Source of the DNA: Mytilus edulis
Taxonomy: Eukaryota
DNA length: 64,000 nucleotides
Assembly (NCBI RefSeq): GCF_963676685.1
Contig: NC_092348.1
Coordinates: 92,876,001 to 92,940,000 of the forward strand
Direction of reading: 5' to 3'
Shown: piece by piece, positions 1-64,000 of the stretch
Layout of the letters: every line of letters begins with the position of its first letter
Numbering within the stretch: position 1 is the stretch's first letter
The notes under the pieces: model-generated
Databases searched by the model: none
Seen by the model: the letters and a program-made list of their open reading frames with translations, nothing else
Told to the model about the DNA's origin: nothing
Position numbers and translations under genes: made by a program

Positions 1-2184
1 AATTTGACGTCATATTCTCATATCGACGTCAAATATATGGATTCTCTAATAGCATCATATATTACTAAAACGAAGTCCGATTGATATTTGTTCTTTGTAA
101 TCGATTTCTTTTATCAATAAATAACAAATTACTGCATGTAATGTATACATGCAAATAGAAAAGAAATATATACAAGCATAAGACTTTAATTGATTTTGGA
201 ACATTGAAATGTGGAATAAAAGTTAAATTTTTATCTGTTTTGAATGTCAATTTACAAACAGCTAAAGATATAGAGGAAAAGGTAACAGATTTATAAATAT
301 TATTTGCAGAATGTTGATTTATATCCGACGCAGCATAATTGCGATTAAATTTGATCTTTATTAATATCATCTCTATCGTTTGCTAAAAGGCTTTGTCTAT
401 ATGACTTTTTGTGTTTCATTGTTACATAATTTAGTGATTAAGATAATAACACAATGTCGTCTTTTTAACCTATTATGTCTTTTTGTTCTGTTCACACATT
501 GTTGTCAATATAATAGAATTTAATACGACTGCAAAACAAGTGAGAGGTTTATCTACCTATAAAACCAGGTTTAATCCACAATTTTCTTACTGAGATGATT
601 TCTGCACAAAGTCAATATGACAGTTGGTGTCCATTCGTTGGATGTGTTTTAGCTTTTGACTTTGCATTTGATTAGGGACTTTCCGTTTTGAATTTTTCAG
701 TATTTTTGTGTTCAGTAATTTTACTTTTTGCTGTTTTAAGAAACTGATAGTTTTTCTACATTACGAATCGAAATGACTTAGTAGATGAATTAGAGGGAAC
801 AACAAAGTCAGTAACAATTTTTCCAAAGAATCAACCAAAAACAATATAAAAGGACAAAAACGATATTTCCATAAAAGAATATCACTAATTACATCATATA
901 GGCCAAAAATATCTTGAATATGAAAATATTAAAAAAACGAAGAACTTTATCATGTTTATAGCAAAAATTTAGACTGAGTAACCATAGCTTGATAAAAGAA
1001 ACTAAAACTAAATAAAATCTCAGGAAATGTTGGCTTCTGTCTACTAACCTCATATTATTTTGTAATAAATGATCATAAGAAAACATAGTTTTACTAACCT
1101 CAAAACCGAAGTGCTAACATTTGACGACACAGACTTCGTTTACTGATTTTGTTGTGACTCAAAGATATGATGGCCTTTATATCTATGATCTCTCGTAGAT
1201 AAACTTTACCCAAGACTTCCGCGAAAATTGGAATCCCACAAATTATAACAAATCTACAGTACGATATATAATTTACTTGCAGATTTTCCTCTCTGGCACT
1301 AATTACTTCCTTAATTGCCTTCTTATCTTCCCCTGGTACGTTGATAGATATGTGAACATTTCGTGACCCAACGATTGTTTTTTTTTATATATTATCTGGT
1401 TATCAGTTTTAACGTAAAAATACATCAATCAACTAATCTATAATTGATAAGTTTCAAGTAACGTAATATTGATCAAATACATCTACACACAAAACTATTG
1501 TGGTTATGTAAATATCAGGTAGTTTGTCTCCTCATTTTACACCTTCCGGACAAAAGACACCTCTCATAATGCTGAAAAATTATCCATCCAACAGAGCGTG
1601 TCTATCATGTCTATGTTTAAAATTTTAAATATCCTATAGCTTTTCATACTCGGGTTATCTTCTTCTTACATGTACTTTTTCCAATTTTCACCTTGCAACA
1701 GTGATAACCTTGTTTTGTTCGTTCAAGAAACAATAATTTATCAAAAATACCAGGTTTATAAGTCTACAAAAATTTCTCCAGTGAGTCTCGAATCTTAATA
1801 AATAGAAGGTCTAAATAAATGAAACTGTTTACACTAAACACTGAAAAATCCCAACAACTACAAATAATGCTTCATGCAAGTATGCTTAAGTAATTGATAG
1901 CTTGATGTAGAAAACAAAAAAACACATGTATTCAGGAGTATTTATGAGGATGAGATAGTTTAGTAAAATTTGATAGATTGAAATATCTGATATTGAATTT
2001 ACCTGTATGTATAGGTTCAACTGTATGGTTACATTTCCTCGAGGAAGTGAACCAAGATTTTCTCTTGTATCAGCAAGTAATCAAGTATACTTTAGTTTCG
2101 GTTCCGAAGGTACAGTTTTTTTGTTACCCGGAATTGTTTTTTTCTCAATCGATTGTTTCAGATAAGGGTGAAGGTTGATACCTA

Positions 2185-2560
2185 TCAAAACATTTAACAA
2201 GAGATATTTATGTATTACTGACAAAATATTACACCAGGGTTTTCGATATCACAAACTAGTAAAAAAATTTACTAAAACATTTACTAAATTTTATCACCGG
2301 TATAAGGACATCATTCGTAAATATAGCTCAACATGCAGACTTCTTTTACGTTCCGGTATTTCACATACAATTTTTTTTATGGAAAGGTTCTTTATAAAGC
2401 ACAAAAATGTCAGTATTCACCTCAGAAGCTAACACAACCTTTAAATAGACGTATTAAGAAGGGATATAGTTACGATACTGTTCATGTCATAAAAGATTTC
2501 ATATTTTGGCGTTAATGTTGATTCACTTATAGGGTCTTTGCATCGGAACTAAACACATTT
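2185..2560 (+). mobile_element. Decayed 3' end of a Penelope-like retroelement ORF (Naiad-like)
   Basis: Frameshifted translation LCITDKILHQGFRYHKLVKKFTKTFTKFYHRYKDIIRKYSSTCR...GISH / FYGKVLYKAQK...LTQPLNRRIKKGYSYDTV resembles the C-terminal (thumb) region of invertebrate Penelope-like RTs. It is followed by a SECIS-like hairpin. Confidence 0.6.
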
Positions 2561-2608
2561 GTTTAAAAAACAGTTGTTGGCATGACACGGGTTATGTTCT
2601 TTACATAC

Positions 2609-2673
2609 ATGTATATGTTATGATCGTATGATACTAAACCCTTAACGGGAAGGATTGTGCCTGATATTCACAT
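2609..2673 (+). promoter_or_regulatory. SECIS-like (type II) hairpin in the 3' region of the Penelope-like remnant
   Basis: ATGA(2620-2623)-T-CGTATGATACT-AAA-CCC TTAAC GGG-A-AGGATTGTGCC-TGAT(2662-2665). This gives an AUGA/UGA kink-turn core, an 11-bp upper stem with G-U pairs and two mismatches, an unpaired AAA and an apical mini-stem. Confidence 0.6.
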
Positions 2674-4926
2674 GATGAAGACATAATCTTTCAATCGGTT
2701 TAATTGAGGTCTGGAGTTGGCATGTCAGGAAACTGCTAGTAGTCTGTTGTTATTTATGTATTATTGTTATTTTGTTTATTTTCTTTGGTCACATCTCCTG
2801 ACATCAGACTCGAACTTCTCTTGAACTGAATTCTAATGAGCGTATTGTTATGCGTTTACTTTTCTACATTGGCTAGAGGTATAGGGGAGGGTTGAGATCT
2901 CATAAACATGTTTAACTCTGCCGCATTTTTGCGCCTATCCCAAGTCAGGAGCCTCTGGCCTTTGTTAGTCTTGTATTATTTTTAATTTTAGTTTCCTTTG
3001 TATGGAGTTTAGTATGGCGTTCATTATCACTGAACTTGTATATATATATATGTGTAGGGGCCAGCTGAAGGACGCCTCCGTGTGCGGGAATTTCTCGCAG
3101 CATTGAAGACCTGTTGGTGACCTTCTGTTGTTGTCTGCTCTATGGTCGGGTTGTTGTCTCTTTGGCACATTCCACATTTCCATTCTCAATTTTAAACCCG
3201 CTGCATTTGTTTGCACCTGTTTGACTGTCCCTCTGGTATCTTTCGTCCCTCTTTTAAGTAAGGACCCTGATGTTCAGTGTCGTTTGTTGATGTGGTTCAT
3301 AAATGTTACTCGTTTCTCTTCTTTTATATAGATTAGACTGTTGGTTTTCCCGTTTAAAAGGTTTAACACTAGCAATTTGTGGGGCCATCTACCTATAATC
3401 TTCTATTTGGTGTGCCCCTGAGACTATAGTAGTCTCAGTATGGCTCTGTGTTAAAGACTGTACTTTGACCTATAATTGTTTCCTTAACAATTGTGATTTA
3501 TATGGAGAGTTGTCTCATTGGTACTCATACCCCATCTACTTATATCTATATATTACTTTTAAGTTGTATTGAGCGAAGCAGTCTACAGTTTTTTAGAAAG
3601 CTCAAATTGACTATTCGATTGTTTTCGTTATTTTTGCCTGCATGCTAAGGGAACTAACTCCAAATAATTTACAGGTATGTTTTCTTTATATACATTCGTA
3701 TAAAGGAAATTATTATGTAAAAACCAATCCTGAAATATTTATAAAAAGATCAAGTGATAAGTTTAACCAAGCAAAAATTCATCGTTACCATCTTTATCAA
3801 ATAAAGGTTATTCTTTTGGCACATTTGGCACATTTGCACTACATGTATTTGCTATATCCGTCTACATGGTCTAATAGCCTTGAGGCTTGTTTTTATTCAG
3901 GTCCCTTGAATGACGTTTATTGTAATGACGGAAGTGCATAACTGGGCATGTTTATATAAGGGTTTCCAGTGATATGTGCCATATGCGAACTAAACAATGC
4001 TGTTGCGACTTCAGATGCCCATATTTTCTATCTACAATATTCGTTTTTGTTTTGGTAGCCATTATTGGTAATCTTACTTCCTGGTCCTATTTTGGTCTGA
4101 GCAAGGTAAGTAAACGACAACTTACATTTTTTTTAAAAACACAACATATAAATCAATGGTTCAGCGAGTGTGCGTGTACTATACTTGATGTATTGACAAC
4201 ATATTTCAATGGTACAGCTGCTACCAGATATAATTATATATATATGTATTTGCTATTATTTACCTAACATTTTTGTCACAGTTTTTTTAATTAAATGTCG
4301 GTGACGTATTAAGCAGGACAACATTATATTTTCAGTTTTTTTAGCAAGCTCAATTACATATTGTCAAATCAATAAGATGGGTTCTGAAAAGGGAGTCGAA
4401 GGGATGCATTGCGGAGAGAAATTTTACCTCTCACTATTTCAAAGAGACAATAAACTACCCTTAATATATATGACAACTTAAAATTGGGAGGCAGCCAACA
4501 TATATTTGTTTAATATAATTTAAACTTTTAAAGTATTAATTGTTACCAAAATATCTCAATGCCTAATGACCTTCGAAGTCGGTAACAATTAGAGATTTAA
4601 ACAATAAAATGACTGTATAAGAAATACTGATTGACTTATTGCAAGGTTTGTGGGTTTTTTTTTTTAATAGCAGCCAGTATCACACGAATATCCATTTTGT
4701 CTGACTGAAATATTTACAACAAAAACAAAAAAGTATTTGACAACATACCTTGTATTGATCTTTTATGAAGAGTAAATGCACATTTTCATGCAAAGGCGAA
4801 TAATAGATAATACCGCTCTCTCCTAAAACGCTTATAACCAATATTTGTTGCGTATTTAGAAATAAAAAAAAAAGTAGTTTGTTTGTAGTATTCTTATTCC
4901 ATTTACAGGTATCCAGCAATAACGAT

Positions 4927-7009
4927 ATGACCAGTGACATTAAAGAGCAGTCTTCAGAGGAACAGCTTGAAAGATGGATGGAACACCTACCATCTGTTGT
5001 TACAAATCAAACTCAACTTAAAGATCTTCTAATTCCTGGTAAATACATAAGAATAGTGTGTAAATAAAACGAAAAAACAGTATTTTATGTTATCATGATG
5101 TCGATAAATGCTTGTGAGTGATAATGTTGATAAATGTGGAATCTCAGCTTAAAACATTCAGGACCCGGTTGGTTACACAACTCCGTAATTATTCCCCCGC
5201 TTTAAAAAAAAATTATGGGGTTTCCTGTTTTATCTCTAACATATCTATCATCAGTGAGCAGTAGCTCGCAGTTTCACTTATCATTTACATATTCAATTTT
5301 TTTTTTAACATTCCCGTTTAAGTTATATCAATGCAGAAACATGTTTCAAATACACTGCATGTATATGTTAGGCATATTTTACATTATTAAGTTTTCTCAT
5401 ATCTGTCTATTCTTCCGTAAGCGTATGCTATTTTTATGCATTGATAATTTCTGTACCTTCATTTTGTTAAGCATAGCTTAGTCAAACTATATGTTGTCGA
5501 AGATACTATATATGTATATATATATATGAGAACCAAAAATTTGCGAAAGCAAATTTACAGATCTAACATTGTTGGGTTGATGTTTAGACGAGTTATATAT
5601 AACTCGTCTAAACATCAACCCAACAATGTTAGATCTGTAAATTTGCTTTCGCAAATTTTTGGTTCTTCCCTCGCCGGGATTCGAACCCATGCTACTGTGA
5701 TATCGTGACACCAAATCGCCTGCACTGCAGCCGTCCCGCTAGACCACACGACCACCTGGGCTCTCAAAAAAAGAGCTTTCGGTGGGCATGTGTTACCTTT
5801 CCACGTCAGTTTTAATCTAGCGGCGTACTACAGTACATGATATATAAGGCATGAAGATGTTATTGTTACAGATCAGCTAAATTATCTATAGTAAAGGATC
5901 CTACAAATTAATGTAAGATACAGTCACAGAAAATAATTATATTCATAAGTACGTCTGAGTCAGTGACAACCCTACAACAGATGTATCCATCGGATCGCCA
6001 TCAATGATGGTGATACATGGCTGTGTACATAATGTATATACAACTCGTCTAAACATCAACCCAACAATGTTAGATCTGTAAATTTGCTTTCGCAAATTTT
6101 TGGTTCTTCCCTCGCCGGGATTCGAACCCATGCTACTGTGATATCGTGACACCAAATCGCCTGCACTGCAGCCGTCCCGCTAGACCACACGACCACCTGG
6201 GCTCTCAAAAAAAGAGCTTTTGGTGGGCATGTGTTACCTTTCCACGTCAGTTTTAATCTAGCGGCGTACTACAGTACATGATATATAAGGCATGAAGATG
6301 TTATTGTTACAGATCAGCTAAATTATCTATAGTAAAGGATCCTACAAATTAATGTAAGATACAGTCACAGAAAATAATTATATTCATAAGTACGTCTGAG
6401 TCAGTGACAACCCTACAACAGATGTATCCATCGGATCGCCATCAATGATGGTGATACATGGCTGTGTACATAATGTATACACAACTCGTCTAAACATCAA
6501 CCCAACAATGTTAGATCTGTAAATTTGCTTTCGCAAATTTTTGGTTCTTCCCTCGCCGGGATTCGAACCCATACTACTGTGATATCGTGACACCAAATCG
6601 CCTGCACTGCAGCCGTCCCGCTAGACCACACGACCACCTGGGCTCTCAAAAAAAGAGCTTTCGGTGGGCATGTGTTACCTTTCCACGTCAGTTTTAATCT
6701 AGCGGCGTACTACAGTACATGATATATAAGGCATGAAGATGTTATTGTTACAGATCAGCTAAATTATCTATAGTAAAGGATCCTACAAATTAATGTAAGA
6801 TACAGTCACAGAAAATAATTATATTCATAAGTACGTCTGAGTCAGTGACAACCCTACAACAGATGTATCCATCGGATCGCCATCAATGATGGTGATACAT
6901 GGCTGTGTACATAATGTATATACAACTCGTCTAAACATCAACCCAACAATGTTAGATCTGTAAATTTGCTTTCGCAAATTTTTGGTTCTTCCCTCGCCGG
7001 GATTCGAAC

Positions 7010-7065
<56 letters not shown>

Positions 7066-8535
7066 AATAAAGTGCGAATGTGAATTGGGACTGTGTTAAA
7101 GAGACAAAAACCCAATCAAAGAGCAGAAAACAGCTAAGGGCCATCAATGGGTCTTAAACACTATGTGGAAACCACTTCGTGCAGACTTCTTGGATCCCCC
7201 AGGATAACATCTACTAGTATACCAAATAATAAATCATTATTGAAGGCACTGATTATTTAAATCCTGTAAGTTCAGTTTTCGTCAGAAAAAACTGTAAGTT
7301 TTTGAAGTTTAGAATTGCATCATTGATGTGAGCGCACTTACAGCTGTCAATGAATCTATAACAACCCCGAGTGACAACCCCAGAAATATATCACATCATC
7401 CCTACATCAGAAACCAGTTCTATTTTTAAATTTTGTTTTTTGTAAAGTCAAATATTCAATCTCTACCAACCAGCTGGTAAGAATAAGACAGACGCAAAAA
7501 AAACCAACCCCAAAAACCACCAATGCATACAATTTAATACCGTTTTTAAAAAGGGTCCCCTCATAAACATGACCTAATTTGTATTTTACTCTTATTGAAA
7601 CAAACAAAGGATACCAGTTGTCCAGAAAAGTCAAATATTTTTTATGTTGATTTGATTTTTTTTCTACATTTTTTTTTTACATTTCATTGGTAGGTTCTCA
7701 TGATTCTGCAACTTTTGACCTTGACCCTGCAGGTGGAAAAGCAGAGGACTTTTCATCCTACATAAAAATGGCGGATGAAAAGATTGAAAGATGGTTTAAA
7801 ACACAAAACCTTGATTTTACGGAACAATTGAAGATTGGCGTTCGATACTTTGACCTGCGGATTATCAAACACCCTGAGACGGGTGATATTCGTTTTGTCC
7901 ATGGACTGTTCAGTCGTAAAACCGTCATAGAGTACCTGAAAGATATTCGGAAATTTCTCGATGAAAATAAGAAAGAAGTAGTTCTGTTGGACTTTAACCA
8001 TGTTTACAATATGGGTAAACACGATCATATATCTCTTTGTACGGAAATGGAAAGCACTTTCAATGGCATGATGCTAAATAGGAAGAAATGTTTAGATAAT
8101 GATATGCTCCTGAGTAAAATGACACTATCAAAATTGTGGGAATTAAATGGACGAGTTGTAGTGATGTATGTTAGGAAATGTCCAAACAACGAGTATATCT
8201 GGTCTCGGAACGAAATAGATATATTATGGCCGTATACACCTAATAATGAATTAGTTGTGAAAAATCTTCTGGATCAGTACAAAGGTCTTTACAAAAAGGA
8301 TATTATGGTCGTATGGCATGGAATATTAACGCCACACAGTGATGACAACTTTTCAGATAGAATAGAACGTTTTAAAGATCTCCATGAATTTGTCACACCA
8401 ACAACAGAGGTTATTGTGGACTGGATTAAATCTCTTGCAGATGTTCCTTTCAACATCTGCTGTGCAGATTTCGTGGAAGAACACGATTTTGTCAAAACAG
8501 TTATAAATGCAAACATTATACCGGCGATTGTTTAA
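4927..8535 (+). CDS. PLCXD: PI-PLC X domain-containing protein (PLCXD-like), 2 coding exons, 317 aa
   Basis: Exon 4927-5038 (MTSDIKEQ...WMEHLP...LKDLLIP G|gt) splices to 7694-8535 (ag|GT TCT CAT GAT TCT), giving IPGSHDS. Downstream motifs: WFKTQ, EQLKIGVRYFDLR, FVHGL, FLDENKKEVVLLDFNH, NICCADFV. Both putative catalytic His residues are present. Acceptor at 4907-4908; a possible upstream non-coding exon donor lies at 4106. Confidence 0.92.
5529..5666. repeat. Perfect 138-bp palindrome (inverted partial copy of the 441-bp unit end)
   Basis: 5529-5597 is the exact reverse complement of 5598-5666, centred on GTTATATATAAC. Confidence 0.95.
5601..7011 (-). repeat. Tandem array of about 3.2 near-identical 441-bp units, each with a tRNA-derived head
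   Basis: Units start at about 5601, 6042, 6483 and 6924 (last one partial) and differ by only a few substitutions. On the minus strand each full unit has box A TGGTCGTGTGG and box B GGTTCGAATCC. The array is flanked by (TA)n at about 5507-5527 and 7012-7062. Confidence 0.95.
5667..5761 (-). pseudogene. tRNA-like (Leu/Ser-type D-loop) SINE head; further copies at 6108-6202 and 6549-6643
   Basis: Minus strand GCCCAGGTGGTCGTGTGGTCTAGCG...ATGGGTTCGAATCCCGGCGAGGGA. A and B boxes are intact but the acceptor stem pairs poorly, so this is not a functional tRNA. Confidence 0.6.
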
Positions 8536-9039
8536 AGTATCGGTATTTTTTTTTCACCCCGCCGTGGTTATAACATTATATACAAATGGGAAATTGACTG
8601 TCCCTCTGGTATCTTTCGTCCCTCTTTTAGTTCTTTAAAGATCAAACTGACCATTATTAAACCTGGTTTTATATCTAGCAAAACCTCTCATTTGTATAAC
8701 AATCTTTCGAGTGTCTGGATAAGAAAGATAGATAAAGGCAACAGTAGTATACCGCTGTTCAAAAATATAAATGGATTGAGAGAGAAAAAAACAAATCCAG
8801 GTTACAAACTAAAACCGAGGGAAACACATCAACGAAACAATAGAAATACTAAAGTGCAATAAAAACAAACGACAATTCAACATACATAGAAACGAACTAT
8901 TAGATAATAACTGGAGCATATTCCTGACTTGGTACAGGACATTTTTAGCAAAACAAATGGTAGGTTGAACCTGATTTTCGGGTCAGCCAAACATCGCGCT
9001 TAAAATTCCAAAGATTTTTTTTAGAGTACATATAATCTA

Positions 9040-10190
9040 AGACTTTCATCTTGCAGAAGTATTAAAACGTTTGACTTTTCTACACTTTACACAGGTATTC
9101 CTCATTCCAAACAAAAGACGGATTGAAAAGGTTGGTATTGCTTTGTTTCATAAAAAACAATGACCAACGTAGATACAAGTATCTTGTCTTAGGGAAGGAT
9201 AAATCCTACTTTGTAAAGAATCACTCTGATTCGAACAAAAAAACCATATTTGTTACGTTTAGAGGACGTGTTTTTCGACAAACTGTCGGCATTCCAATGG
9301 GAATCAATTGTGTCTTCTTTCCGACTTGTTCTTTCATTATTATGAGACTGACCTCATACAGTAACTTCGAAGGAAGAAAGATAAGAAGTAAGTAATATCC
9401 TTTAACTTTACTTTCCGCTATATAGATGATGTTCTCTTACTTAACAATTCAAAATTTGGTGATTATGTTGAACGCATCTATCCCATCGAACTAGAGATAA
9501 AGGATACAACAGATAAGTCATATCTTGACTTACATCGAAATTGACAATAAGGGTCAATGGAAAACAAAACTTTATGACAACAGAGATGATATTAGCTTCC
9601 CAACTGTTAACTTTCCACTTCTATGTAGCAACATGCCAGCAGCGTCTGCATACGGAATATATATCTCCTAATTGATACGATATACCCGGGATTGTATTTC
9701 CTATCATGATTTCCTTGATAAAGGATTGCTGATAACAAGGAAGCTTTTAGACCAAGAGTTCCAAATGGTGAAGTTGAAATCATCCCTTCGTAAATTTTAC
9801 GGACGCCATTGCGAGTTGGTTCACTGTTATGGAGTAAATGTTTCACAGATGATATCGTATATGTTCCTTTTGTTGTAACTACAATCTCCTTCCCTTTTCA
9901 CAAATGTGACCGACCGAATCAGACTATTTACCGGGTTTGTAATAATACGAGAGCATCACGACGGGTACCACATATAGAGCAGGATCTGCTGACCCTTCCG
10001 GAGCACCTGATATCTCCCCCAGTTTTTGATGGGGTCCGTGTTGCTTAGTCTTTAGTTATTTTATGTTGTGTCTTGTGTACTACTAGTATTATTTGTCTGT
10101 TCGTCTTTTTTCATTTTTAGACATGGCGTTGTCAGTTTATTTTTGATCTATGAGTTTGACTGTTCCTCGGATATCTTTCCTCCTCTTTAA
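9040..10190 (+). mobile_element. Decayed Penelope-like reverse transcriptase fragment plus its 3' tail
   Basis: Frameshifted motifs SIKTFDFSTLYTGIPH (about 9058), VFRQTVGIPMG (about 9270), FRYIDDV (about 9413), KLYDNRDDISFPTVNFP (about 9567) and KLKSSLRKFYGRH. The tail repeat GCAGGATCTGCTGACCCTTCCGGAGCACCTG recurs near 13270, 27905 and 34445. Confidence 0.8.
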
Positions 10191-10261
10191 AAGCAATGTT
10201 AAATATACCGCTAAATTGGAACTCATTAATATAACCAATCTTGAAAGCAACTATCTAAAAT

Positions 10262-10327
10262 TGTGTAAATAGTTATGAAAGGTACCATGCTTAAAAATTA
10301 ATACGCCGAATGCGCGTTTCTTCTACA
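10262..10327 (-). mobile_element. Degenerate retrozyme fragment (3' half of the hammerhead plus downstream flank)
   Basis: The reverse complement TGTAGAAGAAACGCGCATTCGGCGTATTAATTTTTAAGCATGGTACCTTTCATAACTA aligns to 63256-63313, with a mutated cleavage region. Confidence 0.7.
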
Positions 10328-10360
10328 ATGTGCCACCTATTTAAGTATCATGATAATTTA

Positions 10361-10443
10361 CAATCTAATTAAAATATTGATCTCTGATTACGTTTAATAC
10401 ATGTAGTATAACGTAATCAGAGATCAATACTTTAATTAGATTG
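10361..10443. mobile_element. 83-bp hairpin MITE with a 9-bp TSD (Mutator-like)
   Basis: Near-perfect inverted repeat CAATCTAATTAAA...TTTAATTAGATTG, flanked by the direct repeat GATAATTTA at 10352-10360 and 10444-10452. Confidence 0.8.
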
Positions 10444-11368
10444 GATAATTTATAAACAATGCCAATTATGCCAATCCCCAGGGAAAATTAAACTGTTCTT
10501 TTACACTTTCTTTTAAAAGTACTTATTTCAAAACATGTAACACAGACATTGGGAAGTACTGATCAACTACTGGTCTTCAGGAAACGATGATAGTCCGTCA
10601 GGCAGAGACGATAAATGGCTGACCCGTGTTAAGAGAGAGACACCCTTGTAGATTTCGAAAAAGGGCAGGCTTATGCCACTACAAGGCATCACTCACACTC
10701 GCAAAGTGGAAAGGGATCAATATAAGTTGCAATAACTTGTTTCCCAATCCACTATAAATAAATATGTTTAAACTATCAACGTCGAGGTTTCAAGTTGTTC
10801 TGATAAACTATATTAATTAAGGGATCATCATATATTCTTTGTTTAGTACATAGTTCTTCTTCAAAATTTCCATTTAAATGCAATTTCCATTTTATTCAAA
10901 TCACAAGAGATTTCGTAAAAAATTTCATATATTTATCAAAATTTTTTATAGATTAAGTATATCAATTTTGAAGCAAAACTTTATATTATGTTCTTCAAAA
11001 TGCAAACATTCTCTTCTTTTTTTTATTTACGGCTATAAATAGTGGTAAATAAACTGTAATATTATATAGTATTTAGCTTCATATCAACTGGTCTTTTGTG
11101 ATTTAATTGAAAAAGTATTATGTTTTTTTTATTGTTCTGTATTCAAGTTTGAAAAAAATAAAACCGTGTTTTGTTTGAAAAAATCTATCTTGGGTTATTA
11201 ATTACAGTGTGTAAAAAACAAAACCGAATATGATACTGTAACTTAAACTTTTGAGTTGTTTGCATGAATGATTTCAGTGAGAAATAATTTACTTTCAAGT
11301 TGGATAAAGTATGAAAATAGGGAATAATCTTAATTCTTGTGTTGAGTGTAATTAAAATGCAATTTGCC

Positions 11369-11812
11369 ATGTCATCAAGGTCTGAAACTGGACAACACAG
11401 AACAGATCAGAATAGATCACGAATGACAATTCAAAAGTCGGATCATGTACAACAAAATACAGACCAGAACAAACCACGATTAAACATTCAAAAATATCAG
11501 GAGGACGTATTTAAAGAATTACAGGAACTTAAATACAGACGAGATGATATAAACAAGGAAATAATTGAATTAAACGAGGAAAAGAAAAATTTGCACGTGG
11601 ATTTAGCTGGAGTTACATCTAAACTATCAAAGTTGAATGAAAGCTTGTTTTCAAAATCTGTCCATATAGGCGAGTTAAACCAGCTAGAGACCGACTACAA
11701 TAGAACATTGAGAAAATTAATTGAAGGTTCGGAACTGTTGCTAAGGAGCATGTCTCGTGCAACTGTTGAAATAGAAAGACTGCATACTGCAAAAACATCC
11801 AAAACCTGTTGA
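11369..11812 (+). CDS. Intronless SSNA1/NA14/DIP13-like coiled-coil protein (147 aa; alternative ATG at 11357)
   Basis: Long open frame in very AT-rich DNA with a gccATG context. IQKYQEDVFKELQELKYRRDDINKEIIELNEEKKNL...VTSKLSKLNESL...KLIEGSELLL aligns by eye, without gaps, to SSNA1 ([22 protein letters not shown]...EEEDEKQRL...LTEKLARVNENL...KILESSQTLL). Confidence 0.7.
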   Translation: MSSRSETGQHRTDQNRSRMTIQKSDHVQQNTDQNKPRLNIQKYQEDVFKELQELKYRRDDINKEIIELNEEKKNLHVDLAGVTSKLSKLNESLFSKSVHIGELNQLETDYNRTLRKLIEGSELLLRSMSRATVEIERLHTAKTSKTC

Positions 11813-12879
11813 GAATTGAACACCGTGCTTTTTAGAAAATATTGGTATTCACAAAGAACTAGATTTTGTCGATGTAATTTTTCAAAGATAATTATGCCAG
11901 TCTGTCTTAATAAAGAAACCAAATATGAGATCTAACTCTAGTTATGTCAGAGATTCTTTCCTTTCAAAAACGCTTTGTGTATGACTGCAAGTTAGTATAT
12001 GTAGATTGCTGTTCAAACATTAATCTTGATTTGTTTTTCGCATACTATACCCCTTTGAGGTATTTGGCAAAGTATTTCGAAATTCCGAATTCTTAATTGA
12101 AATTTTTCCAAGTTATCTAAATAAAACTGAATATAATGTTAAAGAAGGATGACAATGACACAAAACAGCTCACATTTACCCGGATACAAACTGCCTGCAG
12201 TTTTGTCTGCATTATACTAACGATTGTGGTGATCTATAGGTGTTAACACCTATATATAAATTGGTCTCTAGACGATAGTTGTCTTATTGGCAGTCAAGCC
12301 ACATCCTTTAACGTTTATGTAGCTTCACACTTTAAATTTGATTGACATCAAAGTACCATTGATTAAATGTTATGTATCAAAAGAGGGGCGAAAGATACCA
12401 GATGAACAGTCAAACTCATAATAACTAATATTTTGCCTTGTCGGTAGTGACAAACAGTAGAAAAAGACAATATTTCGCATGTTTTGATCTGTCGATGCAT
12501 ATATATTCACCAGGAACACATATTATTGGTGTATATAAAAAAGAAGATGTGGTATGATTGCCATTAAGATAACTTTTCACAAGAGACTAAATGACACGGA
12601 AATTAACAACTATACATAGTCCATAGGACAATTTAACTTGATTAAACAGAAATTTATCTGACAACAACACAAAGATATCATATTGATTTTCAGAAAGTTT
12701 TCCAGATGATATTTGCATTCTTAATCTGTTCAAATGATTCCTTTTTTAAAGTACTCCTTTCAACATTATTTCAGAAAGATAAGTTTTAATTGAATCATCA
12801 ATTTTCTATTTTCAATCATGAGTTGAACAAGTCCAAGTTGACATACAGCCGGAAATTGACCACAAGGATTTGTTGTGTA

Positions 12880-13430
12880 TAAAACTTTACCATAATTGAT
12901 TTCAGCTTCCAAATTGTGAACTTTCCATGTTCTTGCAGAAACATTCCGACAGTGCCTGCATATGGACTATACACCCCCAGTTGAAACGATATTTCATAGA
13001 GCTTGCATTATCCATCAAGATTTCTATGATAATTGAATGCTTGCTTACAATGAAGCTATTTAAAACAAGGATTCCAAAACGTGAAGTTGATCAGGTCATC
13101 CTTTCAAATGTTTTTACAGACATCTTCACAAGTTGGTTTACATTTATGAAATATCTGTTTCATAAGTAACGAAGGGTATGTTTTAACTTTTGTTACCACA
13201 ATCCATCTTCTATTCCTCACGGCATCACTTAATTTTTAATTACATGAGCAACACCATGGGGGCAACAAGTGGAGCATGTTTTCCTTACCCTGCAGGAGCA
13301 CATGAGATCACCCCCCGGATCTAGCTGTGGTACATTTTGCTTAGTTTTTAGTTTTCTATTTTGTGTTCTGTCAACTGTTGGTGGTCTTTTTTTCCTTTCC
13401 TTTCCATGGCATTTTCATTCTGTCTTATAT
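12880..13430 (+). mobile_element. Highly decayed Penelope-like RT C-terminal fragment and tail
   Basis: Translates to DFSFQIVNFP...NIPTVPAYGLY...QLKRYF, homologous to 9585-9680, and is followed by the same tail repeat (CCTTACCCTGCAGGAGCACATGAGATCACCCCC). Confidence 0.6.
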
Positions 13431-16286
13431 GAAGAAAATTAAAACCACAGAAAAACTGAACATCCAAGGGAAATTCAAAACTGAAATTCCCTAATCAAAT
13501 GGCAACATCAAAAGCTAAAACACATCAATACAAAAATTCCCCAAGGCACAATAACCCAATGACAGGATGTACAAGTAAAGAGCCATGTCATATGTAACAA
13601 AGAAACACAAAAAAGGCATATAGACAAAGCACATTAGCATTAATGAAAGACAAGAATACAAAAGTTATCATAGGACAATGACGGCATGTTTAAGTAGAGA
13701 GTGACGTCAAATGGATATCACCAAAAGCAGTCTAAACAGTAAAAGTCATATTCATAAAGACATTTAAAGGAACACTATTACACCTTATTAAGATGATAAA
13801 CAATGTCAGTACCCAGAATCTATACTTCAAGACCAACGTGTATCATTTGTAAAGTTGATACAGAATATTTATCAACAAGTTCTCAGTACTTTCCTTTTGA
13901 ACTTTTTTTTTATATGAGTTTGATATCTTCCACATCTCTTGTATGCAAAATAAAGGCAACAGTAGTATATGGCTGTTTAAAAGCCAATTAATCGATTGAG
14001 AGAAAACAAATCCAGGATACAAACTAAAACCTATAGCTGGCTGTTCAGTTTGAGCCAAGGCTCCGCGTTGAAGGCAGTACCTTGACCTATAATGGTTTAC
14101 TTTTATAAATTGTTACTTGGATGGAGAGTTGTCTGCCTCATTGGCACTCATACCACATCTTCCTATATCTATCAACTATAAGAGGGAAACAACAGAATAA
14201 CAGAAAAACTGAAATAAATTTAAATTAAGATTTTGGTTGCTATATTCTGTAAAGTGAATATTTCTTACTTAATTAAGACAAATACAGAATATTTTTAAAT
14301 GCATATGTGAATCATCATGAATACTGCTAATAAGTTATAGCATTCTTAAAACAGAGTCAGAGCTAACTGGCTATCTTTCCATTTAACCTGCTACCATTCT
14401 GAAGTTATATTCTTGTACAAGAACCTTTTTTTAATGAGGTAGAAACTTAAATCTTGTTAGTTTTTTTTTAATTTATATACATTTTGTTAACAAATTATAA
14501 ATCTTAGCTATCTGTAACAGAATATAAATACAAAATCAAGTATTTGTTTATAGCCCAATATTAATATTTGGAATAAATAAACAAAAACAAAAGATCTAAA
14601 TTCTCTTTCTATTCTATTGGTATATATTTGTCCTGTTTGTCAAAAGTCAAGATCATACATTACATTTAGTTGCGTTTTTTTTTTAAACAAACGGAAAAAA
14701 TTGTATTTCCTAGCTCCTGAGATTTCCTACCTTTTTAACCACAATGTTTTATGTGCAGTAATTACAAAACAAGAAATTTTCCTCCATCCAATCATTAAAA
14801 ATACAGCTTTACTTTCAGGCAGTATAACAATGATTGATAAAATAATTAGCTGATATTTAAGGAATGACTGTAATATTTTGATCTGTCTATGAAAAAATAA
14901 CATAAAAAATGTTATTCACACTGAATAACCTGTATATATAAAAGAATGCATCACATTTTTCAGGTTACTTTGGTAAAAAAAAAAGAGGATAACAACATAT
15001 TATTTTACATTGTCCTGTTTTTAATAATCTTAGTCAAATTTTTTTTCTCTCTAAAATTTTATGAAATATCAAATAAGAAAATGATATTTTAATTCATTAT
15101 TCAAGACATTATTTGATTTTTTGCCAAAACCTGTAATTTGATTCTTTAAAGACCAAGAGGGGTTTTATAATGTAAATAATATCACAATTTTGCTGTATAT
15201 TTTTATCATTCTTTTTTTTTAAATTAATCCTACACCTGAACTTAGTTATTATGGTTATCTTAAATGGCATCATAAATTTCAATATGCTGGAGATTTATAA
15301 AAATATTTTTTTTAGTATGCATGTGTACAGTGTTTAAAAATAAAGTGTTCAAATTAAGGGGCAGGTGTAATTATCTGTAATAGCAAAAATACATGAGCTT
15401 TAATAGCAAGACAAAACAATTTTTAATAATTATAATTATTTAATTTTAAGCCCGAAAAAAGAGGTGGGGGGGGGGGGGGGGTGGGGGGGGGGGGCACATT
15501 TTGTCGATTTGTAAAATAAATTATTAAGAAAATGGAAGAATAACAAAAATCAAAAGCTCAAACAAATCAAACAAATGGAAATCAACCCTCATATTCCTAT
15601 TAAACTAGTTACATAATCTAAAGCAAATAAATTCATTTCAATATTTCAGTTTTAATATATTTTCATTGGATAAGATTTAATTGTAGCAATTGCTAGGATG
15701 GAATACACTGTGTGAGACATGATATAGGAAGCAAATGACTAGGAAAATACCACATCTAAAAATAACATGTGATTTGTAATATATCTGTAGCAGCTGGACT
15801 TGCTTTAAGCTTGTTTGAATTATGATTCAATTTTTTCTAAAGTAATTGTTAAAATTTTTAAAATCAGATATGTCCATTTAGTCAAGAAATGGTTTTGAAA
15901 GAACTTATTCACAATGCTCTTTCATAATGCTCTTAAACTTAGTAATTTATTTGCCCAAATGGAAAATATGATCAGTTGCCACTCAACCCATATGTTAGTA
16001 CTGTTATCTTGAAATATATTTGGTGGAAAAAGGATGTTAGCTCCCCTTTCGGCCAGGTGAGCTAAAAATTAAAACACAAAAGAAACAGTTACACACATTA
16101 CAATGTTATATGTAAAAAAATCAACATAATTAATACTGATAAAAAAATCATGATTGGTAATTACAGATCTCTACAATGATTCTCTTTATAAAAATGTTTA
16201 TACAAGTTATCAACATAAACAAAACATACTAGCAGTGTTAATTGTACAGTGATTATACATACAAATTTTTCCAAATAACAAAGTTT

Positions 16287-17254
16287 AACAAGAGGCTGTC
16301 ACAACGACAGCAAACCGGATTTATTAACATTTATTTGTGTCCTGGCTATATCACAAGAACCATTACTGATGAATGGTGAAAGTGAAAATCGTCAATATCA
16401 AATTTGACCTCCATTTTGTCATCAGTATCAACATATTAAAATTTGAAAAGCTTAGATTGAATGGTTCATGAGTAAATGCAACAACCTGAATGGAAACGCC
16501 ATTTTACGATCTTTCAAGAACCATAACTCCTGAACGGTAAAAGTCAAAATCGTCATTATTGAACTTGACCTCTATTTTGTCATCAGTAACAACATATTAA
16601 AATTTCAAAAGCTTTGGTTGAATGGTTCATGAGAAAATGCACGGACACGACGGGAAAAACCATTTTTCAATCGTTCAAGAACCATAACTCCTGAACGGTA
16701 AAAGTCAAAATCGTCATTTTTGAACTTGACCTTCATTTTGTCATCAGTAACAGCATATTAAAATTTCGGAAGCTTTGGTAGAACAGTTCATGCATAAATG
16801 CACGGACACGACTGGAAAATCCATTTTTCAATCTTTCAAGAACCATAACTCCTGAACGGTAAAAGTCAAATTCGTCATTATTGAACTTGACCTCCATTCT
16901 TTCATTAGTAACAACATATTAAAATTTGGTAAGCTTTGGTAGAACAGTTCATGCGTAAATGCACGGACAACTCCATTTTCCAATCTTTCAAGAACCATAA
17001 CTCCTGAACAGTAAAAGTCAAAATCGCCATTATTGAACTTGACCTTCGTATAGTTGTCAGTAATAACATATTAAAATTTTAAAAGCTTTGGTTGAACGGT
17101 TCATGAGTTAATGCACGGACAACATTTGATTGCCGCCCGCCCGCCCGCCCGCCCGCCCGCCCGCCCGACCGCCCGCCCGCCCGCCCGACCGCCCGCCCGC
17201 CGTACATCCCCAAATCAATAACCGACATTTTTGTCACAAAAATCCGGTTAAAAA
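16287..17254 (-). mobile_element. Helentron/HINE (pearl-like) non-autonomous element with an internal satellite
   Basis: Terminal short hairpin GCTGTCACAACGACAGC (16295-16311); subterminal inverted repeat AACCGGATTT (about 16313) and AAATCCGGTT (about 17240); about 5 tandem units of 152-161 bp (CAAGAACCATAACTCCTG at 16515, 16676, 16837, 16989); (CGCC)n microsatellite at 17132-17202. Confidence 0.75.
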
Positions 17255-17612
17255 TTCGAAATAGATTTCCTTAGTTGGTTTGTTTTGTCATTAAAGAAAT
17301 ATAGAAGCTAGAAAAAGAATAATAGTTCAATCTAATCATCCTGTGGATTACTGGAATTCACTTTATAAATAGCACAATAGTTAAGAGAACATTTTTAAAG
17401 ATATCAGAGGAAACATATCCCCATTGCTGGCATTAACAGCTGATACTAGACAATTTAGCCAGGTGAGCTTAATGTATAGAGTTAACACTGGACTCAATTT
17501 ACAAATTAAAAATCTTCATTACAATATATTATTGAAAGACATAAAGGTAACAAATATCAATATTGTTCCAAGAGATCACAGACTCTGTAAACTACTACAT
17601 GTTCCTATGTTA

Positions 17613-20600
17613 TCACTGTCGTATACGGAGGATGAATCCAGCAATGGCCAATAGTCCACAACTCCATCCAAAAGTTACTAGATAACCTCTCCATACTTCC
17701 ATGAATGTTATATCCCAGCCTGTAATAACAAAGCATTTATGTAACAACAGGTTTCTCTTTACTGAGAGCAAATACTTGATTCATTCCTGTTTATAGTTAG
17801 AAACATAAGAATTCCCATAGAAAAAGATAACTTCTATGTGTCCCACTAGGAAAATAATTGCAGGTAGTGGTCATCCATTGGTAACTGCACCGTAATGGAC
17901 TAATGGTTTATTATTGCATGTTTTAGTTTTATGACTGATGGTCTAGATAGATAGTGTTTGTGAAATACTTATTTAACCCCACAACATGTTGTGCCTTTAC
18001 CAAGGCAGGCTTTATTGATCAAATTTTCTTTGTTGTTATATAGTTTTTTTTATCTGGAGGAGTTTAGTGTTGACGTACTATTCAGTTTTTTCCTGATTCT
18101 GTTTTCATCATATGTGAAAAAGATTTTCTCTAATTCTTACATGATTTATCCTTTTCTCGACATGTTGATTATTTTTATTTAATCAACAACATGTGGTTTG
18201 TTTGATCTCAGTTCTTCATTGGTCAAAATTCAATTATGATGTTGAATTTTCTTGCTTTCCTCTGAATTTCCTATTGTGACAACATGCAAAAAGCGACCAT
18301 GCCTCATGATGTCACATAGAAAGAACATCTTTTTGCAGATCATTTTAAAGAAGGAATATTTTGCCTGCATACATATTTAAAAATTATAAGAGAAACAGAC
18401 TCTACCACCAGATCTCTTGTAATACAATATTTATCACTATTTTGCTCGCCAAAGCAAAAACCAGAAGCAAAAGCTGCACCAGTAATTTAAATATTGAAAG
18501 TTTTCATCTAAAATAGAATCCAAACTAAGCTTAATAATTTGCACTATTGACATGTATGACCCTTAGCCCTTAATAGCTTAGAAACAACATACCTCTACTG
18601 AGAATGGACCTCATTGCCTGAGATCCATAGGTCATAGGTAAACACATAGATATGTATCTCATCCATTCTGGTATAGCTTCTAATGGCCATATTATACCTA
18701 CAAATAGCAATACATTAAAATATAAAATTTACAAAGAATACAAGAAATTCATGTGTGGATTGATATTAAACGTCAAGTGCCAATTTTACAAGTGAAAGGA
18801 CATCCTAGTACTCAGTCAAGAAAGTGCAACCAAAAGAAGTAAAATCAAATATATTTGGTTGGAAAGATAACTGTTTTAGAATTTATCTTGTAAAGAAAAC
18901 ATAAAATAGCTAATTTTCCCCCCATATTGTACCCATTGAAGCTTGATTTTACTTCTTTATGTTGCTCTTAACCAGGATGTCCTACCACAAAAAGGGTAAC
19001 CTGTTGAAAAAATATATATTCCAGTGTCAAAAGTCGGTATTATGAAAATGGTCTATTGCTGATTACACATAACAGGAAGATTTTTCAAATGTGCAAAAAA
19101 AAAACCCAACATTTTCAATACAAATAACATTATATATGTCTTAAATTAATAGAAAGTCTTCAAAATGCACTCACCACTTAATAGTTACAACATTGGATAA
19201 ACAGAACCTTAAGCCAACTCAATGTTGAAGGCTATACAGTGACCTAAAGTTGCTAATGTATGTGTCATTTGTGTCTTGTGAAGAGTTGTCTCATTGGCAA
19301 TCATTCCACATCTTCTTTTTTATATGTATGGCTGATGTTTCAATAAACTCACCACTTAGTAACAACATTGGATAAACAGAACCTAAAGCTAACTGTATAG
19401 CTGATGTTTCATTGTCACATACTGCTGAAAATATGGCACCTAAAAAAAATAACAATAAATAAGATAAATATATATATTACAAGTAGAACTTAGGTTTACT
19501 AGAGAGATCAAATTAGGAAAAAAATCTCACAAAAACCAGTCGACCATAAATAATCTTATGATCTCTTATGGGCACAGAATTATAAGTGGATGAAAATTTA
19601 CAAAAGGTGTAAAATGTTTTGAAGCCACCAATTAGTTATTTCCAACGGTTCAATTCAACCTATGCCAACATTTTGAAATTTAGGTATAAAATTGTGTGAA
19701 AAAGTGAATAATTTGTTACAGATTAAGTGTTATAAAAACATAAATTAATTAGGGGCTAATCAATCTACAACCAGTTTAAACCTAGCGTTGATGTTTACTT
19801 AATATACAATTTCTTTTACAAGTACTAGTGAAAATGTAGGTAACTGTGTGTGTTGAGGATCTCTATTTCATAAAGGAATAAGTTTTAAATTAGTATAATG
19901 AAATAATGGGGGGGAAAAGGATTTTATGAATTTTTATTTAAGGAACAATCATCTAGCCATATTGAATATCTATGAGTGTCATTTTCATGAATAATATAGA
20001 AATATATAATTTAATAACTATTTAATCTTATAAATATATGCCTGGAAATTCTCAAGCACCAATGGAAACAATAAACAGATCTATAAATCTAATCTTAAAT
20101 GATGATTATAGCTATACAGAATAAAATGAAATTACATATTTCAGTCTTATACAATCAGATAAAACATCAAGAAAAAAATTGCAGCTTTCAAAAAATATTT
20201 TAGTTTTTTTTATAAGGATTTTTTCTATACAATCATGAAATTAATTAGTTAAGAATCAAATACAATAAGTGTACATCTTGATCTCATTCTATGAAAGTAT
20301 ATATTCACTTTTTCGTTTTGACCAAAATTTATGCAAATACAAATATGCCTAAAAAAGCTAGGTAAAACAAGGCTTGAATAATTGAAATTTGCTAAATACC
20401 ATATCATTAAATAGTTAAAGCAAGGCCTGATCGATCCTAGTTTTAAAATGATGTGTGAGGTTATATTAAGCATCTATCATATTGCTAGTATTAAGATTCC
20501 AGTCTCAAACCAAGCAGTGTTCTCTTACTGAATAAGATTTGAAAACATCCACCAAAACACATCTATCTATCGATCATCTAAAAATATTAGAAAGGATTTA

Positions 20601-23600
20601 CATATGTTTCTAAAACAAGTTTATGTATCAAAATGGAATAAATGAGATTTCACCAGAACAATTTAGTAGACAATAAACATAGTACTTTCCAAATTGTGAA
20701 CACTTTATTTTCGATTTATGAGTTTGACTGTCTCTCTGGTATTTTTCATCCCTCTTTTATGTACAAATATGTTAGGCATAACATAAACTAACCTAACGTC
20801 ATTCCACAAAACCCTGTACCTAACACAAGTAGTATCACCCATATCAATGGTCCTTCGTATGGTACCTGTAAAAAAAATGTTCATTTTATCAATGTCTGTC
20901 CAATGAGATGCTATCGTTTAAACACTTGAAATGTGTCTCAATTGGTTTCTAGTCCAATGTATACTCTTTTTAATTGATATACACAATATTTGAAAAAATG
21001 GTGAAACAATCACCTCCCTTTAGTGCAAAAAACACCCTTGGAACTACTCATTTTTTTTAAACTAACCTGTTTTTGTCATATGCACTGTTGTTTTGCTCAT
21101 AGCGCAAGAATAAATGTCTTTTCAAAACATTGAGAATAAGCATATATCAAAATCACCTAAATTGTGTCGGCTTCATAGATGAACTATTGAATTCAATTTT
21201 CAACAGTAGCATGAATAACCTACAAATTTTCTTCCAAGTATAAAATTTTCACCCGGTATAAAATAATCACTAGACTTTATAAAATATTGAAGTGGTAATT
21301 GTTTTTAGATATTCAGCTATCTCCATAGTTCCTATACTCTTTTAAAACTTTTAAATTTTGAAATTGAGTTATTGAACTACGGAGATAAAATATTGTTTGT
21401 CTGTAGGGAAAGAGAAAACTTCACTTTACCTACCTTAAAAACAACAAGGGCAAATACCAGTAACAAACCAACTTGTACTACCATAACAATAAGCTGTGTA
21501 AATACATGGGCTAACATAATCTCAAATGCTGATACACCTAAAATTATAAGACATCTACTTATTTCATTTATTTTTTTTGAAACAATTAAATCATCTTTAT
21601 TGCACTAATTTCTACTTATTTTAAATACTTCCTCAAATACTGATTATGGCTAAGTTATCCAAGTCATATACATAAGTGACATTCATTAGATCTCTGGTGT
21701 GTGATAAAATCTGTCCTTTATACATTAAAAGTTTGACATTTAATATACTAAGGCATTACAATTTCCATCACATATCAAACTACAATAGAAACGTTTAATA
21801 GTACAGAAATAAATTTAACATTATCAAACAAACTAAACTGAAATAAAGCAGTATGGCAAACTAATGCCACTGCCTAAAAAGGGAAACAAATTTGAATGTC
21901 ATTCCTTGGTTTTCTTTACAAGGAAATATATACTAATTACCTTGACCTTTGGAACATGACCACACTTATTAAGCACACATACACACTTAATAAAGAATGA
22001 CATTGTAACTTACCTGCCACCATACATCTGTCAAGTAATCCTTCCTTTTTCTCTGTTACAAATACTAATGTAGTCAGACCCGTCGCCATAAAAAATGTAA
22101 TGCTGCAATAAATATGTTATATGTAGTAAATACTTTTGAAACACAATGTAATACCATACTATTCTATTAAAAAAAAATATAGATTGATTGATTGGTTGGT
22201 TTTTAACAGCACTTTCAACACTGTTGTGCTATTTTGTTTATGTTCAATTAATTCTAGTGTTGTCAACGGTTAACCGGTTAACCGGTTAACTGGTTAACCG
22301 GTCAAAGGACTGAATACCGAATACCAAAAACGCTAACCGGTTAACCGGACTTTTTTTTCAATTTTGATAGATTTTATATAAATTTGAATTGATATCATTA
22401 AAAAGTTAGGTTTTATTTTAAAAATGTCGTCGTGTTAATTTATTTGACAGATCAGTTGTCCAGTAAATTGATTGCTATTGTTAATCCTATAAACATAAAA
22501 TTAATTAGAACTTGTCTCTCAGCTCGGGGCAGAATCTTAAATAAACATAATTAGTATACATGTTTTTTAGTAGTAACTCTAAATCAGTGATGCGATTAAA
22601 TTTTACGATTTTCTTCATCATTTCGTTTCTGATCTAATATTGTGTAAACCTACATCTGAATGTGCAACCTCCGTCGTGCAAGGCTTAGTCTTACTTTATA
22701 CGAAATGCAAACTCAAACTTTTTGAAATTCAAACTAATGTGAATGTACTCAATGTATACGTGATAATACGAGTAACATGCAAAGTAAAGAAAAAGGCCGT
22801 ACGGTGACCTATCGTTGTTAACTTCTGTGTCATTTTGATCTCTTGTGGAGAATAGTCTCATTGGCAATCATACCACATCTTCTTTTTTATAATTAATCAC
22901 TCAAAATGAAACACTCCACATCATTTTTGGAGACAACAAGTGAAAAGGAGAGAATAATCAGTTTCAGACATATTCAATTCTACGAGATCAAGAAGTCTTT
23001 TTAATTTAATTTTCAATCTGAAGTTGGTACAAACGCTATAGTTGATACGGTGTAGTTGATTATTAAAAGTCAAACTTCGCCAGGAATCCTCACAGACAAG
23101 CCTGATAATGCCAGAGGACAAACTTCAATTCTAAAAGCGTAAATTTATGACTTGGATGAAATGTTGCCAAATTGACACTCATACCACATCTTATATCTGT
23201 GTAGGGTACTATTGATAAGGCTTGCAAGCACCAACTCAAACTACCGGTTAACCGGTTAATCGGTCAAACGATTATCTGAGTAACTGGTTAGGCAAAAGTG
23301 TACGATTTGACAACACTAATTAATTCACAATTTTATAGATGCAGGATAGTTAAGAGCTTGACATTTTTATTGACATTTTCTATTGTTTAAGACTGAATGT
23401 TGCCCTCTAGCTGTCTTATGTTCAATTTTGTTGTTGGGTTGCTGTCTTATTTCATTAATTCATTCTCACCATCTCCTGTTATTCACACATGCAACCAAAT
23501 TTATACATTTCACTGCAAAACAACAACATATTTTCTAAAATTATTTCTTGTAAACCTATATCTTATTACCTGAGTATAATTCCAGGAGCCATGAAATTAG

Positions 23601-26600
23601 TGAAGCTTGGGTCATTTGTACCAAACACTGGTTCTGCAAGCTACAAGCAAAACTTAAATGTATATTAGGATTTCTCTATCTATCAAGATGATTAGTCATC
23701 TTTGTTTTACTTTGAATACATATCAGGCATAATTTTCGCAGTAGTAACTTGTAACAATTTCAAAATACAAATCTATACTTTGGCTTTTTCATTGGAATTA
23801 TTTACATTTTTATATGTAAAGGTCTTTATAGCTTATTATGCAGTATAGGTTTTGCTCATTGTTGACTGTATTGTGATGTAAAGTTCCTTACATTTATACC
23901 ATTTGTTCTCCAGTGGATAGCTGGCTCATTGGCATTCATACAATTTATCTAATATCTGATAAAATCAATAAATCAGAATCTTGTTATAGTGATTTATTCT
24001 TTGATCATATAAACAATGTGTATGTATCCTATACTTACAACTATAGGTAACTGTCCAAGTGATGGGTTCATGTTAAACATTTTCAGTAGTATAGTAGTAA
24101 ACTTCTCATAGCTTAACATGACTGACTGCTGTATTGTTAATGCTATCTGTTGATCTAAGAAGAAAAAAAAACCATCTCTAAATTCATATAACACAGTTAT
24201 GCATGGATATGACAACATGCCACATGCACTATCACATTTCCATGTTCAGTGAATCATGAAAACGTGGTCAAAACCCTAGTAAAGGCAAAAGTTAGATAAA
24301 AAATCCAATCATTAGAAGCTTGTAAAATGTACTTTAAGTATAAACTTAATTTCTGTGTCATTTGGTCTCTTGTGGAGAGTGGTATCATTGTCAATAATAC
24401 CACATCTCGATCTTTTTTATATACACTGATAGTTGGACAGACCAAGACCAGAAAAATTTATGCATTCCTTTTTTAAATGTGTCTCGGAAGAAGAAAGGAA
24501 TATCTTGGTTACCTAATTTCAGTTTCTCTACATTATAGTCATTATTTGTTTGAACTTAAAGACACAAAGAAAAAAAAGAAAATTATACAAAGAAGTTTTA
24601 ATCCTGACTAAGCCAGCTTGAGTTTTAAATATATATATACTGATTGCTTGATATTTGTATGCCAGTTTGTGAGAGTAAATTGAATTTTTCAGATTTCTTA
24701 AATACAAATTCTGAATAAAGAGATTTGGAAATATATAAATGAGACAGCAAGCAAACAACACAGAGAAGCAAACGACTTTACTCACTTGTCATATCTAAAT
24801 GTAACTTGATTTCACTTCCTTCTATAGTTGTGTTTGATATATTTTTAGTATTTGTAAATCTACAAAGATAAAAAGTCTGGTTTAATTTTTTATTAATTCC
24901 ATCAGTTTACAAAAACTAATACATATCAATACATGAATCAAAAGGATAAAAATCACCAATAAGATTACAAACCATCAACAGAAAAGATTATCAAGAGGTC
25001 ATCATACGGTTTTCCAATAAATGATAAGTATGTCAAGATAAATAGTTTGTGACACCTTATAATAATGTTCTATAACTCTGATTTTTTTCGTTATAACTTA
25101 TTAAATACTAGAAACTCTCATGAGCCTGTGTAACTCACTTGTCTCTACTGTGGTTTGGGAAATCATGTAAAATTTATAATAATCATAATAAGATACCCCA
25201 TTAATGATTGAGACTGAGTTTAGATTAATTTGGTCCAGTAGTTAAATTAATGATGAGAAATGCTCACTTGGCCTAGGCCTCTGGAACATGAGAGCTAAAA
25301 AAAAGAAAAGAATGTAAACACAGCCATACTTTGGTAAAGCTTCTTGGTGGGCTTGTGGGTCCTGACCAACATAATTCTGGCAGGTCCACCAATTTTTTTA
25401 TTTTTTTTATAAGTAAAATTTTATATATTATATAATTGCTGTGTATATTGCCCTATCTTATTTAAACCTGTGGAAATAATTGATAAGCAAAATATTTTCA
25501 GAAAATACAGGACCCCTTAATTCTTTTTCCATAAAATCATGAATTTTATCCAGTTAAAGTGGCAAATTTGTCTGACAGTATGAGTTGCACTCTTGATAAC
25601 AACAAAAAATTCATAAATAAGCAATAATTTCTTATGTCAACAATTATTTTAGTTTTTAGTCTTATGTAAGCATTAATGGACCTTCTCTTTCTTAATATAT
25701 ATCTCTTATTTCCACATGTAAATCAATCAATCGGTAAATTTGTTGTCAACCTACCTTTGAAGTAAGTCCTGTGAGAAATTTTGACCAATACTGATTACTC
25801 CCCAACTCTTTCCTTCTCTCACTGACTCTAATGCTGACGGCAGATCTTTATAGGATACCTGCAATTTAATGCTCAGAATTTACTGCATATGCTCTAAATA
25901 TCTCTTATGCAGTTATGTGTGTACAAAATACTATATTTTATATTTAAGTTTCTTTTTGAAGTAAGTACAAATAAAATGGATATTTAGAGACGACTACTTT
26001 GCTGTGTTTCTGATAAAAAAGATCAAATAACATCACTTTTCAGTAACCAATATCACACAAGTTTTCTTAATAGATTGAATATGAGTGATTAACTAAGGAA
26101 AACATTCTCCATGATTCCATGTGACAGAAAAACCAATGAATTTTTATGCTGAGTTCAAAGTAATGCCTTGCCATTAAATAAGATAGGATTTCATAAATCA
26201 TAATTTTATAGAACATTTCATAATTTTTATTCGACAAGGTTTTACTCACATTGTGTATTGCAGAGGAATCTAAACAGTCTAAAAACATATCACTGAATCT
26301 TATGACTCCCGATTCAGCATTGACAACCGACATAGAAAGGTCATAAGGCTTTCTTCCAATACATATACAAAACAGGATAATCTGTATGGATGGCAAGATA
26401 AACTGGAACAACAGAAATCTATAATGTAGAAAGTTATAAAATGCAAGTAGGTTTCTTGGTTAGAGATCGAAATATTAACAAGATTCTGGATTTTACAAAA
26501 TATGCCACAGTGAAACATATACTAATGAAAATATTCATATAAATAATAAAAATACACCAGTCATATTGTGGCATTATAAAAATACACCAGTCATATTGTG

Positions 26601-29600
26601 GCATTATATAAATACACCAGTCATATTGTGGCATTAAAAAATACACCAGTCATATTGTGGCATTAAAAAATACACCAGTCATATTGTGGCATTATATAAA
26701 TACACCAGTCATATTGTGGCATTAAAAAATACACCAGTCATATTGTGGCATTATATAAACAAATGAAAACCCACAAATTTATTCACCATCTTTATAAAAA
26801 AAAAGTCTATGGCACAGAAATAAAAATATATACTGTTTCCTAGATTGAGTAAAAATTCAAAAACTTCTAACAATTTTAAAAAGATTGAATTTGTAATACT
26901 TAAGTTTATTCTACAAGTGAAGTTGATCCACTCTAAAATTATAAATTAACTTTAAGCTTCTTCACAAAAGCAGCATGCTTACCCTATATTTCTCTTCATT
27001 AATGTCAGATTTTTTACAGTTTGAGCAAATATATTTTTTAATGATGGACAACCACAACGACAGTCAAACTTTTGAGTATTGGGAGGCATCATATCATCTG
27101 AAACAAAAGTTTTATTTGGATTATATGTCAGAAAACATGTTCCTCTCTAATTAAGTTCATGTACAGTAACTGGTACTAAGTAATTGTCCATAGTTCAATA
27201 ATTGTACATTAATGCCTAATTCTTTAATACAAATGCACCATTGATTAAATTCACAATTTATAAAATCTTGTAGATATTATCTTTGTCAGATCTTGCTTCA
27301 AGAAAACTTGTCTGGACATTGGGAATAGAACAAACTACTAACATTTTTTACCAAAACTAAGTCTGTTTATCTTCCTCATTTGGGAGTCATTGCTTGAGAG
27401 AAAATCTATTGCAATATACATGATATAATTATACTTTCAGTGCATAACGAAAACCTTTACTTTTAAAGTATTACTTCAAATGGAATTTTAAATATAGTAG
27501 TATATATCATAACAATTTTAAATCAAAACAATAATTACTAGTACCAACATGCAGCAGCGAACAAACCCACAAAATTTAGGTTCCTTTATTAAATTTGGTT
27601 GAAATTAGCCTATCATATTTTGTCTACATGGTTCCCAAAGGATTTTTTGAAAGGAAAGTTGTCTTATTGGTTGACTGATTCTGTCATATATATCTGATTT
27701 CAAAACAACTTACAGTCATCTGTATTTCCGCTGACACCAATTAATGGAGTTGTCTCGTTCACAACAGAACGCTTATCAGTTGATATTCTTCTCTTCTGGC
27801 TTTCTAATATTGCCTGAAATTAAAACATTTATTATTCAAACTAAATAGTAATTATTGGTAACAAATGCAATTTGAAATAGAAAATGACATTCCATTTTTA
27901 CGGTGCAGGAAATGCTTACCCTTCCGGGCACCTGATTTCACTCCCTGTTTTTAGTGGAGTTATTGTTGTTTCTGCTTTTTAATTTATAACTGTTGATGTA
28001 AATGTCCTTTAGTTTAATGAGTCTTTGTTTACTCCTTGGTTTTGATTGTTATTGTCTTTTAGATATTTACTTATGTCTGAAACTCTGGATTTTTTTTCAT
28101 TTATCTGTCCTATCTGATATAGAAGGAGCTAAAAAAAACTGTCTATACATATACAGTTAACTCTCGTTGTCTCGAACTCGGTTGACTCGAAATTTCGGAT
28201 GAGTCGAAGTTTTCACGTGGTCCCAAACTTTATTCCATACAAAAGTATGTAATTCGACTCCTGATGAGTCGAAATTGGATGAGTCGAAATTTCGGTTGAG
28301 TCGAACTAAATTTACGGTCCCAAGGTTAACAAAAGCATTCAAATTCATTTTTTATCTCGAACTAATACACATATGTCAAAACATGACCTCCGGGATTTAA
28401 ATGGATTGAAGAGTTAATCTGACAATACACGTGTAATTAAATTTCCTGTCACTGACCACTGTATTGATTTATGACATGCTATTTCCATGAGTGTTTACCT
28501 AAGATTATCTTTTATAGAATTTTTATAAATAATTAGTGATAAATTGTTAATGTTCATGAAAAAGTATTTAAATTGTTTACAAAACAATTAATTTGTGATT
28601 TACACTAATGAGCTTGGGTGTGTATAAAGTGAGGATTATGGCTTCCATTGATGATCACCTAAAAACTACTCAAACGGCGTCTTTAATCTTATTATATGTT
28701 CTTTTGAAAACAAAGAGTGAGATAAAACAAAATGAATAAAAATCAAAATTTTCTTAAATCTCTTGTATCCGAGAATAAACAATTTTGTCAGAAATTAGCG
28801 ACCTGAATTACGAAACTGTCGATTGGAAATTACTCTCTTGGAAAAGCCATAGGATTTTTTTTTAATTGAAACAATTGAATAAGTAAAAATAACAGTCATT
28901 ATAATAATAAAAGACTGACATACAAATACATCGATCCGATACTAGGATATCGATCCCCTTGTCATATTCACCCGGATTTATTTTAGCTTTACCAAGCTAA
29001 GCAAGAGTTGTGTCCCTTAGATTGTCGAACTTCCGGTGTTCGTTTGAGTCGAACTACATGTATCTCGAAATATTTCTCTGGTCCGGCTGACTTCGACATA
29101 ACGAGAGTCGACTGTATTTGTATTTTTTCAATTTAACTACAAAAATAGACCAATTCTTTCACTCTGTCACACTGAACTGCTTTGCAGAACAGCCATCATC
29201 ATGTTCAGGGTCATAATGATTGAAAGACTTGGATATGAAATTAATAAATTTTACTAATCAAAATAAAAGAATATGGTAGCTATTATGTTTGAGCATGTTA
29301 AGTACTAGTTTCTTTTTATAGCATTTTATGACATAATAACTTACCTCCATGCATGACAAACCTCAGTAAAAATAAGAGATAACTGTATTGTATTTGAAGC
29401 TTTGCGGACGTAGTTTTACTGTCGCAAATTTAGTTCACCTGGCATTGCGTAGCAGAGACAGATAAAAGGGTATTTGCACCAGTAACACTACCAATGGACG
29501 TCCACAAAGCTTCAACTTCAATACAGTTATTTCTTTTCAAATGCAAAACAAATTCATAATTAAATTTCAATCATTATTTCAGTATAAAATTTTAATTAAA

Positions 29601-32600
29601 GAAAATTCTGCGCAAAGATGTTATCTTCTTTGGTCCCTTAACTAGGTGACATCATAAGAATGCTTCTGGCGTCAAACATAAACAGCAGGCGTTTTCTAGC
29701 TTCTTGACCGCTTCAGAATGTAATAAAATTTGATATTTAGAAGATTTATAGGTGCAACATGTGGGTTCTTTTGCTTATTATTGTAGAAATTACATGTCAA
29801 TACATTCTGCAATTCAAAATGTGGCCTTCCTTAGTTACAGACAAGGAGAGCAAATTTTATGCTTACTGTCATCCAATCAGAACCATTGATACAAAATAAT
29901 TGCATTAGAAATTATATAAACTCTGTCCCAAATAGAAGGTCGACCATCTTCAACCTGTATGCAATCATTAGCAAAAGTTGGAATGAGGTTGTCTGAAAAC
30001 TGTTGGAGCTGTGCTTCATACAGACTATTTACCCCTTTTGTGTTTAAACAGACAAACAGGAGGAATGATTAACAGACAAAGAGGGAACATCACTAGTCCT
30101 CCTCTCATCTCTGGCAATCCCACATTTCAAAACAAGATTGCTTTATTAAAATAGTACTCACATTCCTTGAAAAATTACAGTTTAATATTTCTTCATCAGG
30201 TTGATCATCATGACATAACTTTAAAAATACTGTCTCTAGACTCTGCAAAATAAAAACAGAATTATATATCATAATTAGTATAACCCCACTCATTTTTCAA
30301 AGTGTCTGGAAAGAGGGAGTAGTTGTCTGATTCAGCACACACACATTACAACTTATCAATAAGTTTTTTAAGTGTACAATTTTTGTTCTTATTCATTGTT
30401 ATTCTAAATATGCAATTTTCTGTGAAATTACATAGAAAATCAATGTATTTCATTTCTCTGTTTAAAAGTAGAGAAAAGAATTAACTGACTAATATCATGT
30501 TTATTTCTTAATACAGACAACACATTTATAAAAAAAACGTAATCTTTTGCACCTTCAATGATTAAACTTATACTGATTTTCTTCAATGTATATGTAGCAG
30601 TATCTTTCATGTAACATTATGTTATAGGTAGCAGGTTATTCTTACATTGATTTTAAAAGCATCAACCAGTTTCTGTGGATTATCCTCTGCCAATAATTTA
30701 CCATTTCTCATTAACCCTACCTAGAAACAGAAATAAAACTAGGTAATCAGGAATACACAAAACAAGGCACATATTTAGATATTATAGAATTGCTTTAGCA
30801 TGGCAAATAATATTGATAAACCAAAGCTTTTCTAAATTGACTTCATATTATTTTTATTCCAGATTTATAAAAGATCTTATCTTTATGTTGCCACAAAAAA
30901 AAGAGACAGAATTACATTTTTGTGTATTGCTTAAATGCAAATGTTTGAAGAGGAAGGATAAAAACCATTAGAGAAATAGATTCCACCACTATAACTCGTG
31001 TATTACTTTATTTCTCCATTCTCAACAGTTAAATTTTAATTATTTAAAAAGTTTAGCTAGCCTTGTGCTTTTCAAATATTAAAATTCAACTGTCTCATGT
31101 GGAGAATATGGTTACACACTTGTTGCAGTTATGGAATCTATATATTTATATCTAAAACAGAAAATTATCACTATGGAGGAATAAGATTTTAGTAACAGCA
31201 TCTATACAAACATACCATATTTGCTTGTCGTGCTTCCTCGATGTAATGTGTTGTTATGATTATTGTAGTTTCATGTTCACTGTCTTTGGAAATATTGATC
31301 AAATGTTCCCATATTCTAAAACAAAACAAACATTTATTGAACTAATCTATTTTTGTCTACATTAATTTCATCAATGATTGAAAAATGTCTCCATATATTT
31401 AAAAAAAAATTCATTTCTTATTTGTAGTAACGATGAAAATAGTTTGGCATGGATGTTCCAAATATTACTTCCTGAACTTTTGTTCTAGATCATACTTGAT
31501 GGCTATACTAAAAACAAGTGCTGAGCACTAAATATAAAAAAAAAGAAGATGTGGTATGATTGCCAATGAGACAACTGTCCACAAGAGACCAAAATGACAC
31601 AGACATTAACAACTATAGGTCACCGTACGGCCTTAGAAATAACACGATGTTTTGATTTATATCAATTATATAAATCAAAACATAAAGGTTATTCCTGATT
31701 AATTTTTTGAATTATTTTATAATTAATGGCGTTAAGAAACCTTTGGTGACCCCACAGTTTAAATGTCTATCGTAGGTATGTCGTGAACAGTGGTCGTTAC
31801 AGACAAACGTTCACGTAAATTGTCCCAGTCAATGAATGAATTTAATGTGTCAATCAATGGCCACAGCCACACTGTTTTGAATTTCATTCTAAAAGCAACG
31901 ACCAAAAAAGTTCATAAGGAAAAATAAAATTGGTCTCCAAAAAGTATATAAAGTTCAAACCTTTCTCTTAGCAGTGGGTCAACACCCACAGTGGGTTCAT
32001 CTAAAATAAGGAGTTCTGGTTCCTGAAGGAGAGCAACTGCAAATGATACTCTTCTCATCTGGCCACCACTGTAAATAACATAGCATCAATACAGTCAATT
32101 CATAAATGTTTTAGTTGTTTTTATTGTGGTGAAAATTATAAAAGGGGAGTTTTTGCTCTTGCCTTCCACATTTTTTCTCATCATGCTTTAAAATTTATCA
32201 TGATATATTCCATACCAAATCTAATATTCCTGTGAATAGGTATTCTATCTTTTTAAATAGTTGTGTCAATTGCCACTACCAAACCAGATTCTAGTCATAC
32301 AGGCATTTGAACATTCATACCTTGATTAAGATAAGTACAGTCAATAGGAATGTGCACATCCACATAGGATATTCTAAAAAAAACCATTTACCTGTGATAA
32401 ACTTTCATTAAATTAACAAGATTTTTTTCACAATAGACAATGCAAAAACAATATATTAAGCATTGAAAAACAATCATTTTGTATAATGTCTATGCCCAAA
32501 TTTCAACTTATACATACTATATTTTGATACCAGGCATTTGACTGCATCAAAAACTCCCCAAATTTGATGTACTACTAGGAAGTAAGACCCTGGAGTTGGT

Positions 32601-35086
32601 TTCACAAATAAACTTATTACTAAGAGTAAGATTGATTTCAACTCATGAACAATTCAATGTACTTACGACCGATCTTAAACTTAATTTATTTGGTGAAGCT
32701 GACTCCAAATCTTCCAAAAAGGGGACTATGTTTTAATAAGAAGAGTCATACACAGATATAATAATCTTTATCATTATTTTTCCAAATTTTCCTTTGATCT
32801 TGCTCGCTGATAATTTCCTTGCTCAGCGGAGTTGAGTGATATGAAAAATTATTGCTGGAAACTAAGGGCGCATGTGCTGGTTTTCAATGAAATTAATAAA
32901 TCATAGGCAAAATATCAATAAACAGATTATCATTGGTCATCTAAACTAGATTGCTTTTCTCACTTTTGCCATTCAGGCTCAAGCGAGAAAATCAATCTCG
33001 TTGAGATAACCAATGATAATCTATGATCATGATTGTAAGAGTAAAATGATTTAATATAAAATCTTGCAAAATAGCAAAAAAGTAAATGAAAATTCATGAG
33101 TAAGCATACATGTACGTGCCACAATACATTATTTATACCTTAGAGTATTGATAAGTCTGTTCTGTTCTGGCAGTGATAAGAAATTCAGTAGAAATTCTGT
33201 TCTTTTCTGTATATGTACTTTACACATACCATGAATATACCCAAAGTACTTCAATGTTTCACCAATAGTCAAGTCATTAAATAATGCGGTTTCCTGAAAA
33301 ATAATCCAATCTTTGATTGAACAATCAATGGGAAAATGAAAATGTGATCATACTCTTTACTGACAAGTCAATAGTATAAATTTGCTTTCCATTTATAAAA
33401 TAAACAGAGCCTTACTAGTAATAGTTGATCTTCTGGTGAAGTTTTAGTTAAATGAAAACATAACTACTCAAACTTGTAAATAAAAATAAGTGTGGATAGT
33501 ATGTTTGGATGTCTGACAGTGATTTCTGACAAAAAAAGAAACCTGCAGTTTTTCCCCATAGAGTTCAATGTTGAACTGTTGTGCACAGTGACAGCCAACC
33601 TGTACAAAACACTGAAAAAAATAGCAGTGTCTTTTAATTAATATCGAGTTTTAATGTTCAAGACTGTCATGGAGGAGACATTACTTTAAACCAGGGCTGA
33701 TTCCGCATAGATCTTATTTAGCTACATTAAAAAAAAAAGTCATTGCTTTCAATAAAAAATCTACATTTTGTACATAATGGCTAATGTTCTATGAGTGCTT
33801 TGTGTTTATATGCACATTCCTGTAAATAATAAAGAAAAATAAAACTGGTTGCGTATAAAAAGATTTACCTGTGGCATGTAGCCAACAAGACTTCCTGGAA
33901 CACCATGTCCTGGTGCACCAGGTCTGTTACCAAGGACAACCATATGACCTCCATCTAAATGTAATTTACCCAGAATGCATCGTAGTAATGTAGTTTTACC
34001 GCAGCCACTTGGACCTAGCAAGCCATATCTAAAAAAATAAAGGTACTAGTATGCAGAAATCATTATCTTCTTATTTACGGTTACCTGTAATTATAAGGTA
34101 TAATATCTTATCTATTTACTGTATATATGTGTTATAACTAATGGAAGTTGGACTTTCACAGAATTATAAACACTTTAAACTTTCTACAATGATTAACTGA
34201 AGGACTTCAAAGTCAAAATCGGAATATTAATTGTTTCTTCTTTACAGACATGCCTCTTACTTCTTGCTCATTACAAAACCTTTTATTTTTTGTTTCGTTA
34301 AATCTTTTAAAGTCAAAGACAATTGATATGAATAAAAAACAAACCAAAAAAACTAACAAGAGAAAAAACAAAAATCTTTAAAACATAGAAAATTAAAAAT
34401 CAGAAAAAGACTGTGAAAACCAAAGATGATTCCATGGCCCCTGAAGGTAAGCAGATCCTGCTTCACATGTTGCATCTTTTCTGTTCCTCATGTTATGAAA
34501 CAAGTTTGGTGAGAAATCTCATACAGTGATGTCATAATGTAACAAGTTTGATAGGTCTCATTCAGTGAGGACACAATGTAACAAGTTTGTTGAAAAGTCT
34601 CATTCAGTGAAGTCACAATGGACGAAAAAAGAAAGAGATGGCTAAAATTATGAAATTAAGTTATAACCAATTTAATAAAAAACGATTATAATTTTATTGT
34701 GATAATGTCTGACCTACATTCACTATAATGAGATGACCTCATACCACTACCATGAGATGACCTCCCTACAAGACAATCAACCTCTATATACATCAATAAG
34801 ATGGCCTTACTCCTCAATTGACCTCTACATACATCAGTAAGGTGACCTGACCTCACTACAACTGACCTCCCAACACTAAAAAATGATGACCTCCCTACAT
34901 ATAGGAAGCTGAGGATTTCTGATCTTTTCTAATAAAATATTGATAGTGGTCATACATGCATCCACGCTGAACTGTAATATCCAAGTTCTGGAGTACTTGA
35001 AATTTCCTCTTTCCACCTCCGTAATTCTTTACAATTGATCTCCCCCAAACAGCATACTCTTGTCTGGCTTCAGGTTCAGTAGGCAT
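17613..35086 (-). CDS. ABC transporter, subfamily H-like half-transporter (NBD-TMD; often annotated ABCG20/23-like), 20 coding exons, 707 aa
   Basis: Exons: 35086-34956, 34028-33869, 33293-33139, 32068-31961, 31315-31216, 30720-30646, 30242-30162, 27813-27714, 27097-26983, 26418-26250, 25858-25755, 24859-24786, 24154-24039, 23640-23570, 22102-22014, 21537-21434, 20865-20793, 19439-19353, 18697-18593, 17719-17613. All are GT-AG and phase-consistent (2124 nt). Motifs: Walker [10 protein letters not shown]-loop GYMPQE, signature LSGGQ, Walker [15 protein letters not shown]-loop ITTHY, and TM motifs [25 protein letters not shown]. Confidence 0.93.
22255..23318. mobile_element. Non-autonomous hAT-like DNA transposon
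   Basis: 12-bp TIRs TAGTGTTGTCAA / TTGACAACACTA; 8-bp TSD ATTAATTC at 22247-22254 and 23319-23326; subterminal GGTTAACC repeats at both ends. Confidence 0.88.
26550..26757. repeat. Minisatellite, about 30-bp unit x7
   Basis: AATACACCAGTCATATTGTGGCATTA(T/A)AA repeated in an ABCH intron. Confidence 0.95.
28154..29114. mobile_element. Tc1/mariner(pogo)-type MITE
   Basis: ta|CAGTTAACTCTCGTTGTCTCGAA ... TTCGACATAACGAGAGTCGACTG|ta: imperfect TIRs of about 23 bp, TA TSD, internal GAGTCGAA repeats. Confidence 0.82.
29378..29533. repeat. Short inverted-repeat element (MITE-like)
   Basis: ATAACTGTATTGTATTTGAAGCTTTGCGGACG ... CGTCCACAAAGCTTCAACTTCAATACAGTTAT, with arms of about 32 bp. Confidence 0.7.
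31540..31633 (+). repeat. Representative copy of the dominant interspersed repeat family
   Basis: AAAAGAAGATGTGGTATGATTGCCAATGAGACAACT...AACAACTATAGGTCACCGTACGGCCTT. Further copies lie near 12540, 14130, 19280, 22800, 24350, 40272, 42148, 58390 and 59315, in both orientations. Confidence 0.85.
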
Positions 35087-36534
35087 TTTAATTTGTTGAA
35101 TTCTCTGGACTTCCTATGTCTGCTTATTTATTAACTGCATTTTCTGTAAATAAGAGAAAGCAAAAAGTTAAAATATCATTATATGAGAAAAAAGTTCATC
35201 TTTTATTTCATTACATGTATAATATAATTTTGGATGTAACGCGTCTTCTGATTGGCTGACATTATTTTGTTATTAGCCCATAGACATAATTTAGTCATGT
35301 GACCCTGACGTCATCAATGTTTTTTCATGGTTTTCTACGGTATAAAATGGAATTTAGAATTAAATCATAAGAAATGACTGTAATATTTTTTCTGCCTTTT
35401 CGAAATAACATAAAAAATGTGGTGCACACTGTTAAATAACCTGCTACGCACCTTATTTCATGTTAATTCTTTATAGACAGAAAAAATATTACAGTCATAC
35501 CTTAAGTATTTCTTAAATGAATGCACCAAAATAAATCAAAGTATTGTACATGTGTTCAGATTAGCTCCGATAAGGTCGATTTCTATTCGATGCACCTCAT
35601 ACATTTGTCATATATAACTATAATAACTAAGAAAAAAATGTGTTTTATTATGTTCAACTTTGTGGTGTTTCAAAATGTATATTGTCTGTTTCAGCTGTGT
35701 AATTTGGGCTTAAGTTTTTTTTATTAGTTTGTACTTATAATCTGAGACTACTATAACACAGAGATTGGTCACTACTGATTTATCGGATAATCTTTAACGT
35801 AGTTTCGTATTCAACCGTAATTTCGTATTTAACCGTAGCAGACGACATATATCACCACCTAATCACTGAGAGTACTATAACAGTGTCGAATGTAATTAAT
35901 TTTCTTTAAAAATATATTAAAAACAAAATTGAATTAGTGGAAAAAGGAAAATATTTTTTTATCTTTCAAATTTTGTTATCACTATTCATATCTAAATTTT
36001 ATTTTTAATCAGTTTATAGTTTGTTAATAGATTGTAATTATGCGTCGACTCTTAAAAATGCATATGTGAATAATCTTATCCATCTTACAGTTAGGTACAG
36101 TGTTTTGCTACAGGTCCGTTAATTGTATCTAATATACAAATATTTTACCTGTAAAGACAGGTAGTCTCAATAGCATGGGAGATGAATTTGTTTCACAGCT
36201 GGGTGCCCAAGATACACAAGGCTCTAGATCTGTTTATTGCAATAAACTTTTAAGGTATTTTCACAGCTGAGTACCCAAGATACATGTTTATTGTAGTAAA
36301 TTAAACCTTGTCAATTATCGTCGGTGCACTTCAGGTAGGATTCAGGAGGGTATAGCTCGGGTTTAACAAAAATGTAGAGAATGGAAAAAAAGGACCAACA
36401 AATAAAGAATAGAGAAGAGAATATAATTAGGTGTTAAAAATTTAAAGAAATTATTAGAGAAAAATGGCATAGAAATTCTAGTAAATAAAGAACCCCCACC
36501 CAGAACCTCATCCAACGTATATTTCATTTTTCAA

Positions 36535-36721
36535 ACCATGACTATGACTCTACTGCAGAGACCGCAAAATCTACAAAACAAGCAGCAACCGCAAGTGCTT
36601 GTCAATCAAAATGTCAAGGTATATATTATCAGTGTCCCAAGTGTGACAATACATATTCTTCCATTTCTGGTTTCCTTGGCCATTTAAAAACAAAGCACAG
36701 CCTATTCAAGATAAAAGCTAC
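36535..36721 (+). pseudogene. Orphan exon-like segment encoding a C2H2 zinc finger
   Basis: Open frame ...HDYDSTAETAKSTKQAATASACQSKCQGIYYQCPKCDNTYSSISGFLGHLKTKHSLFKIKA (C-x2-C-x12-H-x4-H), ending at a GTAAGT donor at 36722. No intact acceptor or partner exons were found. Confidence 0.45.
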
Positions 36722-38977
36722 GTAAGTAATAAGACTCTCCTCAGAGACCTAAAGACACAGAAGTTCACTTAAGGAAATCGTACGGCCTTGAACAATGACC
36801 AAAACCCATACCACATAGTGAGCTATATAAACAAGATAAATATAGTATATTAATTGTTGTTTCCAAATCTTGTGTTGGCAACAGTTACAACGAAATGCTT
36901 TAACAGGAGTTATTGTCTGGGACAAAAGCAACAATTTTGAATTAAAAATTAATATCCTTTTTCAACATTGTTCAATTTGATCAACGAAAAGTATGGTGAA
37001 GAATTGTCAAATTTTCAATTTCTAAGCTACATTAGAGCGTCAGTGGCAAATAGTTCTTGAACATGATGGGGTTCATTGCGGTTTTACAGTATCTTTATGA
37101 CGTACACTATTCAATGTACCCTAGCGATTGAAGCTGTTCTAAGTATCTAAGACTCAATTTAATTTGTAATATCACATTTTGTTTTTAGTTGATAATTTCC
37201 ATATATAACAACGCTTAAACTGAAGTTCATATTTTTGGTGAAGTGTATTTCTTGGTGTACCAAATCTAGTTAAATGCAATGAAATATATAGTGCGGTTCC
37301 AGGTTAAATGACATAAGATATTCTGAATGAAGAAAGCTTCCAAGTTGCATGACTAAACAATCAAAATATATAACAAATTATCTCTACTGGTATGTTTACA
37401 TGAGTGTAAACTACAACATTTTTTTCAGCACCAGAAATATGGACCCTCTTTCATTTTTGTCTTTTGTTAACCCAATCTGCTGACAGTTTCCATGTTAAAA
37501 TACTGAGAAGCCAAAATATTTAATCTGAAATGAAAGTTTTAGCCGAGTTGCTTATTGACCCGGTACCACGGACTGGTAAAAAATCGAGATTTAACATCCC
37601 GGTTTAGTCAGTAAATTTATGTTTATAACTGATTTTTTTTAATTTAAAGTGCAAATAAACAAACATTAATGATTATTTCAAATCTTATATTCACACATGT
37701 ATACCGAAACATAAACCTCTTTAAATAGCCACCAGGCATTGGGTAATTGTAATCAGTAATCATAATCAGCTGTAATCGATTACATTTTGCAGTGTAATCC
37801 AATGTAATCAGTAATCATGCCATTTTTGATTACAAGTAATCATAATGTAATCGATTACATTGACAAAAACAGGTGTAATCATGATTACTTTAAGATTACA
37901 TTCATATATGATTACTTGCTGATTAAAAATCTTGTATACTGGTATATAGTAAAATAGTTTTTGATAGACAATATGAAAATGTAGAGCATGAATAAAAAAA
38001 ATCAGGAAACTTGTATTCACTTTGACCTGATGATGGGACTTTGTTTAATGTGATAAATAGTATCATCTACATGTATATAACAAGTTCTGTATAACCTAGT
38101 GTTTTATTTTGTTAACAGTTTACCATGATGTTTACTGAAGGAATTTACTTTCCAGTGTTTGTGAGATTGAGCTTTTATGATATAAGAGTATGTTTTGAAA
38201 AAAAATTGTTCATTGATTAAACACTTCTGATATTAACTCCAATTTCATATAAGTATGCCCAATATTTTTATAAAACTACAATGAGATTCAAAAGCAGAAA
38301 ACATTAAGTTCCAATTTGACTTTTAGGATCGACATACATAACTGCATGAGCCTCGCTAGGACGAATGTGAATCGGGGCGAACATAAATCAGGGCGAACAG
38401 GTACTATGACGAACGTGAATCAAGGCCAACAGGTACTAGGACGAACATAAATTAGGGCGAACGGGTACTAGGACGAACGTGAATCAGGCCGAACGGACCC
38501 GTATTCGGATGGTTATCAGGCATTCAGGTAAATCCGTAACAAACTCTTGTGATACAGGTACACTTTTTGTAAGAAGAAACAGAAGAAAGCATTTGAACAG
38601 GTTATGTGGAGAATTACTTTTAAAAGCTATAGTTTAAAACTGTTTTTTTACCATGCGTTTGTATGTTCAAATTGTTGAAATAAAACAACCTAAAAAAACA
38701 AAATAGAAATGTTACCGGAAGTTTATTTTCCATATTAATTGTCGAATCGGGCGGGAGAAGAACGGAATCCGTAATTTAAAACACCAAGCTTGTCACCTTA
38801 TTTTGTAAGAGACATATATATATGGGCATATATATATAATACATGGTCTCTTATTTTACAAAAATACACACAAATATAGGTAATACTTTTACTAACACAT
38901 TTCAGACGATAATATTATCAAAGTCAACTACCTGTAATGTTCTATAGCAAGAATTTGTCTACTAGTAGCTGGGACTA

Positions 38978-39612
38978 TGGATCAGGTTTGTATGGTTTAT
39001 CAATCACCATCTTAAATGAGCTGTGGATCAGGTTTGTATGGTTTTATGTTTATCCACCACCAAAAACAGATGTACTGTGGATCAGGTTTGTATGGTTTAT
39101 CCACCATCAATAACAGATGAGCTGTGGATCAGGTTTGTATGGTTTATCCACCACCCATAACAGATCTAGATGAGCTGTGGATTAGGGTTGTATGGTTTAT
39201 CCACCACCAATAACAGATGAGCTGTGGATCAGGTTTGTATGGTTTATCCATCACCAATAACAGATGTGTTGTGGATCAGGTTTGTATGGTTTATCCACCA
39301 CCAATAACAGATGTGTTGTGGATCAGGTTTGTATGGTTTATCCACAACCAATAACAGATGAGCTGTGGATCAGGTTTGTATGGTTTATCCACCATCAATA
39401 ACAGATGTGTTGTGGATCAGGTTTGTATGGTTTATCCACATCCAATAAAAGATGAGCTGTGGATCAGGTATGTATGGTTTATCCACCACCAATAACAGAT
39501 GTGTTGTGGATCAGGTTTGTATGGTTTATCCACCACCAATAACAGATGTGTTGTGGATCTGGTATGTATGGTTTATCCACCACCAATAACAGATAAGCTG
39601 TGGATTAGTTTG
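38978..39612. repeat. Minisatellite, 47-bp unit x about 13
   Basis: GCTGTGGATCAGGTTTGTATGGTTTATCCACCACCAATAACAGATGA repeated. Confidence 0.95.
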
Positions 39613-40539
39613 GACTGGCTGACTGTTGTTTTAAGATTGTTACTTACAGAACTAGTTTCATGTTGTGTAACTTTAAAGTCATAATAAACGAGTGACCGTT
39701 GAAAAATAATGTTCTTCCAATTAATGAACCAATGCATACAAACATCATAAACTAAGTCTTTTGTGCACGATTTTATCATTTTTTTTTGCTTAAATTACGA
39801 TTAATCGTCATTTTTTTTTTTTCAATCAGTCAGTGTTGTTGTGAAAATATGGCAGGTAATTAAAGTTCGTGTTTTGGAGCCGAAGTTTGACGATTGTCAA
39901 CAACCAACAAAAAAACATTGATGTTGAGCACGTGTTTAACATGTACAATCAGATAGTAGTTTATTTTAAGGACATACATGTGTATTGTAATCACCAGATT
40001 TTTACAAGATAGGTCACGCTGAGGTCACTTTGCATACTGAAAATATGTCGGGGAATTGCTTCCTGGAAGGAAGCTTCCAGGAAGCAATAAAAATAAAGTA
40101 AACTTCTTCTAATTACGAACAAACTAAAGAATTTTCTTCAGAAAAAAGTATATGTACATACATTTTATAATTTTATAAAAAAACATATGCATTATTTTTT
40201 TTAATTTGAGGTTTCTAATGACTTTAAGTTGAGTGATAATTAGAAATCTTCTGTTATAAATCAATATAGATAAGAAGATGTAGTATGCTTGCCAATGACA
40301 CAATCTAAACATGGCCCCATAATGACTAATGTAAAATAATTCAAACAGGAAAATCATCGGTCTAATCTATATAAAAAATGAGAAATGAGAAACAAGAAAC
40401 AAAATTCAAGCCATCTTTATATCTTGAGTATAAATTTTTCATGTTTGTAAGATATACTTGTACATGTTTAATAATGGTTTTTTGTTTTATCTTCCAGCAC
40501 GTCCGGGTTAAGACGTTTGTGAGAAAAAATGTTAAGATA

Positions 40540-41685
40540 ATGACAAGTCGTTACCACTCAAGAAACAGTATGGAAGATCTATTTACTTCGTTGAGAAATG
40601 GAAGTGGTCAGCTACTGACCGAGTATAAAAGGAATGGTGGTTATATGGATATTGTTGATTCTGAAGGGAAATCCTTGTTAATACACAGCTTATTTGATCA
40701 CAACATTGCAAGGACAAAATTGTTAATAAAACTAGGCTGCAACATTAATCTTGGCACAACAAATGGATTATCTCCCTTGCATGTTGCATGTATACAGAAA
40801 AGTTTGCTACAGGTTGAATTATTAATGGAAAGTGGAGCTAATATAAAAGTAAAAACTGAAATCGGGAGGACACCTCTTATGCAAGCCATAATTACAGGTA
40901 GTTACCAGATTGTAGAAAAACTTTTGACATTGGGGTCAGAGGTGAATGTTTTTGACAATATAAGAAACACTCCACTTCAGATAGCATTGCTAATGAAAAG
41001 AGAAGATATTGCAGATTTACTTGTCAAACAGAAGGGAATAGATCTATCATTGTCTTTCCGTTGTCGTATTGATGAAGACTTTTTATATATTACAAAATAC
41101 CTTCTTCAAATGGGAGCTAATCCTTTTGAAAGATGCCAATCTAATAGCAGACAGAAAGCTTTCTTTCCTGCGATGCTTGATTTGGAGATTGTATCTTCTC
41201 ATGAATTTTCTTCAAAAGTTGAACCGATCTATAAGGAAATTTTTACTGAGTATGGACTGTCTACTGCATCTTACACAAAAAACAAAATGCTACAAGAATT
41301 TCTTAACTGTAGTCCAATTTTACGTTTATTTGAAATTGAACCCACATTACAAATTAGTGTTGATAGATGTGTAAATAAGGTCTTTAACAAATTTTTGTCA
41401 ATACTTAAAACTTTGAGTGGCCTTGGTCTTGTTTTCCCAATAAATAAAGATATTTGGCAATGCGAATGTGAAAACACAAGACTTGTAGATATTGTGAACC
41501 AGCTTAAAAATCAACAACAGTTTTGGTCAGTTATGTATTCCATCCGAAGATCTCCACCTTCACTGAAACAACAGTGTCGAACAGCTGTGAGATCTGAGTT
41601 AACATTTGGTGTGACACACAAGGTACAACAGCTTCCATTACCACAACAAATAAAGCAATATTTATGTTTTCCAGAACTCAAATGA
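40540..41685 (+). CDS. Ankyrin repeat and SOCS box (ASB-like) protein, single coding exon, about 381 aa
   Basis: Ankyrin repeats (GKSLLIHS, GLSPLHVAC, GRTPLMQAI, NTPLQIAL) and a C-terminal SOCS box PPSLKQQCRTAVRSEL...VQQLPLPQQIKQYL. The acceptor ttccag at 40492-40497 makes ATG 40540 the likely start rather than 40378. Confidence 0.88.
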   Translation: MTSRYHSRNSMEDLFTSLRNGSGQLLTEYKRNGGYMDIVDSEGKSLLIHSLFDHNIARTKLLIKLGCNINLGTTNGLSPLHVACIQKSLLQVELLMESGANIKVKTEIGRTPLMQAIITGSYQIVEKLLTLGSEVNVFDNIRNTPLQIALLMKREDIADLLVKQKGIDLSLSFRCRIDEDFLYITKYLLQMGANPFERCQSNSRQKAFFPAMLDLEIVSSHEFSSKVEPIYKEIFTEYGLSTASYTKNKMLQEFLNCSPILRLFEIEPTLQISVDRCVNKVFNKFLSILKTLSGLGLVFPINKDIWQCECENTRLVDIVNQLKNQQQFWSVMYSIRRSPPSLKQQCRTAVRSELTFGVTHKVQQLPLPQQIKQYLCFPELK

Positions 41686-44600
41686 CTGTTATATTGATCA
41701 TGATTATAAATTATTTTCTGTTTAAAATAATTAGCAAGTAAAAACGTTGGTGCATAACTGGTGCCTATGAGTTTTCTGTATAATTGTTCAATGATAACTG
41801 CAATTCCTAGGACCCATGCTCTAAGAAGGTTTTGCTTTTAAGTTTATTTATATGAAGATAAAGGGAAATGAGTAATTGCATAATTAGTTAATTATACATG
41901 TAGTGTCACATTCAAAGGCATTGAAATATAATTTTGAAATTTTGTTATTTTATTTATATTATTTATATTATTTTGTTATTTTATTTATATTTTAAAGTTG
42001 AATAAAAAAGTGATTTGAAATTTTTTTTTAAACTGTCACAGTGGTACAATCTGTATAAGAAAATCGTTCCAATGGGAGACAATCCTAAAAGTGGATTAAA
42101 CATGACAGAATCTTGAAACTAATAGTAGACAATTATATATAAATAAGGAGATGTGGTATGATTGCCAATGAGACAACTAAACACCAGTCTGGGAGTTCAA
42201 AGACACAGTTATTAGAAATTGAAATATTATTTTAAAATTTTGTTATTGTATTTATATCAAAATTGGATATATTATCATAATAGTGTTTTGAACATACACT
42301 TTTTTTTAAAATGTATAAGAAAATCACCCCAAATGGGAGATAATCCTAAAAGTGGATTAAACATGACTGAAATTCAAAATTAATAATAGACAAATATATA
42401 TAAATAAATATGAGATGTCATGTGGTACTATTACCAATGAGGCAACTATCCATCAGAGCTCAAAAATTATCAGGATATTAGAAATGATTAATAGCAGCTA
42501 GTTCAGTGACTGTCAATGTATGGCCTACAACAATAAGAAAAAATCTATTATATATATAGTAAGTTATAAAAGGATCCGACATTAAAAATTGTGAAACGAT
42601 TCAAAACAGAAAACTAATGTCCTAATTTGTAATTGTACAAATTTATGAAAAACAAATATGACACCCACGAACCAACAACAATTACTGAATGTCGGCTTCC
42701 AATTAAAAGTACTTTTGAAACAGTTTTTTTTTCCGTATGGATGACGGATAGATGGGAATTTCTCTTATTTATGTTCATGCTATAAATATTTTTTTGGTTT
42801 ATGTAAGCATATTTAATACTTAAAAGTTTATATGCAAAGAACCATTTTAGTTTGAATTGCCACCTCTGTATACTAACTTGACATACTGTGTACAGAGACA
42901 TATAAACATCTGTCTTTTAATGTGTGCTTTAACACATACAATTTGTTTGAGTGAACAACCCTTCTTTGATATATTTCTCATGTTTATAGAATTGTTTCAG
43001 TGAGATAACTGTGGCCATTTACCTAGCTCCACTATGTGATGCTTGGAAACTAAGTTTTGCCACAGGAATTTAAGCTTAAAGAGGATACTGTGTGATTGTG
43101 TTTCAAAATATTTCCATTTAATTTTGTTTAAATATTAATCAAACTTTGCACAGGGATGGCACATCGGTAAGACATGTGCCCCTCTTATTTTTGAAAGATT
43201 TGAATAATTTATTGGGAAGTATCCAAATTGTATGAAGGCAAGCTATTACATTTCTCGTATCATTGATGCTACAGGAAGATTCAGTTATATACGCCTGCAA
43301 TGACGTATTATTCAAATGTGTATACAAATTTCCAGTCGTCCGCCTAGTTGTCCGCCCATCCCAGTCAATCTATCACCAACAGTGTGCATGATTAATTTGC
43401 TTTAACCAATTTTCATATAATTACAAAAACAACAAAAACATTAGGATTGACAGGAAAACCTAAGCTTTGCCGTTTCTGAGTAACCGGACTTTAATAAAGA
43501 CAATTCTTCACATAATGCGTACCAGAGACCAGGAACTTTCTATACTAACGTCCCTGCAGAGACATATTATATCACTTGGGATTGATTTCCAACAAAATCA
43601 ATTATTGTTTGATTTGCTAGAACGAAGCTCCCTTTTCATTTTTGTAATTTTACGGTTTGTCGTTCCAGATTTAAGGAACTTTTCGTGACAACGGTAAATT
43701 GCTCACATATTATACCAAAACTTAAGTTTGCTTGTACTGGTCATATATATTATATCTATGACACTATATATACATATTTTCAATGGGGTTGGTGAACATA
43801 ACAAACCATCTAAAACCGGAGTATGGGACCCTGGCCGTCAGAAAATCGTCTAGATAAATACCTTTTAAAACCTTAAACCACGAGATATATTTGCTAAAAT
43901 CACCATTAACTGACTGTATTTGGAAAAATTGAACTAAAGATTATACTGAGAATTTATGTTAAACATGTTAAATTGATGCAGCCATTCTTTCGTTATTAGA
44001 TTTCGATATTTGACATACAAATGTATGAGTATAAACTGTGATTTGAATAGGTCATTGATTTTTTCTATCTTTTAGTACCTAATTTTCCCTTTTTTGGATA
44101 TTCTAACATATGACAAATATGCATAGTACATCACAGTTGCATTTACATAATAGACTATTGTGCTAATTGGTCAATTATATATATATACTTATCTATAAAA
44201 ATGGTACATGTTTTTGTCATGTGTTTTGTACTGCTGTTTATTTCATGCAATTAAGTTATGTATATCAAATCAACTCGTTTCTATCTCATTTCTCGCACAG
44301 TGTTATTACGTGCTCATGAAAGCACCAGTCGAAGTACGTAAGCAAGTATGTACTTCGAAGGTCGCTAGGGTAAGGGTTGTGATAACCAATCATCCAGTGT
44401 ATTTTGTTGAAAAAGGATAACAGTTTCCAAAGAGATTCCAAGTTTAGGAACAAATAGCATGATGTCAAATCGAACACAAAAAAGAACAGATAATCGCAAC
44501 CTATGTATTATAGCGAAGGTTGTACACACAAATATTTTACCCAACTAACATATTTGTATAAGAAATTTAGAAGCAGAATGTGTTGTTGGATAAGGTTGCG

Positions 44601-45814
44601 CCCATATCAAAGTATTAATGATATATAAAAGTGCGAATAATATGATACATTTTCTTCGTAATATTTCAAAACTGTTCAAGACATCAAAAGTAACGATACA
44701 CAAGTTTGAAATCAAATTTATCATAGAATATAACAAAAAGAAAAAAGTTGTTAAATTATACCAATGAAATGCATTCATTTGCACAGCAAATGCATATGAT
44801 TGAAAGTTTAAAAGAACTCTGACCAAATTGAGATGTGAGAAAATAACGTGTTATTGAAATCAGGGGTCAAAGTTATTTTACAGCAAATGATGACAAAAGT
44901 CGGCACTTAATTTCGAAGATGAGTATTAAGTATTCAAACATCTGCTGTTGTTGGCAGTTTTAGATTCAAGTTGTGCGTTTCGTCTACACAATTCGCTACA
45001 GTAGTGGTGCGCGAATACAAAAAACAGTTACAAGTCGTTGAGAAGTTGGATCAGACACAGACAAGATTGAAGCTTCAAGGTTTCATTGTAACCATAGTTA
45101 TTCAGGTTTCTGTTTTAACAGCTATTTTCTTACTGCAAATTCGACCATTGTTCTACAGTATGTCAGTTGTATAGTGCATGAAAACTGCTGACTTAGTATT
45201 AAAATAAAGGCTAAATTAACCTCAAGCTTGTTGAGTGTTATACTGTTATAGGTTTTTTTCACAGAAATTTTTAATAAATATGAATGACTTTTTTTAACAA
45301 ATACCCTGAATTTAATCAGTGAATCTTTAAAAAAAATCTTTAATTATTACAGGGATTTTAAAATCACTTGTCAAAATCATGGATTTTATAAAACCACTAA
45401 TCAGTTCAGTGATTTTACAAATTCCCTCAAATTTCAGTGATTTTACAAAATCCCTGATTTCACAAATTCCCTGTAACATATATACTAGTATATACCTGTA
45501 ACGTTTGTGTTATATAGGCACTTAAGTTTCAATTTTGTATTTACATGGTGTCATAGATCAAACTTAGTCGTTCAGTGTAGTTTACCATAGTACTTGTTTC
45601 TATCTGAATGTCTTTTTGATCGAGTTAAGAAATTGCAATTGCAATTTTATAGTGTGTCTTTTTTAAGTTGTAAGTACACTGCTGTCTCTGGTTAGGATGA
45701 AGATTGGTGCCTGCTGCATTTCTTATGTACCTGTCCTACGTCAGGCCTATATGTTGTTCAGCTCTGTGGTTGTCGTTTGTTAGTGAAGTTCATAGGTTTC
45801 ACGTTTTCATCATA

Positions 45815-46596
45815 CTAGAACCCGTGATATCGCGGGTCCGTGACTGAATTAAAGTATATAATACTAGTATACAACTATGGCATAATATGCGTAAGCCTTA
45901 TTTAAGCATTTGTATTGTCATCTGATAAAGTCATGCCGATTATAAGATACAAAGTTTTCTCTGCTTTCAAATCACTCTGTTTCAACCTGGAACTCAGTTA
46001 TCAATTATTGGTATTATTGATTTTGTGGAAAACAATTAAAAGGTCATGGAATGGAGTATTTTTTTAATCAACAGCATTGTCCTATATTAGTTATAAATAA
46101 AGTTGAATTATTTGATTCGCTGTTTTACGTCATGCCCGCTAACAAATTGAAAACAGTACCTATACGCCTTATTATAAGTCCAGATTTTTAGTATTCGTAT
46201 TGTTATCTTTGAAAGTCTTACAGTACTGATCTAAATACTACAATAGGGAACAATTTGACAATGATTGAATTTAGTAGTGTCAATCCTATAAAAATGACCC
46301 GTGTATATAGCAAAATCCTAAATATACCGTTTGTTGGGGCGCCTGTCAGATGCGGAACGTTCAGATAAGGTAATAGATAACCGGTGAATATACTATTGGT
46401 ATCGGTATCGGATTCGACCCGGAACTTGTTAATAATTGGCAATATTAATTATGTGAAAAACAAAAGGGGAAGGAGTGGTGTACTTTTTAATCTACACCAT
46501 TCCTATATAAGCTACATATAAAGTTGAATTCTTTGATTTGTCGTTTTTACCCCATGACGGCTGACAAATTGGACCTCGTTATTTTAGTATTATAGA
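45815..46596 (-). mobile_element. Non-autonomous Helitron
   Basis: Minus strand A|TCTATAATACTAAAATAACG ... ACCCGCGATATCACGGGT (hairpin, 45820-45837) TCTAG|T: 5' TC, 3' hairpin plus CTAG, inserted between A and T with no TSD. It splits a host repeat that is seen uninterrupted near 3310-3355. Confidence 0.85.
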
Positions 46597-46653
46597 TAGA
46601 TTTTAGACCGTTGATTTTCCTGTCAAGTTGAATTGATATACACTTGTCAGTTT

Positions 46654-47008
46654 GGGCCTTCATAGCTTTCTGTTCGATGTGCACCAATTCTCCGTGTTGG
46701 TCCTTCATAGCTTTCTGTTCGATGTGCACCAATTCTCCGTGTTGGTCCTTCATAGCTTTCTGTTCGATGTGCACCAATTCTCCGTGTTGGTCCTTCATAG
46801 CTTTCTGTTCGATGTGCACCAATTCTCCGTGTTGGGCCTTCATAGCTTTCTGTTCGATGTGCACCACTTCTCCGTGTTGGTCTTTCATAGCTTTCTGTTC
46901 GATGTGCACCACTTTTCCGTGTTGGTCCTTCATATCTTTCTGTTCGGTGTGCACCAATTCTCCATGTTGGGCCTTCATAGCTTTCTGTTTGGCCGTGCAC
47001 CAATTCTC
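46654..47008. repeat. Minisatellite, 45-bp unit x about 8
   Basis: CCTTCATAGCTTTCTGTTCGATGTGCACCAATTCTCCGTGTTGGT repeated; it explains the four overlapping repetitive ORFs. Confidence 0.95.
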
Positions 47009-47279
47009 AGTGTTAAAGTCGTACTTTTACCTATATAATTGTTTACCTTTAACACAGTGTGACTTGGATGTAGGGTTGTCTTATTGGTACTTCATCTTCT
47101 CACTTATAAAGTAAGGATATATAGCAAGAATTAAAAAAGTTGTTGGTAAGAAACTACCACAAAAACAAGCTTGTTTATGTTACTAAGCCAAAGGTAGAGG
47201 TTGCATAGTCCACATATTTTTCCTAGAAACATCTTAGAACAGTGCCACAAGGAATTTTGTATTCCGAAAAGTCTCGAAC

Positions 47280-47580
47280 AGCTTACACATGGTAAGTCTA
47301 TGGAAATTTTGAAAACTAAAAACTAAGAATAAGCAACTCTTTAAGCAGTGCTATACAAAGTTCCCGTGTACCATCAATTCTGAAGCTGACACTAGTTTCC
47401 ATGAAAAAACAGGAGTAAGACAGTGATGTGTTATGTCAGGATTGTTTTTTTTATAATTGCCATTGATTGTAATGCGAACGATCCCTGGTAGAAAGTAATA
47501 CTTGAGTCAGACTCCGACAGAGATGGACGCGATGTACCCACGCTTAATTGTGAATACAGACTATGCTGACGATTGAACTA
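47280..47580 (+). mobile_element. Highly decayed non-LTR (RTE-like) RT fragment
   Basis: ACAGGAGTAAGACAG(T)GATGTGTTATGTCAGGATTG translates to TGVRQ*CVMSGL; ATTGCCATTGATTG gives IAID; GACTATGCTGACGAT gives DYADD. Confidence 0.55.
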
Positions 47581-48239
47581 CCAATGAAGGTTATACACGG
47601 CTGAAACCACATATTTTATTCATAATTACTCTCAATATAGGTCATTGAAAGATTTTTGTTAGTGCTTTAGTCATTTTTTCGGATTAAACGGACGTGTTGG
47701 ATGTGGTCTCTTGTACTGCCTGACATTTTATTTTTGTAATTCCTGGGATCCTTTCTATATATTTTGAAATATTTGCAACTGGTGGTTAAGCAAACAACAA
47801 TCAATAAAAAATAATAAAATTCAAACATAAATGATCTTGTACATATATATATACGGTAAATCGTGATCATTTTTGTTAGATAATCCAACTGGTATATTTC
47901 ATCTAGAGGGAAATTCCTCTAACATTTCACGGAAGTACAGAAAGACACGGTGTAAATAGGCCAAAAATATATCTCCAAGGGATATGCGTCCGCATCCATC
48001 AATTTTATGCAATAATTCCTATAGGCATTTTCAAATGTAGAAAAATGGTGGATTAAACCTGGTTTTATATCACTTACATTTGTAAAAACAAGTTGATCAT
48101 CATTAGTAAATGTATGGAATTATATGTGTTTCATTTCACTCGAATTTATAAGGTATTATATTATAATATTTTCGCTTTTTAATGAAATTACATGGATTAG
48201 AAATTTAATGAAACTTGGGGAAAGTGTGGTTACTAACGT

Positions 48240-48480
48240 TAGAGAATGTGTGATATAAGGGATCACGAGAGTGCATGCTATGACAAACTTGAGAGAGTGT
48301 GATGTGACTCGAGGGACTTACGAGAGTGCAAGATATATATAAGGATTTACGAGAGTGCAAGATATATATAAGGATTTACGAGAGTGCAAGATATATATAA
48401 CGATTTACGAGAGTGCAAGATATATATAAGGATTTACGAGAGTGCAAGATATATATAACGATTTACGAGAGTGCAAGATA
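48240..48480. repeat. Minisatellite, about 29-bp unit (6 good copies plus degenerate ones)
   Basis: TTACGAGAGTGCAAGATATATATAA(G/C)GAT repeated. Confidence 0.9.
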
Positions 48481-51326
48481 TAATGTGTTTCTATTTTTAT
48501 TTTTGTTTATTGTCTACTGCAATTGTGTGATAAAAAAATTAATGTACTGATTATGCCTATAATGGGTCCACTATTGGAAATAAAATGTATCTTATCTATT
48601 TTATTGTATATATATGAGGAACTAGAGATAGTGTGTGAGATAAGGGACTTGCGAGATTGTGTGATTTTAGGAACTTTAAAATCGATCCAGTGGCGGATCT
48701 AGGGGAGGGTATTAACGGACAAATATTTAGATTTTTTCAAAAACTTTATATCCACCTTCTTGTGAACGTTTTTAGACTAAGAGTATACACGTGACATATT
48801 TGTCACCGTCCAAGTCTGTGGAAATATATTTTGTTCTTTTCAAGAGTTTTTCTATATATCTGCCTTCGACTGTTGTTTTCAATCTAGTTTTAATATAGAT
48901 ATCTGATAGATCTACTACACATGAAATATAACGAAATCAGAGATCTATATTTTTTAATTAGTTCAAAATAACAGTTATGAATTGATTTTAGTTTTTGAAA
49001 ACGTGCAGCTTTTTCAATATACGGATGGTATGGACGGTACGTCGGAGAACGGTCTGCATAACTTTAAAAAGTTTATTGATAAAATGTATATTACAAATCA
49101 ACATAGCTGATATCTCAAATTGATATAAAAAGTTCGATTGGAATTAACAGCATGTAAGTAATTCATTGACAAGTTTAATTAGACTAATTAAAATTGCAGG
49201 TATTGGAATTAAACATAATAACAGTTTTTAGAAATCATAAGTTCGGAACTTTACTACAAAAACTGTCAAACCAGCTTTTTACTTGTCAGACTGAGACTGG
49301 TTGAGTTTAAAATGTTTTGATAAACGGCAAAAGTGATGCAGCGAGTTTTCAACAATTTGTCAAGGAAGCGAAGTGTGCATTAATTGATTATGGTATGTCC
49401 TGAGTTTGGAATGGAATTGATTCGGAAAATTCACCTTTTCATTATTTTTTTGAACCCAGTAAAAGATTTTAATAAATGTTTGACTAAGATTAACCCATGT
49501 GGTTCATATACATATATGGTCAAGCTCGTACATACTAGACGCGTATGGTCAGACCGTCACGAGTATACACATACGGTCCAAATCCTCATATGGTCTGGAA
49601 TATATATAAAAATATCTTATCTTATCTTATATATAGCCTATCAATATCACAAATACAACAAGTTAAATACAAAAAAAAACTCCTCAGTATAAGATTTAGT
49701 TGTAAAATTTTGTGCGAGGAAAGCTTCTGGTTTCATAATAATGGCTTCTAATTATAAATTAGTTATTAATGTTATTAATAAAAATTGAGAATGGAAATGG
49801 GGAATGTGCCAAAGAGACAACACCACAATTAAGTTTTGAATTAATGACGTTTATTATTTTTAGGAGAGTTTGGTTGGGATTCGCAAAATAAATAATAATG
49901 GACAAAAATACAAGGAATAGAAAACTGACCTAAATATAAAGAAAACAGAAATCCTGACCCCGAGTCTTGAACCCTCGAAGATGTGCGAATTCCCATGCAC
50001 TCTTAACAATGGGTAGACATTTGAATGTATAAAAAATGGTTTACACAAATGCCAAATACATGAAATCAAAACAAATCAAATAAATATACATGACGTTTTT
50101 ACTGTCAAGTATATTATAACTATATTTTTTAGTCAAATGCTATAAGAATGGACAGGTTTGGCCTGAGGAGGCCATGTTAAAAAACGAAAACAACTCTTGC
50201 ATTGCACTTTTACTTCCTTATGAACGGTCATTATCTCGATGGACATACTAAGGTATGGTATGGGTTTAGATTTAATTTTACAGTAAAGTAAATAAAAAAT
50301 AAAAACAATAAAATTTGATGAGGTTACTATAAATGATATTTGTAGTTTTAAATTAAAAAAAAAATAATGGAAATTATCTATTTAAAAAAAACGTTGACTA
50401 CGTCTGTTCTTAACTGAAATACTGTAAAAAGTTATTTCGTTTAAAGATAAATATCCTAACATTAACAAACTTTTCATATATTTTTGGTCGGACATAAACG
50501 TGCAACAGCTGTAACGTAATTATCTTTACCTGATCTAAATAACAAAATTAAACAATAATTTCACGAAATATTCCAGGAATAATCAACGGAAAATTCAAAT
50601 CAAACTGAAAATTTCATAAAAATATATCCACAAATAATCTCAAAATGTTTTTTTAAATAGTTTTTTTATTGAAAATCACACGATTTTTCGAAATGTTCAC
50701 GGACGGAACCTAATTTTAGTATTTTATTCGATTATTGGATATATTTTTGTATTTGTGTTTCATGGAGCTGTTCAAATATTATGCGCGACAACAAAGTTTT
50801 ATTTACGTAAATAGTCGCCTAAAACTGTTGTATTTTAACCACATATCTACCTAGTCGTTCGAATATCTGTCTATACATCATTAGAGAAGAAATGAGTTCT
50901 CGTGGCATTCTGTCTAGGAGGTTGGAAGAGTTAGTCATAATCTGTCCACTATTCACAAAAAAAAAAAAAATACAAATTGCGTACTCAACGTCGGGAACTA
51001 TATCTATAGTGTTTAACTGTGGGAACTGGCTTGGTGATATTTGAGCAATTTTTGTTATTTTTGTTATTTTTTTTTTTTTTGGTTTTTTTTTGTTAGTTAT
51101 TTTTGTTTCTGTTTTTGGCACTGTCAATATAGTTTGAGATAAAACCGAAGTCTAAAAACTAACAAAATGCTTAAATATACCCAAGGAGGTTAATATAACC
51201 TCCTTGATATACCAAACAGATAATTCATGAACATTATTGATTTTTTTCTTTGACAGATGTGAATGAAGATGGCGTTTTTGAAATCTTCAACAGAATGATT
51301 GAAATATTTATCTGATATTGAAATAA

Positions 51327-54300
51327 ATGGAAAAGATGAAGAAATATCTGGACATATTCATAATCAGCCTTGTGCTGTCTTCGTTTTTTCTGACAATTTA
51401 CAGTGAGTTTTTCTTAACATCCGCCATGAACTGCATTGATATTCATAACATACTTCATAGTACACAGGCAAATTTCACTCACATCAATTTCACGTGAATT
51501 TAAATTCATGTGAATTTCACGTGAAATTCACATCAATTTCACCTCAAACGAGCTTATACGTGAAACTCACGTGAAAACAATTTTTTTGAGTTTCACATGA
51601 AAATCACGTGAAATTTTTCATGTGAAATTCACATGAATTTTTAAAATAGAGTAATTCAAATAACATATAAATTTTCAAATTTAATTAAAACCATGAAAAA
51701 TATCAAATTTTGTTGTTGTAAATTTCACGTGAAATTCATGTGAAAAATTTCACATCAGAATCATGTGAATCTCAATTCACGTGAAATTCACATGGAAATT
51801 TTCACGTGAATTTCATGTATAAGCTCGATTGAGGTGAATCTCACGTGAAATTTTTCATGTGAATTTCACGTGAGATTGATGTGAAATTCATGTGAGTACA
51901 TTTTGCCTGTGTATTCGATTGACACTCAAGAGGAAAAATTGTATACATATAAACTGAAGGCACTATAGATTTAAATTCTTTCTTCATTTTCTTTAATAAA
52001 ATAAGGATAATAGAGGCATATGCATAAAGCTATTTTTAGGCATGAACCCAGTCCCTACCACAGGGCTAAACTACGGACAGTTCTTAACCAGTCTTCTGTT
52101 TTGACACGACCCTTTTATCAAGTATTAATTAAAATAATAATTCATGGTACCGAGGGCCGTTTACCAATTTATAGACCCTTCGGTCATTTCCAAAAACGTA
52201 TTCTATGACCGAAGTTATATGGAGTCCCCAAAAGGTTTTGCTATGATTTCATAAACATGTTGTTCTGCATAGGTATAGTTTTTGGGTCTTGCATTTGCGT
52301 ATTTAATAAGGTGGCTCGTGGGTACAAAGATTTCAGCAAAAAATTGAACCTTTATTTTTTCATTACACATTTTATTTATTGCACTATTAGTTATTACTTT
52401 ATGATATGGTAAAAAAAATTAACCAAAAAACTCGATTCGGTTTGGCCCCAGATGACTTTTTAAATGTTTTTATCATTGAAAAAGCTCCAAATGATCTCCC
52501 TTTGGTGCAAAAATGTCATTTTTTGGCATTAGATTTTAAATATCTTTTTTTAACTCATCGGTGAAATATAATTTTTATTATTGTCTTCAAATAAGCTATA
52601 CATAAACTAAATAATTGTAAAATTTAAGCGATTTCTGTAATTAGGTTATTTTTTTATTTCGATATTACCTCTATTTCTCCTATTAGTTCAACAGAAAAAA
52701 AGGATATTAACAAAAATGTACGCTTCTTCCGGAGTCAGAATGTGAGCTCAAATGAACGGTGACCTCATTTTTTTATTTCATTTTTCTTTTAAGTATATGA
52801 TAAAGTTCGTTTATAAAAAAATATAGTGAAATCCTTTATTAAAAAAAAATTTGATTTATACACGTTAAAGCAATAGAAAGTTTGGGCTTAAAATTCTACA
52901 CAATTATTGACTTAACAATTGTGGTATTGTCATATAGAGTGCGTTGACATGAACAGTGGTACAGCAAACTCTCACAAAATGTTATATATTGATAGAACAA
53001 TCGATTCACTTTGCAGTAATTAGTTTCCATATGTAGGTTCATTTGTTATCAGCCTGTATATGGATGAAATATTTGCTGATGGATTTGAGCAATCAAAATA
53101 TAATCCATTAATCTCACGAAAGAATCAGTATATGAATAACTGCTAAACACCATCCTCACTTGTTAGATTAAATTAAAAGAAGTCACATAATTATTTCAGC
53201 TCACAAGAAATAAAACAAATTGTAGAGTGTCTTACATGTTGTACATTAAACTTCTAGAGGAAGTACTACCATAAATATCTTCAATTTTTTTTAAACATAC
53301 GTTTTTGTATGAAATATATAGCAAATAGATGCATTTTTTTTTATTCTTTTGACCAGGCACTGAAGCTGTTGTATGTTTTGAGTAGGAAAAGTATGTTATC
53401 GCGATTTTTATGCTTTTGTTTGCGATTTTCATGTTTTTGTTAATGTTTGATTGGTGTCTCATTGGCGTATGTATATACCCGAAATCTCCGTTCATTCATA
53501 TTTCATATTTGTGTCAATTGAATAGACCTCCAATTACGGATTAAGAAAATATCAAAACATATATATCCTGATGTACAATGAAATAACTAATTTGTCTTTC
53601 ATTTCAAATTGTAGTTCAGTTAACCATTAACGTTTCCGTCAAGAAAACAGTCGTCAGCAGAATATCTCGGCAGCAAGTAAAAGAAAGACATTTCTTAAGA
53701 AAAATTTCATCAACAAATGAAACTGGATATAAGGACAAATATCGGAATAAACTAAACAGTGTGATGCCTTCACCACTAGGGCATGTGGGTTATTATGGCA
53801 ACAATAAAAATTGCACAGATATTAGAGACACCACTAGCTGTTTCTCTTCATGTCCGGAAACATCTCCTAATCTAGGTAAAAATCAATCAATTTTGTTTTT
53901 TTGCCACATATTTGAATTAAGAACAATTAACTCCATGTATATCTAATCAAGAACCCATAAAGGGCATCATTTAACAACACAATATGATTGGAAAAAGCAA
54001 AACAGAAAACTAATACATACTTTAACGTTATGAACAGGATCAGAGCCTAACACAACATGTGTTTTATATAACTATTATATTAAATCTTATAACAATAACA
54101 TGTATATGAACAAAACAGTTAGAAACAAAGCTGATCTACAAAATAAACAAACTGAATACATTTTGATATATATGCACACAAAACACGTTACTGGTAATAC
54201 ATAAATAAAAATAGGAATACACGTTTATCAACCAATGTATAATCGTAATACGACATCTATTCCGTTTTCAAATAATACATGTTTTTTTATACATTGGATA

Positions 54301-57300
54301 AAAATGACAATACATGTTCAGTTATGTGTAACATTCTAGACCAGGCTGTGGAATCGAATTCGTTCACAGCTCTAGAAGGTCATCGTCGTCTAGATTACAT
54401 TATACTAGTAAAAATATCAACGGACATTTGAATTACTAGTACATCATCATCAATTTAAAAAGAAGATTTCATGCGGTTAATTAAAAATGCCATTGCATTA
54501 TTAGATTTTCCTCCTAAATTTCAAAAGACTGACGAACGACTTTAAACACAGCATTTTTTTCTGGTATGTAATCCTCATTTACTTTAAAAGATTCAAGAAA
54601 AGAGACCAAGTCGTATATAACAAGAGTTATACTAAGACTAAACGTCATGGAGTGTTTGACATTTTCGTTCAGAATAAATTGACTGATGCACATGTTGAAC
54701 AATGTTTAATGAATTGTACCATATTAACTACTGCATAATCGCCCCAAAAACGCCTTAAGTAATTAAAGGTTCTAGTATGGCATCAGAAATTTTTATATCG
54801 ATTTACGGTCTGTTTCCACGATGAGTCTTTCAATGAGTATCTATATTCTGATAGTAGAGGTTATTTTTCTAAATAAGCTCAAAGGGGGGGGGGGGGGGGG
54901 TGTAAAATCGGTTCTTTTTCTGTCTATTGGATGTTTTATGTGTACTGACTGATATTTTTTTTAATTTTCAATAGTTGCCATTGACTTTGAACTAGCTGTC
55001 AGTAACTGCGAGTACCCTCAGATCTGTACTTTGTGTTTTTTGTGTTGTAAGGAATGTAAAAATACTCTGCCTCGTCCGGTTTGTGTTTTTTTTTATATCT
55101 GTTTTCTGCTTTGTAACTATCTGTAGAGTTAAGCATGTTTTATTTGATTTTAATAGTTTGTTTTTATGTTGTGCTGTAACTCTAGTGTCCCAGGTTAAGA
55201 GAGGATTCAGCACTCTCAAACATGTTTAATCTGGCCTCATTCTTAATGTGCTTGTCCCAAGTTAGGAGACTGTAGTTCAGTGGTGGACGTTGGTTCGTGT
55301 TTGTCATATTTTTTTCTTTCCTAAATTGTATTGTTATAGATTAGGCCGTTGGGTTTCTCAATTGAATTATTCATATTTTTCATGTCGGGGCCTTTTATAG
55401 TCGACTATGTGATATGAGTTTTTGTTATCGCTGAAGACCGTACGATTGACTATAAATGTGTTTATCAACTTCATTTGAACCTTGCAATATTGTAAGATAG
55501 TTGTCTCATTGGCAATTGTATTTCATCTTATTTTTATAAGAAAAGTCAACCTTAACCAAGATGAATGTGAAACAATGCTGGCAGTTATTCGGCTGAAAAA
55601 CATATGGTACATGTACTCGGGACATTTCATTCTGTAATCACGTCTAGGAAATACAATGACTTTGATCGATCTCTGCAGATCCTTATGAATATCCGGCCAC
55701 CGAAAGCATGATATTTGTCGATTATAGGTGGTCGAGTGGTCTAGCGAGCCGGGCACAGTGCAAGGCGATATAAAAGTTCCGGGATTGATAACCAAATCTG
55801 AAAGGAAAAAAAATCAAGTGAGAAAATTAGCGACATAATTTGATCTAATATCAACAGAAAAATACCAAATATACGAACTGAAATTGACTTTATTTATATT
55901 TTCAGTTGGAAGAAACACTCTTCATTTATTTATACCATCTACTACCCAATTAAAGACAGCTCTGTCATGGGTAAAGAAAGGTGGCCGTTATAGCCCTGAC
56001 GATTGCATTCCCCGTCACCATGTTGCCGTTATTGTACCATTTAGAGACAGAGACCAACACCTAAAAACATTTCTGTATAATATACACCCCTTCTTAAGGC
56101 GACAACAACTGGACTACGGGATATATATCATAGACCAGGTACGAATGATATTTTGGCATAATTTTTTTATAAGTAGATAGTTTTTTCAGTTTCCTAACAA
56201 ATATTTTCTAAAAAAATGCTTGCTTTAATTTTTATATTAATGACCTCAATACTGATTTAATAATTCAAATATCGCCAAGTTTAATTTTCCCAAATCTTGT
56301 TTTGTTCATATGATGGCATTCACTGTGAAAACCACAAAACATAACCCTTCTACTACACTGATATTCTACACAAAACGTAACCCTTCTACTACACTGATAT
56401 TCTACACAAAACATAACCCTTCTACTACACTGATATTCTACACAAAACATAACCCTTCTACTACACTGATATTCTACACAAAACATAACCCTTCTACTAC
56501 ACTGATATTCTACACAAAACATAACCCTTCTACTACACTGATATTCTACACAAAACATAACCCTTCTACTACACTGATATTCTACACAAAACGTAACCCT
56601 TCTACTACACTGATATTCTACACAAAACACAACCCTTCTACTACACTGATATTCTACACAAAACATAACCCTTCTACTACACTGATATTCTACACAAAAC
56701 ATAACCCTTCTACTACACTGATATTCTACACAAAACATAACCCTTCTACTACACTGATATTCTACACAAAACATAACCCTTCTACTACACTACATAACCC
56801 TTCTACTACACTGATATTCTATTTTTTTTTTATCTTCAGATAGGTACTTCTAAATTTAATCGTGCCATGTTGATGAACATAGGTTATGCAGAATCGATAA
56901 AAAATCACAAGTATACCTGTTTTGTATTTCACGATGTTGACCTTTTACCCGAGGATGACAGAAATTCCTACACGTGCACAACACAACCAAGACATTTGTC
57001 AGCAGCTATTGATAAATTCAGATACAGGTAAAATCACAGACGTTGAATGAAGACGATAAATTAATAGAAACAACTTCAAAAGATCGATATAGGATAAATC
57101 AATTAAATAAATCTTAATTCAAAAATTTGAAGGGTGAAGGTCAAACTGGTTGCAAGATTCATCATGTTAATGATTTGCTTTAGTTTTATAAATGAAGTTA
57201 TGGTGTGTTTTGTATTGTTACTTTGTTTTAAACGTGTTTTGTTTAATTTGTAATAAGAAGATTAAAAAGCTCAATAGAGCTTATGTTTTCTGTATTCTAA

Positions 57301-60300
57301 TATTCGTCTATAAGTAAAGATTTTAAGGTTGAAAAGTTCCTAATTATAATGTATCAGCATATAATTAACCATTGAGATGACATCTGAAGATTGGCAAAGA
57401 TCAAAGTAATCTAAACATAAATGTAAATAGACATATAAGCACGTGCAACTACGTAAATTAAAAGAATATGCAAATCGTCGTTTTGCCTGTTTAATATCTT
57501 TCTCTGAAGACCGAATCTGTCAACGTCATGGTTCTTCCTGGTTTCTCTTTTTTATAACTGAACACGCTCATCACATGAGTTATTCATCTCTATCAGAAAG
57601 TCAAAATAAAGGTTGCATGTATAAGAGTTCAAATAAGGTTGTATTATTTATTTCAAAGACATCAGCGATGTGTTTAGCTTTTTTTCTTTTTTTTTACAAA
57701 GTTGAACCAAACTGAATGCCAATAGTGAAATATTATTCCAATTTTTCGCTTTGATGAAGGTTGAAATTATTTTTGGGTCGAGCACGGCGCAGCTAACGAA
57801 AGATGTCGTTGGCCTTTGACTTTTTATTTGTTTTACAAGACCTTGAATAGTCCACTTTATAGTTCGGTTTTTGCTCTTTGACGGTAGTTTCTATAGTTGC
57901 TCACACAATTGTCATTATGGTCTTTAAATTTGACAGTTGTCTCATTTGAAATCATTGTTTTTACAGATTACCATATAAAGCTATATTTGGTGGCGCATCA
58001 GCTTTATCTAAAAGTCAACTACAGAGTGTCAATGGATTTTCCAACAAATTCTTCGGTTGGGGAGGAGAAGATGATGATATGTGGAACAGGTTAGAGCATA
58101 AAAAGAAGGAAAGGGAGAACAAAAGTAACACACAAAACAAATCACGAAATGATTATCCGTTATCACGTAGTCATTCAATGAATTTCACAAAACTTGTATT
58201 GCTATTATAAGAAAGGGCAAAGATGCTAAAACCTGAATATCAACCATACATGTTTCAATACTTGAATACTGTAAATTAAGAAATTATTGCAAGGTAAAAT
58301 AAATAATTAATGCGAATAAAATAGATATTACAAAAACAAGAACTTGCATTCGGATATCTTATAAATATATCTGTAGGCAGAGTTGTTGTTGAAGGCCGTA
58401 CGGTGACCTATAGTTGTTATAATGTCTGTGTCATTTTGGTCTTTTGTGGATAGTTGTCTCATTGGCAATCATACCACATCTTCTTTTTTATATTACTTGA
58501 AATTCCAATGAATAATCTCGTGCTCTTGTCCATTTTTCAAAAATCACAATTATATAAACAGCCAATAATTTTAATCTACAAAATTTGTAAAGGCATGCAT
58601 TAAAATATCTTAAATAAGACTTGCATGTTGTTTTGTGACGTCCTGGAATAATCAATTGATATTTTACTTTTCAGGCTTATGCACGCTAACTTCACAGTGA
58701 CAAGACATTCAAATAAAGTAGCGAGATACACAATGTTGAGACATGGCAAAGAGAAGGGTAACAAACACAATACAAAGAGGTAAAGTTTAACTGAAAATGT
58801 CAATGGCATTATTACTAGTATGCATAGGGGCCAGCTGAAGACCACCTATCCACCCACCTATAGGTGCGGGATTTTTTCGCTGCGATGGGCTGTTATCTGC
58901 TCTTTTGTCGGGTTGTTGTCTCTTTGACACATTCCCCATTTTCATTCTCAAATTTATGCAATAGATATTGTATCTTGTTTGTGATAGATTTAGTATTTTG
59001 TATTTGTACACATTTTCATTTTAATAAAAGTGAAAATAGAATTCAGCCACTTTAAAATAGAAAAGTTCATATAATATCAGACTCATACATTGGTTAATCC
59101 TAGGATATACGTTGTTTATACATTTGTTGTTACTTCTATAGATACAAACTTCTGGAAGATGGCTACAAGAGATTTAAGACAGACGGTTTAAACAGTTTGA
59201 CATATAATGTGGTCCGAATCCAGATACATCATCTTTATACAAGAATATCTGTGGACATCAATGAAAATGAAGTAATGAAGGTAAATCATTATTTTATTCC
59301 TAAATATAAAAAACGAAGATGTGGTATGACTGTCAATGAGACAACTCTCCACAAGAGACCAACATGACACAAAAATAAACAACTATAGGTCTCCGTACGG
59401 CCTTCAACAATGAACAAAGCTCATATATACCGCATAGTCAGCTATAAAAGGCCCCGAAATGACAATGTTAAACAATCCAAACGAGAAAACTAACGGCCTG
59501 ATTTATGTAACAGATGATTTCGTGCAATTATTTTGAGCATCCACAGAATAAGCTTCCACTAAAAATTGTTTAATTTCCCTGTTAATTTTGAATGCACATT
59601 ATTGTATTTTTTTTCTTTATGACACGATTTCACGTGGAACGTATATATTAACAACCGACGGCGAGTGAAAACTGAGAAGCAAGTGCGGATAATTGATGGT
59701 AATTATATTGTTGTATTGTTTTGCAAAAACTGCGTCGAGAATAATTTTAGCGCAATCATAGATGTATGGGTTTATATACATGCATATTAACGTGATTATC
59801 GAAAAACAAGCAAAAATATTATGTTCTAATGAACCATCTTTAATGTTCTTCGATGTCATTAACATTGAATGTTACAATTGAGGATGGAAATGGACAATAT
59901 GTCAAAGATGAGTCTTCAACACAGCGATTGAATACAGCACCCGGAGTTCACCCGGCTTAGCCCCTATACAGTGAAGACGTCACACTAAACTCCAAAACAT
60001 AAAATTAAACTGAAATTAAAAAAACAAAACAAAACATAAAAAAACCAAGGCCAGAGTCTCCAGACTTGGGACAGGTGCAAAAATGCGGCGTGGTTAAACA
60101 TGTTTTCTGAGATCTCAACCCTCCCTCTATACTCTAGCCAATCTAGAATAAACAAACACACGGAAATACTCATAGTTGAAATAAAGGTCAGAATGGGTAA
60201 CGGGAGAACCTGAACAAAATGACAATGATTAAATCGATCGAAAGAGTATGCCTTCAATTATTGTAAATGTTAGTATTCTCATTATTAATGACCATATGAT

Positions 60301-60338
60301 ATTATGTATTTCTGTTTTTCTCTTATATGTAGAGCTGA
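51327..60338 (+). CDS. GT7-family beta-1,4-N-acetylgalactosaminyltransferase (bre-4-like), 8 coding exons, about 376 aa
   Basis: Exons 51327-51402, 53615-53875, 55906-56138, 56840-57027, 57967-58089, 58675-58779, 59142-59280 and probably 60333-60338 (AGC TGA, followed by AATAAA at 60377 and 60400). Type II TM anchor at the N-terminus; motifs VAVIVPFRDR, FNRAMLMNIG, FHDVD, LPYKAIFGG, VNGFSNKFFGWGGEDDD, DGLNSL. The last micro-exon is less certain. Confidence 0.92.
51463..51911. mobile_element. Palindromic MITE built from TTCACGTGAA/TTCACATGAA motifs
   Basis: ta|CACAGGCAAA ... TTTGCCTGTG|ta termini and long imperfect inverted arms (CACCTCAAACGAGCTTATAC vs GTATAAGCTCGATTGAGGTG). Confidence 0.8.
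55693..55850 (+). repeat. Diverged solo relative of the 441-bp tRNA-headed unit
   Basis: GGCCACCGAAAGC...AGGTGGTCGAGTGGTCTAGCG...CAGTGCAAGGCGAT...GATCTAATAT matches the minus strand of the 5601-7011 units in motif order. Confidence 0.65.
56334..56820. repeat. Minisatellite, 36-bp unit x about 13
   Basis: CATAACCCTTCTACTACACTGATATTCTACACAAAA repeated, ending about 20 bp before the exon acceptor at 56839. Confidence 0.95.
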
Positions 60339-60604
60339 GTGCTTGTAGACCAAAGCAAACACAAATTAGTGCTTAGAATAAACAAAGAAGAGATATATCA
60401 ATAAAGTTGCTGTCGATTCTTTGAAGACTGAAAACGAAATCAGCATTCAGTTTTCTGTACAAGTAAAGCGTCTATAATTCGTCGTGTTACGATTTCACTG
60501 AGAACATATATGGATTATAGTTTATATGCAGTGTCATGATAACAAAAACGGACAATGTTTGTTTTCAATATGCGTCATTAGAGGTTATTCGATTTTCTTT
60601 GTTT

Positions 60605-60850
60605 TTAACAAACTCATCAGAGGTGCTAGAATCAAATCAACTACATCGTTGAAAAGAATCAAAATCAAAAAAATTGGAAAGATGTGCCAAATCTAGCGTT
60701 GGCTATCAATGCATGGAAATAGAATGAAAAAAACTGTAGTATTGCGATTTTTTTTTTAATTTGTAAACATTAAATAAACAGAAAATTACTGTTTAATGTA
60801 TATTCTGCACAAAATAAAAGTTCTAACTATTTTGCTGGTTTAATAAGTAT
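60605..60850 (-). mobile_element. Old degenerate retrozyme copy
   Basis: AACTCATCAG (reverse complement CTGATGAGTT), then GTTGAAAAG, GTGCCAAAT and TTTGTAAACA, collinear with the reverse complement of 63011-63250. Confidence 0.5.
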
Positions 60851-63010
60851 ACAAAACTGAGGTTTCCAAAAGAAATCATTAATAAGGACTTCCAAAACAG
60901 CTAGCAAAAGTATTCTTTAATTCTGTAAATGACATGATATTTTATTTTTAGTAAGTAATTTAATGTACGTATTTTTTTTTTATTGAATTCCTGATTTATT
61001 ACAGTCAATAGATACTACAAAGTTAACCAAAGCCCTCCAACATTGTGTTGAGTATTATTATCATTTCATTGTCAGACAAAATAATACCAAATTTTAAGCT
61101 GTAATAATAAAAAAAAATGAAAACATCACGAAGGCCAAAAACTAACTATATTTAGCTTCCTCATTAGTTTTATTCATTTTCTTCAATGGAAAGACAGCAT
61201 TTGTCATATCTAATTATCAGTAAAATACCCATCAATATCACACTTTTCGTTCTCATCTATCAATACAAAGATCTAAAGAAGTTGAACAATACTTTTTACA
61301 AATTATACACGTATGTGATAGATCTGATGACTTGTTATGTTATAAAATAGATTTCTATAACAAACTTATCGTGTCAATTTGTCGTTTTCCCGGATAATTA
61401 GTTCATTAGACTTTGTTATGAAAATGCATTTAAAAAAGATCTTAATTACTTATTCAAAGAAAGAACCTATATACTGACAAATAAGAGAGGGCTTTAACCA
61501 ACTCCTTTGACGTAATACAGTTAGTATATAGAAGTATTGATTACTATACTTTTCTTTGAATAGTCTTATTTCAAAAGCAAAGTCTTTAAGATGAGACTAA
61601 GATCAGACAAACTAATTCAAATTACCACCGAATTTAAAAGCGCATTCCAATCCAAAACTTAAATCTTTATCAGACTTAAAGCTATGCATGATTTTAAAAA
61701 TATAAATTCATTAACTGTGGTCTCCGGTGAAGCATTTTCCAAAATATTCAAAATGGTTAGTAATACAGGAAATCATTATGCTTAAGCAACAATTTTGATA
61801 TATCTACTCTTTATGGAAATAGTTTTTGGATAAAGGCAAAAGTAGTTTACAAATTTCAAATGGTATAAATTGATTAGGTAGACAAATCAATTAAGAATTT
61901 ATTGACCTTCTGAACTCCACAAAAAATCAGAACCAGGTGCGCCGACAGAGTGGGCGTCTCCCTCTATGAAATATCATCAACCTTCACATCCATCATTCTT
62001 GATTTCAATTTACAGATGAAGAGTTTGTTTGTTTAATATATTCCAGCTGTTTAATGGCCCTTAAACATCTAAAATATCTCCTGAGGCTCAATTCACACGG
62101 AGGGAAACAGTCAGATGCATGATGACACCTAGTAAAAACTGTATACTTACCAAATAACAACAAGCAAAGCACATTATGATTCGTTATATAGATTTTTACT
62201 ATGTAGAAATTAAAATCACAAATATACTGAACTCCGAGGAAAATTCCAAAAAGGAAAGTCCCTAATTAAATGGCAAAATCGAAATCTCAAACAGATTCAA
62301 ACGTACAAATAACAACTGTTATATTGCTGTCTTGGTACAGACATTTTCTTATGTAGTGTATATTTTCAAAATGAAAATCCATGTTTAGTACTTCAAGTTG
62401 TCTTTGCTTTTACAATTCACCAACACAACACGTCTAAATGCAAATTGTTGACTATGAACTCAGATGACACCACACGTCTAAATACAAATTGTTGACTATG
62501 ACGTCATCATGAATACACTTTGATCTGTTTACATTGCAACCTTTTTTAACTTGTGAAAGTACTTCAACAATAAATTTTGTTTGATTTGCATTATATTGCC
62601 AAATTATAAACCAAATCAACAGAAAACCATTACAATTAGTCATACTAATCAATAATATACGCACGAAAAGTGTTATTTGAATATTCCTTGCAAAACGAGT
62701 TATTTTATTAGGTACAGAAGTTGTCATAGAACTTGTCTTTTAATTTTATTCCTAATTGGCAGATTTAGCAAATTTGACAATTCTTTCTAAGAAACGACAG
62801 AACGACATGACCAGTCTGTGCTTAGCGGTCATTAATGACGTTTCACACATCAAAAATGATTTTACAGCCTGAACCTTTAAATTTACAGGACGTCTACAAT
62901 TTAATTTTCTGCATGTAGGCACCATTGTACTAGTGAAACTAAATAAAGGCAACAGTAGTATACCGCTGTTTGTAAGTCTTAAACTGATTGAGAGAAAACA
63001 AATCCGGGTT

Positions 63011-63313
63011 TTCACCAGCCCAGTAGTCAACACTTCGGTGTTGACAAGAATATCAATAATGTGGTCATTTTTATAAATTTCCTGTTTACAAAACTTTGAA
63101 TTTTTCGAAAAACTAAGGATTTTCTTATCCAAGGCATAGATTACTTTAGCCGTATTTGGCACAACTTTTTGGAATTTTGGATCCTCAATGCTCTTCAACT
63201 TTGTACTTGTTTGTCTTTATAAATATTTTGATTTGAGCGTCACTGATGAGTCTTATGTAGACGAAACGCGCGTCTGGCGTACTAAATTACAATCCTGGTA
63301 CCTTTGATAACTA
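63011..63313 (+). mobile_element. Non-LTR retrozyme monomer (partial unit) inserted in another repeat
   Basis: About 300 bp containing a hammerhead core. It interrupts the host repeat GAGAGAAAACAAATCCGGGTT|TTACAAACTAAAACCGAGGGAAACAC, which is seen uninterrupted at about 8780-8830 and 13998-14030. Confidence 0.85.
63237..63280 (+). ncRNA. Type I hammerhead ribozyme
   Basis: Stem I GCGTCA(63237-42)/TGGCGT(63275-80); core CTGATGA(63243-49); stem II GTCT-TATGT-AGAC; GAAA(63263-66); minimal palindromic stem III ACGCGCGT; GUC cleavage triplet with the predicted cut after 63274. Confidence 0.92.
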
Positions 63314-64000
63314 TTACAAACTAAAACCGAGGGAAACACATTAACTATAAGAGGAAAATAACGTAACAACAGAAACACTGAAGTAAATAGTCCAACAGAG
63401 CTGCAACAAATGTTTATTCTAAATGAAAAAGACTCATGTTTGACTTTGATATCCGTCTATGCAGAATCTGTCCAAAATTATTTGATCATATTTCAAAAAT
63501 TTTACGTGTGCCATTATGAGTTTATTATCGTTATAGAACTTCTGTGTCATAGATGACCACGGATACGTTCCCATTGTCGTAGCTGTTTTGTTGCCTTCAT
63601 TTCATCTATTGTGATGTCACCAACAAGAAGGCAGACCGAATTTATAAGCCGTCCAACTGTTGTTTGTCGTAACTTGTTTTTGGCAATAAATGTGTCAGTT
63701 CTCGCTTTAACTTAAGCGTTAATTGTAACTTTAGCATCATCCGTTTATTTATAGGAACAATTTAATAAGATTTAATTTACATGGAAAAAAATCAGCGAAT
63801 TTGCACGGAATTTTTCGTGGCAATCACTTATAAGCTTACCCTTTTAATAAATTGGTCACTTTCCGTTTAGAGTCAATATGATCCATTCCAATTAATTGGT
63901 TGGTATATTAATTAATATTCGAAGTAGAATGGTCGAGTTCAGAAGACTTTTCAGAGCAAACATTGTTAAGATTTGGGTTTATTCGGGTTTGTTTGATTAC

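Follow-up and report, generated by a model that had tools for sequence, protein, structure and literature searches.

A young tRNA-headed tandem element family of Mytilus edulis that ends in TA repeats: a candidate Penelope-dependent, retrozyme-like element without a hammerhead

The tandem array described here is one copy of a young, dispersed family of non-autonomous retroelements with a 441-bp repeated unit, which we denote family A. Our preferred reading, to which we assign a probability of about 0.55, is that family A is a retrozyme-like element that depends on Penelope-like elements (PLEs), lacks a hammerhead and is processed without a known ribozyme. Mobilization by PLEs, taken by itself, appears highly probable.

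Anatomy of the array

The window is the whole 64,000-nucleotide stretch of Mytilus edulis DNA that was analysed (contig NC_092348.1 of assembly GCF_963676685.1, positions 92,876,001-92,940,000, forward strand), and positions given below without a contig name are relative to it. The array occupies 5594-7013, where TRF finds 3.2 copies with a period of 441 and 99% matches, in agreement with the approximately 3.2 nearly identical units reported in the first-pass annotation; the three units differ at 3 positions among them. We numbered the unit on the minus strand, from u1 (6647, the G after a T7 run) to u441 (6207), with this full 441-bp unit (6207-6647) as the reference. All on the minus strand, the array begins with a 5'-truncated unit (u76-u441, 6648-7013), continues through two full units (6207-6647 and 5766-6206) and stops in a last partial unit (u1-u165, 5601-5765), just past a TAGAC signal (5610-5606). 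The array is permuted, with a mid-head start and a mid-unit end, as described previously; the start does fall at the B box, at u76, but this position has no special meaning and reflects just 5' truncation.

Tail-to-tail with the array lies a second, short 5'-truncated copy (u100-u165, 5529-5594) in the opposite, plus orientation, which ends at the same base, the main 3' end site of the family, yielding perfect 69-nt inverted arms (5529-5597 and 5598-5666). The spacer between the two 3' ends had been given as TATATATA; the inverted arrangement around a spacer stands, but its extent does not, because the spacer is strictly ATATAT (5595-5600) and TATATATA includes the last base of each arm. Both outer flanks are (TA)n target runs, as claimed, at 5507-5527 on the left and, as (TA)25 identified by TRF, at 7012-7062 on the right.

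The minus-strand promoter and terminator words proposed earlier were all located. Each head carries an A-box-like word, TGGTCGTGTGG (u12-22; 6626-6636, also 6185-6195 and 5744-5754), and a B box, GGTTCGAATCC (u79-89; 6559-6569, also 7000-7010, 6118-6128 and 5677-5687), both of which we take to be Pol III boxes by consensus. T7 runs are present at 6654-6648, 6213-6207 and 5772-5766, and each unit contains one internal T4 (6815, 6374 and 5933). The first YAGAC end signal (u156-160, 6488-6492, minus strand) marks the main 3' end site of the family, and a second one, 94 bases past the first (u250-254, 6394-6398, minus strand), marks a minor site; the internal GTATATAC word 5 bases past the first signal reads GTGTATAC in the reference unit. 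An invariant AAGGTAA (u408-414, 6234-6240, also 6675-6681 and 5793-5799, minus strand) sits in a predicted three-way junction and is a candidate processing site. The end of the unit (u365-434) is predicted to pair with the next head (u1-46) in a covarying RNA rod (6161-6283, minus strand). ARAGORN called no tRNA anywhere in the window, and Rfam gave only hairpin-driven miRNA matches there, below their cut-offs.

Exon-like frames of a plus-strand gene flank the insertion (4910-5038 and 7732-8199), the downstream one matching PI-PLC-X; because the array lies between these two stretches, it is probably intronic and antisense to a PI-PLC X-domain gene. Elsewhere in the window, an old, diverged fragment of the same kind, with the border hairpin and the A-box region, is found at 55680-55830 (plus strand). 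Other tandem repeats of the window are located at 16354-17123, 39040-39612, 46652-47014 and 56333-56791, with periods of 161, 47, 45 and 36; the one with the 161-bp period may be an internal repeat of a mobile element.

Copy number, end points and age of family A

Tabulation of copies and end points across the genome (1.37 Gb in 14 large contigs), as suggested in the first-pass annotation, showed that family A is dispersed: a 29-base word of the head has 3,720 exact matches, compared to none for the reversed control. With thousands of dispersed copies, the unit is not a sequence that was only duplicated locally. End statistics were collected from the first 30 matches along contig C1, in order of position, which gave 27 distinct arrays after overlapping loci were merged, the two arms of one inverted insertion being counted apart. 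The 3' ends in this sample are not random: they fall at u165 in 20 of the 27 arrays, near u262 in 4 and elsewhere in 3, so that 24 arrays stop at either of two internal YAGAC..TATA sites 94 bases apart. The 5' ends are scattered over the unit, with a start at u1-4 in 5/27 arrays. Most copies begin inside the preceding unit and stop at u165 or u262, and some are head-to-u165 monomers; arrays contain 1 to 7 heads, 7 being the longest among the first 100 matches listed. Genome-wide, the u150-165 word is followed by TA at 3,093 places and by further unit sequence at 3,513.

Units within an array are more alike (median of 5 changes, 34 pairs from 9 arrays) than units of different arrays (11 changes, 340 pairs), and variants of the unit border (T4-AAT and T5-AT, for example) are inherited substitutions common to all units of one array. 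Apart from the TA runs, the outer flanks of the 27 arrays share no sequence and no terminal repeats, which speaks against the alternative that the unit is an internal repeat of a DNA transposon or Helentron. Target duplications are not readable inside TA runs. At one locus (G000:C5:2838747-2843066), two unit variants alternate with an 880-bp period, as would arise from a two-unit template or from later duplication.

Homogeneous tandems whose 3' end is fixed while the 5' end is random are what target-primed reverse transcription produces from a template that is circular or repeated, as established for PLEs (PMC8557442). The first-pass annotation had proposed a non-autonomous element copied from circular or read-through RNA by a Penelope-like reverse transcriptase (RT) at TA repeats, and the 3' ends fixed at TA runs and the variable 5' ends support this proposal as a reading of the insertion anatomy.

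Sister families and metagenome relatives

Three further tandem families, B, C and D, were found in TA runs beside PLEs. Family B has a 475-bp unit and 166 exact head matches, and 24 of its 27 arrays end at the same two sites; family C has a 435-bp unit, 62 matches and a degenerate B box. Along the unit, both families can be aligned with A, and the A and B boxes are kept in A, B and the metagenome relatives. Family D (553-568 bp, 1,465 exact matches of its end word; example at G000:C1:13138515-13141541) is unrelated to A, contains a type I hammerhead core and is a true hammerhead retrozyme, which ends with the same TTTAGAC..TATA signal. Each of the four families terminates in (TA)n, and PLE copies often end in the same run.

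Among 54 metagenome contigs that matched a pattern including the AAGGTAACAC word, for which these contigs were selected, 32 are relatives, many with the same end: 30 are B-like (best identity about 70-93%), one is A-like at 90% and one matches at 99%. The remaining 22 resembled none of A, B and C and were set aside as chance matches. Two unrelated metagenome contigs (L243 and L260) combine AAGGTAACAC with a small hairpin and a tRNA-like head, arranged in a similar order, and are not matched by the RNA model described below.

Penelope-like elements as candidate partners

A GIY-YIG search of the genome yielded 858 candidates, of which 150 were scored, so that a closer partner than those described here may exist; 16 regions were examined. 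The elements denoted F1, F3, F4 and F5 end in TA runs. F1 and F5 contain open frames of 959 and 911 aa, respectively, with an RVT_1 domain, a CX4CxxC linker and, C-terminally, a GIY-YIG domain, and are intact PLEs of the Neptune/Nematis type. Two YAGRC words are present at their 3' ends, with a spacing of 93 bases in F1 and 89 in F5, compared to 94, 88 and 89 in families A, B and C, and copies of F5 end at either site. There is no YAGRC near the 3' end of F4, F0 or F2, and F3 has one away from its end. Among loci chosen for GIY-YIG only, YAGRC occurs 8 or fewer bases upstream of TA runs in 26 of 285 cases, compared to 419 of 18,400 random places. BLAST of the unit against the 3' ends of F1 and F5 found no homology beyond the 5-base word, its spacing and the shared target. 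F1 and F5 are the best candidate partners of family A, a putative assignment because no longer homology links them.

Four young PLE families that target TA (L092, L100-L105, L094-L099) have open frames, and their 3' regions contain minimal motifs resembling hammerheads. A separate upstream frame of about 420 aa is present in F3 and F4, and F4 has two end sites 38 bases apart. A Naiad-type element (L093, G000:C5:1349000-1358999) encodes a 1,053-aa frame with a GIY-YIG domain at its N-terminal end and C-terminal RT motifs; we rejected Naiad as a partner because this copy has neither YAGRC near its end nor a TA run there.

The tail-to-tail end of the window array had been read as part of the evidence for Penelope-like or retrozyme-like copying. 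This reading found no support: the arrangement is a minority one, with 37 places genome-wide when spacers of up to 14 bases are counted (about 2% of ends), and it also joins unlike families (A, for example, is paired with F4 or F5, and B with F3 or F4), so that a single template is not required. Probably, such ends result from two insertions in one TA run, given that (TA)n is identical on both strands. Head-to-head inversions of the usual PLE type are found at five loci (L011, L043, L044/45, L048 and L051).

Abundant RNA continuous across the unit border

Four RNA runs of unspecified species and selection method were mapped to one unit cut at an arbitrary place; the assignment of sense assumes the usual library polarity. 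The RNA check proposed in the first-pass annotation found abundant sense RNA: two stranded raw-read runs of one study contain 4,697 matching records of 8.71 million and 3,850 of 7.34 million (about 530 per million), and 2,673 of the 4,697 are at least 99% identical to the unit. In one stranded run, X21, depth is 946-2,023 in the tRNA sense and 17-141 in antisense. Sense coverage is continuous over the whole unit and its border, with 826 reads bridging the cut ends of the reference, and the stranded sense reads show no pile-up of starts or ends of many molecules along the unit. Reads that run on into unlike sequence account for 8-9% in the stranded runs, compared to 62% in X24, a run with 412 matching reads of 12.7 million, from both strands, in a DNA-like pattern with a step at u165. 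The antisense reads of the stranded runs follow a DNA-like pattern too, with the same step. The window variant at 6227 is present in 76% of the sense reads, compared to 4/33 antisense reads and 10/37 DNA copies; the sense RNA is enriched for the youngest variant.

The T7 run had been taken to end a unit-length transcript. It is crossed by about 950 sense reads, most of them with the seven U complete, where the depth nearby is 1,200-1,400; one base of the run is missing in 84 of the 1,069 border-crossing reads. T7 does not define the main RNA, since sense reads run through it without an end pile; given the dip in depth, up to roughly a quarter of the molecules may be linear Pol III monomers. 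Depth rises near 6240 and falls 151 bases later, and adapter-bearing ends at 6238-6240 form a fragment-end pile at about u408, which may reflect an RNA 3' end or priming, possibly by hexamers, in an exposed loop.

In X8, a fish gut metatranscriptome, the unit assembled as a 471-base contig (441+30) closed on itself, at a depth of 171, and three further runs of the same study hold 83% of the unit's words. Its presence there fits a very stable RNA from food, and DNA is also possible. The simplest reading of the seamless RNA is a 441-nt circle, which we regard as reasonably probable; seamless short reads are also expected from long linear multimers, and tandem DNA likewise collapses to a closed contig.

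RNA structure and ribozyme searches

Compared with 25 shuffles, the circular folds of the young units have z-scores of -5.9 (A), -4.4 (B) and -3.6 (C), whereas an old copy of A scores -2.0. All three families fold into the long rod across the unit border, and 18 of the 22 aligned border regions fold at z of -1.97 or lower, the other 4 failing to do so. In the rod, 10 of 18 pairs show two-sided changes and 91% of 393 cells are paired, compared to 29-45% in slid controls, figures that are inflated by relatedness, for which the shuffle is uncorrected, and by the structure having been drawn from the same sequences. The T run is the variable apical loop of a hairpin of this rod and is shorter than T4 in several relatives. 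AAGGTAA, at the three-way junction, is the only invariant run; it is seen independently in A, B and C, and its constancy in the metagenome relatives is a product of the search pattern. The run is absent from family D and from the PLE ends, and an RNA model of the junction (R1) matched only A/B/C-type copies in the 48 sources scanned, beyond which further families with the junction may exist. AAGGTAA could also be a DNA promoter element, given that it lies about 30 bases before the head.

The earlier statement that the unit has no hammerhead core was borne out: CTGAnGA is absent from both strands of the window array, and a descriptor scan of young A, one old A copy, B and C was empty, with the sensitivity that it found 3 of 5 hammerhead-like controls (D, F1 and F5) and missed F3 and F4. 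Rfam detected no hammerhead in the family; it also missed that of D. Old copies of A contain CUGACGA..GAAA with a 2-bp stem II and with neither an NUH site nor stem I, and B and C lack it, so we rejected it as a chance resemblance; GAAA, a hairpin and CUA also occur in family C, where CUGAnGA is not in place. Rfam matches to twister, twister sister, pistol, hatchet, HDV-like and hairpin ribozymes were likewise absent, at the poor sensitivity that Rfam showed on the positive control. Compared by eye, UAACAC resembles the cleavage-site motif of twister, which we dismissed because the partner strands and pseudoknots are missing. Processing by tRNA nucleases, as suggested in the first-pass annotation, finds no support: no tRNA is called in the head, the acceptor stem is not formed, and the 5' half of the head pairs with upstream sequence.

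Proposed mechanism and alternatives

Young copies of family A give rise to abundant sense RNA that is continuous over the 441-nt unit and the unit border. Under the preferred reading, a multimer precursor would be read through at least two units, driven by the Pol III promoter inside the unit or by read-through of host Pol II, and one cut and rejoining per unit, most likely at the AAGGUAA three-way junction, would produce a 441-nt circle; the candidate cutters, in order of preference, are a new self-cleaving motif, a host nuclease combined with a tRNA-type ligase, and the spliceosome. As the insertion anatomy suggests, an RT/GIY-YIG protein of the Neptune/Nematis type, with F1 and F5 as the best candidates, would then nick a (TA)n run, the nick would pair with UAUA just past either YAGAC signal, and the RT would copy round the template for a variable distance, so that arrays would be permuted, fixed at the 3' end and random at the 5' end. 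Arrays that include whole units carry the promoter, junction and signals and therefore can make RNA again. A more specific version, which we put forward tentatively, holds that the AAGGUAA junction is itself the cut-and-close site, as a new class of ribozyme or a seamless splice donor/acceptor, and that the circle is copied by a Neptune-type protein that reads YAGAC, with UAUA pairing to the nicked TA.

The same Penelope-dependent element might do without a circle, its template being a linear multimer, transcribed through long arrays or as part of one highly expressed host transcript, with the tandems made by template jumping of the RT; we consider this rather unlikely, although circle and multimer are indistinguishable by short reads and arrays of 7 heads do exist. 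Naiad and MRC1 form tandems without a canonical hammerhead (PMC8557442), so tandems alone need no circle. Against the linear template, 47% of the u150-165 words in DNA end in TA, compared to 46 loose ends at 6035 at a depth of about 1,200 in X21; with so few loose ends, source arrays of about 20 units would be needed, and the longest among the first 100 matches listed has 7. The linked variants, present at about 20%, suggest several sources, and the covariation argues for selection on RNA structure across the border, both of which disfavor the linear multimer.

A Pol III monomer that extends from u1 to the T run, with its ends held by a terminal stem and then ligated, or with the RT jumping from the 5' to the 3' end, would account for the conservation of the A and B boxes in A, B and the metagenome relatives, for the starts at u1-4 and for the depth dip at the T run, and the rod would pair just as well if it were a terminal stem. 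Release by Pol III normally leaves fewer U, whereas the border-crossing reads carry U7, with one base missing in only the small fraction noted above; furthermore, the border variants are inherited substitutions common to all units of an array, T4 is absent from this position in several relatives, and the B box of family C is degenerate. We therefore consider the monomer improbable.

The spliceosome could, in principle, make a seamless 441-nt circle by back-splicing across successive units, with AAG|GUAA serving as both donor and acceptor. The one run that never varies among A, B and C fits 7 of 9 positions of the 5' splice consensus, AAGGUAA is absent from the hammerhead family D, and the fragment-end pile lies at about u408. 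Yet the acceptor is poor, with 39% pyrimidines at -24 to -5 in family A (71 copies); all 22 metagenome relatives and 16 of 18 C copies have an earlier AG at most 14 bases away; none of the joints listed is a forward splice from AAG|GUAA; and the pile can be explained by hexamer priming in an exposed loop, which makes this route a long shot.

Finally, tandem amplification as DNA, of either an ordinary tRNA-derived SINE or a repeat inside a DNA transposon, would fit the A and B boxes, the head-to-u165 monomers, the array of two alternating variants and the tandem SINEs described in bivalves (PMC11481361), but is largely refuted by the end anatomy and the RNA and is very unlikely indeed, given that most copies begin inside the previous unit, the 3' ends are internal and fixed, the 27 arrays share no outer flanks or terminal repeats, and sense RNA crosses the border.

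Relation to known elements and implications

Family A has the anatomy of a non-autonomous PLE, with a fixed 3' end, variable 5' truncation, partial tandems, inverted copies and a shared microsatellite target. The same 5' truncation, head-to-tail tandems, inverted copies and microsatellite targets are described for MRC1 and the Naiad/Neptune PLEs, among which Naiads target (TA)n and need no canonical hammerhead (PMC8557442). Elements of the MRC1 type resemble the 3' end of their partner, whereas family A shares with its candidate partners a 5-base signal and its spacing; neither a tRNA-derived head nor seamless RNA in abundance, both features of family A, is known to be described for those PLEs.

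Metazoan non-LTR retrozymes have units of 170-400 nt, 350-390 bp in a mussel, and PLEs are named there only as a strong candidate for their mobilizer (PMC7229834). The similarities to family A include short dispersed tandems, abundant structured RNA, a mussel host and a proposed PLE partner. Unlike the retrozymes described in that source, families A-C lack a type I hammerhead and have longer units (435-475 bp), a tRNA-derived head and a covarying three-way junction, and the circle here would follow only from the preferred reading; the units of family D are also longer than those of the mussel retrozymes reported there. The schistosome SM-alpha likewise has a Pol III promoter inside tandem repeats, of which multimers alone can propagate, but its hammerhead frees monomers, whereas family A has none and displays a TA target and a candidate partner (PMC6765202). 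Thus, family A lacks what defines retrozymes and SM-alpha, the hammerhead, and is neither a standard SINE nor a TRIM. Bivalve tRNA-derived SINEs share its A and B boxes and occasional tandem arrays but are defined as head-to-tail monomers with target duplications, whereas family A is permuted, with an internal end fixed in TA (PMC11481361). The Helenus, Ajax and Cassandra TRIMs also have tRNA-derived A and B boxes but two LTRs, as opposed to one repeated unit with variable 5' ends (PMC10886601).

We found no description of family A in the literature; a consensus catalogued under another label is possible, Repbase and Dfam having been outside the search. Short words of the unit are absent from the supplements of PMC11481361 and PMC10886601 and from 12 of the 33 files of PMC10294476, files that may not contain sequence libraries.

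In one genome, then, the same end signal and target are shared by two intact PLEs, three tRNA-headed families and a hammerhead retrozyme, so that a protein, a signal and a substrate can be named for the question of how such elements are mobilized. If the RNA is circular, family A would represent a route to abundant genome-encoded circles that does without a hammerhead and is missed by ribozyme-based surveys, and its conserved junction would stand as a concrete candidate RNA motif, new and either catalytic or involved in processing. If the preferred reading is true, SINE-like promoters would be joined to Penelope-type mobilization.
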